Positions 1 to 64,000 of a stretch of DNA of 64,000 nucleotides are shown here, piece after piece. Origin of the DNA: a virus (Duplodnaviria > Caudoviricetes); the IMG/VR virus record IMGVR_UViG_3300021400_000046, positions 64,001 to 128,000 of that record. One strand, 5' to 3'. The stretch's first letter is position 1; each line of letters begins with the position of its first letter. A program made the translations under genes and the position numbers. Under the pieces are notes generated by a model. The model worked only from the letters and a program-made list of their open reading frames with translations. It was not told the origin of the DNA and made no database searches.

Positions 1-1
1 T

Positions 2-2554
2 ACTCAGGTTACGATTTATGGCGCAAATAGAATCCAGGAATTAAGTGATCTTTCAGCTTGTTATATTGCAGCCAATAACTTCTCTATGGCTACAAAATTA
101 AGAAAATTGGTGCTTGGCAATACTACTGAAGGATATAACAACTCTCGTCTTGTTTCTCTTACACTTGGTAACAACAAACTTTTAGAGGAACTTGATATTC
201 GTAACTGTGCGAATTTGACTGGTTCTCTTAACCTATCACAATCAAGCAATCTTTTAAGGTTATATGCCGAAGGCACAAGAATTACCGGCGTTACTTTTGC
301 GACTAACGGCAAGGTGCAGCTTGCTCATTTGCCAAATACTATCAATACATTGATTATGAGAAATCTGAACGATCTCGTTGATTTCGATGCAAACTTAAAT
401 CGTCTTGAAACCCTTACATTACAAGGTGGTACACTTAACAGTCTTGACGTTGTTACTGATTCAATTAATACATTACAAGTGCTTTATTTGTATGATATTG
501 ATTGGATTGTCCCTGATACTACAATTCTGAATGCAATGGCGAATATGTTCTATTCTCTCGTGACTGGTAGTGTTTATGTTGGCGGCGCAATTAGAAATCA
601 AGAGCTTGCCACTTATGCACAGAAATGGAACGATCTTGAAGTTACATATGAAGCTACTAACCTTGTTACACAGTATTTAGTCACATATGTGAATGCAGAC
701 GATGAAAGCACGGTTTTATATACTACCTATGTTGATAGAGGTTCTGTACCGCCTGATCCATATGCAACTGGCGCAATTTCTAAACCAACACTTGCAGAGG
801 ACGAACAATATTCTTACAGCTTTGGTACGGTAGAAGATGGAGAATACGTAGCAGGAAGCGGCTGGACTGATATGAGTGACCCTGTTCTTGCTGCAAAAAC
901 AATTACTGCTGTTTATACTAAAACGCCACAAGTTTACACAGTCTCTTGGTATTTAAGACCTGGTTTGCGTATTACATCTGTCTCTGCTAATTACGGAGAT
1001 GAAATTGTCTATGAAGGTGATACGCCCGTTAATGAGGACGAAGAAGGTCAATACATTTATAATGTTTTCAAGGGTTGGGATAAGTCAACAGGATATATTC
1101 GTGGGAATACTGATGTGTATGCTCTTTGGGAACGTGCGCCATTACCGCCAGTTGGAAAAGATATGGCAGATATGACTCCTGGAGAAATCTTCGCTGTTAC
1201 AAAGTCAGGTAATTCAGCCAATTATTTCGAGGATAAGGATAGAACCATTATTACGCTTGGCAATGATTTTGAATTTACGAATGTTGAAAGTGAAGTTCTT
1301 GCACAAGATTTGTATTTGGACGGTACAACTACAGTTGTGAAGGATATTGTGTTGTTTGGTGAAAACTCACCTTCGTTTACGCTTGCAGTTGATTTCAGGT
1401 TTACTAATTTATCTGATGCAAACAATACTTTAATCTCGTGCTATGAAGAAGATGGTTCAGAAGGATTTAGACTCAGATTTAATACCAATCCTGATATTCA
1501 ATGGGGCGACAAAACCCTCAATGTTGGTTATAGAGGGTATAGAGATATTGTTGTTCTCCGTCATACCGCTGGTGATGATAAACTGTATGTGTACAGTTCA
1601 AATGGTAGTGCTTCTTCATTTAGAAATGATGTTTCATCAAATGTTCTTACAAGAAGTAGATCAACAGTTTCGTCACAAAAACTTACTCTCGGAGCAATTC
1701 GGTTTGTTTCCGATGGTGGTTTTGATGATTATGGACGTGGATATATCTATTGGGCAAAAATTTGGTTTGATGATCTTGGCGAGACAAATGCTAAGTTGCT
1801 TGCGGCTTGGACGCACGATCAGTTACCATACGAATATTGCGGCACAGAAAGATATAGAATCACTGGTGGAAGTCAAAGAACAAACGCATCTTTCATTCAG
1901 AACTGTGAATTTGGTGATAGACTGAGACAGATGAACAGTTCAAATACAAATGTTGGTGGTTGGGACGATTGCCAAATGCGTAAAAATTTCTTCCTTAATC
2001 GGTTCCCCAATGCTTATCCACAAGTTTGGCGTTCAATGATTAAGAAGGTTAAGATTAGTGCAACTGCTGGTAATAAGTCAACATCAATCACTGTTTCTGA
2101 TGATTACTCCTATCTTGCTGCTTATGCTGAGATGTTTTCCACGTCTGATACAGCTTATGTTGCTGAAGGTAGTAAGATTTCTTGGTTTACAACAGACATT
2201 CGTAGGGCAAAATTCAGAGGCATTCCGATCCCGGAAGATGTAACATACTATACTGATAGTTCTGATCCGTCTACAGTTTCAGGGCGTACAATTTCGGTTG
2301 GCGACGTATGGAAAAAAGGTACTGGTACAGTGTACATTTATGCTGACACGGAAACAATTCGCTATTATGGTTTGTCAACTTCTGATGCAGTTAGTGCTTC
2401 AATAGGAGGCTATTGGATTGCGGCCTACAACTTCTGGTTGCGCTCTCCGTATGTGACGAGCACCGCGTACTTCTGGTTTGTCAATACCAGTGGTAGCGCC
2501 AGCAACAACGGCGCGAACAACTCCTATGCGGTTGTTCCCTGCTTCTCTATCTGA
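2..2554 (+). CDS. DGR target protein (5'-truncated by window): large phage tail/receptor-binding-type protein with LRR-like repeats, InlB-B-like repeats, a LamG-like region and a C-terminal DUF6273/C-type-lectin-like variable domain
   Basis: Frame is open from position 2. LRR pattern (LEELDIRNCANLTGSLNLS). C-terminus FWLRSP...FWFVNTSG...YAVVPCFSI is the typical DGR target signature and contains the VR. Confidence 0.85.
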   Translation, partial: TQVTIYGANRIQELSDLSACYIAANNFSMATKLRKLVLGNTTEGYNNSRLVSLTLGNNKLLEELDIRNCANLTGSLNLSQSSNLLRLYAEGTRITGVTFATNGKVQLAHLPNTINTLIMRNLNDLVDFDANLNRLETLTLQGGTLNSLDVVTDSINTLQVLYLYDIDWIVPDTTILNAMANMFYSLVTGSVYVGGAIRNQELATYAQKWNDLEVTYEATNLVTQYLVTYVNADDESTVLYTTYVDRGSVPPDPYATGAISKPTLAEDEQYSYSFGTVEDGEYVAGSGWTDMSDPVLAAKTITAVYTKTPQVYTVSWYLRPGLRITSVSANYGDEIVYEGDTPVNEDEEGQYIYNVFKGWDKSTGYIRGNTDVYALWERAPLPPVGKDMADMTPGEIFAVTKSGNSANYFEDKDRTIITLGNDFEFTNVESEVLAQDLYLDGTTTVVKDIVLFGENSPSFTLAVDFRFTNLSDANNTLISCYEEDGSEGFRLRFNTNPDIQWGDKTLNVGYRGYRDIVVLRHTAGDDKLYVYSSNGSASSFRNDVSSNVLTRSRSTVSSQKLTLGAIRFVSDGGFDDYGRGYIYWAKIWFDDLGETNAKLLAAWTHDQLPYEYCGTERYRITGGSQRTNASFIQNCEFGDRLRQMNSSNTNVGGWDDCQMRKNFFLNRFPNAYPQVWRSMIKKVKISATAGNKSTSITVSDDYSYLAAYAEMFSTSDTAYVAEGSKISWFTTDIRRAKFRGIPIPEDVTYYTDSSDPSTVSGRTISVGDVWKKGTGTVYIYADTETIRYYGLSTSDAVSASIGGYWIAAYNFWLRSPYVTSTAYFWFVNTSGSASNNGANNSYAVVPCFSI
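2417..2545 (+). repeat. DGR variable repeat (VR)
   Basis: Matches 3538-3666 without gaps; 12 mismatches, each opposite an A in TR. Confidence 0.97.
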
Positions 2555-2571
2555 CAATCGTTAATACAAAA

Positions 2572-2638
2572 CAACGGCTCACTCCTTGGCAATACAATGG
2601 GTGGGTCGTTGCATTATATCTGGCGGCTTTGACCGCCA
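2572..2638 (+). promoter_or_regulatory. Hairpins just downstream of VR (candidate DGR target-recognition/cruciform element)
   Basis: Imperfect stem CAACGGCTCAC/GTGGGTCGTTG (2572-2611) and perfect stem TGGCGG/CCGCCA (2621-2638). Confidence 0.55.
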
Positions 2639-2660
2639 TATCTTGAATGGAGAAAAAGAA

Positions 2661-3452
2661 ATGTCAGTTTTGCGCAGTAAAAGAAGTATTGCTCAAACAG
2701 AGTTTGAAAATACTTTTGAAAAATTATATCAACATAGTAAATCGCAAACATCAAAAGTTCCTAAGAGAAGAAAAAGATGGATTTGCTATAATATTGATAG
2801 GATAATGAACGAGTTATACAATGAAATAATGGAACTCAATGAAGGGATTTATTTAAGAGAATATACAGATGAAGAAAAAATTGAACATCTGCGGAAAATC
2901 CTAATCTTGTTACATTCTATAGAAAAACCATTATTTGTTTTCTGGAATATCCAAGATTACGAAATGAGAAAAATGATTTCTTGGTGTAAACTCCTTCAAT
3001 CAGAATTTGATTTACTAATTAATATGTCTGGATTTAAGAAAAAATACAGATTTTGCGTTTTAGATCGGAAAAGAATTAGAGAAGTTGACTTTTTAAGAAA
3101 CATGAGCGAATTTCATAAATATGTTCATGGGAAAGTAGTAAATGCTCCATGCGCACATGATGATACTTCTGGCAGTTTGTTAATTAAATTGGTTGATGAT
3201 GCTTTTTATGATGTAATGGAAGCAAATAAGAAAATACCAGAAACAAGTTCTCAATTCAAAAAGAGAAAAGAACATATTGCTCATGCAATTAAGAGTTTAT
3301 ACAAAATACAACGTCAAACAATCTTCTATTTTAATTTGATGGGATATAGCGAAAATGTAATGAATGAATGGAGCAATTATCTAACTACTGAAATTAAATT
3401 ATTACAGGCGTTGCAAAAATCTGATTCAAAAAGATTTCAAGATTTAGAATAA
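2661..3452 (+). CDS. avd: DGR accessory variability determinant (Avd-like), tandem two-domain form
   Basis: Lies between VR and TR. RBS GGAG then MSVLRSKRS...EF start typical of Firmicutes-phage Avd. Two similar helical halves; ends LLQALQKSDSKRF. Confidence 0.8.
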   Translation: MSVLRSKRSIAQTEFENTFEKLYQHSKSQTSKVPKRRKRWICYNIDRIMNELYNEIMELNEGIYLREYTDEEKIEHLRKILILLHSIEKPLFVFWNIQDYEMRKMISWCKLLQSEFDLLINMSGFKKKYRFCVLDRKRIREVDFLRNMSEFHKYVHGKVVNAPCAHDDTSGSLLIKLVDDAFYDVMEANKKIPETSSQFKKRKEHIAHAIKSLYKIQRQTIFYFNLMGYSENVMNEWSNYLTTEIKLLQALQKSDSKRFQDLE

Positions 3453-3537
3453 TTTAGGTTTTGTGCGGCAATATGCCGCTTAAAATATTTGGTTATGTTT
3501 TATAAATACACCGCTGTTTCGGTTCGCTGTGTTGAGT

Positions 3538-3666
3538 ATTGCGGCCTACAACTTCTGGTTGCGCTCTCCGAATGTGACGAACACCACGAACTTCTGGAAT
3601 GTCAATACCAGTGGTAGCAACAACAACAACAACGCGAACAACTCCTATGCGGTTGTTCCCTGATTC
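3538..3666 (+). ncRNA. DGR template repeat (TR)
   Basis: Intergenic copy of VR with 13 AAY codons in the VR frame; lies between avd and RT. Confidence 0.97.
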
Positions 3667-3947
3667 CCATATATCAAGTAACCATATTATAAGGGCGAAG
3701 GGTTATTCGATGGAATAAATATATGAGAAGGAAAATATAACCATCTGTGTTTGTCACAGTAAATATGCTGTTGTAACGGATTAATTACAACATAGTTTTG
3801 GTACTATTTCGTATGCCTATGGAAGTCATGCTTATTTTTAGCAATTCATAGAACAATCCCTATCAGTTCTTACGAAGTTGCAGAGGCATTTGTTGGCGCA
3901 AAATAGGGATAAAATCAGCCAACACGGAAGCTACCAAATCAAGTTTT

Positions 3948-5273
3948 ATGAAGGAACGAGGAATGAATAAGTATCAAAGAATTAAGAAAAGAATAGAGCG
4001 CGACAAACTGCGCAAACAAATGAAATTACTTGAACGCAATATTTTATATGGTGATTTTGATGGTATTATTACTTATCAAAATTTTGTTGAAGCATTGAAG
4101 AAATGTAAAGTTGGAGTAAATTGGAAAGGCAGTGTTCAAGTATATACAGAAAAGCCTATTAGTGAAATATCAAAAGCGAGAAAGAAACTAATAAAGCGTG
4201 AACTGCCTAAAATAACAAGTTTCAAAAAGATAGTAATTTATGAGCGTGGTAAAGCTCGAATAATTGTACCAATAAAGATTCAAGATAGGATGATTCAAAG
4301 AGTAATTTGCGACAACGCGCTTGTTCCAATGTTTAAGGATTATCTTATCTATGATAATGGAGCAAGCACTAAGGGTAAGGGCGTAGAATTTGCAAGAGCA
4401 AGATTAGAAACTCATATTAGAAAGGCACAAAAGAAATACGGATCAGATAACCTATACGCTCTTGTGTTTGATTTTAAGAATTTCTTTGGAAGCATCCCAC
4501 ATAAAACTTGCCTTAATGTATTATATGAGAAGTTTATAGATAGCAGTCTTATAAATATCATTATGGATATTATTAAATCATATAGCCGAAATGATATAAA
4601 TACTTTAAGCGACAAAGAATTGCGAGATAGAAAACTCAAATTATTAGAAGGGAATAACCTCGCAGGCATTTGCCTTGGAAGTCAAATATCGCAGATAATG
4701 GCTCTTGTTGTTCCAAATAAATTGGATCATTTTGTAAAAGACCAATGTGGTATGAAACATTATATGCGGTATATGGATGATGGAATTATCTTGTTTAATG
4801 ATAAGAAAGCATTAAAGAAACTATACTCGCGCATGAAAACAGTTTGTGAAAGTCTTGGTTTAACATTTAACAGTAAGAAAACGCGGATTGTGAAAATGAC
4901 AAAGGGCATTACATTTATGAAGATCAAGTACAAAATAGTTGGAGACAGGCTTGTGAAAAAACTTTCTCGATCAAGTATAGTGCGAATGAGAAGAAAGCTA
5001 AAGAAGTTCAGAAAACTCGTTGACAATGGCAAAATGAAATTAGATGATGTATACAATTCTATCCAATCTTGGGTTGCTCATTCAAAACGTGCAATGTCGT
5101 ATAAAACAAGGAATGAAATGCTTGAATTATATGATAAACTGTTTGATGGTTATAAAATGACAAAGAGATATTACTATTTGGTAGAAAATAAGATAAGAGG
5201 GAGGAATGTACCTGATGAAGTATTACAAGATGATAAGTGGTACGAATATCGTTGGGGTAGTTACGCAGCTTAG
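3948..5273 (+). CDS. DGR reverse transcriptase
   Basis: RT motifs: KARII, DRMIQR, FDFKNFF, LGSQISQ (DGR-type SQ), YMRYMDD; basic C-terminal thumb. Confidence 0.96.
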   Translation: MKERGMNKYQRIKKRIERDKLRKQMKLLERNILYGDFDGIITYQNFVEALKKCKVGVNWKGSVQVYTEKPISEISKARKKLIKRELPKITSFKKIVIYERGKARIIVPIKIQDRMIQRVICDNALVPMFKDYLIYDNGASTKGKGVEFARARLETHIRKAQKKYGSDNLYALVFDFKNFFGSIPHKTCLNVLYEKFIDSSLINIIMDIIKSYSRNDINTLSDKELRDRKLKLLEGNNLAGICLGSQISQIMALVVPNKLDHFVKDQCGMKHYMRYMDDGIILFNDKKALKKLYSRMKTVCESLGLTFNSKKTRIVKMTKGITFMKIKYKIVGDRLVKKLSRSSIVRMRRKLKKFRKLVDNGKMKLDDVYNSIQSWVAHSKRAMSYKTRNEMLELYDKLFDGYKMTKRYYYLVENKIRGRNVPDEVLQDDKWYEYRWGSYAA

Positions 5274-5982
5274 TTTTGTAAGATTCCGACCAAAACATAA
5301 GACACTAAATAATTGTGAAATAAGTGTCGCTCAATATGTTCTTTATGACGGAAATTTATATAGGGATAGTTGGCTGTTCAAATTATCTGGTTCTGAGGGG
5401 CTTGAATATTCAGAGGTTAAGATCGTTGAAATAGGCGAAGAAGAATATAACACACTTATTGCAGCATTTGAAAAGAATGAAGAAATTACTGAAACCACGC
5501 AAGAGGAAGAAGTGCAAATCCCAGAAGAACAGGTAGAAGATAACCCAACCATTGATTTTGTAAAAGCATCAAAACTCGCAGAGATTAGTCATGCGTGTAA
5601 TGTAATTATCACTAATGGTTTTGATATTGTATTAAGTGATGGCGAAACACATCATTTTTCACTAACTACACAAGACCAATTAAACCTAATTACATTATCT
5701 TCAATGGCTGCGAGTGGAGAAACTATGATCCCATATCACGCAGATGGCGAACTCTGTAAGTTCTATTCACCGGAAGATATAACTTCAATTGTTAATTATG
5801 CAACACAGTTCAAAACATATCATGTGTCTTATCACAATGCGCTTAAATTATATGTTGAGTCGCTTGATGATTTAGCACAGATTGGAGGTATTGAATACGG
5901 AATTGACATTCCGATTGAATTTCAATCAGATGTATTGAAAGTGTTGAATGGGAGAAGTGAAGAAAATGAAACAAATCCATAA
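5215..5982 (+). CDS. DUF4376-like phage tail-associated protein
   Basis: KLAEIS..CN..ITNGFD...HFSLTTQDQLNL...PYHADGELCKFY pattern; RBS favours ATG 5215; overlaps RT end. Confidence 0.6.
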   Translation: MKYYKMISGTNIVGVVTQLSFVRFRPKHKTLNNCEISVAQYVLYDGNLYRDSWLFKLSGSEGLEYSEVKIVEIGEEEYNTLIAAFEKNEEITETTQEEEVQIPEEQVEDNPTIDFVKASKLAEISHACNVIITNGFDIVLSDGETHHFSLTTQDQLNLITLSSMAASGETMIPYHADGELCKFYSPEDITSIVNYATQFKTYHVSYHNALKLYVESLDDLAQIGGIEYGIDIPIEFQSDVLKVLNGRSEENETNP

Positions 5983-6415
5983 AAGAATGTTTTTATTTCT
6001 TCTTGGTTTCATGGCTTACATTACTATCGAGGTTTGTTTCCGTGGTTATTCATATCCGCTAATGGGGCTTTGTGGCGGTTTCGCATTACTTATCATGGAT
6101 CAAATTAATAACAAAATTTCTTGGGACTTTGATTTGCTATTGCAAGGGCTAATCGGCTCTGCACTAATAACATCGTTTGAGTTTATTATTGGAGAACTAT
6201 TCTTACATGGGTATCTTCCTGTTATGTGGGACTATTCGCATTCTTTTCTTAATTATAAGGGTATTGTCTGTCTGCCCTTTAGTTTATTATGGTTCGTTCT
6301 TTCTATTGGCGCGATTTTCTGTGCCGATGCAATAAACTATTATTTTTTTAATGAATTACCTGTTCCGCACTACAAAGTGTTTGGAAAAACTATCTTCTCG
6401 TTCAAGCAAAAATAA
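5966..6415 (+). CDS. Small membrane protein (putative ABC-permease/CmpB-like family common in phages)
   Basis: Four hydrophobic segments; IEV.FRGYS, FEFIIG, MWDYS...NYKG..CLPFS motifs. Confidence 0.65.
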   Translation: MKQIHKRMFLFLLGFMAYITIEVCFRGYSYPLMGLCGGFALLIMDQINNKISWDFDLLLQGLIGSALITSFEFIIGELFLHGYLPVMWDYSHSFLNYKGIVCLPFSLLWFVLSIGAIFCADAINYYFFNELPVPHYKVFGKTIFSFKQK

Positions 6416-6431
6416 GATCATTTATATATAG

Positions 6432-6470
6432 AGGGCTATAAGATGTTCAGTCTTATAGCCCTTGATTTTT
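6432..6470 (+). terminator. Rho-independent terminator
   Basis: AGGGCTATAAGA/TCTTATAGCCCT stem followed by a T-rich tract. Confidence 0.8.
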
Positions 6471-6721
6471 GCGCTTTAGAGTTGTATAATACAGATAGCA
6501 CTCAAATGGTAACGGAATAATTCTGCTGTCATTTCAATGTTATTTGTTGGGTAATTGTTGCCGCTTTTCATCAACTGTTTTCTAACAATTTTTCTAACCA
6601 AATCGTTAGAAATTAAAATACCAACCTTTCGATGTTTGCGAATCAGTATTGGTTTTCTACTGATTTACCGGCTAATCTGCAAAATAGCAATAGTTGGGGA
6701 CTTACTTTCGATATTGTCAAA

Positions 6722-6777
6722 AGACTGTAAATCTGCTGGCACCGCCTTCGGTGGTTCGAATCCACCTTCCCCCACCA
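6722..6777 (+). other. attP core: 3' half of tRNA-Tyr(GTA), not a complete tRNA
   Basis: AGACTGTAAATCT anticodon arm, variable arm, GGTTCGAATCC T-arm and CCA; no D-arm or 5' acceptor upstream; next to integrase. Confidence 0.85.
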
Positions 6778-6785
6778 ATACGATT

Positions 6786-6820
6786 AACCGCTGAAAACGC
6801 TTGTTTTTGGCGGTTTTTCT
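6786..6820 (+). terminator. Terminator after att core (likely bidirectional)
   Basis: AACCGC...GCGGTT stem plus T-tract. Confidence 0.7.
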
Positions 6821-6893
6821 TATGTTTTCGCAACTTTTTGGCACAGAATATTATCAACTAAGTCTTGAAAACATTTATGCGTTTTGCAGCTTT

Positions 6894-8072
6894 CTAACAG
6901 TTTTCTAACAATTCATCTATTGCAGTTGCCATCTTAGTTTTCGTTTTTGCTTGGAGATGCCCGTAAATGTTCATGGTTGTACTGATTGTGCTGTGTCCAG
7001 ACCACGCAGAAATTTCTTTCATATTCATATTCTTTTCAAGCAAGAGACTAACATTGGTATGGCGCAGTTCGTGCAGCCGGAGCCGTTTCATTCCTGCATT
7101 CTCGCACATCTTTGGGAAAACTCTGGTAACATACTCCAATGGAATCAAGTCGCCATTTACACGAACACAAACATAATCAGCCCATTCAAGGTTATACCCT
7201 GGATATTGTTTGCGCTTATCTTGCCATGCCTTTACGTTCTTCAAATATTCGATAGTTGCATCACTCATTGGGAAAGCACGGTACGAAGCGTCAGTTTTTG
7301 CAGTTGGTTTATAATGCGTGTTTGCTACTTTAGAGCCGCTTGACCCCCTATCCGACATTGTACCTCTGATATAAAGCACTTTGTTTTCAAAGTCAACACA
7401 GTCCCATCTTAGGCCAATGATTTCGCCACGCCTCAACCCAAACTTCGCAGCAAGATAAACAACAACTTCGATCTTTGAACTTTTGGCTACTTCAAGAATC
7501 TTCTTGCAATCTTCAATGGAGTAAAAATTTGCAAGATGTTTTTCTTTGGATGGAAGCTCAACTTTGTCTGAAGGATTGCTTTTAAGCCTATCTGTCTTTA
7601 CGGCGTATGAAAGACACTTATGGATATTTGCGTGATAATGATGGATTGTATTTGCCGATACCTTATCAGTCTCCATTTTGTAAGCATAGAAACTCTGAAT
7701 ATCAAATCCTTTAAGGTCACAGAGTTTAATTTTGCGTTCTCTGAAATAAGGACATATTACATTTTTTACTGTATTACGATAACTGTAATATGTTTCTTCG
7801 GAAATTGTATGTTTAGTTTCTTCTAACCATAAAAGAAGATAATCAGCAAATAAAATATCATTATCAAGGCTTGCGATTTTGCTATCCCATTCTGCAAGAA
7901 GTTCTTGCCGTTTCGCTTCAATCTTTCTTTTGTTGTTACCAGACGCACTTAGATCAGTCTTGATCCATTTTTGTTTTCTTTTTCGATTATCTCCAAGCCC
8001 AACATAATAACCAATTACGATGTAATAAACATCTCCTTTGGTTGCAATGCTTGCTGTTACTTTTGCCGCCAA
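6894..8072 (-). CDS. int: Tyrosine recombinase / phage integrase
   Basis: GLRRGE, LHELRHT, GHS, catalytic Y in TMNIYGH; RBS AGGAGG before TTG 8072. Confidence 0.95.
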   Translation of the reverse strand: MAAKVTASIATKGDVYYIVIGYYVGLGDNRKRKQKWIKTDLSASGNNKRKIEAKRQELLAEWDSKIASLDNDILFADYLLLWLEETKHTISEETYYSYRNTVKNVICPYFRERKIKLCDLKGFDIQSFYAYKMETDKVSANTIHHYHANIHKCLSYAVKTDRLKSNPSDKVELPSKEKHLANFYSIEDCKKILEVAKSSKIEVVVYLAAKFGLRRGEIIGLRWDCVDFENKVLYIRGTMSDRGSSGSKVANTHYKPTAKTDASYRAFPMSDATIEYLKNVKAWQDKRKQYPGYNLEWADYVCVRVNGDLIPLEYVTRVFPKMCENAGMKRLRLHELRHTNVSLLLEKNMNMKEISAWSGHSTISTTMNIYGHLQAKTKTKMATAIDELLENC

Positions 8073-8113
8073 TTTGATAAACCTCCTTCTTTGCGGCAAC
8101 AATTACCGTTTGA

Positions 8114-8142
8114 ATTATAGCACATTTTATTTCTGCTTTCAA
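8114..8142 (-). promoter_or_regulatory. sigmaA-type promoter of integrase
   Basis: TTGAAA-17-TATAAT with extended TG. Confidence 0.6.
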
Positions 8143-8190
8143 TCATTATTTTGCCTCCTTAATTGTAAAATATTAGAAAACAGATCGTTC

Positions 8191-8230
8191 AAATAAAAGG
8201 CAGTCAGCGAAAGCCAACTGCCTTTATTTT
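8191..8230. terminator. Bidirectional terminator
   Basis: AAAGGCAGT...ACTGCCTTT stem flanked by A and T tracts. Confidence 0.75.
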
Positions 8231-8612
8231 ATCGGCTTCTTCTCCACAAACAATCTATGTTCTTTTCAGCTTCATCTTTTGATTTGTATACTCTTAAAAT
8301 CAAATTGCTTTTGCTTGAAAGAACCAAACTTGGGCGCGGATTTTCGCTATCTAAATCTGTTGAAAAACAATAGCATAATCGTTTCTTGTTTGTAATCCTA
8401 TAAAGTCGCATTTCTTCAATTTTCGCATGATATTTCCCGTCTGGCATCAAAACGAAATATCTTTTGCCGATAACGTAATCTTCATCGGAGTATTGCAAAA
8501 CAATATCAAGAGCATCCGATAGACCTGACACATATGCTTGCTGCTCTGCCGTCATATTGCTTGTGGTTTCAAGTGTTATCAGCTTATTTAATTCATCTGT
8601 TATTTTGCTCAA
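8229..8612 (-). CDS. Hypothetical protein
   Basis: ORF in operon. Confidence 0.65.
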   Translation of the reverse strand: MSKITDELNKLITLETTSNMTAEQQAYVSGLSDALDIVLQYSDEDYVIGKRYFVLMPDGKYHAKIEEMRLYRITNKKRLCYCFSTDLDSENPRPSLVLSSKSNLILRVYKSKDEAEKNIDCLWRRSR

Positions 8613-9743
8613 CTAATTTGTACCTGTGCTTCCAAAGCCGCTGCGATCTTTTTCTCCTAAATCTTCGACTTCTATAAATTCAAGTTCTGGTTGGCGTTTT
8701 ACAATTCTAAACTGGCAAATTCTATCATTTGTTTTGATTTCCGTATCTCTTGTAGCAAGTGCCGGGAATCTCCAAATATCATTATTGCCGCAGTATGAGT
8801 TATCAACAACCCCCATGTGATTAGTTTGTAGAACGCCCCAAGTCTTAAATGTAGAGCTGCGTGGTACAATATGTGCCTCATATCCTTCAGGTAGCTTCAT
8901 CGAAATTCCAAGGCTAATTAACTTAAATTCTCCTGCTTTCAAAGAAATATCTTTTGCCGCTCGGAGATCAATCCAATCACCAACGGAAATCTTCTCAATT
9001 CTTGTTAATTCTTTATTGTGGTATTTAATCTTAATCCGTTCCATTTCTTCTTCATCCTCTATTTCGTGTAAGTATTGTAAAGAAATATTCATAGTTTGAT
9101 TTGTATTATAGAGATATGTGAAATACCCATTCCCACTATCATCGTTTATAACTTTCAGAAAACGTGCTTCACCAATGTTTCGATCACTTTCTAAAAATCG
9201 CACCAGAGATACAATGCATTTACTTGAATTTCCGTTATCATAAATATAATAATATGGTTTATTTAAGTGATATGTGATCCCATTAATTGTTTTACCATTG
9301 TCTATTTGGTATGGTTTTACTTCATGTACACTTACATAGTATTTATTTGGCTTGTAATCAGCATATAAGACTGGTTTCTTTTGGTAATATATTTTAATTT
9401 TGCTACCATCATTTACAGTCAACCAAATGTATTTTACATTTTTGCTATACCGTTCATCGTTAATTCTATACTCTTGGCCTGGTGCAACAATAAAAGCCGC
9501 TTGCTTTGCAGACGCTTCATTAAATTCAATAAACGCTCCATAATCGCCAATAACAATTCTATCATAACAATATGCTATTAGCTCTCCGCTTTTTGTTGCA
9601 AGCATCTGATCTGCGCCATTTTCATTTAGCCACGAAGGGATATTATCTTTGAAGAATTGTCTGTATTTATCTGACAATCCATCTTTTAATGGTTTGTATT
9701 TGTACTTCTTTGCAAGTAATGCTTCGATTTTTAATGTGTTCAT
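8613..9743 (-). CDS. dut: Trimeric dUTPase (C-terminal ~145 aa) fused to uncharacterised N-terminal domains
   Basis: [32 protein letters not shown] motifs. Confidence 0.85.
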
Positions 9744-10216
9744 CTGTTTATCTCTTTTAGATATTTGCTTTTTGAGTGTGCCAAATAATTCTCTATGAGC
9801 CTGCTCTGGTCTTTCGTTTTGCTGTATGCAATCACATTGATCGTTTCTTGCCCTTTGCGGTTAATACCGTGATTTGCTAAATACTTGATATTGTTTTCTA
9901 CTAAGTAATTGCAAAGTTTTAATACATCATCTTTATCGCTGCTCGTTAAGTGGAATTGCCATTTATCATCTTTTTTGCATTTTTCAAGAATAGGGAACGC
10001 TATTAGATTCCCTATTCCTGACGCGACAGCTATGATGATTATTGTTAGAATCGAATCATCTTCTACAACTTTTGAAATGATAAAGTAGAATAATAGTTGG
10101 GAGATAATAACCATGATTGAAGAAATGATTTTAGCACCACGATACTGTAATATTGATTTCGCCGTCAAGATGATATTGTCAAGTATTTTAATAATAAATA
10201 GAATAATGTAAATCAT
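9740..10216 (-). CDS. Membrane protein (DUF2179/DUF5698-like)
   Basis: Three TM helices followed by a soluble domain. Confidence 0.5.
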
Positions 10217-10411
10217 TTATTCTGTTTCAAAAACATATAATCCGCAATGGCAAAGTCCAGTTTTACCTTCATTAATCATGTCTCTGAACTCCTTACACAT
10301 ACATTTGGTGTCTGGTGTTTTTAAGATTCTACAAGGGCAATAGCCATTATTCTCTTTCAGCTTATTTTTGATTTCTGTTACAAGTTCTGTATCTGGATTT
10401 AGTTTTATCAT
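10217..10411 (-). CDS. Ferredoxin-thioredoxin reductase catalytic-subunit-like protein
   Basis: GYCPC...CMC...CHCGLY motifs. Confidence 0.85.
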   Translation of the reverse strand: MIKLNPDTELVTEIKNKLKENNGYCPCRILKTPDTKCMCKEFRDMINEGKTGLCHCGLYVFETE

Positions 10412-10418
10412 GTCACAC

Positions 10419-10898
10419 CTATATTTCTTTTGCGTACTGGTTTTCGCTTTTTAGTACAACTCCAAGTATTTCATCAAAGTGAGAAGTGCTATTTGGTACA
10501 AACCGCCCGTACTTAATAATAATTGGGCTATATTGTTTTAGATCAGAAAATCTAATGATTGTAGCAACTTCATCTTCTGTATATCCAGTGTAGATTACAA
10601 TATCATCGTTACAACCTTTTTCTCTAAACAGTTTGATAAGAGCGATAACATCAAGAATATCGTCAAGTGGTTCAAGTCCAGCAAATACAATTGCGCTTGT
10701 AATCTCGTTTTCAAGATAACGGTTTACAATTCTCTCATAGCTTATTTCAATATCCGGTGCAGTAGCAAGTGCGCTATTTTGGCACACTTGCATACCACAC
10801 TCTTTGTCACACTTGAATGAACAGGTTGGGAACATTAAAACCATACTTGGTTTTTTGTAATTTACAAAATCTTCATCAAGCAGACCTTTGACAATCAT
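10419..10898 (-). CDS. nrdG: Anaerobic RNR activating enzyme
   Basis: CSFKC...CQN radical-SAM cysteines, GLEP, IYTGY, S.NQ; adjacent to nrdD. Confidence 0.88.
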   Translation of the reverse strand: MIVKGLLDEDFVNYKKPSMVLMFPTCSFKCDKECGMQVCQNSALATAPDIEISYERIVNRYLENEITSAIVFAGLEPLDDILDVIALIKLFREKGCNDDIVIYTGYTEDEVATIIRFSDLKQYSPIIIKYGRFVPNSTSHFDEILGVVLKSENQYAKEI

Positions 10899-12859
10899 TC
10901 TCGCATCATCTCCGCATATTCGTACCATCTGCGTGTATTAAACTCTCTGAACCGATCTTTTGAATAACTACGTGTCGGAACAAGATAACCAACAATGCGT
11001 TGATAAGTGTCAAATACAGGCTTGCCACAAATCGGGCAATAATCAGTTCCAACAAAACCATGATGATTTTCGCATTCATTGATTCTTGTGTTAAATGCGA
11101 AGTAAATAACATTTGACAATGCAATGGTGTTAAGAATATCCCAGGCTGCATCTGTGTTTGGGAAATTAGCTTCGAGGTTAATGTGGCTAATTGACCCGCC
11201 AGAGCATTTTGCATCAAGTATTGAACTTAACCGTAGTTTCTCTTTTAGAGTGCATTTTGCAGAAAGCGGAATCCATTGATTAGAGTAAATGAATTTATCA
11301 TTCAAACTGTACAAGAGGTTATCTTTTTGGCACAAAATGACTGCGGCACGTTCAGCCGGTACACTTTCGATGTTAAAAGAAAATTCTTTTGTAAAATTGT
11401 CTTTAACATCATTTAGTACATCAAAAATCTTACTTGCAAATCCAATACCTTTATCGGTATATGAAATATTGCCAAATTCATCTGTTTCCGTATAGCCAAA
11501 CTTTTCAATTACTTCAAATAACCCAAGAATACCGATTGTGCAGTATTGCTTATCCATCTCAACTGCGCCATCTTGATAATTGGGCAAAAGACCCTTTTCA
11601 ACATTCCGCTTAATAATGTGTCGCACAATTTCAAGAGCCTTACAACACAAGACAGCGCGTTTACGGAGCAACGCAAGGTACTTCTTTTCGTCGCATTCGG
11701 TTTCAAGTGCAATACGCATAAGGTTAATCGTATTTACTTTAACGGAACCAATGGAAAGGGCTGTGCCGCCAATTGAATTAATGAATGCGCTGAGTTTAGA
11801 TGTATCAGATAGAAGCCTACAACAATTAGAAAGCGTTGTCACATCTTCGCTGATGAAGAAGTTGCTATCATTCCATGTTACATTGTGGTCAGAACACCAT
11901 CTTGCAAAATCTTGATCTACAAATACTTTATAATTCTTTGTCTTAATCATTTCTTCTGCTTCTTCTTTTGAAATATCATTTCGTTTCAAGAGAGAGTAGG
12001 TAAGCACAGGGAATGTAAATAAATTTTCTTCTCTAATTTTTGAAACGACTTCCATGAATACTTTTTGGTGTTCAATCAAATTTTCAACATTATCAATGAC
12101 AAATGAACCATCTGGATATTCAACACCACCAAAAAGTGATTCAATGTAATTTCTATCGAAGATTGAAACATTTACAAAGGCAGTTTGATCTATGCGCATA
12201 AAAGGCTGGTTCAAACGGTAAATCAGTTTTTGGAAAGTTTGTCGTAAGTAATACTCTGGACTCTTGATATAATATCCAGTCTCACAATCATGTTTCCAGA
12301 AGTAATATGTCCAAATCAAAATGTTTGGGATTCCAACTGCACCTGACGATCTATTAGACATATAGCTAATGTACTCAATTACATCATCAACAAAAGTTGT
12401 TAAGTGCTTCGGTGGCTGGTTATTATAATTCTTCAAGAAAAACAAACCTTCGGTTGCAAGGCGTGTAAGGTCATACGCATAGCAATAAGGGATATATGTA
12501 GTTGATGGAGCATCGTGCATATAAAAGCCGCCATTATACTCAGTTTCAAGCCATTCTCTTGCTGTGCGGAGATTATATCGTTTTTTAAGCTCATAGAAAA
12601 TCTTGTTAAAGGCAAACAGTTTATCTTCTGACTTCCCCTTTTCACTCAACAAACTACGAATATCTTTGCTTGAAGCATTTGCATTAGCGTCAATTGTTAC
12701 GTCTGCAACATTCTTATCAATAAATCCATCAATGAAATCAGAAAAGTTTAACTGTGACTCATGGATTCCATTAAGAATATCAAAATCTTCACCGTACTTA
12801 TCACTTAATGCCTGGACTGTTTTTTCAAAGTCTTTATTTACTTTAATAGGTATATTCAA
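10895..12859 (-). CDS. nrdD: Class III anaerobic ribonucleotide reductase (no ATP cone)
   Basis: SNCCRL finger loop, Zn cysteines, RIVGYL glycyl-radical motif. Confidence 0.95.
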   Translation of the reverse strand: MNIPIKVNKDFEKTVQALSDKYGEDFDILNGIHESQLNFSDFIDGFIDKNVADVTIDANANASSKDIRSLLSEKGKSEDKLFAFNKIFYELKKRYNLRTAREWLETEYNGGFYMHDAPSTTYIPYCYAYDLTRLATEGLFFLKNYNNQPPKHLTTFVDDVIEYISYMSNRSSGAVGIPNILIWTYYFWKHDCETGYYIKSPEYYLRQTFQKLIYRLNQPFMRIDQTAFVNVSIFDRNYIESLFGGVEYPDGSFVIDNVENLIEHQKVFMEVVSKIREENLFTFPVLTYSLLKRNDISKEEAEEMIKTKNYKVFVDQDFARWCSDHNVTWNDSNFFISEDVTTLSNCCRLLSDTSKLSAFINSIGGTALSIGSVKVNTINLMRIALETECDEKKYLALLRKRAVLCCKALEIVRHIIKRNVEKGLLPNYQDGAVEMDKQYCTIGILGLFEVIEKFGYTETDEFGNISYTDKGIGFASKIFDVLNDVKDNFTKEFSFNIESVPAERAAVILCQKDNLLYSLNDKFIYSNQWIPLSAKCTLKEKLRLSSILDAKCSGGSISHINLEANFPNTDAAWDILNTIALSNVIYFAFNTRINECENHHGFVGTDYCPICGKPVFDTYQRIVGYLVPTRSYSKDRFREFNTRRWYEYAEMMRE

Positions 12860-13068
12860 ACCGTTTCCTCTCTTTCGTTTACCCAAGCTGCGGCATCCTG
12901 GAAATTTAATAATTTGCCATCAACCGACAATACAGGAACAGCATCAATACCAAGAGATGCCATTTGTTTTACGTCATTCACTTCCGAGTAAACAATATTC
13001 TTAGCCGCAAGTTTCTTTTTAAGAACATTGCATTTCGGACAACCAGTAGAATACAAAATAACTGTCAT
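12856..13068 (-). CDS. Glutaredoxin/NrdH-like redoxin
   Basis: CPKC and VPVL motifs. Confidence 0.85.
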   Translation of the reverse strand: MTVILYSTGCPKCNVLKKKLAAKNIVYSEVNDVKQMASLGIDAVPVLSVDGKLLNFQDAAAWVNEREETV

Positions 13069-13079
13069 TTGTTTTCTCC

Positions 13080-13532
13080 TTAAATCAGGGCAAGATTTGT
13101 TATATAGTCTACTGCATCTTCCATGCTTGTTTCAGTATGTGAAAATACAGTTGATAGCCACGGATGATCTATTTTGCTTTCGCCAAATCCGATAACCGTT
13201 ATATTTTTGCCGAGCCGGTTCAGGCCAGCAATAAACCCTAATTGAAATGCAAGCTCTGTAAAACAGGTTGCGCTATCATTTATCCCATCTGTATTCACAA
13301 TCACAATATCGCTATCTTGAATATTGCTTTGTTCCCAAATCAAATGATCTTTTGAACTTAAACCGTGTAAGTCAGATGAAATAACGTATTCGCTATAATA
13401 CGGTGGGTGTGCGAAAGATAAATCTTTGTCTGTTGATCGACGAAGCATTACTTCAATTTTTCTTCGCCAATCTAAATTGTCATAATGATTGCAACAAGAG
13501 CCGCAAGTAAAAATCTTAAATGTTTTGCTCAT
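13080..13532 (-). CDS. Nucleoside 2-deoxyribosyltransferase-like protein
   Basis: KIFTCG...WR, SDIVIVN, ELAF.LG pattern. Confidence 0.55.
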   Translation of the reverse strand: MSKTFKIFTCGSCCNHYDNLDWRRKIEVMLRRSTDKDLSFAHPPYYSEYVISSDLHGLSSKDHLIWEQSNIQDSDIVIVNTDGINDSATCFTELAFQLGFIAGLNRLGKNITVIGFGESKIDHPWLSTVFSHTETSMEDAVDYITNLALI

Positions 13533-14094
13533 TCTCTTTTCTCTCAATCTCGATATAGGTTATCAGAATTTTACACAGTTCGTCGATTGAAAACACATAG
13601 TTTTCATTGTATAATGTTTTGTCTGCTTCTTTATCAAAAGAGTCAAATTGCCCAACATCTGATAAACTTCTTCGATATGCTTCTTCAATATTGTCTCCGC
13701 GTTTAAGAATACTGACAAGCCTTGAACGGCGATCAACATTTAGATAAACAACACGGATAAAATCAAGCAAATTATGTTGTGCTGCATAACGCCTTAAAGC
13801 TCTTGCGCCAGCGGGTGTAAGAATAATAATCTTATCTTCGTCCTTGCTAAAATTTGCCGCAGTTCCGTATTGCCATTCTCTATACTGTGCGTACTCAAAA
13901 AAGAAACCCTTTTGTTTCAAATCATCGAATGTATCATTATCAATAAAATGATAATCAATACCATTCGTTTCTCCTGCTCTCATTGGTCGAGTAGTATATG
14001 TAACAACTTTTGAGAATGAAGGTTTTAATTCTGATAACCGTTTGGCAAGGCTTGATTTGCCGCAGCCACTCTCTCCAACTAATACAATTACTAT
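13516..14094 (-). CDS. gmk: Guanylate kinase (probable ATA start)
   Basis: Frame extends upstream of the tracked ORF to include GESGCGKS P-loop and TYTTRPMRAGE; YHF and YGT motifs. Confidence 0.88.
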   Translation of the reverse strand: MVIVLVGESGCGKSSLAKRLSELKPSFSKVVTYTTRPMRAGETNGIDYHFIDNDTFDDLKQKGFFFEYAQYREWQYGTAANFSKDEDKIIILTPAGARALRRYAAQHNLLDFIRVVYLNVDRRSRLVSILKRGDNIEEAYRRSLSDVGQFDSFDKEADKTLYNENYVFSIDELCKILITYIEIERKENEQNI

Positions 14095-14107
14095 CGCTAA
14101 CCGCCTC

Positions 14108-14353
14108 CTAATCGCATATTTCTGAAAAACTGATGTTTAGCAATTCTGCTTTTTCTGAAAGAGTTAGATCATCCCATGCTTCTTCTATTCTGCTTTTGGC
14201 GCATTCTTCACAACAGTCGTTTCCGTCAATTCTATAAGTTGCTCCATCTTCGCCGCAATCGTCGCAATAGTAAACCAGAACATCTATGTAAGGGCATGAT
14301 TTCCCAAGGCACGGTAAGCCACAATCAACACAATGGTTTTCAATTGCTTTCAT
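14108..14353 (-). CDS. Cys-rich hypothetical protein
   Basis: Multiple CxxC; fits operon. Confidence 0.65.
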   Translation of the reverse strand: MKAIENHCVDCGLPCLGKSCPYIDVLVYYCDDCGEDGATYRIDGNDCCEECAKSRIEEAWDDLTLSEKAELLNISFSEICD

Positions 14354-15030
14354 TGTTTACCACTTTTCCCAGGCATACGACCACAGCCCTTCTTTTCTGG
14401 ACAGTAGCCAATGTATTCACACTTGGGCATGAATTGAGTTTTGACAATATACGCCCATTGCTCTGAGTATTCAGAAAGAGCGGCGCAAAGATCGCGGAAC
14501 ATCTCTCTATACTCCCAATATGCTCTGTTGCACATTCGTTGGCGAGACATATCAATTAGGTTTCGCATATTATGCTTACAAACAATCTTTGTCTCCATAC
14601 CAAGAGGTAATACAAGCGCACTATCTTCTCGTGGTACACCAAGTTCTTCAAGTGCTTGACCGGCATCTGAAATCTTCTCCATAATGTCTGTGTAGATTTC
14701 TTTTGCTTGTTCATTTTCTTCAATTTTGTGTGGGACAATATAAGAGAAATCGTTGTAGTCTATGTATCTTGTTGATGCTTGAAGTCTTGTTGGCAAGCCT
14801 CCAATGTGTGTGTACCATTCTCTGATTACTCTTGCTGAATACCCTTCGATTGTTAAATAAACATCTGGAAATTCAAATGTGCGCCCATGCTGGTTTTCGA
14901 TACATTCAAGACCACGTTTATAGTTTTTTTCATCATCACTTGTATCTACGTTGCGGCAAACACCAGCTTCATATCCGATCATTATAATAGGTTCTTTAGT
15001 TGTGAATTTTTGGATAGTAACCTTTCCCAT
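14350..15030 (-). CDS. thyX: FAD-dependent thymidylate synthase
   Basis: H..TFEF, QASTRY, EDSALVLP, QRMCNRAYWEYR. Confidence 0.9.
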   Translation of the reverse strand: MGKVTIQKFTTKEPIIMIGYEAGVCRNVDTSDDEKNYKRGLECIENQHGRTFEFPDVYLTIEGYSARVIREWYTHIGGLPTRLQASTRYIDYNDFSYIVPHKIEENEQAKEIYTDIMEKISDAGQALEELGVPREDSALVLPLGMETKIVCKHNMRNLIDMSRQRMCNRAYWEYREMFRDLCAALSEYSEQWAYIVKTQFMPKCEYIGYCPEKKGCGRMPGKSGKQ

Positions 15031-15039
15031 TGCTTCTCC

Positions 15040-15276
15040 TTATATTGTTTTCTTCTCTCTCGCTTCTTTAAGCCGTTCTGCCGCAGCTTCGCGTTGTTCC
15101 GGTGTAAGTTCTCTTTTTGTAAATGGGTTCTTTCCAAATCTGAATGGGTAGATAGGGCAACTTACAATTGGGCAGTTTTTAACTTCTGAAATGCTGTCAC
15201 AAGAGCAATCAAGGCATTTCGCCCTGATTGCTTTAAGCGGAGAGTGTTCATATTCAATTTCATTCTCTTTGCTCAT
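15040..15276 (-). CDS. Conserved phage Cys-rich protein
   Basis: PLKAIRAKCLDC...CPIYPFRFGKNP. Confidence 0.65.
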   Translation of the reverse strand: MSKENEIEYEHSPLKAIRAKCLDCSCDSISEVKNCPIVSCPIYPFRFGKNPFTKRELTPEQREAAAERLKEAREKKTI

Positions 15277-15394
15277 AATTGTATTCCTACTTTTCAATAT
15301 TGCATCTAAAAATGCCGTGTGAATAAAACAGCTCTTTTATTGTCAAAAATGTTCGAGAAACACCGCAATAATTGGGTGTTATATAGGGTTCTAA

Positions 15395-15670
15395 TTACGA
15401 TTTCCCGCAATTTTTGCGCTCATAGGCCATATTTTGAAATTCTATGGTGTTTTCTCTGTCGATCCAGCGATTTTCGTATGTATCATAGAGCCTAAATGGT
15501 GTGCTTACCTTCAGCTTCATTGGCAGACTATTATTTGACATTACTTTACCGAGCCTGGTGATCTCTTGAATAATGACAATCTTAGGAGCTGTTAATACTT
15601 GTCGTTCTATTGTGTCTCCGTGTGAAAACTCAAAGACACACTGTACCGGCTGCAAATCATTTACAAACAT
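15395..15670 (-). CDS. Hypothetical protein
   Basis: ORF downstream of promoter, RBS GAGG. Confidence 0.65.
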   Translation of the reverse strand: MFVNDLQPVQCVFEFSHGDTIERQVLTAPKIVIIQEITRLGKVMSNNSLPMKLKVSTPFRLYDTYENRWIDRENTIEFQNMAYERKNCGKS

Positions 15671-15707
15671 TATAGTGCCTCAACTTTTCTATACTATTTC
15701 TAAAGAC

Positions 15708-15752
15708 ATTATACACGCATTGTCTGAATATGTCAAGGTAGTTTTCACAACA
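15708..15752 (-). promoter_or_regulatory. Phage promoter type A (copy 1)
   Basis: TGTTGTGAAAACTACC-TTGACA-17-TATAAT. Confidence 0.85.
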
Positions 15753-15756
15753 GTAT

Positions 15757-16973
15757 TTAATTACGTAATTCAACAAGATATTTGATTGTGCTTTGTTCCT
15801 CTTTGTAAACGATGATTTCATCATTTCGCAACATTGATCCTTCGTGTGCGTGTAAGCAGTTTGCGCCCGGACAGGCACTTTGCAGTTTATCATAAGTGAA
15901 ACTATTGTACTTACTATCAAAGGAATATACATCGAATGGTTTACCGTAGGCCACATTCATAAGTGCCATAAAACCAGAGTTTGAATTTCCTTTTGCCCAA
16001 TAGCTCCCTGTTAAGCTCGTATATCCAAGTGATTTTCTTGCTTTGGGTGCATAGTAGATACCATATCCGAACATTTCCCGGTGATTACTGCATTCGTTGG
16101 GCGCAGCACTAAGCCGCTTTGAATAATTGACCACCAATTCTCATTCCTGGAACCGTGAAATAGTAAGCGAATATCTTTGATATTGTTTTCTTTCACAAAA
16201 TCATCGAACCGCCTTTGTGTTTTTATGTTCTTGACTACCCATGCTTTGTAGAACTGGCCTGCACAAGAACCAAGCGCAACCTTAATTCTTGCAATATCAT
16301 CGTTTGTACATTCTTCAAATTCAAGCCCAAGCTGTTCAAGAATTGTTTTGTCATTTACAGGATCAGTTGTAGTAGTTTTATCAATCGTTTGTTTTTCAAC
16401 GATTTGACCCTTCATAACATCAAGCAAATCCTGTTCACGCTGGATTATTTTAGCAAAATCATCGGGGGACTGAGATAAATAATATCTTACAGTAGACATT
16501 TTTCGCGGAATGGTTGTGAACAGCTTTAGAAGCTGCTCGTTGAAAATTGAAACACTTGTTATTTGCAGAAGTCCGGTGATAATATCTTGCGCCTCATTAA
16601 CCATAGCATGAGTAACCTTATTAGATGAAATAGTGTAGTTTTCACTAATTGCTTTTCTTGCCATGCTTTGTAAACGTTCAACAATCTCTGCAATAGCTTT
16701 GTTCTCAATTTCTTTGTATTCTGGCTGGCCTTTTGGTTTCTCAACGGAGATCAAATCTTTTACAAGGTCTGTCTGATCTGTGTAGCCCTTCTTGATTTTT
16801 TCGTTGTACTTCTTTTCCCATTCATACTTGGAATAGGAGCGGGATTGTGAACCGCTACCTATGCGGCCATATTCAGCGATCCACCTATCACCATTTGGAG
16901 TCATTTTATAATACTTGTTATGGTTGTCGCCAGAAGTAACCATAACTAAATATCTTGGAGTGTAATCAATCAT
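15757..16973 (-). CDS. Poly(ADP-ribose) polymerase-like protein (WGR + regulatory + catalytic), interrupted by a 1-nt frameshift near 16075
   Basis: WGR-like HNKYY...EYGRIG; catalytic LLFHGSR, ITGK/MFGYGIYYA, KSLGY, RNDEIIVY across two frames. Confidence 0.85.
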
Positions 16974-17796
16974 TGCTTTTACCATTATAATATGCAAATT
17001 TACATCCGTGGACGGTATTGATTTTCCCAGAACAACATTTTGATATACTTCCAGAATCAAATCCTGTCTCACTTGCCGCCTCTTTTATTGAATTGTAAAT
17101 TGTGTTTGTGTCTAAGCAAATCACACTTTTTGAGCCAATATGTTTTCTTTTTCTTGTCTCACTAATTTTTGCTTTTACCGAATCATCTAAGTGTTTCCCG
17201 TACATTGGACTGTTTTTACCTAATAATTTATGGTTATTATAGTTTGGATTTAACGCTCCCGTTCTTGATGATGCCAGTTTACTCAAAATAGATCGTGTCT
17301 CTTTACTATGATGTTTGCCATAAAACCCGTTGTTCTCTCCTACATTCTTACCGCTTCGTTCTTTTGACCATTTATCTTTTTGCTCCTGAGAATGTGTTTT
17401 ACCATAAAAATTATTCTTTATCCCTTTGTGAGAAACAGACATTTTATCTCTTGTTTCTTTTGAGAATTTTACGCCAGCAAATCCATCACCACCAGCAGTA
17501 ATGTTATAACCACAGGATTGTTCTTTGCAAACTTGCGTATTATACTTTTTAATCAATTCTACTTCTTTTTCTTTTGCTTCGCTTTCTGATAGATTTGTAA
17601 AAAGAATAATATGCTCAAAGTTATCCCACCCATATTTTTTAATAGCATTATAAAAATACGGGTTTTTCTTTTTGGTATATTGGTTGCCGTTTTTGCCCCA
17701 TCTAATTTCTGGTTTAAGATGTGTGATGCCAATGTACATCTTACCGTTTATCTTGTTTTTATGAAGATAAACTGTCCATGTATTTACAGGTAGCAT
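16966..17796 (-). CDS. GIY-YIG homing endonuclease with NUMOD3/NUMOD1 repeats
   Basis: VYLH.NKINGKMYIGIT, GYN...GG, repeated FYGK.HS.E. Confidence 0.9.
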   Translation of the reverse strand: MLPVNTWTVYLHKNKINGKMYIGITHLKPEIRWGKNGNQYTKKKNPYFYNAIKKYGWDNFEHIILFTNLSESEAKEKEVELIKKYNTQVCKEQSCGYNITAGGDGFAGVKFSKETRDKMSVSHKGIKNNFYGKTHSQEQKDKWSKERSGKNVGENNGFYGKHHSKETRSILSKLASSRTGALNPNYNNHKLLGKNSPMYGKHLDDSVKAKISETRKRKHIGSKSVICLDTNTIYNSIKEAASETGFDSGSISKCCSGKINTVHGCKFAYYNGKSND

Positions 17797-18221
17797 ACGA
17801 GAATATCAATATCAGTATCTTCAAATACATCTTTTATCATTTCACGTACACTATCCCAATCTAATTTGTCAAGCCCCGAAGCTATTTTTGGCATGGCAAG
17901 TTTGTTTACGTGGAGTGTTTCGCATTGCTCACGAAGATCGAGTAGTGTGTCATAGAGATCATCATAACGCGGCTTATGATAGCATAGAGGCTTTGTGACG
18001 AGGTTAAATACGTTCCCAACAAGCAATGCTCTGCCAACATTTGCGTACCTATCTCCCGTTGGAATCGGATAGTCTCTATGCAGCCTGAACTTCATATCGA
18101 AAATATTGTTAAACTGCTTTGCAATGCCAGCTCCAAGAGCATAATCGCCGCTGATGCAATGCACTAAGTAATATCCTTGTGGAGCAAGGAATAAATCTTC
18201 TTGAACTTCTGTAAAAGTCAT
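17784..18221 (-). CDS. Macrodomain ADP-ribosyl hydrolase (OARD1/TARG1/DarG-like)
   Basis: DLF...LVHCIS.D..LGAGIA.QF, FNLVTK, LAMPKIASGLD.LDW. Confidence 0.88.
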   Translation of the reverse strand: MTFTEVQEDLFLAPQGYYLVHCISGDYALGAGIAKQFNNIFDMKFRLHRDYPIPTGDRYANVGRALLVGNVFNLVTKPLCYHKPRYDDLYDTLLDLREQCETLHVNKLAMPKIASGLDKLDWDSVREMIKDVFEDTDIDILVCYL

Positions 18222-21200
18222 TTTGTTCCTCCATTAAAAGAAAAATCTAATCCAGTAGTATAATCTGTAATCCACAATTCAAGGCTATCTGGTATCTGTT
18301 CCCATTCACCATCTTCATTTTTGCGCACCTTTGGTTTTCTACTGGTTCTGTTTATTTTTACTATTTCACCAACATTAAGATGTTGCTTATTAAATGTTCT
18401 TTTATCAATCTTGCAATCTAACACTTCTCCGCTTTTCAACGAATACATTTTTAAGCGTGGTGAGTATTTTGTGTCAACTGATACAACTACTGCAAACCCT
18501 GCATATCGTTCATCTGCAATATTGATATAGCCCAGGTGTTCAATTTGTGCTTTTACTTTTTCTTTAACTGTTCTTCGTTTGAAAGTGATTTGTTTTGAGA
18601 TTGCAGATAGAAGTGAAATACTATCAACGCCGGTAAACATTTTCTCTGTTTCTTTGTTTGCAAAAAGCCGCACGGTATCTTCGTTAATCCCAAGAGCTTC
18701 AACTTTATCCTTTTTAAGTTGCTTTTTGCCGTAAAGATCATCAAACAATACTGAAAGACGTTTTAGGTAATTTGCGTCCCCAAATTCTTCAAAGAAATCA
18801 AGATCAATTAGAATACCTAATTGGCGAGAATTGAGAGAGGTCTTATCTTTTAGATCGCAAAGTAAAGCAATAAAGTCATCGTACTGGTTATCTTTTAGCG
18901 CATACATTTCATCTGCAACAATACTGTTCATATATTTAATAGAAGAAATGCCCTTGAATATTTCTTTTGTTTCTTTGCTAAAACTATATTGAGAGATTGA
19001 ATGCCTAAACTTGATTGGTGAAATTTTTATACCAATGCTTTTTGCGTAATTGATAATTGCAAGACTTTTTTCTTCTTTGCCCTCAAAAATGTTTAGAGCC
19101 GTAGTAATAAATTCATACGGATAGTAATATCTCAAATAGCCACAAATATAACCAATCCATGAGTAAGGATCAGCATGGTTTTTAGAGAACAGATACGCAC
19201 TTGCATCTTTTATAACCTGTATAAAGTTCTCAATTAGTTTATCTGATTCATCTGGCTGCACATTATATTTTTCAAGCATTGTCTTTGTGAAGCCTTCTTT
19301 AATTTTTGGTATAAATTTTTCTGTACCTGTTTTCTTTGCAAATCCTCTACGAACAATATCAGCTTCGCCCATTGTGTAGCCACAGAACGAGTGCAAAAAT
19401 TCAATAACCTGTTCCTGATAAACAAGGTAGCCGAGTGTTGGTGACAAGAATTTGTTTAGAGCCTCATGCCCATTGTCTTGGTAAATACCTTTTGCCAACT
19501 TATCACGGTATGATTCACCGGCTGGCCTGATAGCACCATTACCGATAGAAAGCAAATCCATGTAGGATGCATTTGGGTTTTTATCTCTGATACTTTTAAT
19601 AGTCTCTGGACTAAAGAGCTGCTTTAGATACGACGTTGCGCTCTGAGATTCCCATTGGAATATCATTGTTGTATCGTTTACAATGCTATTCCAAACATCA
19701 ATATCGTCTGCCGGAATATTATCAGGTGTAGCAAATGGAATACCGGCAGCATCACAGGTTTTGTAAATAAGCCCAATGTTGTCAAGCCCAAGAATATCAA
19801 GTTTAACAAAGTTGAGTGAATCAATTTCCTTCATGTTAAGGAGCGAAACTGGATATTCGTCTGTTGCAGTTGTAAACGTACCAAACCATTCATCTACTGG
19901 AACGGGAGACACCACGCATCCGGCAGGGTGATTACCAACAGAAACAACAACACCATTTACCATATCTGCGTACTTAAATAGTTTTTTGTATTGCTTACGA
20001 ACATGATCTGGTGCTACCTGTTTACCATTGATAGTTTCAACTTGATCGCTTATTGCTCTTACTTCTGCCAAAGGAATATCTAAGGCTCTGCCTATATCTT
20101 GGATCGCCCCTTTTAGTGCAATTGTGTTGAATGTGACAATATCACAGCAAAAAAGACCTTCCTTGCCGTAGAGATAGTCTTTGACCGCTTTCCTATCCTC
20201 AGATAGCCAATCTGTATCAACGTCTGCAAGGCTCACTCTTTCACGGTTCATAAACCTGTCAAAGTTCAAATTGTACTTTACGCTATCAATTTCTGTAATA
20301 CCAAGAATATAGGCAATGATACTACCAGATACAGAACCGCGACTATAACCAAACTTGATATTTTTGCGGCGCATTTCGCTTTTATAGTTTTCTTCAAGCA
20401 ACATAAAGTCGATTGCACCATTGTGCTTATATGTATCGTATTCGTAATAGATACGATCAATATATTCTTTATAGTTCGGTTTCTTATTTATTTTGCGCCG
20501 AATAATCCCTTCATTGATTTTCTGCTTAAATACGCTTTCTGAATCAGCATATAGCTTTGGGTACTTAGGAGAATAATCAATAGTAAACGGTTCAACCATT
20601 TCTGCCATAACATTTGTATTTTCTATGGCTTCCATGACAACATCAATTGGTAATGATCGTTGTTTTTTATATGCTGTGATTAATTGATCCAGGGACTTAA
20701 ATGTTAAGTCCCACTTTTCTTCATTGGCGAAACGAACATCTTTTGCTTTCTGTAACATGGCTCTGCCATCCATGTGTTCATCATTTAGTGCGTGTGTATC
20801 AGTTCCGGTAATCAAAGGTACTCCAATCTCTTTTGATAATTCATACATCAGATGATTGTATTTGATCTGCTCGTCAACATTATGATGCTGAATTTCGAGG
20901 AAACACCTATGTTTATTTCTTACCAGAAACGATAGGAATTTTTCTTTTGCTGTATCTGTCCCGCTATTTAATACACCGCCAAGGCAAGCCGTTGTAATTA
21001 TTACATTATCAGAAGTTGCGAACAATTCATCAAATGAAACACGAGGCATATAGTAGAAATGATTATCTGTTCTGTTGAAAGATTGCGATACAAGTTTATT
21101 AATTTCTTTTACACCGTCATAGTTTCTTGCAATCAAAACACAATGGTAATTGTCGCGCTTCTTTTCAGACAAATCTTCTGTAAGATATGCCTCGACACAA

Positions 21201-21406
21201 TGAATATATTTCATCCCACAGGATTCAATATATTCTTTCTTTTTAAGCCATGCAAATAACGATCCGTGTTCACTGAAGGCAAACGCTTTCATGCCAAGCT
21301 CTTTTGCTGCGTCTACATAATCATGAAAATCTGTTATGCTATCAATGTTTGTAACGCCATTACTTAGCATGGAGTGTATATGATATGGAGTATAATTATT
21401 TACCAT
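18218..21406 (-). CDS. dnaE: DNA polymerase III alpha subunit (DnaE-like)
   Basis: PHP domain, SRGSVSGS, DVDTD, HPAG, KLDILGL, YQEQ, FSKNHA. Confidence 0.95.
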   Translation of the reverse strand: MVNNYTPYHIHSMLSNGVTNIDSITDFHDYVDAAKELGMKAFAFSEHGSLFAWLKKKEYIESCGMKYIHCVEAYLTEDLSEKKRDNYHCVLIARNYDGVKEINKLVSQSFNRTDNHFYYMPRVSFDELFATSDNVIITTACLGGVLNSGTDTAKEKFLSFLVRNKHRCFLEIQHHNVDEQIKYNHLMYELSKEIGVPLITGTDTHALNDEHMDGRAMLQKAKDVRFANEEKWDLTFKSLDQLITAYKKQRSLPIDVVMEAIENTNVMAEMVEPFTIDYSPKYPKLYADSESVFKQKINEGIIRRKINKKPNYKEYIDRIYYEYDTYKHNGAIDFMLLEENYKSEMRRKNIKFGYSRGSVSGSIIAYILGITEIDSVKYNLNFDRFMNRERVSLADVDTDWLSEDRKAVKDYLYGKEGLFCCDIVTFNTIALKGAIQDIGRALDIPLAEVRAISDQVETINGKQVAPDHVRKQYKKLFKYADMVNGVVVSVGNHPAGCVVSPVPVDEWFGTFTTATDEYPVSLLNMKEIDSLNFVKLDILGLDNIGLIYKTCDAAGIPFATPDNIPADDIDVWNSIVNDTTMIFQWESQSATSYLKQLFSPETIKSIRDKNPNASYMDLLSIGNGAIRPAGESYRDKLAKGIYQDNGHEALNKFLSPTLGYLVYQEQVIEFLHSFCGYTMGEADIVRRGFAKKTGTEKFIPKIKEGFTKTMLEKYNVQPDESDKLIENFIQVIKDASAYLFSKNHADPYSWIGYICGYLRYYYPYEFITTALNIFEGKEEKSLAIINYAKSIGIKISPIKFRHSISQYSFSKETKEIFKGISSIKYMNSIVADEMYALKDNQYDDFIALLCDLKDKTSLNSRQLGILIDLDFFEEFGDANYLKRLSVLFDDLYGKKQLKKDKVEALGINEDTVRLFANKETEKMFTGVDSISLLSAISKQITFKRRTVKEKVKAQIEHLGYINIADERYAGFAVVVSVDTKYSPRLKMYSLKSGEVLDCKIDKRTFNKQHLNVGEIVKINRTSRKPKVRKNEDGEWEQIPDSLELWITDYTTGLDFSFNGGTK

Positions 21407-21418
21407 GAAACACGTCCT

Positions 21419-22222
21419 TTACTTCTTTTTCTTTGCATTTGCGTATTCGCAAGAATTTCTGAAATTGCATAGATTATTACAATAGAAAAAATCTTGTGAT
21501 GGCTCAAATTCTTCTTCATTTTCTATTGTTTTTAGCGTAGTTCTAAACCATTCAAGTGTCGCTTCATATTCACTTTGCACAAATGGGATTGTTGCAAAAA
21601 TACCGCCATCCTTAAAATGATTCCACGTTATTTCTTTTGGCGTTTCTCCATATAATTCTTTCACTGCATGGCAGTACAAATACATTTGCTTTTTATAGAG
21701 ATTAAAACTGTGTTCTGATTTCTTTTTCACGGTTTTACCATCTTGCTTAAATGGATATTCTGTGCTTTTGTGATCTAACACAACAATTCTGCCGTCTTTC
21801 TTATCTCTTAAAAGCAAATCTATGTAGCCTATGAAATTATAGTTATCAACCTTGAATTTGACTTCAAGTTCAACGCCAATTATCTCATAATCGTCTAACC
21901 AACTCAGATCAAGATTGTCAAAATAATCTACAACAGAATAAAATGTTTTGTCCATCGTGGCTTGTTTAACTTTATAGAAAACATTGTTATCATAGTTATC
22001 TATAAAATATTTCGTTGCATCTTCTGGCTTTATTTCGCCGGAGAATATTTTTGCAAGAATATCATGGACGAAACTACCAACTTCTGCGTAGTAGTTGTTT
22101 TCTGATAAGTAAAGATCATCGTCATTGATAACATAATCAAGGTAGTATTCATATTTACAATGAGAAAAACAGGTGGTGCGGGAGTACGACCAACGAGTTT
22201 TGTGTTCATTGTTCTGCGCCAT
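21419..22222 (-). CDS. PD-(D/E)XK exonuclease (RecB/Cas4-like)
   Basis: WSYS, GSFVH, GYIDL, DHKS, QMYLY, C-terminal cysteines. Confidence 0.85.
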   Translation of the reverse strand: MAQNNEHKTRWSYSRTTCFSHCKYEYYLDYVINDDDLYLSENNYYAEVGSFVHDILAKIFSGEIKPEDATKYFIDNYDNNVFYKVKQATMDKTFYSVVDYFDNLDLSWLDDYEIIGVELEVKFKVDNYNFIGYIDLLLRDKKDGRIVVLDHKSTEYPFKQDGKTVKKKSEHSFNLYKKQMYLYCHAVKELYGETPKEITWNHFKDGGIFATIPFVQSEYEATLEWFRTTLKTIENEEEFEPSQDFFYCNNLCNFRNSCEYANAKKKK

Positions 22223-22224
22223 TC

Positions 22225-23232
22225 CTACACCACCTTTCTTTTATTAAGATAGAGTTCATTCCATATATCTAAACCGCAATCTGCGGGTGAGTTTTTAGCA
22301 TCTTTACCGCCAAGCAGCCCATCTTTGTCCTGGATGATATAGACATTCGTTATTCGTCTAAGGCGTTCTATATCTTCCCATACTTCTCCTTGCTTATAGT
22401 CAATATCTGAATCGTAGGCGAGTACAACGTCTACTTTTAATTTAGCCAAAAGAGAAATCTGTTCAGGTGTTAGTGTGTGCTTTTCAGCAGATGCGCAGTT
22501 TTTGTAACCCCATCCATAGGCTTTCATAACGCTCTTAATTGATTCAAATATAATGATCTCATTCTTTTCTTTTATATACGGCAATGTTATTTCCAGACCT
22601 TGAAAATAATCCATTGTACCAACTTTGTAGTAGTTCATATATTTAGCAAGTTTGAGCGCCTTATAGTTTGCGTACCTTGTTCTGCCTTTAATATTGATTA
22701 GGTTGCCGTCTATATCATAAACAGGGTAAACAATCCTATTGCCGTATGTGTCTATCCTTATTCCAAATAAATCAAGAACATCTGGTTTAATACCCTCGCT
22801 TATCCATTCTGTTGCTTTCTCTGTTTTAGAGAATTTTTCTAATTCTTTTTTGGGTATAATCTCATGTTTGACTACTTCAATCTTTGGCATTAAAGCTGTT
22901 CTCCATCGTTTCAACATGGAGATCGTTCTTGATTGACACATTTTTGACATATCAACATTTGCAAGAACAGAAGCCTTTTCAACTGCGCTATCAAAATCAA
23001 GACCCTCAAAGTCAATTAGAAAACCAATCATTCCTCCTGATCTACCACAGGAAAAACAATAGTATGAATTTTTGGCGGGAGTAAACGACAATGATGCGGT
23101 TTTATCTTGATGCAGCGGGCAATGTGCGAAATAGTCATTGCCGCGCTGTTCAAGTTCCATAGTTTGTTGGGCGTAGGCTAATAGGTCAGCGTTATCGTTG
23201 ATTTCGCGGAGCATATCATCATCATATTCCAT
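22225..23232 (-). CDS. DNA primase
   Basis: CHC2 zinc finger (CPLH..CFSC) plus toprim-like region. Confidence 0.9.
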   Translation of the reverse strand: MEYDDDMLREINDNADLLAYAQQTMELEQRGNDYFAHCPLHQDKTASLSFTPAKNSYYCFSCGRSGGMIGFLIDFEGLDFDSAVEKASVLANVDMSKMCQSRTISMLKRWRTALMPKIEVVKHEIIPKKELEKFSKTEKATEWISEGIKPDVLDLFGIRIDTYGNRIVYPVYDIDGNLINIKGRTRYANYKALKLAKYMNYYKVGTMDYFQGLEITLPYIKEKNEIIIFESIKSVMKAYGWGYKNCASAEKHTLTPEQISLLAKLKVDVVLAYDSDIDYKQGEVWEDIERLRRITNVYIIQDKDGLLGGKDAKNSPADCGLDIWNELYLNKRKVV

Positions 23233-23253
23233 CCAACCGTTTGCCTCCCGTCA

Positions 23254-24594
23254 TTAGAATGTGCTATCTTTTTTGTGTTGTGCAGCCTCAACAATTGTCA
23301 TTGTGTCGCCCGAAAATACAAAGTCGATATAATCATCTTCATCGAGCATCTGTTGCCCCAATCTGTTCACATAGATTTTTGCATAAGCATTACCACAAGC
23401 CATTCCGTCATTTGCTATCATTTCTTGTGTCTTATAACCCCACTTAATGCCAACAGATAGATAACGGTTGATCTTGTCTGAGTCTGCAACCTCACCAACA
23501 CGGTTGAGCTGGCAAGCAGATAGGACGGCAAGATCAAGCTCACCGGCAATTCTATTCTTTAGGAAATCGCACTTCGCACCGAGGATATTGTAGTTATCGC
23601 TTGTGCTGGTTTCATTTGATTTGATATAGTCATAAACCACAAATGCAAGCCCCATCTTGTATTTTAGCATTTTGCAGATCGAGTAAAGTTTTTCATTTGT
23701 CATGTTTGGATCATAAATATGAACAAATGGTTGGTCTTTGATCCATTTAATACACGCTTTAATCTTTTCTGCTTCTGCATCAGTGTAGTTACCGTTTTTG
23801 ATGCGTTTAATTTCAATTCCGGTAATGTGTGAAATAAGTCTTTCTGTATAAAGCCGTGTTTGCATTTCTGTATCAATTACAAGAGTTGGTACACCATTTT
23901 TAAGTTTATGAACAACTTCATTCATAAGAAAAACAGTTTTGCCGTTTTTATATTTTGCTTGTAGAACAACTAATTCACCAGTTTCATATGAAAAGAAGTT
24001 ATTAAACAAGCTATACTTTGATGGGATGCCATATGTACCGTTATCATTTCGCCGGTCACATATTTCTTTCCAAATATCATCAATTTCTGAGCCAAGTGTA
24101 TGCACTTCGTTAGAAGAAATGTATTTTTGAGTCAATTTGTCAAGTTCGTCATATACTTCATTGCTTAACGCATCTAAACTTTTATTCTTCTTAAAGCACT
24201 TAGCGGAAATGCCGTTTAATGTTTTAATCAGATCACGCTTGAAGGCGAATGTTACAATGTTCTCTGCAAGCATGATATATTCTTCTAATGAATCTCGTGC
24301 AGTTTCTTTATATAGTTCTAAAAATTCTTGGACAGATGGGAGGTTATATTTCTCAATGGTTTTAGAAACGCCTGGGTGACTTTGGAGCTTATTTGAAATG
24401 TTATAAGCATCAATATTTGTTATGCCCTCTTTGTATAACTCTTGTATCGCCCAATAAATGCAGCCGTTTTCTACACCATAAAAATAGTTAGGATGGAGAT
24501 AATCAGTGTGTAGTATAAAATCTGGATGTTGAATCAGTGTCCCGATTACTCCGCTTTCAGATTGAATATCGGATAGTTCATTTATATCCATCAC
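23254..24594 (-). CDS. dnaB: Replicative DnaB-like helicase
   Basis: N-terminal SE.GVIG, AKYKNGKT Walker A, DTEM, DYI, CQLNR. Confidence 0.9.
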   Translation of the reverse strand: MMDINELSDIQSESGVIGTLIQHPDFILHTDYLHPNYFYGVENGCIYWAIQELYKEGITNIDAYNISNKLQSHPGVSKTIEKYNLPSVQEFLELYKETARDSLEEYIMLAENIVTFAFKRDLIKTLNGISAKCFKKNKSLDALSNEVYDELDKLTQKYISSNEVHTLGSEIDDIWKEICDRRNDNGTYGIPSKYSLFNNFFSYETGELVVLQAKYKNGKTVFLMNEVVHKLKNGVPTLVIDTEMQTRLYTERLISHITGIEIKRIKNGNYTDAEAEKIKACIKWIKDQPFVHIYDPNMTNEKLYSICKMLKYKMGLAFVVYDYIKSNETSTSDNYNILGAKCDFLKNRIAGELDLAVLSACQLNRVGEVADSDKINRYLSVGIKWGYKTQEMIANDGMACGNAYAKIYVNRLGQQMLDEDDYIDFVFSGDTMTIVEAAQHKKDSTF

Positions 24595-25103
24595 TTATCA
24601 CCTCCAAATACACTACCGAAACCAAATTTCTTTTTTGGAAGATTAAATGATGGCGTATCGTCACTATCTTTAGCAGTAAAACCATTGAGATCAATTTTGT
24701 TCTCTTTTGCTTTCTGCTTCTGGTAAGCATCCTGGATTTCTTTCTTGTTTACGAAATACTTAAAGCCGCCAGGAAACCTTAATGGCATTTTGTTTTTAAC
24801 TACATAATCAAAAACAAACACTAAATATTCGGATGAAATACCTCTTACGAGAAGATTGTTTAGCTCACGGAACAACTGACTAAAGACAACTGTTTGGTCG
24901 ATATGTAATACCCATTGATTTTTGATATACTGAAGGTCGGACTTTGTTTTTTCGTCTTTCCATTCTCCGGCTCTCTTTTTCTTCAAGCATTCCGTATGGT
25001 AATACATTGATTTGCCAACAAGGGTATAATCATCTTTTGTTATATCAATCGTCTTACATGGACACATTTCATATCTGCAAGTCTTAATGTCAGTTTTTCT
25101 CAC
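24591..25103 (-). CDS. Hypothetical replication-module protein
   Basis: ORF coupled to helicase gene. Confidence 0.65.
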   Translation of the reverse strand: MRKTDIKTCRYEMCPCKTIDITKDDYTLVGKSMYYHTECLKKKRAGEWKDEKTKSDLQYIKNQWVLHIDQTVVFSQLFRELNNLLVRGISSEYLVFVFDYVVKNKMPLRFPGGFKYFVNKKEIQDAYQKQKAKENKIDLNGFTAKDSDDTPSFNLPKKKFGFGSVFGGDK

Positions 25104-25104
25104 T

Positions 25105-25722
25105 TTATTCCTCTCTTTCTAACAAATATGTTGATTCAAGATCGGATAAGTGTAATGCAAGAACAAGAGGGTATTTACGAATTGCAAGGCCAAGCGCATT
25201 CCAATTCTCTTTTGGCTCTGTAAAACCCATATGCCAACGAATCGCATATCTCTCTGCTGGTTGCAATTTGATAAATTCTTCAATCATCATTACGGACTTT
25301 TCACCATGCCCATAAGGAATTTTATCGTCTACGGTATAGCCAGGAACGGAAACCCAATCAAATCTACCGTTTGAGTCTGACTTCGCACCAGTTTCGCTAT
25401 AAACCTTCTTATTTTTGAACTCCGTAACATAGTAATAGCATTTACACAAATCATGGAGCAATGCTGCAATAATTAAGCTATCTTCTGTCAGGTTTCCAAA
25501 AGAGTCCTTCCAAACACTATCTTTTACTTTTTCTATAAGACGGTCATAAACATTAAGCGTATGTTCTAACAAGCCACCTTCATGACAAGAGTGAAACCTT
25601 GTTGAAGCCGGGGCGGTATAGAAGTCTGACTTTCTAATAAACTCAATCAGACTATCTACACCGTCACGTTTTGTACTCTTTAATAAATGTTCAAACCGTT
25701 CTACATTTTTGTTCTCTACCAT
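25105..25722 (-). CDS. HD-domain phosphohydrolase
   Basis: APASTRFH..HEGGLLEH, LLHDLCK, GHGEKS. Confidence 0.88.
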   Translation of the reverse strand: MVENKNVERFEHLLKSTKRDGVDSLIEFIRKSDFYTAPASTRFHSCHEGGLLEHTLNVYDRLIEKVKDSVWKDSFGNLTEDSLIIAALLHDLCKCYYYVTEFKNKKVYSETGAKSDSNGRFDWVSVPGYTVDDKIPYGHGEKSVMMIEEFIKLQPAERYAIRWHMGFTEPKENWNALGLAIRKYPLVLALHLSDLESTYLLEREE

Positions 25723-25727
25723 GATAA

Positions 25728-26216
25728 TTAGAACGGCAGATCGTTGTCGTCATCATCTTCTTCAACTTCCTTCTTCTTTTCCTTGGAAGCCTTTGAAGCG
25801 GCTGACTTCTTCGCAGAGCCAGACGAAGCGTTGCTATCAAGCAGATCGAAGTCATAAATCACATAATTGTTATAACCCTTCTTGGTTTCTGCGTTGTAAG
25901 GAGTGGTAGCTTCACAATTCGTAATCTGAATACCTACACCCTTTTCAGAAACTTCGATGTTCTGTGCCTTGTTATGTGCTTTGCCAACAAGACGAACAAA
26001 ACCAGACTGGAAATCAGTCTCATAACCTTCGCCATCTCTGCGCTTTTTGCTCGTAGAAACCTTGGCAACGGAGTACCGCCCATTATCCTCAACACTCCAA
26101 ATTCGCGCAAAGCCGCCAACTTGATTAGACTTTAGCGCAGCTTCTAACTTGTCCTGGTCAACCTTCAGCGCAGCGGCGGCCTTTTCAAGATTATAACTAT
26201 TACTTCTAAATCCCAT
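25728..26216 (-). CDS. ssb: Single-stranded DNA-binding protein
   Basis: OB-like region with acidic tail ending DLPF. Confidence 0.8.
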   Translation of the reverse strand: MGFRSNSYNLEKAAAALKVDQDKLEAALKSNQVGGFARIWSVEDNGRYSVAKVSTSKKRRDGEGYETDFQSGFVRLVGKAHNKAQNIEVSEKGVGIQITNCEATTPYNAETKKGYNNYVIYDFDLLDSNASSGSAKKSAASKASKEKKKEVEEDDDDNDLPF

Positions 26217-26223
26217 GTTTTTC

Positions 26224-26859
26224 TCACTTTCTAACAGCAAGAAGCTGTTTCCTTAACTTTTCAAGCACATCAGCATCATTGATGTTTGAAATCTTACCAG
26301 TAATAAATTCATCTTCCATATCGGGGTTTACAGACTTCTCAGCAGCTTTACAAAGCTCAATAGCCTTTCCCTTCGCCTTTTCAGACAATGCAGACTTCTT
26401 CTTCGCAAGTTCTGCAACTTCATCCTGAAGGTCAATTACTCTCGAAACCAATTCAGGGAGTTCTTCGCCCTCAAAGAGATGGAGTGACAATCCGTGCATA
26501 GCACAGGCTTTAACAAGGCAACGCTTCATACTCTTGTTAGCATCAACGCTTGTAATCTGATCTGCCGGAATAGATTTATTCTTAAAATCCATGATCGCAA
26601 GCGTTTCAACGATTTCAAGACCTTCAATAGTAACACCAACTTCAACCCAACCAGTACGGCCATCATCGTGCCAATAACGGGTGTTGCCATTTTCATCAAC
26701 TTGTGGATAAACCTTGAATGTTGCATCTGGATAAGCCTTTTTAACTTCTGCCCAAGCGGAAGCCCAAGCGAGGTATTTCAGGCCGTTCTTCTCTTTGAAC
26801 TTGTCAGATAGGTCAATCTTGCTCAATGTTTCAAAGACATTTGTTTTATTTGCGTCCAT
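26224..26859 (-). CDS. DUF1071/Sak-like single-strand annealing protein
   Basis: GLKYLAWASAW, NKS.KRCLVKA.AMHGL. Confidence 0.85.
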   Translation of the reverse strand: MDANKTNVFETLSKIDLSDKFKEKNGLKYLAWASAWAEVKKAYPDATFKVYPQVDENGNTRYWHDDGRTGWVEVGVTIEGLEIVETLAIMDFKNKSIPADQITSVDANKSMKRCLVKACAMHGLSLHLFEGEELPELVSRVIDLQDEVAELAKKKSALSEKAKGKAIELCKAAEKSVNPDMEDEFITGKISNINDADVLEKLRKQLLAVRK

Positions 26860-26869
26860 TAACTAACTC

Positions 26870-27658
26870 CTAATCATCTTCTATAATTTGGAAATGTAAA
26901 TTACCTGTATGTTTCCTTTTACCATGACATACCGCAGATATTTTACTCATACTACATCCAGTATCTATCGACGCTTCTTTAACTGTTTCATACACTTTGC
27001 CAGTATCTAAACAAATAACACGTCTTGCATTTGGATTTTGAGCGCCAGAATACCAGATTTTGTTTTTCTTCATCTTCTCTATCGCTTCTTTTGATTTTGA
27101 AGCATGATTCAATTTTTCAATATGCTCTTTTGACAGTTTCTTACCATACATAGGATTATTTTTACCAGAACAATCATAATGGTTGTCTTTCATTTTATCT
27201 TTGGTTTCCTTTGAGAAAACTCTACCTTTTAATGCTGCGCTTATTTTTATCCCGAATCCGTCTGGTTTTGGTATACCTTTTCTGCTTTCGCTCATTTTTC
27301 TTTTCGCTTCTTCTGTGTGATGTTTACCAAACCACGGGCTATCGCTACCAGAATAACCTTCGCCACCAGGAGTTACATTGTAGCCATAATCAGTATTTCT
27401 GGTTTTATATTGAGAAATCATTTCTATTTCTCTTTCTTTTGCAGTTTTTTCATCAAGATCAGAAAACAGTATTTCATGTTCAAAGTTACTCCACCCATAT
27501 TTTTTAATTGCGTTATTAAAATGTGGAGAACTCTTATATCCTTTACCGTTTCTAAACCTTTGATTTAATTCTTGGCAAGTAATCCCTATATACTTTTTGC
27601 CGTTTATCTTATTAGTATGGCAATAAACAACATATTTTTTATCTTCATTATGCTTCAT
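26870..27658 (-). CDS. GIY-YIG homing endonuclease with NUMOD3 repeats
   Basis: VYCHTNKINGKKYIGIT; GKHHTEEAKRKMS. Confidence 0.9.
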   Translation of the reverse strand: MKHNEDKKYVVYCHTNKINGKKYIGITCQELNQRFRNGKGYKSSPHFNNAIKKYGWSNFEHEILFSDLDEKTAKEREIEMISQYKTRNTDYGYNVTPGGEGYSGSDSPWFGKHHTEEAKRKMSESRKGIPKPDGFGIKISAALKGRVFSKETKDKMKDNHYDCSGKNNPMYGKKLSKEHIEKLNHASKSKEAIEKMKKNKIWYSGAQNPNARRVICLDTGKVYETVKEASIDTGCSMSKISAVCHGKRKHTGNLHFQIIEDD

Positions 27659-27761
27659 AATAAATCACAGCCAATGCGGTATGCCGTTAATAAACAAACA
27701 AATTAACCACCTCCAAATAATTTGGTATCTATATATCATCACTCAAAAGAGTGTAATTGTA

Positions 27762-28751
27762 TCAATGTGCCTGTTCATCTGCAAAATGAAGAAGCATAAT
27801 ATCATTCATCATATCTTCACCGAGCAAAGCAACATCTCGTTTCTTTGCCTTTTCAGATTGTTTCCATTCCATATATGGAGCCATGTGATAATAGATAAGG
27901 TTTATTACTCTAACCATATCTTTATAAGCTCCGATCTGGTTTATGTAAAACATTGCATTATAAGCGCCTACATTTTGATGATTGTAGTAATGGTAATCTC
28001 CATCAAATTCACGCTTTGAATTTAGCCGCGTTTTCGTGTACAGTTTGCCATTATCATGTAATAATGCTGCCAGTTGCAAAGCATAATCATCTGGCCTTTG
28101 TTTCTTCACATACTCATAGGCTGCAATGCTATGCCCACCAAGAGTAAGAGTATGATGCTTGTTATCCTGGCTAAAACCATTTGCTTTTTTCAAATACGAT
28201 TGGAGATCAAATTCTTTTTGTGGTGTATGAGTAATGTTTTTATTCTCGTCAAGATATGAGAACACAAATTGAATATAGTCAAAGCCCTCGTTGAAATCAG
28301 GCGGTGCAAAGCTCATTTGCATACGTTTGATAACGTCTACAGGAACCTTACGCTCTCTTTGATTGTTATTGTGCAAACAAGCGTCAAAAGTTGTTGCAAA
28401 ACAAATACAGTATTTCTCGCAATTAATATTCTTTAATTCTGAAATGAACTGTATACGGGTTTTCTTTTTTAAGCAAGTTGCATCATAAACAACATCTTTA
28501 CCAGAAGAAAGATCACGTTTAATTCTTGCATGAAGTTCATTAAACAGTTTGCCATTATCGCCTTGGATTGCCTCGTCTCCATACAATTCTTTTCGTAGAG
28601 CATCGGACGAATGAATAACAGGTCGAGTTGTTCTTCCGTCTGGATTGGTAATCTCAATGTTCTTTGCGTATGTACTCTTTCCACTACCAGGCAAACCAAT
28701 AGTCATAATCAAAATTGGGTTGTCATGGTATTTATTGATAATATCACTCAT
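27762..28751 (-). CDS. Polynucleotide kinase (AAA_33) plus HD domain
   Basis: GLPGSGKST, SSD.LR, DAT; LLHDNGK. Confidence 0.85.
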   Translation of the reverse strand: MSDIINKYHDNPILIMTIGLPGSGKSTYAKNIEITNPDGRTTRPVIHSSDALRKELYGDEAIQGDNGKLFNELHARIKRDLSSGKDVVYDATCLKKKTRIQFISELKNINCEKYCICFATTFDACLHNNNQRERKVPVDVIKRMQMSFAPPDFNEGFDYIQFVFSYLDENKNITHTPQKEFDLQSYLKKANGFSQDNKHHTLTLGGHSIAAYEYVKKQRPDDYALQLAALLHDNGKLYTKTRLNSKREFDGDYHYYNHQNVGAYNAMFYINQIGAYKDMVRVINLIYYHMAPYMEWKQSEKAKKRDVALLGEDMMNDIMLLHFADEQAH

Positions 28752-29059
28752 TCTTCATCTTTCTTTGCACTTATGGGATTAATTTCTTCTTCTGTAACTT
28801 CACCGTTATTCTTTTCCTGTGGTGCTTGTTCTTGCTTTTCATCTTTGATAACAAGTTTACCGTTTTGTAGATTTCTACCGCAATACTTCTTCGCAGATTC
28901 AAGACGTTTCATAAGTGGAAGCGAACTGTCTGTAAGCAAATCATAAATAACTTTACTAACAGACTGTGCGCCAACAGACAACCCACGGTAAAATTGCTTT
29001 TTCATTGCGTCACGCAACACTTCATCAAATTTGTTTTCTTGTTCTTTAGTAAGTGCCAT
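28748..29059 (-). CDS. Hypothetical protein
   Basis: ORF with RBS. Confidence 0.65.
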   Translation of the reverse strand: MALTKEQENKFDEVLRDAMKKQFYRGLSVGAQSVSKVIYDLLTDSSLPLMKRLESAKKYCGRNLQNGKLVIKDEKQEQAPQEKNNGEVTEEEINPISAKKDEE

Positions 29060-29069
29060 TTTTCTCTCC

Positions 29070-30245
29070 TTAACCGTTGTGCTTCAAAAGATATTCTCTT
29101 GAAACATTTTTGAAACTAAAGTCATTTGTCGGATCACGAAGTACAACACCTTCGCGCATTACATTAGGATTGACAACAGACTTCGCCGTTGCATATTCCT
29201 TAAATTCCTCCATATCATTCGGCACATGATAATCAACATCGAGAATTGGAACAAATTTCATACCAAAACCAACAATAATCTTCTCTGCATCTACCGATGA
29301 TAAACGCCCTTTATCAGAACGAATGAAGTTAAACACATATAGATCATCTTCTTTTAGTTTTAGAGGATTACCTTGAACGCTACCTACGGACTCCCCCTGA
29401 ATACACACATATTTCAGCTCTGGATTATCAAGTAAATATTGCTTCAACTTTGCCTCAATGTTGTATTTAAGTGCCATTTCCCAATAAATGTTCTTGTCGT
29501 GATAACACTTTTGGTCAATGGATTTCTGCCGGACGTTCCTGGAAAGAACATAGAACTCAAACTTCTTTCTCCCTTTGCGTTCCATGATATATGTAGATGA
29601 AGTTCCATCCAGCTTTTCAGTAACAATCAGAGGTCTTTCATAACCAAGTACCCACGGAATATTTTCGCAGCGTTCCTCGTCTGTCTTATGTACAAATGGA
29701 AAATGAGTAGGAAATGCAAGAGGCTTATCTTTCTTCTTACCAAAGAAAAAGAACATGATCTTTCTGCCGATTTTTGTTCTCATAATCTTGCGCACAATCG
29801 GCTTTCTGAAAATCTTTTGGTGACGAGCTGCCATTGCCTTATACTTATCATTTGGGTTTGCTGTATTTGACTTTCGCACATTATCTTCTGCAACAGCATA
29901 AGTCACTTTCAGCAGATCAGTAACATCGCTACCAACTTCTAACCCGTCCAATTCAGGGAACATGGAAACTGGTAGGAGCAGCCCTTGTGAGTAGACCTTG
30001 CACATCTTCTGTGTTTTGATCTTGTAATGTTTTGCTTGAAGGAATGCAAATCTTTCATCAGTCTCAGGCACTTTGCTATCAACCTCGAAATACACAGCCT
30101 TTTCGCCAACCTTCAACTCACCAAGTCGAATAACACACCACCAACCGTTAGTTCGTGCGTGTTCAACTCTGTCATAGTTTGGGATAGGCCGGACTTCATC
30201 AACGGTTACGATATAAGCCAACGCTCTTTTATCGTTTATAATCAT
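29070..30245 (-). CDS. RNA ligase (DRB0094/Rnl2-like with N-terminal OB fold)
   Basis: SQGLLLP, KTDEER, EKLDGTS, QGE, REGVV, SFK. Confidence 0.9.
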   Translation of the reverse strand: MIINDKRALAYIVTVDEVRPIPNYDRVEHARTNGWWCVIRLGELKVGEKAVYFEVDSKVPETDERFAFLQAKHYKIKTQKMCKVYSQGLLLPVSMFPELDGLEVGSDVTDLLKVTYAVAEDNVRKSNTANPNDKYKAMAARHQKIFRKPIVRKIMRTKIGRKIMFFFFGKKKDKPLAFPTHFPFVHKTDEERCENIPWVLGYERPLIVTEKLDGTSSTYIMERKGRKKFEFYVLSRNVRQKSIDQKCYHDKNIYWEMALKYNIEAKLKQYLLDNPELKYVCIQGESVGSVQGNPLKLKEDDLYVFNFIRSDKGRLSSVDAEKIIVGFGMKFVPILDVDYHVPNDMEEFKEYATAKSVVNPNVMREGVVLRDPTNDFSFKNVSREYLLKHNG

Positions 30246-30456
30246 TTGATTTCCTCACAGTCTTATTTTTCTTTTTATTATTTGCTTTCTTTCTTGCCAT
30301 CCTTGTTTTCATAACTATTTCTTGCGGAGTAAAAATTAGCGGAATTGGTTTTGTTTCTGAATAGCACTTCGGGCAACGATATAACTTATATGACTTTTTA
30401 TTCGGCTCAAATCTCATAACTGATCGCATAAGCGTGTTGCAATGCTTACAAAACAT
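30229..30456 (-). CDS. Zn-ribbon hypothetical protein
   Basis: CKHC...CPKC. Confidence 0.6.
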   Translation of the reverse strand: MFCKHCNTLMRSVMRFEPNKKSYKLYRCPKCYSETKPIPLIFTPQEIVMKTRMARKKANNKKKNKTVRKSNDYKR

Positions 30457-30458
30457 TT

Positions 30459-31031
30459 TTATCCCTCCTGTACAGGCATTTCATTTCCCCAAACATCGAA
30501 ACCTGGATGCTCATAACGGGCATATAATTCAAGTTTTTTCAAGTTTGGATAAAGGCGATTGATAATTTCGTATGAAAGCTCTGGCTTTTGGCTATGCCGC
30601 CTAACTTGTTCTGTAAAAACAGTATGTATTTTACCGCGTTCATCTGGTGCAACTGGAATAAGTTTACCTTTGTACATATAAAGCAGATACTCATGCCCAA
30701 ATCTAACCGTGAATGCTGCTGGAATACCAGTGACTTTATTCCAGACCATCCTTGCATGAAGTTTATAACCCAATTCTTCGGCTATTTGTTGTGCTTCAAA
30801 TAGGTATTTATCAATAGTCCAAAGAAACAAAATTGAGTTCTCCCCCGGAGCAAGGCTTGTAGCTTGCCGCAAATGATCTTTGATTTCTTCAAGTGAACAC
30901 ACCGGGTAATCAAGCTCTGTGCCACTGCTTTGTGGTCTAACACTTTTCTTCCCGCCTTTTGCTTGCCTCCAAGGTGGATCGGCAAGAATTAGATCATATT
31001 GCCTATCTGTTTTCCAAATATCAACTCGCAT
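30459..31031 (-). CDS. MT-A70-family adenine methyltransferase
   Basis: ADPPW, LFLW, WNK, HSQKPE, LELYAR, WGNE. Confidence 0.9.
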   Translation of the reverse strand: MRVDIWKTDRQYDLILADPPWRQAKGGKKSVRPQSSGTELDYPVCSLEEIKDHLRQATSLAPGENSILFLWTIDKYLFEAQQIAEELGYKLHARMVWNKVTGIPAAFTVRFGHEYLLYMYKGKLIPVAPDERGKIHTVFTEQVRRHSQKPELSYEIINRLYPNLKKLELYARYEHPGFDVWGNEMPVQEG

Positions 31032-31266
31032 GGTTTACTCCTGTGAATAGTTGAATTGCTGTGTAAATCAAAAACACAATTATTAAGATAAATATAGAGC
31101 AAAGTGAAAAGAACGAAACCGCAGCAAGTATATTTGACACTTTCTCATTCTTATTTTTGTTTCCTTTCGCTCTGTCTGAGAAATATCCGCAAAAGAAGAA
31201 TGAAACAATGGTCATTAACGCCAATGCAATGAAAATCGCTAATGAAATATCAAATACTCTACTCAT
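31021..31266 (-). CDS. Small membrane protein
   Basis: Two TM segments. Confidence 0.6.
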   Translation of the reverse strand: MSRVFDISLAIFIALALMTIVSFFFCGYFSDRAKGNKNKNEKVSNILAAVSFFSLCSIFILIIVFLIYTAIQLFTGVNHAS

Positions 31267-32066
31267 TGTAATGCAATCCTTTTAACTGTGTTATATACTT
31301 CTTCCCATGAATTAACACGAATCATGTCATTTAATTCTGCATTATAACTTTTATTGTGTGGTGCAGACATTAAAATTTTGTGATAATCGCCGCCTTCTAA
31401 ATTATGAGTCCCATCATCAATCAAGAAATCAGCTTTAATCATTTGCTTATTATGTGCTACAATAATTTTTCGCCAATCAATAAACGGGAAGTATCTCTTA
31501 ATAATAGCTTCATATTTTGGTTTTACATTTCTGTAATCTGTAGAAGTGCAAAGATAAACATTAAAACCATCATTCACCATCATTTCCAAATACTTGATCG
31601 CCCCCGGTATCGGCTCAATCGTGTACCAGAAATCATCATCATGCAGCGGTTCATAAACCTGTTCTTTTGTTAGAGAAGGAAAGAATTTAGATACATCCCA
31701 ATCTGTAATATCCTCATGCTTGACGAATGTGCCATATCGTTCATTAAGCCATCTACACCAAGCACCGCACAAATCTTCAATCGTATCATCAATATCAACC
31801 AAGACGGTAAAATCTTCTGGTTTCTTACCATCGTTATCAATCCACTTTCCCATATCAAGATAACCTTGCACATATGAAGTAGCCACAGTATAAATTCTTT
31901 GCCCGCAGCAATTACATATTCCATATATCTTTTCGCCGTCATATTCATAGTGGAACATATTAGAGCCGCATTCACACGGGTTCTTCTGACCTTCAATAAA
32001 GAACTGCCACAGTTCAGTCCCGTTATCATGGTATAATGTTTTCATCTTTGTATCACATCTTTTCAC
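31263..32066 (-). CDS. 5'(3')-deoxyribonucleotidase (HAD) with N-terminal Cys domain
   Basis: VDIDDT, LIDD...NL, APHN. Confidence 0.8.
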   Translation of the reverse strand: MKRCDTKMKTLYHDNGTELWQFFIEGQKNPCECGSNMFHYEYDGEKIYGICNCCGQRIYTVATSYVQGYLDMGKWIDNDGKKPEDFTVLVDIDDTIEDLCGAWCRWLNERYGTFVKHEDITDWDVSKFFPSLTKEQVYEPLHDDDFWYTIEPIPGAIKYLEMMVNDGFNVYLCTSTDYRNVKPKYEAIIKRYFPFIDWRKIIVAHNKQMIKADFLIDDGTHNLEGGDYHKILMSAPHNKSYNAELNDMIRVNSWEEVYNTVKRIALQ

Positions 32067-32275
32067 AACAGTATTTAATCATAAATAAAAACGTCAATCA
32101 ACATTGACACCGATATATTCTAAATCTGTGTTCATTTGGTTATCCTTAATTATCTTTTTCAATATATGAATATGCTCCTGGGATTAACTGGACTTTATTC
32201 TTTACATCAAGAGCGTCATCATAATTAAGCCCACTTGCATAAACATAATCATCACCGTCTGCGCCAATCATAACT

Positions 32276-33307
32276 CTATATTTTACTTCTTCCATCAATT
32301 TGTTTCCTTTGCTTTACATACTCTCTAAAACTTCGCGTGTACTGATAACTGTCCTTGAAAACAATATTCACAGCCTTTAACAGTTTTGGTTCATACTTTT
32401 CGATGATTGCCAATTCTTCTTCAAGATTTCTACCGTAAGGGCAACCAACACAGCCGGTTCGTTTTAGACCATATTTTGCATAGCAATCTGAGTGTTGTAC
32501 ATTGAATAGCTTATCGTACAGTTCTTCATCAGCGTCAACATACCAGAAAAGCGGCCTGTACTGAGAGGCTTTCAATTTCTCGTCGTTGTTCGTAAAACAG
32601 TTTTTATAAGCAGATGATCTAACACCGCCTTCAGCCTTGCGGACTCCGATTATTGTCAGGTCACAACCCTCTTTTTCGTTAAATCTGTTGCCTACCTTTT
32701 TCTTTGCGTATGTGCAGCACTTCGAGCTGATCTTAAATTTCGGTGGATTTTGGATGATAAACTCTTTGAGATATTTATTGTAGTCAATATTGAACTGGAT
32801 GCTCTCAAAGTGGTTAGTCCACCAACCAATTGCCGTTTTGCATTTTGGGTATTTGGCAATTAGGTTTTCGTATGTATCATCTTCCCATTGGAAGTTATGG
32901 CGCTGAAGGCGCTCAATCATATCAGATACACGCTTAGACAAAAACGGTTGCCCGTATTCTTTGCAAGAAATAGGAATTGGTTTAATTGCTTTTTCTCTGC
33001 AAATCTTAACTCCATACTTCTGTTCAAGATAATCAAGGTGATCTTTCGTTGCCTGGTACTCAATGCCGGTATCAAACCATACATACTTTACTCTGTTTCT
33101 CTTATCAACGCGGGAAATCAGATCAAGCATAATATCGCTATCCTTGCCACCGCTGATAGAGCAGCATGGTTTACTAAACCGGCTAATCACATTTCCAGCC
33201 TTTAGGAGACTATCATGGATCGCGTAACTACCGTTTGTTCGCGCATAATCCAATAACTCTGTCAAGCTGGGAAATGAAGTAGATTTTTTATTAACATTTT
33301 CGTCCAA
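32276..33307 (-). CDS. PAPS-reductase-family protein
   Basis: SGGKDS, FDTG.E, KCC...KK, G.RKAEG, RTGCVGCP; exact start uncertain. Confidence 0.85.
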   Translation of the reverse strand: MDENVNKKSTSFPSLTELLDYARTNGSYAIHDSLLKAGNVISRFSKPCCSISGGKDSDIMLDLISRVDKRNRVKYVWFDTGIEYQATKDHLDYLEQKYGVKICREKAIKPIPISCKEYGQPFLSKRVSDMIERLQRHNFQWEDDTYENLIAKYPKCKTAIGWWTNHFESIQFNIDYNKYLKEFIIQNPPKFKISSKCCTYAKKKVGNRFNEKEGCDLTIIGVRKAEGGVRSSAYKNCFTNNDEKLKASQYRPLFWYVDADEELYDKLFNVQHSDCYAKYGLKRTGCVGCPYGRNLEEELAIIEKYEPKLLKAVNIVFKDSYQYTRSFREYVKQRKQIDGRSKI

Positions 33308-33421
33308 TATTACTTCTATTCCTCCGATCTTATGTGCTGAAAATAGTCGTTGATCTACTGTACTGAAAATACAAAACACCAATAACTGCGGAGAAGCATT
33401 TTCAGATTTAAGATAAAAAAT

Positions 33422-33513
33422 CTATTTTAATTCCTCCGCATTTTTTATAAATGCAATCCAATGCGTAGTCATGTGTTTACCACTTCTATGCCCGTACCTT
33501 TGGTTTCACTCAT
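33422..33513 (-). pseudogene. Internally deleted remnant of a phage SAM-dependent methyltransferase
   Basis: MSETK start joined out of frame to YGHRSGKHMTTHWIAFIK, a typical C-terminus of that family. Confidence 0.5.
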
Positions 33514-33856
33514 TTGCAACACCAAGTTTTTCAAGAAGTTTTGAATATTCGCGATCTGCCGATTGGTAATTCTTTGCGTACCAAAAAGCAAACTTGATTC
33601 TACTCATTGGTTTCACTTTTCGGAGTTCACAAAGCGTTCTGTAAATGTAATAAGAATAACGCGGTGTATTGTCTTGCGAAATTTCGCCGGTCAAAAACCC
33701 AATACTATACAACAATTCAATGACTGAGGCATACGCCTCTTGTATATTTCTTTGCCTTTTAACAAGAACACAGTTCGAGCATTTATCATTTACATTTCGC
33801 TGTTCTTCGCTCATTATCTGGATTAAACTGTTTATATCAAGCAGATCAATCACCAT
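33506..33856 (-). CDS. Hypothetical protein
   Basis: ORF in operon. Confidence 0.6.
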   Translation of the reverse strand: MVIDLLDINSLIQIMSEEQRNVNDKCSNCVLVKRQRNIQEAYASVIELLYSIGFLTGEISQDNTPRYSYYIYRTLCELRKVKPMSRIKFAFWYAKNYQSADREYSKLLEKLGVANE

Positions 33857-34018
33857 CCTTTTATGCCTTCAACATAGCCAGTAGCAGCCCAAACCAGGCA
33901 AGCAGACATTGAAACTACATATTGAATACCAACATCCCAACTATTTTTAATTGCATAAAAGAGCAAACCAAGTGAGACAAATCTGAAAATATTTAACAAA
34001 AACTTCATTCTGTTTCTC

Positions 34019-34477
34019 CTATGTTAAAACTGTTCTGCATTTCTTGTTGCCGTAATCACTTAGTATTTCAGCTTCAAATAGCGCATCAATTACATCTGTT
34101 TCAATATCAAACAAGTTAGTAGAAAAGAAAACATTACTGCCGCAAAAAGTCATAAGGCTTGTACTATTTTCTGTATATTGCATAACAACGATTTTCTTTC
34201 CTTTTGCGTAAGCGTAACCTTGTTCCCAATTCGTACCCGCTGTTCCATATCGTCCAGGGCTTATCATCAGAAACACATCACACTCATTGAGTGCTTCAAT
34301 GTCTTTATCAAATACTTTCTTCGACCACGCCTCTTGACTCATACTCCAAGCATCAGGAATTTTAAGCTCAAATGGACAGTACACGGTGTAGTTTTCGCTT
34401 CTGAGTTTCGCCGCGATCCGCTGCATCATAGTACGCTGCTCTGAACTACAAGAACCGGCAAGATAGATTTTCTTCAT
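34019..34477 (-). CDS. Nucleoside 2-deoxyribosyltransferase-family protein
   Basis: KIYLAG, D...L.ECD, GT.WE.GYAYA.GK. Confidence 0.85.
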   Translation of the reverse strand: MKKIYLAGSCSSEQRTMMQRIAAKLRSENYTVYCPFELKIPDAWSMSQEAWSKKVFDKDIEALNECDVFLMISPGRYGTAGTNWEQGYAYAKGKKIVVMQYTENSTSLMTFCGSNVFFSTNLFDIETDVIDALFEAEILSDYGNKKCRTVLT

Positions 34478-34794
34478 TCTTTATCCTCTTGCTCTCTCAT
34501 ATCTGCCCCACAGAACGGGCAGAACATATCTTGCTGTTCATAATAAGTTTCATCAATATCAATATTTAATTTATAAGCATAGGCATCTTCGTTACCACAA
34601 ACAGAACACTTACTATAACAACCACGCAGCCTAATCCAATGACCTCTAACAACTGGCCTAACATCTGCCGGAGTAGCATCTTTAATAAAGTGTTCAACAT
34701 CACGATACCTAACCCATACGCCGCTATTATTTACGCCTTTCATAAACAGATCGTCGTACCAATTCAGCGCATCAACATCTATGTATTTAGCCAT
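34474..34794 (-). CDS. Phage Zn-ribbon protein
   Basis: YID.DAL...GHW...CSVC...CPFCGADM. Confidence 0.7.
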   Translation of the reverse strand: MAKYIDVDALNWYDDLFMKGVNNSGVWVRYRDVEHFIKDATPADVRPVVRGHWIRLRGCYSKCSVCGNEDAYAYKLNIDIDETYYEQQDMFCPFCGADMREQEDKE

Positions 34795-34977
34795 TTAGTT
34801 ATCTACCTCGACCTTTTGTAAACTGCAATCTGTAAATACCGGACATTTGTTAGTATCATTACAAGCGATAGCGCGCAATGAGCAACCAATCCATGACACA
34901 CCATTTCCATTTGTTCGTCGCATCGAATAATCGCATTTTTCTGGTGTTTCTGGCATCTTATCTACAAGAATTTTCAT
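34795..34977 (-). CDS. Hypothetical protein
   Basis: MKILVDKMPE..C pattern, RBS. Confidence 0.6.
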   Translation of the reverse strand: MKILVDKMPETPEKCDYSMRRTNGNGVSWIGCSLRAIACNDTNKCPVFTDCSLQKVEVDN

Positions 34978-34987
34978 TTTAGTTCCT

Positions 34988-35299
34988 TTATAATTCTATT
35001 TCTGTTGCGCTATAAATATATTTAAGTTCTGATCCAGGCAAAATACAAAACCTTATAACATCATTGATAAATGTTTCATCAATAATATTTTTAATATCAA
35101 TTAAAATATAGCCTTCTGAAAACTTATATCCTCTTGAACAATCCCTTGCCGGGACAAATCTTAAATATGATCCATCTATAAATTCAATACAAAGGTTTGA
35201 CCGAAACACTTTTTTAATTTTATTATTTGGAATTTGATTTATTAGTGCATTATATTCTTGAATTGCAAATGCTTTATTCGCGTACCAAATACCAATCAT
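34988..35299 (-). CDS. Hypothetical protein
   Basis: ORF. Confidence 0.55.
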   Translation of the reverse strand: MIGIWYANKAFAIQEYNALINQIPNNKIKKVFRSNLCIEFIDGSYLRFVPARDCSRGYKFSEGYILIDIKNIIDETFINDVIRFCILPGSELKYIYSATEIEL

Positions 35300-35355
35300 T
35301 CTTTTTCGTTTAGTGGTTTCTATATAAACACCGCCTTATTATCGACTAAATTGTA

Positions 35356-35384
35356 TTGACAATTTGCCGCAATTTTGATAGAAT
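35356..35384 (+). promoter_or_regulatory. sigmaA promoter of moron-like gene
   Basis: TTGACA-17-TAGAAT. Confidence 0.75.
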
Positions 35385-35416
35385 GAAATTACAAACTAAA
35401 CATAGGAGGTTTTATC

Positions 35417-35644
35417 ATGGCTGAACGTAAAACCAGAACCAAAGAGGAACGTATCGCTGAGATTGACAAAAAGATTGAAGCGCACAAGAAATCTATCGTA
35501 ACTCTTGAAGCAAAGAAAGAAGCGATCTTGAACCCGAAACCGAGGACACGCAAGGCTAAGAGCGTCGGCGCAATTATCGCAAAGGCGAAGGAAGCTGGCC
35601 TCACGCCGGAAGAAATCGCATCGAAACTCGGAGTAGAAATCTGA
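35417..35644 (+). CDS. Small basic coiled-coil protein (counter-oriented moron)
   Basis: AGGAGG RBS, own promoter and terminator. Confidence 0.85.
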   Translation: MAERKTRTKEERIAEIDKKIEAHKKSIVTLEAKKEAILNPKPRTRKAKSVGAIIAKAKEAGLTPEEIASKLGVEI

Positions 35645-35653
35645 ACACCATTT

Positions 35654-35685
35654 AGGAGTGTGCTTCGGCGCACTCCTTGTCTTTT
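35654..35685 (+). terminator. Terminator
   Basis: AGGAGTGTGC-TTCG-GCGCACTCCT followed by T-rich tract. Confidence 0.8.
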
Positions 35686-35752
35686 AATTCGTTCCTAATT
35701 CTCATAAACGTTTCGCCTGAAAACACCACAAAACCCATCATTCAATTTGCCA

Positions 35753-36154
35753 TCATAATTGATTACAACACAAATTTTCTGGATGCCATTCCATAACGCA
35801 AAATGGGTAGTAATCGTCATAGTCTTTAGTCCCTACTCTCAAAACAACAAGATTAGTTTTGCAATCAGTAAGTACAAGCACATCATTATCACCAGATTCC
35901 ATTGATGCTTCGACACGAACGTTTGGTAGCTTTATTTTGCAAGGAGTGATTTCTTTTACAAGTTCCTCACAGTATGATCTATAACCATCAGAAGGATTTT
36001 CAACTGCAACATAGGCACAATTATCAAGCTCAAATTTCACATACTGGCATTCTTCTGAACTCCAATCATCACGCCTTACAATCATTCCAGTTTCAATTCC
36101 ACTAAAAATATGCTCACCGCAAAGGTCTTTTAACTCCATAATAACCTCCAACAT
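35753..36154 (-). CDS. Hypothetical phage protein
   Basis: ORF with GGAGG RBS; D..DGYRS-like motif. Confidence 0.65.
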   Translation of the reverse strand: MLEVIMELKDLCGEHIFSGIETGMIVRRDDWSSEECQYVKFELDNCAYVAVENPSDGYRSYCEELVKEITPCKIKLPNVRVEASMESGDNDVLVLTDCKTNLVVLRVGTKDYDDYYPFCVMEWHPENLCCNQL

Positions 36155-36898
36155 CTAAACAGAATAACTTTCCCACGGGATTTTGACTTTGAATTTGCTC
36201 TTGTAGTAAGTGCAACCCACACCAGAGTCACGACACCATTCATCCAGGAAAGTTTGTAAGTCTTTCACACTTTCATCCGAAATCCGTTCAGAAGCATCTT
36301 CATACAAATCTTCTGTCGCACTGTCAATTACATCTTGTGCATCAATTCTGAACTGTTCGCCAATAGCAAGCCAAACATATTCAGGTCGCTCAGTATCATG
36401 CTCTTGATCGTCAAACCAATACTCAAAGAAATCTTCCCAATCAAAGAAGTAACCATCGTTTTGTGGATAGCCTTCGAAGTAAAAGCCGTGAGGCTGCGCC
36501 AATTCTGCATCTGTTGCAATCGACGCATTACTAAGCATTTTGGCAGACTTCTTCGCCTGTTCTACTGCGTCAAGCTCACGCTGCTTTTCACAGTTATGCT
36601 TTAAGTGGCCTTTTGGCAAAATATCGCCGCACAGCTTACACCTATTAACAACGCCGTTGTAGCAATGCTGACAGAATGAAATCGCTTGATGTTTATATGG
36701 GAAGAAACCATGTGATCTATCTGGATCATCTGAAAGCCCATATGGGTTATCTTCAATGGTCATTCCAGTGCCGAAACAATACGGGCAGATTTCTTCATTG
36801 TCGTGTAAATCCTTACGAAGATTTGCACTGGTTAGTTTTTCAATGTATTCTTTTGCCGTAACAAATACAGTTGTTGGCTTTACAAATTCAGTTTTCAT
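36155..36898 (-). CDS. Hypothetical protein with DnaJ-like Zn finger
   Basis: CPYCFGTG...CQHCYNG. Confidence 0.65.
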   Translation of the reverse strand: MKTEFVKPTTVFVTAKEYIEKLTSANLRKDLHDNEEICPYCFGTGMTIEDNPYGLSDDPDRSHGFFPYKHQAISFCQHCYNGVVNRCKLCGDILPKGHLKHNCEKQRELDAVEQAKKSAKMLSNASIATDAELAQPHGFYFEGYPQNDGYFFDWEDFFEYWFDDQEHDTERPEYVWLAIGEQFRIDAQDVIDSATEDLYEDASERISDESVKDLQTFLDEWCRDSGVGCTYYKSKFKVKIPWESYSV

Positions 36899-38376
36899 TA
36901 TGTCTTTAATCCCATTTCCATATACAGTTCATCAACTGCGTTACCTTTACGCTGCACACAATCGTATATTCTTTCTTCGATTGAGTCATTAGCCTGAAGG
37001 AATATGTAGGTACATTTACTATCCTGACCGGCACGATGGATTCTATCTTGGCTCTGCTTGTATTCTTCGTAACTGTAACTGAGCGAATAATAGATGTTGT
37101 AAGTACAGTTCACAAATGTTAAGCCTTTACCGATCAGCTTCGGATGGGCGAACAGTAGATCAATTTCACCGTTCTTGAATTGCCGGATAATATCATCACG
37201 GTTCTTCGTTTTGGAAGTTAGGGCAACGCCGCCGAATTTAGCCGCAAGACTTTCACATTCATGGTTGAACTGACACCAGACGATAATTGGCCTATCCTTG
37301 ATTTCTGCAATGGTTTCTTCAAGTAGTTTGTCTTTGTTGTTTTCAAAACAGTTTATCGAGCCGTCTTTTTGAATGGTAAAACCGCTTGCAACCTCACGGA
37401 GCTTCATCAGTTTTGCCGTAAACTCAAATTTGCTCCATTCGTTGATATGAGAAACAATATCATTCAAGAAACTATCGTAAATGACACGCTGTTCTTTTGC
37501 CATATCAAACTTGCGGATTTCAAAGACTTTATCAGGCAGATCAATACAATCTTCTTTCTTAATGAAGATCGAGCTGCCGGACAATTTTGAGAAGTACCGT
37601 TCCTTGTCCTCGTCTGTCTGATACCAGACGTGCGGGTTAGCCATATCTTGATGAAAATACCTTGCAAGAAAACCGTAGTAGTTGTTGCCGAACACATTAC
37701 CGACGAATTTCATCTGAGGATAAATCTCGCTGTTGTGGTTAGGAGTAGGGCAACCGCTCAAAACAAATCTGTGTGGGATAACTGTAGTAAAGTCAAGGAT
37801 TGCAGAAGTGATCTGGCTTGACATATTTTTCATTACGCTGCTTTCGTCAACGATCATGCAATCAAATCCGGCTTTCAAAATTCTGTTCTTCAAAATCTTG
37901 AAACTGTCGTAATTCATCACATAAATGTCAGCAGGAGTGTTCAACTTTTTAATGCGTCCAAGTTTCCCCTTATCCCAGCAGTTTATGATACTTTTTGATG
38001 GAAAAAACCGCCTACAATCGTCAATCCAGGCCGTTTCTATAACCGAAAGTGGACATAAAATGAGTGTTTTATTGTAGTGTCTTGCGAGTTCCAATCCCAT
38101 CACAGTTTTGCCAGTTCCTGTATCTGCGAAGATACCAAAGCTACCAGCATTCAGAGCTTTGTTGACAATGTTCTTTTGAAACGTCCAAAGGAAATCAGAT
38201 AACTCAAATTGCTTTTCTTCTGCTTTTGTAATGTCATGCTCTTTCGGCAACAAGCCAAATTGCATAAGCTGGTATCTCGTTGCCTCTGGAACCAACCATT
38301 TCCCATCGTGGAATTGACGGCCTTCGATAGTCCTTATGTAAGGGATTTTCTCAACGGGTACTTGCAACTCAATCAT
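36898..38376 (-). CDS. SNF2-like superfamily II helicase
   Basis: DTGTGKT, VDES, LSG.P, GL.F, QSQDRIHRAGQ. Confidence 0.9.
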   Translation of the reverse strand: MIELQVPVEKIPYIRTIEGRQFHDGKWLVPEATRYQLMQFGLLPKEHDITKAEEKQFELSDFLWTFQKNIVNKALNAGSFGIFADTGTGKTVMGLELARHYNKTLILCPLSVIETAWIDDCRRFFPSKSIINCWDKGKLGRIKKLNTPADIYVMNYDSFKILKNRILKAGFDCMIVDESSVMKNMSSQITSAILDFTTVIPHRFVLSGCPTPNHNSEIYPQMKFVGNVFGNNYYGFLARYFHQDMANPHVWYQTDEDKERYFSKLSGSSIFIKKEDCIDLPDKVFEIRKFDMAKEQRVIYDSFLNDIVSHINEWSKFEFTAKLMKLREVASGFTIQKDGSINCFENNKDKLLEETIAEIKDRPIIVWCQFNHECESLAAKFGGVALTSKTKNRDDIIRQFKNGEIDLLFAHPKLIGKGLTFVNCTYNIYYSLSYSYEEYKQSQDRIHRAGQDSKCTYIFLQANDSIEERIYDCVQRKGNAVDELYMEMGLKT

Positions 38377-39307
38377 TTACTGATCCATCCGTCTGTTTCT
38401 TTGCGGCACGAGCTGCTTTCTTCGCTTCTTTTTCTGCCTTTGCTTTTGCAGATTGTTCTTTTCCAAGAATTAACTGCTCTGCAAACCGCTCTTTCATCTT
38501 CTCGATAGAATCATCTGTTTCAAGAACAGAATCATCCCAAACAGAAAATCTCTTTTCATTTGCGAGATTATAGAAATCTTCATTTAGTTCAATACCGATT
38601 GCATTTCTATGGTTCTCAATAGCGACCTTATTTACAGTTCCAGCTCCGGCGAAAGGATCAAGAACGGTATCGCCTGGGCAAGACCATAATTTAATGCAGC
38701 GTTTTACAAGTTCCTCTGCAAATGGGGTTGTATGACCGATACCTGAGTTTGAGATAACCCACATACCGTCAGCCCAATCAGCCCATTCAGCAAGTGTAAT
38801 ATCAGAAGCCTTGATTACTTCACAATCTCCCGCCTTTTTGTAAACATAAACAAAACCAACATTGGCTGCGAGGATCGTATCTCTTGCCTTCATATTGCGG
38901 TAATAAAGGTTTCCTTGCGCAAGCATGGCTCTCTGTGCGCTGTACTTACGCCAAAACGCTTTTGTCCAAAGAGAAAAACCATTGTCAATGAAAATCTTGT
39001 TAATATCACCGGTAAGGCTTTCTTGCCCATTCTTGCCATCTCTACCCAACGTATAGTTGTAATCTTCATATTGGATTACAAACTTACCCCCTGGCACAAG
39101 AACTCTCTGGCACTCTGCAATCACAAGACCGAGAAGATAATAGTATTCTTCATAAGTCTCACAGTTTGATAGATCGCAAGGATCATTACTATAAACGCGA
39201 AGATTATGATAGGGAGGCGAAGTGATAACAAGATGCACACTTTCGTCCGGCAGTTTCTTTAACTCCTTCAGACAATCACCGTGGATCCATTTATTATCTA
39301 ATCTCAT
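38369..39307 (-). CDS. N4/N6 DNA methyltransferase (beta class)
   Basis: GDC, ITSPPY, VLDPFAGAGT, GIELN. Confidence 0.92.
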   Translation of the reverse strand: MRLDNKWIHGDCLKELKKLPDESVHLVITSPPYHNLRVYSNDPCDLSNCETYEEYYYLLGLVIAECQRVLVPGGKFVIQYEDYNYTLGRDGKNGQESLTGDINKIFIDNGFSLWTKAFWRKYSAQRAMLAQGNLYYRNMKARDTILAANVGFVYVYKKAGDCEVIKASDITLAEWADWADGMWVISNSGIGHTTPFAEELVKRCIKLWSCPGDTVLDPFAGAGTVNKVAIENHRNAIGIELNEDFYNLANEKRFSVWDDSVLETDDSIEKMKERFAEQLILGKEQSAKAKAEKEAKKAARAAKKQTDGSVND

Positions 39308-39351
39308 TCAATCATTCCTTGTTTCAAGTTTTCAATACTGTTTTTAAGCGG

Positions 39352-39678
39352 TTAAAGTAATTCTCTCCCACAAGTAGGGCAGTATTTAGCATTAACTAAA
39401 TCAAATTGACCTAATATTTTTGGGAAAGAAGAATTATATAAGAGGCAATCGCATTTTGAGCAGCGCATTGTTGTAATGCCTGTTCGCTTTATGATTTTTC
39501 TAAGCGCAACCTTATCGTTAAGTGGTTGGTTTTTCATTTCATCATAAATTGATTGCGCATTTTTGTAAGTACACCATGTAATCCATGTGTTGCAATCGGC
39601 GCAGTACACGCCCATTCTTCGACCATTTGGTTTTACATAAACTTTGTTGTGTCCACATTCAGGACAAATATATTCCAT
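39352..39678 (-). CDS. Double Zn-ribbon protein
   Basis: Four CxxC pairs. Confidence 0.65.
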   Translation of the reverse strand: MEYICPECGHNKVYVKPNGRRMGVYCADCNTWITWCTYKNAQSIYDEMKNQPLNDKVALRKIIKRTGITTMRCSKCDCLLYNSSFPKILGQFDLVNAKYCPTCGRELL

Positions 39679-39688
39679 TGTATCACCG

Positions 39689-40975
39689 TCATTCTAATTG
39701 AATTGTTTTTGCGGCGGCAAGCAATTCTTCTTTAACATTTCTTACCTGGTCATAAATTACTCTATCAAGCAGCCATGATAAAATATAACCAATTTCTTTC
39801 CCGCTATAACCTTCAGCAATCAGATCATTCCCATTAACGGCAAGGTATTTCAATGAATAAACATCTTGTTCATTTTTGCATCTGGAAATCTCAAGCCTTA
39901 AACTGTTCAAATTAATTCTTTTGTTTCGATCTTTACCAGAAATAATTAAAGCAAAATCACAAATACAATCAGCATCAAGATTTTTAATTTCACACAAAAG
40001 TTTTCTCGCAATATGTCGTAGCATTTTTGTGTCCATAAGATAAGCGAACATCATTTCGCAAATTTTATTACCATAATACACAGTTTTATAAGTAGAGAAT
40101 ACAATATCGTTTGAGAATTTGAAATGCTTCAATATATTAATTACATTTGTGTTTCTGAAAATAATCGCCAACCGCAAAACAAGGTTGTTTCTCGTTCCAA
40201 TCAGGTTAAGTGCAAGGTCTTTGTTATTGATATTTAGTGGCTCAATAGACAGAGATTTAACAATATCAATAAAGAATTGTAATGTGTCAAAATAAAATTC
40301 AGAATGAATTTGGTCGCAAAGCCTTTTATCAGAGAGAATTTTAGAAATTTCATCACAAACCCTCTCTTTTGATATATTTTTCAAAAGAACAAGATTGCGT
40401 TTCATGGCTGCAAATGTTTCATCTTCAATCCGAAAACCAAATCTCAAAGAGAAACGAACAGCACGAATAATACGCAGAGCATCTTCCTTAAAACGAGCAT
40501 CTGGATTACCGACACATCTAATGACCATATTCTTAATGTCTTGTTCGCCGCCATATGGATCAACAATACCATTAATATTATAAGCCATAGCATTGATAGT
40601 GAAATCTCGTCTGGCAAGATCGAGTTCCAAATTGCTTGTATAAGTCACTTGCTCTGGATGCCGGTTGTCTTTATACTCACCATCAATTCGATACGTGGTG
40701 ATTTCAAATGAATCGCAACTATCGTCAATCTCAGACTTTAGTAGTACCGTAACAGTTCCATGTTTAATACCTGTCTCGATAACTTCACAATCACTAAAAA
40801 TCTGAGTTACAACATCCGGCGTTGCAGAAGTGCAAATATCCCAATCGTGTGGTGTAATTTTTAATACACTATCTCTTACGCAACCTCCGACAACATATGC
40901 TTCATATCCGTTGTCGTGTAGTCTATTCAAAAGAAATTCTACTCGCATTGGGAGTTTAATCTTTACACAATCCAC
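39689..40975 (-). CDS. cca: CCA-adding tRNA nucleotidyltransferase
   Basis: VGGCVRD, DWD, RRDFTINA, RF.EDALR..RA.RF. Confidence 0.9.
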   Translation of the reverse strand: MDCVKIKLPMRVEFLLNRLHDNGYEAYVVGGCVRDSVLKITPHDWDICTSATPDVVTQIFSDCEVIETGIKHGTVTVLLKSEIDDSCDSFEITTYRIDGEYKDNRHPEQVTYTSNLELDLARRDFTINAMAYNINGIVDPYGGEQDIKNMVIRCVGNPDARFKEDALRIIRAVRFSLRFGFRIEDETFAAMKRNLVLLKNISKERVCDEISKILSDKRLCDQIHSEFYFDTLQFFIDIVKSLSIEPLNINNKDLALNLIGTRNNLVLRLAIIFRNTNVINILKHFKFSNDIVFSTYKTVYYGNKICEMMFAYLMDTKMLRHIARKLLCEIKNLDADCICDFALIISGKDRNKRINLNSLRLEISRCKNEQDVYSLKYLAVNGNDLIAEGYSGKEIGYILSWLLDRVIYDQVRNVKEELLAAAKTIQLE

Positions 40976-41913
40976 GGATTTTCAATCTCCTTTAGGAATT
41001 TTGCAAGCTGGCCGTTATGATAGAAAACAAGATCATCTTCTGTGATTTCAATATCTTGATAATGCTTCCATAATTGGTGAAAAATTTCTGCATCAACACA
41101 CTTAAAATCAAGCGGTTTATCTGAAAACGGGAAGGACTTAAACCATCCATAATTGCCAGCTTTATGTAAAGAAAAAATCTCAACTCTTACAAGAGATTTC
41201 AAATCATCTGGAATAGCATTTTTAAGTTCCGAAGTAGAAATTACATCAAGACCATTTGTATGTTTCTGAACTAATGGAATAATAATTTCATCTTCACCAA
41301 GACTGAAAACATTAAGCTGCTCAAACCGTTGTTTAATCTTATTGTAAATTCTCTCCATCAGATAAGACTCATATTTAATTTGACGCTTTGGGTTACACGC
41401 GCCAAAAATTACTTGCCGGATATATTTACTACCAGCGAAATGCTGACTATCTGTAAATTGTCCAACAAATTCTTCCCATGTATCACATCCATTGAAAATC
41501 TCAGGAGAAAAATACCGCATTGAAGAAAAGTTTGCTTTCTTCATGTCGATTGAAATAAACAGTCCACCATTATTCGGCTCAATATAAAGGTTATTCTTGC
41601 TAACTTCCTGTGTTGTTTTTGAAAGAGTAAGAGCATTGAACTCCTGGTAAATTGGATGGTTTTTAATAGCGTTGATAATTGCATCCTTAGTCGCGTTATA
41701 CCATTCCAAGTAACTTTGTTCTGAATCAAATGCCGCTACTTCATCACAATATCTATCCCACTTCTTCAAACAATCAAAAAGAGGATTAATAGCTTCAAGT
41801 CGCTGAAGGAAATACGGGTTATCATAAACAGTAATTGGGAGGCTGCAATCCCTAATAAACCGTTTCTTCAAGATTGTAGAGTTAATAATCTGATCTCTTG
41901 TCATGGTTCTCAT
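40963..41913 (-). CDS. Conserved hypothetical phage protein
   Basis: Long ORF, SIDMKKANF motif. Confidence 0.7.
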   Translation of the reverse strand: MRTMTRDQIINSTILKKRFIRDCSLPITVYDNPYFLQRLEAINPLFDCLKKWDRYCDEVAAFDSEQSYLEWYNATKDAIINAIKNHPIYQEFNALTLSKTTQEVSKNNLYIEPNNGGLFISIDMKKANFSSMRYFSPEIFNGCDTWEEFVGQFTDSQHFAGSKYIRQVIFGACNPKRQIKYESYLMERIYNKIKQRFEQLNVFSLGEDEIIIPLVQKHTNGLDVISTSELKNAIPDDLKSLVRVEIFSLHKAGNYGWFKSFPFSDKPLDFKCVDAEIFHQLWKHYQDIEITEDDLVFYHNGQLAKFLKEIENPWIV

Positions 41914-43075
41914 TGCTCCAATCTAACTTCTGCCCACAATGTTCACAATGTTCTTGCTTAAAATGGTCAATGGCACATTTGCACTTAGGGCAAGTATATT
42001 CTGCCGGGTCATTCTTGTGTGGGCTTCCTGGATCATATTCAACCTGTCTTGCATTACTGAAAACAATCATTTCATTGATACGCTCAACGAAATCATTTAC
42101 CTTTGTCATATCCGCATTGTCAGGCAGATCAGTATGTGTTTTCAGATAGTCAAGGCGGGCTTCGCAATCATCTACAATTTCATAAAACGCCGCTGTCGGC
42201 TGTCTGTTATCATCCAGATATTCACCGTTTCTAATGCTCATAAGCAAGTCATGGTCTTTCTCTCTGAAGGTGATAATCTCGCCGCGTTCCAGAATATCAA
42301 ACGCCATGAGATAGAGCCGAACAAGGTGTGCCATGTGCTTACCGAGTTTATCATGCGCAATAGCCTTTTCATTTCGCTTGCCAATCTTCGCATAAGAGCC
42401 GATAATCATTCCCATATCATTCATGCTGGCTCTAAACTCTCTGAGCGGGTAGTGCTGCAAAGAAATATCACAGAAAATTTCTGTGTCATAATCAGGGTTA
42501 TTAGACTTATCAATATAGAGTCTAAGAGCATCATCTGGTCTTGCAGTATATCTTTGCCGCAATTCATAAGAGGCGTGTTCAATGCTTTTGAGAATGTGTT
42601 GCTCTTGTTCTCCCTGACTTACAAGCCGCGCAGACTTATTTTCAAGCCGCCTCAACTGTGCATTTGCGTAGCCAGCAAATGAATGAATTACACGCTTAGA
42701 TAAGAAGATGTGGCGGTTCTTGATAATCTCTCGCCCAATATCGGTAAGATAAATATAGTCTTGCGGCCTAAGTCCAAGCATTTCAATGGTATTCGGATTA
42801 CAAGAACAGAACAACTTGATAATCTTGTCAAATGAATAGATTGTTGTATCTGTCTCTGTCTCAACCACCTGTTCAAAGTCGTTCCCAATAAGGATATTTC
42901 TCTTTGAATTTGTTGCGATCCCCCGAATATCAATATCTGAGTTCTCATTGTTTAAGCCATAAGCATGGCTGCCGCCATAACCGAGAAGAACAATATTATC
43001 ACCAAGATTCTGGTCTATGCGCAAAAAGTCATATTTTGGTCTTGAAATAATCTGTGAAATATTATCGACGCTCAT
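41882..43075 (-). CDS. Pol-beta superfamily nucleotidyltransferase (RlaP/YcgL-like)
   Basis: GGSHAYGL...SDIDIRGI, NPN.IE.L, GYA..Q, KH..HL.RL. Confidence 0.85.
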   Translation of the reverse strand: MSVDNISQIISRPKYDFLRIDQNLGDNIVLLGYGGSHAYGLNNENSDIDIRGIATNSKRNILIGNDFEQVVETETDTTIYSFDKIIKLFCSCNPNTIEMLGLRPQDYIYLTDIGREIIKNRHIFLSKRVIHSFAGYANAQLRRLENKSARLVSQGEQEQHILKSIEHASYELRQRYTARPDDALRLYIDKSNNPDYDTEIFCDISLQHYPLREFRASMNDMGMIIGSYAKIGKRNEKAIAHDKLGKHMAHLVRLYLMAFDILERGEIITFREKDHDLLMSIRNGEYLDDNRQPTAAFYEIVDDCEARLDYLKTHTDLPDNADMTKVNDFVERINEMIVFSNARQVEYDPGSPHKNDPAEYTCPKCKCAIDHFKQEHCEHCGQKLDWSNENHDKRSDY

Positions 43076-43105
43076 ATAAATTCACCGCCTTGTTTTCTTG
43101 GGTAA

Positions 43106-43150
43106 AGTATATCATAATTTCTATTTTATGTCAAGGTAGTTTTCACAACA
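43106..43150 (-). promoter_or_regulatory. Phage promoter type A (copy 2)
   Basis: TGTTGTGAAAACTACC-TTGACA-17-TATACT. Confidence 0.85.
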
Positions 43151-43244
43151 TATTCTAATCATATAATTAAATGTCCTGTTTATGGGACATTTAATATAGT
43201 AGAATACCGGCAGAAGCAGAAATAGCCGCTGCCGATTATTTACT

Positions 43245-43532
43245 TTACCAATAGTTTCTTTGATCTTCTTCCTCAACATCAACCGTAAAACACTTAACAG
43301 TTGCCTCAGTAAACGATGCTACAATCCGTCTAAACTCGCTCAAAGAAAATCCAAGTTGATTTGTTTCTGGAATTTCAATAAGTAATTCTTCTTGATCCGT
43401 AAGCGTATTTGCGTTAGATAAGCTGCTAAACACCGTTTTTAACTGTGCAAGAAGATTGGAAGGTGATACTTTACTAATAATATGTACAGAAATAAACTGT
43501 CGGTTTTCATCTTTTTTAGAAAATTCAATCAT
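43245..43532 (-). CDS. Hypothetical protein divergent from repressor
   Basis: GGAGG RBS, own promoter. Confidence 0.65.
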   Translation of the reverse strand: MIEFSKKDENRQFISVHIISKVSPSNLLAQLKTVFSSLSNANTLTDQEELLIEIPETNQLGFSLSEFRRIVASFTEATVKCFTVDVEEEDQRNYW

Positions 43533-43549
43533 TATTTCAACCTCCGGTA

Positions 43550-43643
43550 TTGACTTTTATGACTATTTGCATTATGATTATGTGGAAGGATGACTTCTTT
43601 CATGCTTCACCGTCATTATATATGATTTTAGTCTTGTTGTCAA
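43550..43643. promoter_or_regulatory. Face-to-face promoters of the lysogeny switch
   Basis: + strand TTGACT-17-TATGAT (43550-43578); - strand TTGACA-17-TATAAT (43643-43615). Confidence 0.7.
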
Positions 43644-43680
43644 GCATTATTTTTGAAATTAATCTTAATGGAGGATTGTT

Positions 43681-44043
43681 ATGGAAGGCAGTGTTATTTA
43701 CCAACGTATTAATGCGCTATGCTCTGAAAGAGGCATTACCATCAATAAACTCGAAAAGGAAATCGGTGTTGCCGTTGCAACAATCCAAAAATGGCAGGAT
43801 TCAAAAAGATCGCCGTCAGTTGAAAATGTTGGAGCTGTGGCGCAATATTTCAATGTTTCTATTGAATATCTTTTAGGTACAACAGATGTTAGAAGTACGA
43901 TTAACCAAATACTATCAGAAGATGATGGAGTTATTTCTTTGCAAAGAGCAATGGAGAAAATGACACCAGTGGATAAATCTCGTGTTATGGCTATGCTTCG
44001 AGCTGGCTATGATTATGCTTTCAGGGAGGACAGTAACGATTAA
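43681..44043 (+). CDS. XRE-family HTH repressor (ImmR/CI-like)
   Basis: N-terminal HTH ending YFNVSIEYLLG. Confidence 0.9.
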   Translation: MEGSVIYQRINALCSERGITINKLEKEIGVAVATIQKWQDSKRSPSVENVGAVAQYFNVSIEYLLGTTDVRSTINQILSEDDGVISLQRAMEKMTPVDKSRVMAMLRAGYDYAFREDSND

Positions 44044-44658
44044 ATGATTAGATACAACTACATCAACAGGCAAGTGTTACGAGTTTATGCTTTGTTGGAT
44101 CATATTTCTTTCCCAATCAATCCAAAAGAGATTATAAACCAATTCGTAAATTGTAGATATATGTCATATCAAACATTTGCGAAAATCAATGGTTGTACAG
44201 TTGATGAAGTTATAGAAATGTGTGAAAGTAAATCCGGCTGCACTCATTATCAAATTGAAAATGATCGTTACCTTGTTCTTTGTAACGAATCTACTGATAA
44301 CAATAACAATTATGGTAGACAACGGTGGACTTGTTTGCATGAGATTGGGCATATTCTATGTGGGCATCACAAAAAATCGGCTATTGATCTGCTTTCAGAA
44401 AACAGAATACCAGGAACAGAAAATAAAGAATTTGAATCAGAAGCAGACTATTTTGCGGCAATGGTAGCAGCTCCGTTCCCACTTTTTGACATTCTCGGTA
44501 TTAGGTCTGTAATTGATGTTCAAAACACATTTGGGCTTTCAAGTGAGGCATCACTTTACAGATTCACACAATATATCAAGTGGAAAAAAGACCACAGAAA
44601 AACAGCATGGGAAAATGACATGGTTCATTTATATATGCAAAAAGGCAACAGTTTCTAA
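44044..44658 (+). CDS. ImmA/IrrE-family metallopeptidase anti-repressor
   Basis: RQRWT.LHEIGH, E.EAD.FA. Confidence 0.9.
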   Translation: MIRYNYINRQVLRVYALLDHISFPINPKEIINQFVNCRYMSYQTFAKINGCTVDEVIEMCESKSGCTHYQIENDRYLVLCNESTDNNNNYGRQRWTCLHEIGHILCGHHKKSAIDLLSENRIPGTENKEFESEADYFAAMVAAPFPLFDILGIRSVIDVQNTFGLSSEASLYRFTQYIKWKKDHRKTAWENDMVHLYMQKGNSF

Positions 44659-44703
44659 CATATAAACCACTCCGTAGGGAAAACTCTCTACGGAGTGATT
44701 TTT

Positions 44704-45126
44704 ATGACTGAACAAGAATACAAACACATTCGCAATCTTGCTTGGAGTATTCTCATTGAAATTGGCGCTAACTCTTTACCAGTTCAGCTTGATACAATAA
44801 CAAACATCTATCAGATAAGCGTTAATGTAGATAACTACTATAACAAAGCTATTCAGATTTCTTCCTGCTTGTTGTCTATATTTGGCTTAAATAAAGATTT
44901 GTCTGAAATGCTTGCTATCAGGTTGCTATCTCCGATGGTTGTGTTAAAAGAAATTGGTGTTCGTTCTGGTAAAGATATTGCAAAGTTGACAGGTCTGCCG
45001 ATTTTTGTTGCAAATAAGAGATACGAGCGCCTTCAGATGCTTGTAAAGCGTAACGCATTTTGCACTTCACGACTTGAACAGATTGTGTTAAAGCAATTTG
45101 AACCGTGGATTATTGCTAACCGTTAA
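44704..45126 (+). CDS. Degenerate ImmA-like protein lacking HExxH
   Basis: N- and C-termini resemble ImmA-family proteins (AW..L....SLPV; RLLSP..VL....IAKL); catalytic core absent. Confidence 0.55.
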   Translation: MTEQEYKHIRNLAWSILIEIGANSLPVQLDTITNIYQISVNVDNYYNKAIQISSCLLSIFGLNKDLSEMLAIRLLSPMVVLKEIGVRSGKDIAKLTGLPIFVANKRYERLQMLVKRNAFCTSRLEQIVLKQFEPWIIANR

Positions 45127-45824
45127 GCCTTTGTTGTGCAATATCAAAATATGTATTATCTATCTCTATTCCAATGAAATTGCGATTTAAGTTTTTGCAG
45201 GCCATACCTGTACTTCCAATACCCATAAATGGGTCTAATATAATTTGTCCTTCACGAGATGAATTATCAATCAATATCTCCATTAACTCAATTGGCTTTT
45301 CTGTATCATGAAGATTTTTACCAGAAGCATCTTTGCTCTTTTTGTTTGGAATAGAAAGAATATCACTTGTGCCACAATGGTTAATTTGAACACCTTTCCC
45401 TTTTCGGAAGAACAGAATATACTCATATTGCGACATATAAAACCTTCCCATAAGTTTATTGCCTTTATTCCAAATAAGACTTTTGATAAAATGAAAACCA
45501 ACGCCAGTAAATGTGTTAAGCATATTTATCAAATTCACATGATTTGACATGACATAACAATGACTTCCATCCTTTAACAAACGGAAAAACTCAGGCGCAT
45601 ATTCTGAGCAATCAATACTGTTGTGTTCAAATATCTTTCCTTGCATTGTTGCTTTTGTTGCCATCATACCACCAGTGTTACCAGCGCAGCCTTTCTTTGT
45701 AATTGGGTAAGGAGGATCAGTAACAATCAGATCAATACTTTTATCAGGAAGTTTCTTTAATTCAGTAATACAATCTCCACAAATAAGATTTTGCCAGGGG
45801 GGTGATGGTAGTATCTATATTCAA
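45116..45824 (-). CDS. N6-adenine DNA methyltransferase, out of frame by one C in a C6 tract (G6 at 45797-45802 on +)
   Basis: CGDC...IVTDPPY upstream of the tracked ORF; H.TEKP, LDPFMG.G; RBS plus TTG 45824 joins only with C5. Confidence 0.8.
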
Positions 45825-45838
45825 TATTTCTCCTATGG

Positions 45839-46807
45839 TTAGCCAGCAGAAATCAAGGCGTTTCCGCAAGTAATTCTATCGCTATCTTCTTCAAGACTCG
45901 GCACAAATACAATCACTTGCCAACCTTCTTCTACAAGTGGCTTTTCAAATTCCCTGTAAACATCGTAATCTGTATAAGTTGTAGTAACATCAAACCCATT
46001 TTCAACAGCAGACTTAGTTTCATGAATAGGTGTAATCTTGACAATAAACTTATTCTTATCAAACAATTCAGAAAGCCGCTTTGCGTCAAGAATAGTCTTT
46101 GACGTTACTGCAAAATTCAAAGTATACTTTCTGCCAACCGGCATAGGAAGTTTTGAAGCAAGTTCTGAAATTTCTTCAAGACTTAAACTCATGCCATTAA
46201 ACTGTTCATTTCGCTGGTTATCATCTGTGCTATTAATACTAAACTGCAATCCAGCTTCGCCATTATAAGAATTGTTTTTAATATCGCACCACTTTAAGAT
46301 AAACTGTTCAAGGTTTCCGTTAGATTTTGGCAACATCGTTGACACAACAGGATGAATTGTATCTGCTTTAATGTAATGATTTACAAGCGGCCTAAGACAA
46401 TACTCGGCAAATATCAAAACATTCTTATTGAATGTTGGTTCTCCCATTCTTGCGAAATGGACATTAAATCTTTCTGTATGCTGTACATCTTCACTTTTGA
46501 CAATCGTAGCAATTTGTTCCCATAGATCATATAAACTAACATTACCATAAAAACCATATTTCGGGCAATCGCAGAATTTACATTTCATAGGGCAACCATG
46601 CTGTGTGCTAATTGTTGCTACCCACTTTTCTGACAAATCCACGTCAGTATTCATTACCCCCGAAATTTCTTTAGTTAGTCCGAGAAAATCAGCTTTAATA
46701 TTGTTTTCCTTGCCGTAATCGCCAACGGTCAGAAATTCAAGACGATTATCTTTATCAACAAAAATCTTCCCTGTATGTGTTTTAACGATCTCCATAGTAA
46801 ACCTCAA
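45839..46807 (-). CDS. RlmN/Cfr-like radical SAM protein
   Basis: ISTQ.GCPMKCKFC, MGEP, VST, C-terminal ITCG. Confidence 0.8.
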   Translation of the reverse strand: MRFTMEIVKTHTGKIFVDKDNRLEFLTVGDYGKENNIKADFLGLTKEISGVMNTDVDLSEKWVATISTQHGCPMKCKFCDCPKYGFYGNVSLYDLWEQIATIVKSEDVQHTERFNVHFARMGEPTFNKNVLIFAEYCLRPLVNHYIKADTIHPVVSTMLPKSNGNLEQFILKWCDIKNNSYNGEAGLQFSINSTDDNQRNEQFNGMSLSLEEISELASKLPMPVGRKYTLNFAVTSKTILDAKRLSELFDKNKFIVKITPIHETKSAVENGFDVTTTYTDYDVYREFEKPLVEEGWQVIVFVPSLEEDSDRITCGNALISAG

Positions 46808-47190
46808 TCAATATATTCTAATTCAGATAGAATATCAGATGGCACATTCCCAATCCAAACATAACTGTTCTTCAAGATAAACTCATTATATGAACTTGCC
46901 GTTTTGTTGGCTCTCATTTTCGCTTGTTCAGCCCATGATTGCTTTTCTGGATTACCGCTATCTTTGTACTGCTCATATGTAAGTCGATCAGAATTATATG
47001 ACGCAATCATAGATCGGCAAGTATCTTCTACTTTTTTCTTTGTGTTGTAGTTTGTTGCATCATCAACTTTCTGCACAGTATAAAACCAACTGTTCCATAC
47101 TGCTCTACCAGCAGGAGTAACAGCAAAGAAAAGAATGCTGCAAAGAACTACCACAACAACTACAATAGCAATCTTTTCGCCTTTGCTCAT
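46804..47190 (-). CDS. Membrane-anchored hypothetical protein
   Basis: N-terminal TM helix. Confidence 0.65.
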   Translation of the reverse strand: MSKGEKIAIVVVVVVLCSILFFAVTPAGRAVWNSWFYTVQKVDDATNYNTKKKVEDTCRSMIASYNSDRLTYEQYKDSGNPEKQSWAEQAKMRANKTASSYNEFILKNSYVWIGNVPSDILSELEYID

Positions 47191-47774
47191 TAGCGTCCTC
47201 CATCAATATTCAAAACAGGGGACTCAACAACAAACGGAATGTCAGAATACAGATAGTCGCCGCTCCACTCAATGTACTTGCCATCAGGAGTGAAAAAGAA
47301 AATGCCACTATCGTTTGTGCCGTATGAGCCGTCAACATCTGCAAGCCAATTATTTGTGTAGAGGTATCTGGACTCACCGGTTGCAGCCATTTCATAGTAT
47401 TCGCTATCAGGTGTAAGGAATGAATTAAGGCTTGACACCTTGCCATCAACAACGAAGTTACCAACAACAACATTACCACTGAAAAGGACAATATAACCAA
47501 GAGGTTTTTCAATTTCACAGACAAGTGAATTTGCCTTCTCACGCTGACCGTTTACCCAATAAGCTCTACGGATAAGATTGTACCGTTCAAGCGAATAGTT
47601 CAGATCAGTAGGTGTTGGCTGATTAGACTGTAAAGTATCTGCCGCGACCTTAGTGTTGTTTACATCTTGTTTTGATCCACCTTCGTCTGTTCTTTCATCC
47701 AAATCGCATCCGGTCAGAAGCATCATGGAAATAACAATTGTGATAACAAGAAAAATACTAACAATCTTCTTCAA
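47190..47774 (-). CDS. Lipoprotein
   Basis: Signal peptide with LTGC lipobox. Confidence 0.75.
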   Translation of the reverse strand: MKKIVSIFLVITIVISMMLLTGCDLDERTDEGGSKQDVNNTKVAADTLQSNQPTPTDLNYSLERYNLIRRAYWVNGQREKANSLVCEIEKPLGYIVLFSGNVVVGNFVVDGKVSSLNSFLTPDSEYYEMAATGESRYLYTNNWLADVDGSYGTNDSGIFFFTPDGKYIEWSGDYLYSDIPFVVESPVLNIDGGR

Positions 47775-47776
47775 TT

Positions 47777-48187
47777 TTAGTTTCCTCCATTTTCAAATTT
47801 CAAGTAAATTGGTTTTGGATTAAGCATGGCGCTATCTTCGCCAGTGATGTACTGATCTATCGTTGGCTTAATCTCGTCTTTTATATATGTTTCTCTAATA
47901 CGAGAATCCATAAAAATAACGTGCGACCAAATACCAGGAACCATGTGTTCTTTTGAAATAATCCTGATTGTGCTGCCATTATAGAACTCGATCTTGATAT
48001 TATCGGTCAAAGATACTTCCTTGATTACACCAGAGCCGTTATAGTAATCAGAAAGCTGGTTAAATAAATCGTTTGCAGTTTTGTTATCCTGTACATAAAA
48101 GGTAATGTCATAATTTGGATAAGTAGTGCAACGATCAAGAAATTTCACTTTATCTTTAATATTCATCAATGGTTTTTCTCCCAACAT
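47777..48187 (-). CDS. Hypothetical protein
   Basis: ORF in operon. Confidence 0.6.
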   Translation of the reverse strand: MLGEKPLMNIKDKVKFLDRCTTYPNYDITFYVQDNKTANDLFNQLSDYYNGSGVIKEVSLTDNIKIEFYNGSTIRIISKEHMVPGIWSHVIFMDSRIRETYIKDEIKPTIDQYITGEDSAMLNPKPIYLKFENGGN

Positions 48188-48390
48188 TCAACAGCGTCAA
48201 TAACTTTGTCATAATCTCCCGTACAATCACAAGCATACGTCATACACGCAACAAACCATTTGTTTTTTGGCGGGAAAATTGATCTTGATGAACCAACACG
48301 AACATCTGTGTTACCACAGTATTTGCATTTATGTAATCGCTGTTTGTACTTTTGTGTGTACTTTTCTGCAAGTACAAATCTAATTGCCAT
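48166..48390 (-). CDS. Zn-ribbon protein (Lar-like pattern)
   Basis: CKYCG...C...C...A...W. Confidence 0.5.
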   Translation of the reverse strand: MAIRFVLAEKYTQKYKQRLHKCKYCGNTDVRVGSSRSIFPPKNKWFVACMTYACDCTGDYDKVIDAVECWEKNH

Positions 48391-48857
48391 TATCTAATTC
48401 CAAGCATTTCAGCAAGATAATAGCCCATATCTTCAATAACAATGTGCTTAAACCCTGTTTCTGACATCAATTCTTTGATACTATCATCATAATTTCTTTT
48501 GATATATTCATATCTTAGGCGTTTTATATCCGGTATCGAAAAATGATAATTCATTGAAAGATTAAGACACCATTCATTCTTTAGATCAAGAGAAGGGTAA
48601 ACGAGTATCTGTTCATCTGCTGGCTTTCTTAGCAGCTCTTTTCTAACTTCTTTATGTGCAGAAACACAAACTGTAAAACCGCATCGACACAACCACCGTG
48701 CCACATTGCAATATTGAATTTCCCAACCTTCAGGCTTTTTATCATTCACATTAAACAAACTGCTATCAAGATCAATTACATAATCATTATTGTACGCCAA
48801 TGCTGATTTCCCAACGCCAGGGAAACCGACAATCACTTTTCCGTATTCTGGTTTCAT
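48390..48857 (-). CDS. P-loop kinase-like protein
   Basis: GFPGVGKS, DLDSS. Confidence 0.7.
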   Translation of the reverse strand: MKPEYGKVIVGFPGVGKSALAYNNDYVIDLDSSLFNVNDKKPEGWEIQYCNVARWLCRCGFTVCVSAHKEVRKELLRKPADEQILVYPSLDLKNEWCLNLSMNYHFSIPDIKRLRYEYIKRNYDDSIKELMSETGFKHIVIEDMGYYLAEMLGIR

Positions 48858-48905
48858 TTTCTCTCCGTGTTTCTTGTTTTCAATACTGGTATATACGCAT
48901 TAAAA

Positions 48906-50678
48906 TTATGGCTCAATTAGTTTGTAGCCATTCCGAAAACATTTCTGTCCAATAGTTGTTGTAATTGTTCCTATTGTTTGCTGATCCAGCCTTACATTGC
49001 TATTGTAATCATCATATACAATTACATTTCTCCCCCGGATTTAGCGCTGTTTTCATGTTCAGTGTTGTTAATCCATTCAAACAAACGATTTAATGCAATT
49101 TCAAAAGCACCAATTCCAGAGAAATAACTGCCGACTTTCAAATCATTAAATAAGTACGGCATTGCAACATAAAGGTTTTTTAATATGTAAAATAGAACAT
49201 CGGTCACTATTGAATTACCGGCCTGTTTATATAATTGCGAATCACTAACAACCTCATTTAGTGCAGCTTCAATACTCTGTTTTAGATCGTCATTTGGAAA
49301 CATTGTGATTATTCGCTTTGCGGTTTCTCTACTTCCAGTTTTCGCCGCATAAAAATCTTCATCAGTAAAACCCATCAATCGCCAGCATTCTTTTGGTGTT
49401 AATTTTCTAATTCTGTAACCATGCTCAGAATTTTCAATCACTCGTTTATCACCCCCGCATTGATAGTTCGGATTGTTCCTACTACATCGTCATTAAACAA
49501 TCTCAAACCTTCATCGGTTCTTTGTTCGCACACAATATATTCTTTATCCATAACTACAACCATAGGTTGAAGATTACCCCCCTGACAAGTGTGCAAGGCA
49601 GGAGCAATACCGTCAACACTATAAACCCTTCCTTGATTTGGATTATCTCTTGTTTTTGTCGGGCAAACATTCCCAATCCATATAATCTCACTCATTATTT
49701 TTATCCATAGGCTCAATAACAAATATCATTTGGTTAGATGCTGTTAGTGTTGGACATATTTCTCCCCCGACTGAACACGGCCACGCCGAGTCTTAGACGT
49801 TGGATAGCTGAAATCTGCGATACCTGGAACAGCACACTCAATATAACCTGTTTTTGTAGCCTGTCTTATTCTTATTTTCATAATTTTCAACGATCATCAC
49901 ATGGTTTTTTATACCTAAACCAGCACATAGAGTTGGTGATAACCCCCGGATTCGTAGACAATATTTGATTGATGTTTACCCGTCCCTTTTTCTATGTGGC
50001 CGATTACTTTGATCTTCTTTTCTTTCATACGTTTTCACAACAATTTTTGGTGGGTCTTTGTAACATGAAGATGGGATAGTTGACATTAACCCATTTACTG
50101 AATAAATCCAACCTTGTTGTCCCCCGAACCTCGATGGATCAGCCGGTCAATCTCATTCTTTTTGTTCATCATTTGTAACCACCATAACTAAAATCTTTGG
50201 AGGGTCTTTATAGTGTGTTGATTTGATAGTACACATTGAACACCCCCGGAAGTATCATACACTTCTTGATTTTGATGTATCTTACCGGAGTCTGGTATCA
50301 ATCTCCCAAGAACTTTTGTTTCCAATATTATTTTACCCTCTCAATTACTAATTGCCTTCTATGTGTTCGCAAGAAGTATTCAAATGTAATTCCCTTGTGA
50401 TAGTTCGCATCAATACAATATGAATACTTGTCACACAATCCATACTTGAAATCTTTGTGTTCTTCGGAATCCCCCGGACGGAGAGATTATTTCTCTTTAC
50501 GTCTGGCATTTAATAACTCCATTCATCGGTTGATTACCGAACACTTTGTAATCTCTTGCGAGAAGCGTGTTTGCTATATCTATTTCTCTATCAAACTTAG
50601 TGCATTGCTCTTAGAATAGCCCTGTTTTTATACCTGAACCATATCCCATTGGTGTCTGTCTAAGCTCGATCTCCCACC
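48906..50678 (-). other. Array of ~10 C5-MTase TRD-like modules with G5/G6 frame switches
   Basis: Manual translation of the - strand; C5 runs on + at 49032, 49452, 49764, 49943, 50121, 50243, 50471; C6 at 49577. Confidence 0.8.
49022..49441 (-). CDS. C5-cytosine MTase small chain: motifs IX, X, then I
   Basis: RKLTPKECWRLMGF (IX), QLYKQAGNSIV (X), SYFSGIGAFE (I). Confidence 0.88.
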   Translation of the reverse strand: MIENSEHGYRIRKLTPKECWRLMGFTDEDFYAAKTGSRETAKRIITMFPNDDLKQSIEAALNEVVSDSQLYKQAGNSIVTDVLFYILKNLYVAMPYLFNDLKVGSYFSGIGAFEIALNRLFEWINNTEHENSAKSGGEM

Positions 50679-51400
50679 TGCCTAATGGCGTTAGAGTTCT
50701 TCTTATCTAACTTGCCGGAGTCAATCAGTTCATCAATAAGCTGTTTTGCCTTATCGGTATTTATGTAGTATTTTTCATCAACTTCTGTTTCCAAAACATC
50801 TTTTAAGCATTTGTCACTCTCAAAGCCTTCGGGGAATGAGAACAGGCCATTATCAAACTCTTTAAGAATAATAATCAAGAATACACGTTCTCTATTTTGC
50901 GGGACACCAAAATCCTTTGAATTTAGCACTTTGTAGTATGTGTTATAACCGTACTCATGTAGCTCGTCAATGAACATCTGGAATGTATCTTTGAATTTCT
51001 TACCTACAATGTTTTTGACGTTTTCATAGATCCCCCACTTAGGTTTATTTGCTCGAATAACTCTAAGCCATTCAACAAGCAACGAGCTTCTTGACTTATC
51101 AAGATTCGTGCTTCCACATTTCGGACATCTATTACGGACAGAATAATGAACTGTCAAAGGATTATATGTATGACCACAATCATTACACTTCCATCTGCTG
51201 CCCACTTGGTTTCCTGCCACACTGAAATCTTGGCATGGACTTCCACCACAGATCATATTAAATGGCTGCAAAGCGTGTTCATCAACAAGTGTAATGTCTC
51301 CAAGGTTTTTTGATGGATCAGCACCATGCACAGCACAATAACTTTTAACTGCGAACTTATCAAACTCACAGAAGTTTACCAATTCATACGACTTATTCAA
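50660..51400 (-). CDS. C5-cytosine MTase catalytic chain (motifs II-VIII, Zn-ribbon insert, no motif I)
   Basis: FCEFDK, GDI, GGSPCQDFS, ENVK, PQNRERVF. Confidence 0.92.
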   Translation of the reverse strand: MNKSYELVNFCEFDKFAVKSYCAVHGADPSKNLGDITLVDEHALQPFNMICGGSPCQDFSVAGNQVGSRWKCNDCGHTYNPLTVHYSVRNRCPKCGSTNLDKSRSSLLVEWLRVIRANKPKWGIYENVKNIVGKKFKDTFQMFIDELHEYGYNTYYKVLNSKDFGVPQNRERVFLIIILKEFDNGLFSFPEGFESDKCLKDVLETEVDEKYYINTDKAKQLIDELIDSGKLDKKNSNAIRQVGDRA

Positions 51401-51494
51401 TGAATACCTCTCATGCTTTTCTTGTTTTCATTACTGTTCCTAAATCTAAAAGTACCGCCAGATGAATTGTTTATTTGTTTCATCTGACGGTGAT

Positions 51495-51539
51495 AGTATA
51501 ACGCAAACTCAATAGGTTGTCAAGGTAGTTTTCACAACA
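51495..51539 (-). promoter_or_regulatory. Phage promoter type A (copy 3), upstream of the MTase locus
   Basis: TGTTGTGAAAACTACC-TTGACA-17-TATACT. Confidence 0.85.
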
Positions 51540-51715
51540 ATTTATAGCGCAGAATTAATCAGGAACAGGAAGTGACTTTGTAACTACGCCACTATAAGCC
51601 TGTGCGCCGTCTTGCTGAACAATCACTACCATATGCGGGTGTCCGTATTTGCAGAGCCATTCATGCAGCGGCATGATAGCATCCTGGAACTCTTTTCCCG
51701 CTTGTTCATCCATCT

Positions 51716-53689
51716 TTATTTCACCTGACCTCTCAATTCGATATACTCATTTTCACTTAATATTGTTGTTCCAAATTTTTCAGCAGCCTTGTTTTTCGAG
51801 CTACCAGAAGTCTTATCATTTGTTATCAGATAATTCGTCTTTGCAGAAACGCCAGAAACAACAATGCCGCCATTTTCTTCAATATCAGCGACAAGCGCAT
51901 CACGATTCTTGAACACTTCCAATTTGCCAGTAATACAAAACGTCTTACCGGAAAGAGTGCTATTTGTAGATACCTTCTTTGGTTCTTCAACATTCAAAAT
52001 CGAAACCAATGGCACAATATCATTGATGTTCTCTCTGACATAATTATTGATACAATCGCTCGTTGTCTTGCCAATGGCAGGCATAACGCTCCAATCGCAG
52101 TTGCTCAAAGCAAGATCAATAAATGTCTGGAAGATGTTACCAGTTGTATGTGAAGTGCAATACTCTGTGATTGTTTTAGCAGCAGACTTACCAATCGTAG
52201 GAATACCAATGGCAACAATCACATTTTGTAGTTTGCAATCTCTACTCTGTTCAATTGCGTCAATCAAATGATCTACAACACTTTTACCAAAGCCGTATTC
52301 TTTAATGATTTTATCTCTGTGTTCATTCAGATGATACAAACTTTCAAAGTCTGTAACATAACCTAAGTCCATAAGAGACTTTAATCGTTCTTCTGAGATA
52401 CCAACGATATTCATGCCTTCTCTGGACGCAAAATTAGATATTTTGTCATGTTGAATCGCAGAGCAATGCTTGTTTGTGCAATACAGCATTTCACGCCCAT
52501 TTTCGCACTTTATAACAGCTTTTTCGCCGCAATTTGGACATAAAATGGGGATTTTATAACTACCGCTCCGAGTGAGGTTCTGAGTGACCTTTGGAATGAT
52601 CTGATTGGCCTTAATTACCGTAATTGTATCTCCAATTCCAAGCTGTAACTCTTTTACGATACTTACATTATTAAGTGTCGCACGGTTGACAGTTGTACCA
52701 TCAATCTCTACAGGATCAAAAACTGCAACAGGATTGATAAGCCCGGTTCTACTCACATTCCATTCAATATCAAGCAAAGTAGTTTCGTTTTCTTCCTGAT
52801 AAAATTTGAACGCCAAAGAATGCTTTGGATGATGTGCTGTAACTCCAAGGCTCTTACAATACGCAATATCATCAAACATACCTACAACACCATCAATCGG
52901 GATTTTAAGCCGCTCACAATCAGACTTTACACTGTCAATAGCGATCTTAGAACCGACACGATAGGGGACTACATCAAAACCAAACGTTTGCAGTAGTAGC
53001 ATTGCCTGAATATTGCTTTCAACCTTATAAACACTTGGACATTCATATAACTTCCAAGCAATAAACTTTACATTTCTGCTTTTAACAATCTCTGGATTAA
53101 GCTGCCGGACAGTGCCACTAACAAGATTGCGTGGGTTTTTGTATTCTGTTCCTTCTCGTTCCTTGATCTGCTCGAAGTCAGAGTATGTAATAATACACTC
53201 GCCGTCCACAATTACCGTACCAGACGCAGGAATGGTCAGAGGTACATTAGAAAACACTTTAGCGTTATGTGTAATATCTTCACCAATCTCGCCGTTACCA
53301 CGGCTCTCGGCTCTGACAAGCCTACCGTCTTGATAAGTCAAAGAACAAGTCAGGCCATCCAACTTACCCATAAGGATAAATGGCTTGTTTTCAAAATAGG
53401 AAATAAACTCTGTTTCGTCTGTGGTTTTTGCAAGTGAAAGAAGCTGATGGTTGTGTTTAACCTTTTGAAGCTGGCTAACGCTTTCATATCCAACTGTATT
53501 TGTTGGCGAATTTGACATTACAATGCCGGTCTTTTCTTCAAGCCGCTCCAATTCATCAAACAGAGCATCGTATTCTCGATCAGAAATTAGGCTCTTATTC
53601 TGGTTATAATAAGCATCCCTGCATCTATTGAGCTGTTCTACAAGCTCTGTCATTCTGTTTCTGTCTTTGTTAAACCCCATAATTGTCAT
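51716..53689 (-). CDS. ligA: NAD-dependent DNA ligase
   Basis: KLDG, SRGNG..GEDIT, NPRN, DGVV, AFKF, RATL, Zn finger, BRCT. Confidence 0.95.
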   Translation of the reverse strand: MTIMGFNKDRNRMTELVEQLNRCRDAYYNQNKSLISDREYDALFDELERLEEKTGIVMSNSPTNTVGYESVSQLQKVKHNHQLLSLAKTTDETEFISYFENKPFILMGKLDGLTCSLTYQDGRLVRAESRGNGEIGEDITHNAKVFSNVPLTIPASGTVIVDGECIITYSDFEQIKEREGTEYKNPRNLVSGTVRQLNPEIVKSRNVKFIAWKLYECPSVYKVESNIQAMLLLQTFGFDVVPYRVGSKIAIDSVKSDCERLKIPIDGVVGMFDDIAYCKSLGVTAHHPKHSLAFKFYQEENETTLLDIEWNVSRTGLINPVAVFDPVEIDGTTVNRATLNNVSIVKELQLGIGDTITVIKANQIIPKVTQNLTRSGSYKIPILCPNCGEKAVIKCENGREMLYCTNKHCSAIQHDKISNFASREGMNIVGISEERLKSLMDLGYVTDFESLYHLNEHRDKIIKEYGFGKSVVDHLIDAIEQSRDCKLQNVIVAIGIPTIGKSAAKTITEYCTSHTTGNIFQTFIDLALSNCDWSVMPAIGKTTSDCINNYVRENINDIVPLVSILNVEEPKKVSTNSTLSGKTFCITGKLEVFKNRDALVADIEENGGIVVSGVSAKTNYLITNDKTSGSSKNKAAEKFGTTILSENEYIELRGQVK

Positions 53690-54320
53690 GCCACCATTTA
53701 ATCAATTCGTCTGCCGTCCGAGGCGTGTAAACCATACACTCCATCATGCAGCCAACATTCACGATATGCCCCCTGTTCAGATAAGAAGGCTCTCCATATT
53801 TTGCAATATAATTTCGACGATCATAAACCAATTTGCTCACAAAATCATTTCTCGCATATTCTTCTTCTGTTCGGTTGTGCGTATGACCGTGGAAATGCCA
53901 CATGGCATCGTTATAGCTACCACGATAAAAGAGGATTGGATAATGGCACAAAATAATATGTCGATTACCGTCTTTAATCTCTTTGTAATCCTTAATATCA
54001 TGGAACATATTCTTCAATTTTTGTGACATTTGACGCAAATCATGATTTCCTTTGATAAGGAATTTGCGGCCATTTAACCTATTCAAAATCCTGATCCATT
54101 CATCTTCCTTGTCCCAACAGAAATCACCAAGGATATACACGTCATCATCCCTTGTAACAACGTTATTCCAGTTCTTGACGATAACATCCTCCATTTCTTT
54201 AGTAGAAGAAAACGGTCTGTTGTCAAAATTGATAATGTTTTTATGCCCGAAATGTGTATCTGCAATATAAAAAGTCTTACCCATTCTTTTCTCCAAAATC
54301 ATATAGCATTGGTGTGCCAT
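53670..54320 (-). CDS. Calcineurin-like metallophosphoesterase
   Basis: DTHFGH, LGD, GNHD, HGHTH. Confidence 0.88.
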   Translation of the reverse strand: MAHQCYMILEKRMGKTFYIADTHFGHKNIINFDNRPFSSTKEMEDVIVKNWNNVVTRDDDVYILGDFCWDKEDEWIRILNRLNGRKFLIKGNHDLRQMSQKLKNMFHDIKDYKEIKDGNRHIILCHYPILFYRGSYNDAMWHFHGHTHNRTEEEYARNDFVSKLVYDRRNYIAKYGEPSYLNRGHIVNVGCMMECMVYTPRTADELIKWWHDNYGV

Positions 54321-54642
54321 CAGAATTTAGAATTGCGCACATATACCCGCCATAACCAGACCACGCCATGAAATACATCACGCCGGTTTCTTTATCTGCG
54401 TAGATATAGTAATCACCATTTCTAAACTCTCCACTACCGATTTCGACAAGATTATCATAAAAATCGTAACAAGAATTATAATTTCTTTTTGTCTCTTTTG
54501 GTGGATAAGTACCGCAGCCAACAAAAACTAATGAAAATGTAATAACTAAAGCAATAATTAAACTAAAAACTCTTACTCGTTTCATTATATTTCTCCTAAC
54601 TAATCGGGCAAAATGACAACCCACGCTCCCTAAAGTATTCAA
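54277..54642 (-). CDS. Small lipoprotein (DUF6440-like)
   Basis: FVGC lipobox; D.ETGV.Y...L...DG.P. Confidence 0.6.
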   Translation of the reverse strand: MNTLGSVGCHFARLVRRNIMKRVRVFSLIIALVITFSLVFVGCGTYPPKETKRNYNSCYDFYDNLVEIGSGEFRNGDYYIYADKETGVMYFMAWSGYGGYMCAILNSDGTPMLYDFGEKNG

Positions 54643-55057
54643 TTACAAGGTCTGCCGGATATGCGCCCAATTCATTTATTTGTGGCGCTTTTGTAGACTT
54701 ATAATCTACTTCTTCTTTTATTGTCTCAATCTGATCGAAGTAGATACGCGGCCTTGAATCAGAAAATCTACTCCAAAAACTTTGCTTGCCTTGTAAACAT
54801 TTTGGTATATCAATACTATATGAACGGAAGTAACTTTCACAAATATATTTACCGCGTTTATCTTCGCTAAAAATAAAGTCATATTTCTTTAAGACATTCC
54901 AATCAGCACCTTGGATTATAAGCGTTTCATTTTTTGCATCTGCGTTATGAATTAGTTTAATATCTGAAAATCTGCAAATTGGATAATTGTTAATAAACAA
55001 TTTATAGGTCACTTTATAAAAATCAATGTTCATTTTGAGCTTATACCACTCTCTCAA
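54596..55057 (-). CDS. Hypothetical protein
   Basis: ORF in operon. Confidence 0.6.
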   Translation of the reverse strand: MREWYKLKMNIDFYKVTYKLFINNYPICRFSDIKLIHNADAKNETLIIQGADWNVLKKYDFIFSEDKRGKYICESYFRSYSIDIPKCLQGKQSFWSRFSDSRPRIYFDQIETIKEEVDYKSTKAPQINELGAYPADLVIEYFRERGLSFCPIS

Positions 55058-55808
55058 TCTCTCCGTATTTAATTATAAATTTTCCCATCACAACTTCATC
55101 TCTATGATAATGCCCACAATACCATCTATAAAATTTCAGTTTGTGTTCTAACACTAATTCGTTAAAATACATTGTCAATTTATCTGCTGATCTATAACCG
55201 GCAACAGTACAAACTTCTTGCGGCAAACAATGCGATATAACAAAATCAACATCGAAATTTACCTTTTCAAGTTCTCTTATACCACGTTTCATCTCCGCAC
55301 TTGTCGGCAGCTCGTCAGCCCACCAAGATAAATGGTTAATTCGTAGCATTTCACCGCGTCTTGTCCTGGCATTGTAATCTCTGATACAATCATTGATCGA
55401 CTGGTAATCTTCAAAATTCAAAATACCATCTTGAATATCATGGCTTCTTGCGCCGCCAAAAGCAAAGAATTTCTTACCTTGCAGATCGAATACATAGCCG
55501 CGCATCAAATGGTAAATATTATCCCTAATTTTGTGTGCCGTACCTCCGTGGAATTTTACTTTTGGGTATTCTTTTAGCCGGTCAAAATTCTCGTGATTGC
55601 CGTCAACAAAGAGCAACGTAAACGGTTTTTGGCTAAACCAATTTAACCAATAGTTTTCATCTTTGCTTGGAACCATAAAGTTCCATATGCCACCGAAGTC
55701 ACCACATACAATAACATAATCATCACGAGTCATGGTTTTTTGTTCTTGGAAATTTCTTGTTGAGAAACGTGTAAAATCGGCATGACAATCGCCCGTGATA
55801 TAAACCAT
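55041..55808 (-). CDS. Calcineurin-like metallophosphoesterase
   Basis: TGDCH, GDFG, DGNHE, CGHYH. Confidence 0.88.
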   Translation of the reverse strand: MVYITGDCHADFTRFSTRNFQEQKTMTRDDYVIVCGDFGGIWNFMVPSKDENYWLNWFSQKPFTLLFVDGNHENFDRLKEYPKVKFHGGTAHKIRDNIYHLMRGYVFDLQGKKFFAFGGARSHDIQDGILNFEDYQSINDCIRDYNARTRRGEMLRINHLSWWADELPTSAEMKRGIRELEKVNFDVDFVISHCLPQEVCTVAGYRSADKLTMYFNELVLEHKLKFYRWYCGHYHRDEVVMGKFIIKYGEIERVV

Positions 55809-55984
55809 TTAGTAGACCCATCCTTAATTATTTCTTTTGAGGCATTGGCGAGATCGCAAATAATATCATATTGATTTCTACAATTCCCATTTTCATCCAT
55901 TACAGTTATCCCAATCTGTCTTAAAACGTCTAAATCTAAAAATGGATGATTAAGAATATATGGTTCTGTCATATCATTCTTCAT
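55730..55984 (-). CDS. Hypothetical protein
   Basis: ORF in operon. Confidence 0.45.
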   Translation of the reverse strand: MKNDMTEPYILNHPFLDLDVLRQIGITVMDENGNCRNQYDIICDLANASKEIIKDGSTKWFISRAIVMPILHVSQQEISKNKKP

Positions 55985-56139
55985 ATTCTGGATGGATTGT
56001 CAAAATACAATCATAACAAATCCACCCATTTGGTGAATTGTAATCTCTCTCCATTTCGTGCTGTTCATGTCGCTCTCCACAAATGCCGCACTTGCGAATG
56101 TACTGTTTTCTCTTTTTGAATGTACTGTTTTCTCTTTCT

Positions 56140-56514
56140 TTAATCATATTTATCTAATAAGAATTGAAAATAATCTCCGTTGTGTGTTTCCCTTGCTTCT
56201 TTGGAACAAAATTCAATACACTTTTCTTCGATTGCTCCATCAAAATAATCAGCGTCATACCATACAAGACTATCACGGTGTTTACGCATCCATCCTAAGT
56301 CCAGCTTTTCGCAAGTCTGATAAAAGGCAAATACCCATCCAGCCGTTCCAGAATTTAGCCCTGATACGTCAATCGTTTCTTTATTAAGTATGTATGTCCC
56401 AAAAACAGATACAAGCTCTCCAAGAAATGCTTGATAAAAATATTCCGGGATTTTCGATAATACTTCCGATTGATCTAAACGAATATCATCAAAAGTAGTT
56501 TCATTTCCAATCAT
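56140..56514 (-). CDS. Hypothetical protein
   Basis: ORF in operon. Confidence 0.6.
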   Translation of the reverse strand: MIGNETTFDDIRLDQSEVLSKIPEYFYQAFLGELVSVFGTYILNKETIDVSGLNSGTAGWVFAFYQTCEKLDLGWMRKHRDSLVWYDADYFDGAIEEKCIEFCSKEARETHNGDYFQFLLDKYD

Positions 56515-56750
56515 TTTAGCCTCGTTAGTATATAGAAAAGAATTTTATAGATTGCATGAAAATGATGCGCAGCCCAAATAGCATTTTTCAAAGTCGCACT
56601 TTTTGGCATTCGCTCTGGAAATTGACGAAATATATCTTGCATTTCATCAATGCCATCAAGTGCTGTTTCCATAGCACAATACTTTTTATCGGCACACATT
56701 TCAAACCTCCATATTATTCTTGACAAATCTGCGTTCTCTCTTTTTAGCAA
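56511..56750 (-). CDS. Hypothetical protein
   Basis: ORF in operon. Confidence 0.5.
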   Translation of the reverse strand: MLKRENADLSRIIWRFEMCADKKYCAMETALDGIDEMQDIFRQFPERMPKSATLKNAIWAAHHFHAIYKILFYILTRLK

Positions 56751-56848
56751 CTTTCTTATTTAGCTTTTTCATTTTGCTCCAACCATTATGATTGTTCGCC
56801 CATGCAGCAAACAAGTGAGAAAATTCTGATTGATAGTTGAGAAACCCT

Positions 56849-57187
56849 TTATATGTCTGCGCTTTCTTCATCACCATCACCGTTCTTCCACCAGCCGATA
56901 CTAACAGCGCCGGTTTTTGAATTGGTTAATATCTGAACGGTACAATTTCTATGTACTTCTTCTTGATCGTAAAAACTAAATATGGATGTAATCTTCTCGC
57001 CGGAAGAACACCTTGATCCGCAATTCGGACAAAAATTGCTACCGCTGAAAATATTTGGATCAATTTCTGGATTATCAGATATATTTCTATTCGGCGTTTT
57101 GCATTGGCTGCATACCCAAGCTCCAACGCCCCAATCTATCGCGTTTTCATCCCAAACCCATTTTGCTTCTGTTCGTTCTTCGTTCAT
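56849..57187 (-). CDS. Zn-ribbon hypothetical protein
   Basis: CSQC...CPNCG. Confidence 0.6.
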   Translation of the reverse strand: MNEERTEAKWVWDENAIDWGVGAWVCSQCKTPNRNISDNPEIDPNIFSGSNFCPNCGSRCSSGEKITSIFSFYDQEEVHRNCTVQILTNSKTGAVSIGWWKNGDGDEESADI

Positions 57188-57235
57188 ATCCTATAAGTTT
57201 GGGAGTGATGTTTCACACTCCCATTGCCTTTGCTC

Positions 57236-57895
57236 TTAATTCTTTTCTTGCTCCAACTGACGCATTGCACGGAGATAGGCTTCTGTCTGGATAGAAATTG
57301 CTTCTTCACGCTCTGCCGCACGTTTCTCCGCGAGGCGCTTTTCCTTCTTTGCATTCAGTTTTGCAATCTTGTGTTCAATACGCTTTGCCTCATGTTCAGC
57401 TTCGGCCTTTGCCTTCTTCTCAGCGGAACGATTTTTGTTGTAAACACGCATGGCATAATTGACAAGTTTATTATACGCTTCATGCCCATGCCCGGAAGTC
57501 ATGCCAGAAAGCAGTTTCTTTGTAATACAGATTGAAACGCCTTGTTCAAGAGAAAACTGATCTTCGCCATTGGTTACTGCCTTTTCTTCTGTCCCATCAT
57601 TAAACTGTACAATAACAACATTTCCATAAACTTTAACATCATTGATTGTAGGGATAAGCATATCGGAAACATTATTACAACTAAAACCAGCCTCAGACTT
57701 TGAAATTAGGCGAATTTCATTATGAACTTTGTCAACCTTTAACGCTGTTTCTGTACCTTCTGGAAGTTTTTGAATCATATATTGAAATGGAAAATAACCT
57801 TCTGATGAAGCAATTGCAACCTTAAAATTATTAAACCATCCAGGAATATAATTCTTATTTGAAATATCTGTAGTGTAATAATTATTTGAACTCAT
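57236..57895 (-). CDS. Hypothetical phage protein
   Basis: V.F.DGT..K.....D.F..E.G...C..KK motif plus coiled coil. Confidence 0.65.
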   Translation of the reverse strand: MSSNNYYTTDISNKNYIPGWFNNFKVAIASSEGYFPFQYMIQKLPEGTETALKVDKVHNEIRLISKSEAGFSCNNVSDMLIPTINDVKVYGNVVIVQFNDGTEEKAVTNGEDQFSLEQGVSICITKKLLSGMTSGHGHEAYNKLVNYAMRVYNKNRSAEKKAKAEAEHEAKRIEHKIAKLNAKKEKRLAEKRAAEREEAISIQTEAYLRAMRQLEQEKN

Positions 57896-57908
57896 TTCAA
57901 TAACCCTT

Positions 57909-58715
57909 TCAAATTTCTTCTATAAATACCAAATTATCAATATACTTTCTTCCCTCGCCTTTGAAAATCGGAATTTCAGTATCAATTACCCACTTACTGC
58001 GAGTAGAACCGTCGATATTCTTTCTAACACAACAACTGCCGCGCTTATAATGTGTTGGATAATCGTTCCAGTTGATACCATACTGCGCGAACAGCATCTC
58101 TTGAATGCCATTACAAGACTTACCGTGTAACTGACTATGAGAAAAATATGCTTGTCCAACCATTTCAACAGAGTTTCGTGTAGCGTCATTCTGTCGCCAG
58201 AGGATGCAGTTTGTTACTTCCTCTTTTGGGATATTAAAAACTCGCGCATCAAACATAGCGCCGCGTTCCATAGCCTTGTCTAACGCATCAAGGTATTTTT
58301 CATCTTCATCAGAGTCAATATCTTCAAAGAACTCTCCAAGCTGCTCTCTAATAATCTGCGGGAAATACTTATTAAATGCCATTGTCGCCATGCTTGCAGC
58401 AACACTACAACACTTCTGAATGTTGTAATCAAACCATGATGCACTATCAAGTTTCTTATAATCAACCAACACAAGTGTGATCTCGTCAGATTGAGTATAA
58501 CCAAGCACACAACCCTGGATATTCTCACAAAGATATTTCATTGTCTGCTGCATTGTCTTAATAAGAATATTATCGAATGGGCGCTTAAAACCTCGCGTAA
58601 AAGTATGAAACGCCTTGCCGTCAATACGGATTACAACGGGCATACGCGGAACAAGATGCGTTCTTGTAATGTACTCATACTTTTTCATCCGATTGCCGAG
58701 ATCATCATTTTTCAT
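57909..58715 (-). CDS. tRNA(His) guanylyltransferase Thg1-like
   Basis: RIDGKAFH.FT, QSDEI, FDAR, WRQ.DA.RNS. Confidence 0.92.
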   Translation of the reverse strand: MKNDDLGNRMKKYEYITRTHLVPRMPVVIRIDGKAFHTFTRGFKRPFDNILIKTMQQTMKYLCENIQGCVLGYTQSDEITLVLVDYKKLDSASWFDYNIQKCCSVAASMATMAFNKYFPQIIREQLGEFFEDIDSDEDEKYLDALDKAMERGAMFDARVFNIPKEEVTNCILWRQNDATRNSVEMVGQAYFSHSQLHGKSCNGIQEMLFAQYGINWNDYPTHYKRGSCCVRKNIDGSTRSKWVIDTEIPIFKGEGRKYIDNLVFIEEI

Positions 58716-58884
58716 TTAGAATACTCCTTTTGGGTATTTTCATTATCAACTATATATCAGGCCAAACCCATGAGCTATTCACTTCAACACCTGATTTGTG
58801 CGCCCCATCCGTACAGTCTTTCATTCACCCGAAACATGGGGACTCACTCAACTGATCTACTTATGCGCACGTTCCCTATGTACT

Positions 58885-59125
58885 AAAAATGCGGGTGTGG
58901 ATTTTCACCACACATACGAGCCTCACCAAAGCTCTACTCTCGCTGGTTCACCGCCGCTGCTTTGTTCTTGCGCCGGTTACTGTTCATCACTCCATGCGTC
59001 TACTGCCATACGCCAGTCTATGTGCGCAGTTTGCTCTTGTAATGATTACCATATCGAACCATTACGGACAAATGGCATGATCTGCTCCATCGTCCAGATC
59101 ACTTTTATTTCGCCACCGCATTTTT
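58885..59125 (-). ncRNA. Enlarged tRNA-like RNA candidate (~240 nt)
   Basis: 10-bp terminal stem, tRNA-Leu-like 5' GCGGTGGCGAAATA, internal GTAGACGC, 3' T-arm GTGTGGTGAAAATCCACAC. Confidence 0.5.
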
Positions 59126-59139
59126 AAGATTCTATTTAT

Positions 59140-59248
59140 TGTGCGGACAAGGATTTGCACCTTGTATGGCAACCCCCACTACTTTATTTCAGTTGCCTCA
59201 CACCAACGTCAAAATTCTCGATGTGTCTACCTATTCCACCACCGCACA
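59140..59248 (-). ncRNA. tRNA-like RNA candidate (~110 nt) with non-canonical anticodon and variable region
   Basis: GCGGTGGTGGAATAGGTAGACAC D-arm; ACAAGGTGCAAATCCTTGT T-arm; 7-bp acceptor; no CCA. Confidence 0.55.
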
Positions 59249-59435
59249 TATTGATCGGAAACTATGGCAGTTTTACAACGACCTTGCCATGTCGTTGAGC
59301 CTTGTCCTACTGTCGGGTCAAGCCCGTAGGTTAGCCGAGAGTCGCCATCTGACTCGGCACAATCATCACCGATCCTGCCCGGTGAACCCCGTCACACCTG
59401 TCCTCTGCTATTGAGACGGAATTGAACCGCCCCTT

Positions 59436-59511
59436 TGGTCTGAGCGACTGGACTTGAACCAGCGGCCTCTGCATCCCAAATGCAGCGTTCTACCAACTGA
59501 ACTACGCCCAG
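59436..59511 (-). tRNA. tRNA-Pro(TGG)
   Basis: Cloverleaf, CTGCA-TTTGGGA-TGCAG, CCA. Confidence 0.93.
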
Positions 59512-59960
59512 ATATAATTGTTTAATACTTTATGTAATTCATAATCACTCGCAATATGTATTCTTTTCTTTTGATTTGTTTTTGGGTATGTATATCGAAG
59601 TCTAAAAACGAATCCTGTTGCATCAGAAATTGGGACAAGATAACCTTTTCCATTAAACCATGTATAAAAGAAATCAACATCACTACTTTTATACTTATAT
59701 CTTATCATCCGTTTTGTATTTACCGTTATGCTACTTGTAGCAATTTCAAATGCTTCGTTTTCATATCTCGTATCTTTGCACCATGTACTATGTTTGCATT
59801 GTATTTTAATAATCTTATTACCCATATCAACTGCAATATCGTATTTACATGAATCATCAACTGGCGTTAAACACATATACCCTAATTCTGTAAAATCTTG
59901 TATACAATGCAGTTCTGTTAGTAATCCTTTTTGTTGTGTTGTACCTTCTAATTCCTTCAC
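59502..59960 (-). CDS. PD-(D/E)XK endonuclease (group I intron-associated family), free-standing
   Basis: KG...E, P..D...YD..VD, KIQCK, Y...DVDFF. Confidence 0.8.
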   Translation of the reverse strand: MKELEGTTQQKGLLTELHCIQDFTELGYMCLTPVDDSCKYDIAVDMGNKIIKIQCKHSTWCKDTRYENEAFEIATSSITVNTKRMIRYKYKSSDVDFFYTWFNGKGYLVPISDATGFVFRLRYTYPKTNQKKRIHIASDYELHKVLNNYIWA

Positions 59961-60078
59961 TTTTCCACCTATATAACAAATAGAATGGCAAACTGCTCGG
60001 CACTCTCTAATCAAATACATGAGAAGTTTTTGTCAGCTTCTTTCGTCTTTCTTCCATACCGCCAAGAAAGAACCAAAC

Positions 60079-60154
60079 TGGTTGCGGGAGTAGGATTTGA
60101 ACCTACGACCTTCGGCTTATGAGGCCGACAAGCTAACCGCTGCTCCATCCCGCA
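60079..60154 (-). tRNA. tRNA-Met(CAT), initiator-like
   Basis: TCGGC-CTCATAA-GCCGA, fMet-like body, CCA. Confidence 0.9.
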
Positions 60155-60158
60155 ATAT

Positions 60159-60428
60159 TTACTCTCCAACAACAATAAACAACCGTTTCTTGCCCCACTT
60201 GATATTCAAACAGTCTGGCTTGTCTAACGTTATAACCAAGTCTTTTCTGTTTCTGCGAACTTCACCAGTTGATGCAACAAGTCCAGCTTCTTTCATTACT
60301 GCCGGTAGAAAACGGGTTTCTGTGAACAGTGTAACCGGCTTTTCATTCTGTTCCCAATCTTCATTGTCAAAAGCAAGCACTTGTCGTATGTCAAATAACG
60401 GTTTGCCAATCACTACATTTTGAAACAT
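60159..60428 (-). CDS. S4-like RNA-binding small protein
   Basis: LP.VM.EAGL..S.GEVRR resembles the TyrRS S4 domain. Confidence 0.55.
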   Translation of the reverse strand: MFQNVVIGKPLFDIRQVLAFDNEDWEQNEKPVTLFTETRFLPAVMKEAGLVASTGEVRRNRKDLVITLDKPDCLNIKWGKKRLFIVVGE

Positions 60429-60970
60429 ATCTCTCTCCTTAAAACAATACAGGCCAGCCGATCAGATTTGCACTACTCAACGCCGTAACACTATGTATGA
60501 GAAGTTGGTTAGCGTTGCCTCTCCGCATCCGTATATTTTTTTTATTAACCCTCATGCGCCTCTAACCGGCTGTACCCATATCGCCGCATTCTGCAAATAT
60601 CTCTTTTACCAACCTATAAACCACCGACAGACCATTTGCACAATCAAATGTTAAGTTTCGTTGCAAAATGCTTTTTGTTTAATTTTCGATGATATACATT
60701 CATTTAGTAGCTCCTAATTGTGTCACCCGATCTAACGTGTCGGTAGAGCCATAACGTCACATAAGCACCTAATACGTTTTAGTACGGCCAGCAGATATAT
60801 CATTTCACCGCTCGGCAGGGCTGAGTACCCTTGCTTTATGTAATACCCAATAGCGGCCATCAGCCATAGGAGCAGCCGCCACGAGTGCTTGCTAACGAGG
60901 ACTTTACTGTGAGTGTTTTGTTGTAGTGGTTTTGCCCCGCCTATATTCGTAACATTGGGTATCAATTTTA

Positions 60971-61058
60971 TGGAGGAAGGTGTGGGATTTGAACCCACGG
61001 ACGTTTTACCGCCACTGGTTTTCAAGACCAGCACCATAAACCACTCGGTCAACCTTCC
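60971..61058 (-). tRNA. tRNA-Ser(TGA)
   Basis: CTGGT-CTTGAAA-ACCAG, long variable arm, CCA. Confidence 0.93.
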
Positions 61059-61061
61059 GTA

Positions 61062-61155
61062 TGGTACTCCCATAGGGACTCGAACCCTAATTTCGCACTA
61101 ATCTGGTGCTGGGCGGATCATAAGGCCGCTGGCTTACCAATTAACCGATGGGAGC
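61062..61155 (-). tRNA. tRNA-Ile(TAT) with long variable arm
   Basis: GCGG(C)-CTTATGA-(T)CCGC, GCAC/GTGC variable arm, T-arm, ACCA. Confidence 0.75.
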
Positions 61156-61160
61156 ATATC

Positions 61161-61245
61161 TGGTGTCGATGATCGGACTTGAACCGATATACCAAATGGC
61201 AGCAGATTTTGAGTCTACCGTGTCTGCCAATTCCACCACATCGAC
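61161..61245 (-). tRNA. tRNA-Leu(CAA)
   Basis: GTAGA-CTCAAAA-TCTGC, CCA. Confidence 0.92.
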
Positions 61246-61318
61246 ATTTAGATGGCGGTTGTAACGTAATAACTGAGCCGCCGCAGTTATAAAAGGAGAA
61301 TTTTATGAACAAGTACCG

Positions 61319-61395
61319 TGGTGACGCTACCGGGGATCGAACCCGGAAGTTCCACCTTGAAAGGGTGGTGACTTTACCAATTCGTCTATAGCGCC
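61319..61395 (-). tRNA. tRNA-Glu(TTC)
   Basis: CCACC-CTTTCAA-GGTGG, CCA. Confidence 0.93.
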
Positions 61396-61462
61396 ATATA
61401 TAACTTGTGTTCCACAGGAAATAATGATTATCGTGGCAGCTCTGTTATTTCCTCACAAGTTA

Positions 61463-61548
61463 TGGTGCCGCTGGCGGGACTCGAACCCGCACGGCTCGAA
61501 GCCGAGGGATTTTAAGTCCCTTGTGTCTACCGATTCCACCACAGCGGC
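61463..61548 (-). tRNA. tRNA-Leu(TAA)
   Basis: AGGGA-CTTAAAA-TCCCT, CCA. Confidence 0.94.
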
Positions 61549-61550
61549 AT

Positions 61551-61859
61551 TTATTCATTCAGCTTCTTACGAATTTCATATAGGAAATCAAGAATAGAGA
61601 AACTTTCGTCACCTTTTTCAACTCTATTAATTGCAATTCCTACTTCTTTTTCAATTTCATAAAGAATATTATCAGCGTGTCCTTGCGCTTCAATAGTAAT
61701 ATCTTCAATTAATTGATCGAAAAAATCTGCGCTATCCTTCCCAAGCCTATCTTCGATTACTCGCCGGAAGTCATATTGTGGATTGATGATATACTCACGC
61801 GATCCATCTTCAAAATAAATAGTTGTCATTGTGCTGCGCTCCATGTTTTGTATATTCAC
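61551..61859 (-). CDS. Hypothetical protein
   Basis: ORF. Confidence 0.6.
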   Translation of the reverse strand: MNIQNMERSTMTTIYFEDGSREYIINPQYDFRRVIEDRLGKDSADFFDQLIEDITIEAQGHADNILYEIEKEVGIAINRVEKGDESFSILDFLYEIRKKLNE

Positions 61860-62000
61860 AAAGACCTTTTACAAAATAACTTTGTGATCTGCTATGCAGT
61901 TTCAACCGAACGAAAAGAAAGGAGGGATAATGAAATGGAGGTTTATCACATAAGCAACAACAGAACGGATGATAGTGTTCGGTTAGGTTTTGGTATGTAG

Positions 62001-62189
62001 TTAAGTTTTCTTTGAGGTTCCGAAAAAACCTTCAATATTGCGTGGGCTGGATGTACAGAAATCTTTAATATCTCGCTTCAATTCAGCTCCGCACTTATCA
62101 CAGAAATGCCCGTTTGCCGTGTATTCAGAGGCCGGAATTGATATGGTCTTTTGTTTACCGCATTCAGGGCAGATAAATTGATAATTCAT
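62001..62189 (-). CDS. FmdB-like Zn-ribbon protein
   Basis: YQF.CPECG...CDKCG. Confidence 0.65.
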   Translation of the reverse strand: MNYQFICPECGKQKTISIPASEYTANGHFCDKCGAELKRDIKDFCTSSPRNIEGFFGTSKKT

Positions 62190-62249
62190 TTGTTCCTCTT
62201 GCGTTTGTACTTTTCATTACTGTTTCTTAGGCTGTTTGATTACTTCATC

Positions 62250-62495
62250 TTACACGCAGATTGTACCATATAAACCACAGTTTGTCAAGGTAGTTTTCAC
62301 AACATATTCTAATCTTTTAAGAAATCGTCTATATCTTGTTCTGTAGTAGTTCCAATATGTTTCTCCCCCCGACTCATAGGCATCAAGCCGTTCAAGAGCT
62401 TTGTGCAACTCATAGAAAAAACTTTTGCTTGTTGGATTACCTTCAGAACTCGCAATCCTGGTTTCAATAATGCCAATTAGAGTTTTAGTTGTCAT
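62250..62495 (-). CDS. Hypothetical protein
   Basis: ORF coupled to glyA. Confidence 0.5.
   Translation of the reverse strand: MTTKTLIGIIETRIASSEGNPTSKSFFYELHKALERLDAYESGGETYWNYYRTRYRRFLKRLEYVVKTTLTNCGLYGTICV
62260..62304 (-). promoter_or_regulatory. Phage promoter type A (copy 4), upstream of the tRNA region
   Basis: TGTTGTGAAAACTACC-TTGACA-17-TACAAT. Confidence 0.85.
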
Positions 62496-63832
62496 TGATA
62501 GTTCTCCTTAATGATACTGTCAATTTGATCTGCAATATTTACGAAAGATTGTTCTGTAAATCCTTTTGTAGTCATGGCTGCGGTTCCAATACGAATACCA
62601 CTCGCCTCAGTTGGCTTACGTTTTTCTCCTGGTACACAATTCTTGTTTAGTGTAATACCATATTCATCAAGCAAATCCTGCACCATTGCACCAGTAACAT
62701 TCGGTAGCGTTTTAGAGAGATCAATTAAGAATAAATGATTATCAGTGCCGCCAGTTACAACATGATAACCAAGCCTGATAAATTCATTACACATTGCTTT
62801 GCAATTCTTTACGACTTGATGGATATATTTCTTGTATTCTTCTGTACACGCTTCTTCTGCTGCAACAGCTTTACCAGCAATAATGTTTTGCAATGCGCCG
62901 CCTTGAATACCAGGGAATACGGCACTATCAATCTTCTTAGCCAACTCTGGCTTACAGAAAATCATACCTCCTCGTGGGCCTCGTAAAGTCTTATGAGTAG
63001 TGGTCGTGATAATATCTGCAATGCCAAATGGGGAAGGGTGATCTTCGGCAGCTATTAGGCCAGCAATGTGCGCCATATCAACCATAAAATATGGGTTATA
63101 ATCTTCTGGTTCTACATATACATTGTAAACTCCTGCATTTTTCGCTTCATAGAAGTCTCGCGTAATTCTCCCACGAGCATTATCAATGATCTGTCTGATA
63201 CGCTGAAAATCAATAACTCTGGAATAAGCAGATGCACCGGCAAGAACCAGTTTCGGCTTATAACGCAAAATCTTTTCTTCAATATCCGCGTAATCAATAA
63301 ACCCGTTCTGATCTACTCCATAGAAAACCATCTTATAAGTTTTGCCTGAAAAGTTCACAGGAGAACCGTGCGTTAAATGTCCACCGTTTTCAAGGCTCAT
63401 GGCAAGAATTGTGTCACCAGGTTTCAAAACTGCCATATAAGCCGCCATGTTCGCGTTAGAGCCACTGTGCGGCTGCACATTCACATGATAATCAGTGTTG
63501 AATACTTCGCGCCAATTGTTGCAACAGTATTCTTCAAGCTCGTCGATAATCTGGCATCCACCATAATATCGGCCTTTGTTGCCGGTAGTTCTAACTGCTG
63601 GGTAGCCTTCAGAATACTTGTTCATCATGCAAGAACCAACTGCTTGCAGTACGTTATTACTTACAAAATTCTCACTTGCAATCAGTTCAATAACACTTTC
63701 TTGTCTATGGTATTCAGCGTTTACCAACTGCAATGCGTAGCTGATCGGCTTATGTCTATTTCTTGCACTCATAAGTTTATTATAAATATCCTCTGCTTCT
63801 TCACTTGCAAATTTCTGGTTGCTTCTTTTCAT
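62492..63832 (-). CDS. glyA: Serine hydroxymethyltransferase
   Basis: LIASEN, NKYSEGYP, NVQPHSG, DMAH, TTTHKTLRGPRGG. Confidence 0.96.
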   Translation of the reverse strand: MKRSNQKFASEEAEDIYNKLMSARNRHKPISYALQLVNAEYHRQESVIELIASENFVSNNVLQAVGSCMMNKYSEGYPAVRTTGNKGRYYGGCQIIDELEEYCCNNWREVFNTDYHVNVQPHSGSNANMAAYMAVLKPGDTILAMSLENGGHLTHGSPVNFSGKTYKMVFYGVDQNGFIDYADIEEKILRYKPKLVLAGASAYSRVIDFQRIRQIIDNARGRITRDFYEAKNAGVYNVYVEPEDYNPYFMVDMAHIAGLIAAEDHPSPFGIADIITTTTHKTLRGPRGGMIFCKPELAKKIDSAVFPGIQGGALQNIIAGKAVAAEEACTEEYKKYIHQVVKNCKAMCNEFIRLGYHVVTGGTDNHLFLIDLSKTLPNVTGAMVQDLLDEYGITLNKNCVPGEKRKPTEASGIRIGTAAMTTKGFTEQSFVNIADQIDSIIKENYQ

Positions 63833-63961
63833 CTTGATCCTCGCTATCTGTTGTTACACAATCTGTACACGATGTTGCAATATCACAACAATCACAGTTA
63901 TAATCACATTCAACTTCATTATTTACATTGTAAACCATTGCAACCTCCAAAGTGTTTTATT

Positions 63962-64000
63962 TGGTGCGCCCGACAAGAATCGAACTTGCGACCCACAGAT
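63962..64000 (-). tRNA. Partial tRNA (3' half; anticodon outside window)
   Basis: T-arm GTTCGATT plus acceptor and CCA at window edge. Confidence 0.75.

Follow-up and report, generated by a model that had tools for sequence, protein, structure and literature searches.

A split and permuted C5-methyltransferase of a rumen phage with probably phase-variable TRD mini-genes

We describe a phage locus that encodes, with a probability of about 0.6 in our judgement, a split, unusually permuted and multispecific C5-methyltransferase in which each TRD mini-gene is phase-variable on its own. Runs of G in these genes are most likely mutational on/off switches that determine which sequences the phage methylates, because run length differs between near-identical phages. 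The window analysed here is a stretch of 64,000 nucleotides (positions 64,001-128,000 of IMGVR_UViG_3300021400_000046) from a rumen phage with a genome of about 150 kb. Coordinates are those of the window, and all genes, modules and G tracts of the locus are on the minus strand.

Results

The methyltransferase core is divided between two ORFs

The N-core ORF (50660-51400, 246 aa) begins just ahead of motif II, contains motif IV (PCQ), a zinc-ribbon insert, motif VI (ENV) and motif VIII (QNRER), and stops 13 nt past the first G tract, T1. It matched Pfam family PF00145 at 1.2e-43 and also gave zinc-ribbon matches. The C-core ORF (49022-49441, 139 aa, GTG start) carries motif IX, motif X and then a C-terminal motif I, and matched PF00145 at 2.3e-10. 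Across the two ORFs, the C5-methyltransferase motifs I (FxGxG), IV (PCQ), VI (ENV), VIII (QxRxR), IX and X (GNS) were all found; their order is II-VIII, TRDs, IX, X, I, with the break between motifs I and II and motif I alone displaced. The split, which lies in the variable region, had been proposed in a first-pass annotation made from the letters alone, and gene calling upheld it: the two ORFs were called as separate genes in 10 assemblies, and the 246-aa N-core gene was called in independent assemblies. The identical C-core protein was found on at least 24 contigs, near-identical copies came from 11 studies dated 2013 to 2025, and relatives of the core are encoded on 178 IMG/VR stretches; the system occurs widely among phages of about 150 kb from rumen and gut. 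A DNA-level search of the phage collection returned short conserved-motif matches only.

Seven TRD modules are interrupted at G5 tracts

About ten TRD-like units accompany the core ORFs, several of them arranged in tandem between motifs VIII and IX. Each is homologous to a TRD of fused multi-TRD relatives, which supports their earlier identification as TRDs. Runs of C5 on the plus strand begin at 49032, 49452, 49764, 49943, 50121, 50243 and 50471, and the single C6 among the module tracts is at 49577-49582. At each C5, the stop-free frame on the minus strand changes (7/7 inside TRD modules), and one additional G joins the module halves. The resulting junction aligned to intact homologues for six of the seven tracts, and the ORF at the seventh (50471) is closed by a natural G6 allele of strain L081. 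These results agreed with the claim that seven modules are broken at G5 and restored by one G. The break motif had been given as CGGGGG; G5 does make the break, but the leading C is incidental: it occupies the third position of a Ser or Ala codon, and A precedes tracts T1 and M8. When all tracts were closed in silico, the modules remained separate overlapping ORFs and did not become one fused gene. Starts of the modules' own were located as claimed, with ATG at 50509, TTG at 50325, ATG ATG at 50175/50172, and ATG at 50028, 49881 and 49695.

CGGGGG was observed 13 times in the window (expected, 4.0 +/- 2.0), and the reported enrichment at the locus was reproduced, with 7 of the 13 sites packed into 1.45 kb. 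At Gly-Gly sites of long ORFs outside the methyltransferase gene, a run of at least five G was used in 3 of 153 cases; GGG is the rarest Gly codon. A homopolymers at module borders were considered as a second switch and rejected because the frequency of A5 runs there did not exceed what the AT-rich composition of the genome predicts. A G6 run at 62365 is in frame within an unrelated 81-aa ORF adjoining a serine hydroxymethyltransferase gene.

Anatomy of the individual modules

Two features of the N-core tail noted at first pass are both present in the window: tract T1 (50673-50678) is interrupted (GGTGGG), and TRD 2 (50497-50650, third frame) contains an in-frame TAA at 50611-50613. In the other strains, T1 is uninterrupted in eight to nine, being G6 in about seven and G7 in two (L083, L089). 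G7 yields a 257-aa protein in which the core is fused to TRD 1. The distal part of TRD 1 (50628-50672), out of frame in the window and read only if T1 has seven letters, resembles the ends of P0002, P0008 and P0071. Database proteins of the clade terminate after TRD 1 or after TRD 2, and T1 opens one of three frames, leading to an early stop, to TRD 1 or to TRD 2. TRD 2, which has homologues in P0037, P0006 and P0013, appears to be decaying. Eight of the 10 strains read TCA in place of its TAA, a further nonsense change, independent of the first, lies at 50548 in L082, and Val replaces a conserved Gly in the window.

Mini-gene M3 (50328-50509) has GGAG 8 nt upstream of its ATG, a G5 tract at 50471-50475 (OFF) and a stop at 50328; its TRD matches P0098 and P0095, and natural alleles are G6 (ON) in L081 and G7 in L087. 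The tract of M4 (50153-50325; G5 at 50243-50247, OFF) is G6 and in frame in relatives L001 and L008, and its closed junction aligned to P0017 with 65% identity. M5 (49976-50175; G5 at 50121-50125, OFF) has G5 in all eight strains that possess the module and is absent from L081 and L083 through a 150-nt deletion between repeats common to M4 and M5. M6 (49838-50028; G5 at 49943-49947, OFF) is a cassette that 5 of the 10 strains carry; the 139-nt indel reaches from one start codon to another, and the tract is G6 (ON) in L089. Modules are acquired and lost whole, as cassettes. M7 (49688-49881; G5 at 49764-49768, OFF) shares 69-77% identity with the same TRD within the fused P0067, and is G6 (ON) in L082.

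The G6 module M8 (49438-49722, ATG at 49695, tract at 49577-49582) is ON in the window and intact, as had been stated; gene callers gave an 85-aa product. It comprises a complete TRD followed by the first half of another, and its stop overlaps the C-core start (GTGA). Across strains the M8 tract is G6 in four, G5 in five and G8 in one. In the alignment, the M8 family starts with Met in five lineages, at a position where fused enzymes have Lys or Asn. M9 (48906-49036) is a TRD-like module behind motif I with a G5 tract at 49032-49036 (OFF); its closed junction aligned to P0087, and the tract is G5 in 10/10 strains and G6, in frame, in relative L012.

A further G5 (49452-49456), located 10 nt ahead of the C-core GTG, breaks the second TRD of M8. 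It is G5 in 9 of 10 strains (GGAGG in L087) and also in L008, L009, L010 and L012; L011 reads on into the C-core to give a fused 242-aa ORF. This run is probably the Shine-Dalgarno sequence of the C-core. A ribosome-binding role of G5 for every downstream half was examined by eye and is not a general rule, because M4 (ATG 6 nt after G5) and the C-core fit but M3, M5, M6 and M7 do not.

Tract length differs between near-identical strains

We compared 10 assemblies with an identical C-core, representing near-identical rumen phages from different studies and assemblers (Logan, ENA). Tract alleles were read from the contigs and represent between-strain differences, not within-sample heterogeneity. 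At least eight length changes were found in about 50 tract bases, whereas the remaining bases, about 2,450, held a single 1-nt indel. In-frame alleles (G6 or G7) were present at five tracts, namely T1 (L083, L089), M3 (L081), M6 (L089), M7 (L082) and M8 (four strains), and 9 of the 82 strain-by-tract combinations were ON. No tract was in frame in L084 or L086. The tracts of M4, M5, M9 and the pre-C-core site were G5 essentially throughout, the exceptions being an interrupted M4 tract in L085 and GGAGG before the C-core in L087; L085 also had an N-core broken by a 1-nt deletion. G5 is the prevailing OFF ground state of the window lineage and G6 the ON state. A comparison of homologous loci had been recommended at first pass, and it showed that the sites of the tracts are kept while their lengths vary even among near-identical strains, with a wider spread among relatives.

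Each of the seven breaks lacks a single G, as expected if the true tracts were all G6 and the missing letter were a homopolymer error of sequencing or assembly. We give this explanation, listed beforehand as one that would undo the claim, virtually no credence. Ten independent assemblies from different studies and assemblers share the tracts, with G5 recurring at identical positions and G6 elsewhere, and all small indels but one are confined to tracts. Moreover, other G5 runs sit within long intact ORFs, one of them, at 30842, in an identical TCCGGGGGAGAA context; more than ten such runs of the genome are in frame, among them those at 31601 and 51032 and the one with this 12-nt context.

Relatives carry tracts of up to G11 at TRD Gly-Gly sites

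Tracts at TRD Gly-Gly sites, with lengths from G5 to G11, were also found in about 30 phages of more distant relationship, and two near-identical relatives differed at T1 by G6 versus G11 (L023, L024). Because a greedy stop-free path through the genes of relatives proved too noisy, their tracts were resolved by junction alignment to intact homologues. This gave 107 resolved tracts of G5 to G11, 37 in frame, 48 one letter short and 22 one letter long. G5, the commonest length, was one short in 33/36, and G6 was in frame in 19/23. In one TRD family the tract lies at either of two different Gly-Gly sites, depending on lineage, and tract-less fused relatives encode the same Gly-Gly with mixed codons (GGTGGC in L033). 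Runs of at least seven G in the whole genomes of relatives were on the coding strand only and clustered in the methyltransferase gene. The first ORF of the clade has at most 336 aa, and tract-less relatives are single ORFs of 430-629 aa. Adjacent modules are fused in L008, and modules are fused to the C-core in L011 and L072.

The G5 runs could alternatively be recoding sites, read through by -1 ribosomal slippage or polymerase stuttering, with all modules made at a low constant level. This possibility, which we consider very improbable, draws on the fact that all G5 tracts need the same -1 shift and that a run of at least four G lets a P-site tRNA-Gly re-pair one base back; in addition, purifying selection on the cores extends to L084 and L086, in which every tract is out of frame. 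However, unlike programmed -1 ribosomal frameshift sites, the runs take up each of the three possible phases with respect to the codons before them, contain no X XXY YYZ heptamer and have no stimulatory fold, as the 70 nt past the seven tracts folded no better than shuffles (z -0.9 to +1.0). The tracts of relatives need +1, -1 or 0, which no single rule fits, ON alleles exist at the DNA level, and known sites of transcriptional slippage are much longer than G5. The frameshifting and transcriptional slippage raised at first pass as routes to expression thus gained no support.

Both halves of the modules are under coding constraint

Alignments at the DNA level gave 26/23/108 mismatches at codon positions 1/2/3 for the upstream halves and 165/69/303 for the downstream halves, each counted in its own frame. 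This excess of third-position substitutions shows that both module halves are under coding constraint. Counts for single modules were 13/5/51 upstream and 23/9/44 downstream of the tract in M4, 17/4/55 downstream in M5 and 45/26/121 in M9. Among the 10 strains, the cores had 29 synonymous to 3 non-synonymous changes (N-core 19:3, C-core 10:0). The ratio for TRD modules within the strain set was 35:38, about 1:1 and partly due to a swapped-in diverged allele, and because of this ratio the constraint on TRD modules looks weaker than that on the cores. No nonsense change was found in either half of M3-M9 among about 70 variant alleles.

These data bear on whether the array is still switching or is locked and decaying. 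In the latter case, the tracts of a poly-G switchboard of the family, past or present, would have contracted in this lineage to a stable G5 sink; most modules would be off for good in effect and starting to decay, with no more than the cores and one or two modules still in use. G5 is indeed the commonest length and nearly always one short, and four tracts are G5 across the 10 strains. TRD 2 has suffered two independent nonsense mutations and, in the window, the change from a conserved Gly to Val; L085 has lost both an uninterrupted M4 tract and an intact N-core; and the substitution ratio of about 1:1 in the TRDs also fits decay. Against this stand the frame-closing G6 or G7 alleles at five tracts among just 10 strains and the freedom of M3-M9 from nonsense changes. 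The strong third-position bias versus relatives in both halves and the strong constraint on the cores, which would be purposeless without TRDs, argue in the same direction. We regard a locked array as unlikely, though it deserves some weight, and favour tracts that still switch.

A free TRD is predicted to dock on the two cores

We modelled M8 as a separate chain with the N-core and C-core. The complex obtained an ipSAE of 0.86, compared with 0.00 for the best control; 58 of 80 solved complexes attained this mark, as did 2 of 110 mismatched pairs. The model runs shared at least 78% of contacts, with pLDDT at least 62 for the partner and 87 for the other chains. In the model, M8 contacts motif VIII and motif IX of the cores, which is the normal TRD site. 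The score may arise from likeness to, or memory of, solved monomeric methyltransferase structures. A sequence search of solved structures with M8 returned nothing at E <= 1. We infer from the model that TRD peptides may complement the core in trans.

The free modules might, on the other hand, form a silent cassette store, in which only core-joined TRDs are active and the remainder is an archive moved by recombination. Module-sized indels among near-identical strains (150 nt between the M4/M5 repeats, 139 nt at M6), the fused neighbours in L008 and the C-core fusions in L011 and L072 are consistent with such an archive. Yet the modules have their own start codons, and in the M8 family Met replaces the Lys or Asn of fused enzymes in five lineages. 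Every module retains its tract, needless in an unexpressed archive, and free M8 sits at the normal TRD site in the complex model. We consider the store improbable and prefer expressed, switchable mini-genes.

Discussion

Under the preferred reading of individually switched mini-genes, the catalytic core would consist of two chains, the N-core with motifs II to VIII and the C-core with motifs IX and X followed by I. About ten TRD modules would supply DNA recognition: two could be fused to the N-core through T1, one could be fused behind the C-core, and the others would stand free as mini-genes of about 60-85 codons that have starts of their own. In each module, a G run is written into a Gly-Gly site, and slipped-strand gain or loss of one G at replication would bring that module in or out of frame and leave the others untouched. 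A population would therefore hold variants with different sets of methylation specificities, none included; the state in the window would be M8 alone ON. Free TRD proteins would dock on the two cores and confer specificity. Switching would have to be frequent enough to matter, and the benefit would be a hedge between hosts whose restriction is aimed at unmethylated DNA and those in which it is aimed at methylated DNA. Such an anti-restriction bet-hedging purpose is plausible.

Classical contingency tracts usually have at least seven repeats. The tracts of the window, with only five to six letters, are below this length, whereas tracts of G7 to G11 in relatives are within it. Switching may be slow here because G5/G6 is short for a classical contingency tract.

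Several features have precedents. The multispecific C5-methyltransferases of Bacillus phages (M.SPRI, M.Phi3TI, M.Rho11sI and M.H2I), as summarized in PMC12707154 (Trautner et al. 1996 EMBO J 15:1434), are likewise phage-borne orphan enzymes with several short tandem TRDs, in which one core presumably protects against several restriction systems, and the fused relatives of the rumen gene have exactly their layout. In the Bacillus phage enzymes, all TRDs are part of one polypeptide and always expressed, whereas the rumen TRDs are separate mini-ORFs or frame-selected tails with a G tract each; in addition, the rumen core is split in two and its motif I moved behind motif X. Two-chain enzymes are represented by M.AquI and M.EcoHK31I and by fragment complementation of M.SssI and M.MpeI, and natural as well as artificial split C5-methyltransferases complement if cut in the variable region (PMC3404938, PMC5944983). 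The rumen enzyme resembles the M.AquI type in its variable-region cut, with an N-terminal chain extending to motif VIII and a C-terminal chain carrying IX and X. In the M.AquI type, however, the TRD is attached to one of two chains, while the rumen TRD would be a third, exchangeable chain, and switch tracts are not known in such enzymes. As in the natural circular permutants M.BssHII, M.Alw26I, M2.Eco31I, M.Esp3I and M2.BsaI, motif X precedes motif I in gene order; in every natural permutant known, the cut falls within the variable region, which brings IX-X ahead of I-VIII (PMC5944983). Unlike M.BssHII and its kind (type H), the rumen enzyme is cut between motifs I and II and displaces motif I alone.

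Phase-variable Type I, III and IIG methyltransferases are known from Haemophilus, Neisseria, Helicobacter and Campylobacter (PMC12707154, PMC5149525, PMC2823697), and T1 resembles the C-terminal sequence switching of Helicobacter canadensis (PMC2823697). As at phasevarion loci, a homopolymer in the coding sequence sets the frame, and length polymorphism in near-identical genomes is confined to the tract. Phasevarions, by contrast, are bacterial and usually have one tract per gene that switches a whole enzyme, while the rumen phage has up to ten tracts, one per module. Hypermutable poly-G tracts were reportedly described by Sorensen and colleagues in 2021 in receptor-binding genes of Campylobacter phages. 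There too the phage, not the host, uses tracts for phenotypic diversity, but the target is host recognition and there is no modular array; in the rumen phage the target is DNA modification.

Literature searches turned up no account of a phage in which TRD mini-genes are gated by tracts. No free-standing TRD protein is known to work for any C5-methyltransferase. At slightly less than even odds, we propose that free TRD proteins of 60-85 residues plug non-covalently into the two-chain core. The result would be a three-component enzyme with an exchangeable specificity subunit, the C5-methyltransferase counterpart of the Type I HsdS principle, whose specificity genes are toggled by homopolymers and traded between phages as cassettes. 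If this is true, the TRD of a C5-methyltransferase can act as a separate small protein, which would be useful for engineering programmable cytosine methylation.

Automatic annotation shows the system as a row of broken or hypothetical ORFs. If our reading is correct, these phages would run a combinatorial epigenetic wardrobe that is heritable yet reversible: one core with switchable modules would produce variants shielded from different restriction systems, and unmethylated variants would evade methyl-dependent restriction.

Results

The window spans positions 64001-128000 of one virus record (149,631 bp, 38% G+C), and its minus strand carries a C5-cytosine methyltransferase locus from 51400 to 48906. 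Its two core ORFs lie on the same strand. The N-core ORF (50660-51400, 246 aa) begins about 10 residues ahead of motif II and contains motifs IV, VI and VIII together with a zinc-ribbon insert; the C-core ORF (49022-49441, 139 aa, GTG start) contains motifs IX and X, with motif I at its end. Intact database homologues (P0067, P0095, P0105, P0074, P0055 and P0058) showed the same motif order in a single chain, indicating that the permutation, with motif I behind motif X, is native to the family and not a rearrangement of the window copy. The natural permuted C5-methyltransferases known in 2018 were all cut in the variable region (PMC5944983), whereas the cut in this family falls between motifs I and II. 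The C-core is probably translated from its own GTG; a G5 run lies 10 nt upstream and reads GGAGG in one strain (L087; G5 in the other nine compared). The zinc-ribbon insert (CxxC...CxxC; window 51100-51200, minus strand; N-core residues ~69-102), located between motifs IV and VI, matched Pfam HypA and Zn_ribbon_8 and is kept in relatives; it is unusual for a C5-methyltransferase. Many N-core relatives (P0001-P0016 and others) carried a LAGLIDADG homing endonuclease intein (PF14890, PF13403, PF14528, PF07591); the window N-core is without it.

About ten units resembling target-recognition modules (TRDs) lie between and behind the cores: T1 and T2 immediately behind the N-core, M3 to M8 as mini-genes (M8 being one and a half TRDs), and M9 behind motif I. 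The first-pass annotation had likened them to the tandem TRDs of Bacillus phages. They were homologous to tandem TRDs within fused relatives; M7, for instance, shared 69-77% identity with residues 363-400 of P0067. A G5 run broke seven of the units, leaving the upstream half in one frame and the downstream half one base back. As had been proposed, one added G fused the halves; the product aligned over the junction with intact proteins at six of the seven breaks, and a natural G6 allele in strain L081 closed the seventh (50471, M3). M8 was the sole in-frame module of the window. Modules begin at an ATG or TTG of their own that overlaps the tail of the preceding unit, as already seen in the first translation; closing the tracts in silico still gave separate ORFs and no single long gene, each next module restarting in the first frame. 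One relative (L001) had a stand-alone 62-codon module with G6 in frame. In the split-layout clade, the first ORF was at most 336 aa in every member and database proteins terminated after T1 or T2, which makes T1 a three-way selector: one tract length gives an early stop, another fuses TRD 1, and a third opens the linker frame into TRD 2.

The window contained 13 CGGGGG sites (4.0 ± 2.0 expected), 7 of them within 1.45 kb. Long ORFs outside the locus contained 153 Gly-Gly dipeptides, only 3 of which were encoded by a run of at least five G, and GGG was the rarest Gly codon. More than 10 further G5 runs lay within long intact ORFs, including one at 30842 with an identical 12-nt context. Near-identical DNA was present in public runs from 11 studies (2013-2025; cattle, goat and other gut samples). 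Assembly error concealing G6 everywhere, a concern raised at first pass, fails at contig level: all seven sites were G5 in contigs of three independent runs. Codon positions were counted from DNA-level alignments to relatives, which carry no bias towards any frame. Mismatches at positions 1/2/3 numbered 26/23/108 in upstream halves and 165/69/303 in downstream halves (p < 1e-19); this third-position excess, present on either side of the break when each half is read in its respective frame, excluded a long-dead pseudogene.

The exact 139-aa C-core was found on at least 24 contigs, and we compared ten of these (L080-L089; Logan and ENA assemblies), including the window. At T1 the window read GGTGGG, seven strains had G6 and two had G7; in those two, T1 is ON with a 257-aa core. 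M3 was G5 in eight strains, G6 (ON) in L081 and G7 in L087. All carriers of M4 and M5 had G5, save for an interrupted M4 run (AGGGG) in L085. M6 was G5 in four strains, G6 (ON) in L089 and missing from five; M7 was G5 in nine and G6 (ON) in L082; M8 was G6 (ON) in four including the window, G5 in five and G8 in one; M9 was G5 in all ten. Across 2.5 kb, every small indel fell in a tract except one 1-nt deletion in the L085 N-core. This deletion matches window 51102; with its interrupted M4 tract, L085 represents either a decaying locus or a lower-quality assembly. Larger indels removed whole modules, including a 150-nt deletion between repeats common to M4 and M5 and a 139-nt indel from the M6 to the M7 start codon; thus, the modules behave as cassettes. 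In seven strains (L082, L084-L089), a 123-aa ORF and a SAM synthetase gene (353 aa) were inserted ~1 kb downstream of the C-core (strain contigs ~4938-6375, equivalent to ~window 48000); the window, L081 and L083 were without them.

Among the ten strains, the cores showed 29 synonymous and 3 non-synonymous changes; in modules the ratio was ~1:1, owing in part to a diverged allele that covers M5-M7 in five strains. M3-M9 contained no nonsense changes. TRD 2 carried two independent nonsense mutations (the window TAA, also in L086, and another in L082), fitting the presence in 0/10 strains of the T1 length that would read it. Unused modules do decay.

We surveyed 178 IMG/VR stretches encoding a core relative and kept 79 loci. 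The split layout was common to ~30 of these, with cores 55-80% identical; they carried G5 to G11 tracts in the TRD region, and the one-long-ORF loci had none. Of 107 frame-resolved tracts, always at Gly-Gly, 37 were in frame, 48 one short and 22 one long; resolved G5 tracts were one short in 33 of 36 cases, and G6 tracts in frame in 19 of 23. Near-identical pairs differed solely in tract length (at T1, G6 in L023 vs G11 in L024). Within one TRD family, the tract lay at the first Gly-Gly in L017, L018, L020, L022 and L036 and at the second in the window, L012 and L024, and the fused homologue L033 had GGTGGC at the site; these differences point to repeated tract acquisition. In relatives' complete genomes, runs of at least seven G were on the coding strand only and clustered in this gene. 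Further such runs outside it (G002:C1:24676-25634 and 118727; G001:C1:24965-26514; L002 8232; L005 8214), one of them a G7 in a second C5-methyltransferase downstream, where it lies inside motif IV (GGSPC), may mark more phase-variable phage genes.

Discussion

A phase-variable multispecific C5-methyltransferase is our best reading (probability roughly 0.6), and a DNA-level contingency system is the most economical account of its switching. Replication slippage would alter one tract by one G and turn a single recognition module ON or OFF; N-core and C-core would be made whatever the tract state. The first-pass alternatives of -1 frameshifting and transcriptional slippage, which place the shift in ribosomal or transcriptional recoding, are less likely: the runs lie in differing codon phases, no structure follows them (folding z -0.9 to +1.0), and relatives need shifts in both directions. 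Runs of G5 or G6 are on the short side for a switch, and in most strains the majority of tracts are OFF; switching in the window lineage may be slow, or the array partly locked.

Assembly from pieces has precedent in M.AquI, M.EcoHK31I and fragment complementation (PMC3404938). We modelled M8 with N-core and C-core, using alignments for all three chains. The ipSAE was 0.86 in three runs (best of three controls, 0.00), against a mark reached by 58/80 solved complexes and 2/110 mismatched pairs in a calibration only roughly valid here; run-to-run contact agreement was at least 78% and partner pLDDT at least 62. In the model, M8 residues 24-38 and 43-51 contact motif VIII (N-core 167-171) and motif IX (C-core 8-14). 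In monomeric enzymes the TRD occupies this position, so the passing score may stem from resemblance to solved monomeric C5-methyltransferases and does not prove that a free TRD binds.

The neighbourhood, all on the minus strand, encodes a serine hydroxymethyltransferase (62492-63832), an N6/N4 DNA methylase (45116-45667), a radical-SAM-like protein (45839-46807) and an NAD-dependent DNA ligase (51716-53689), a region where one-carbon, SAM and DNA-modification functions abound.

Full-text literature searches returned phase-variable bacterial methyltransferases, multispecific Bacillus-phage enzymes, split and permuted C5-methyltransferases and poly-G tracts in Campylobacter phages, and no description of tract-gated TRD mini-genes. 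The window contributes a ten-strain population series in which single tracts toggle between G5 and G6, evidence of cassette gain and loss, and a passed docking model predicting how a naturally in-frame free TRD may sit on the split core.
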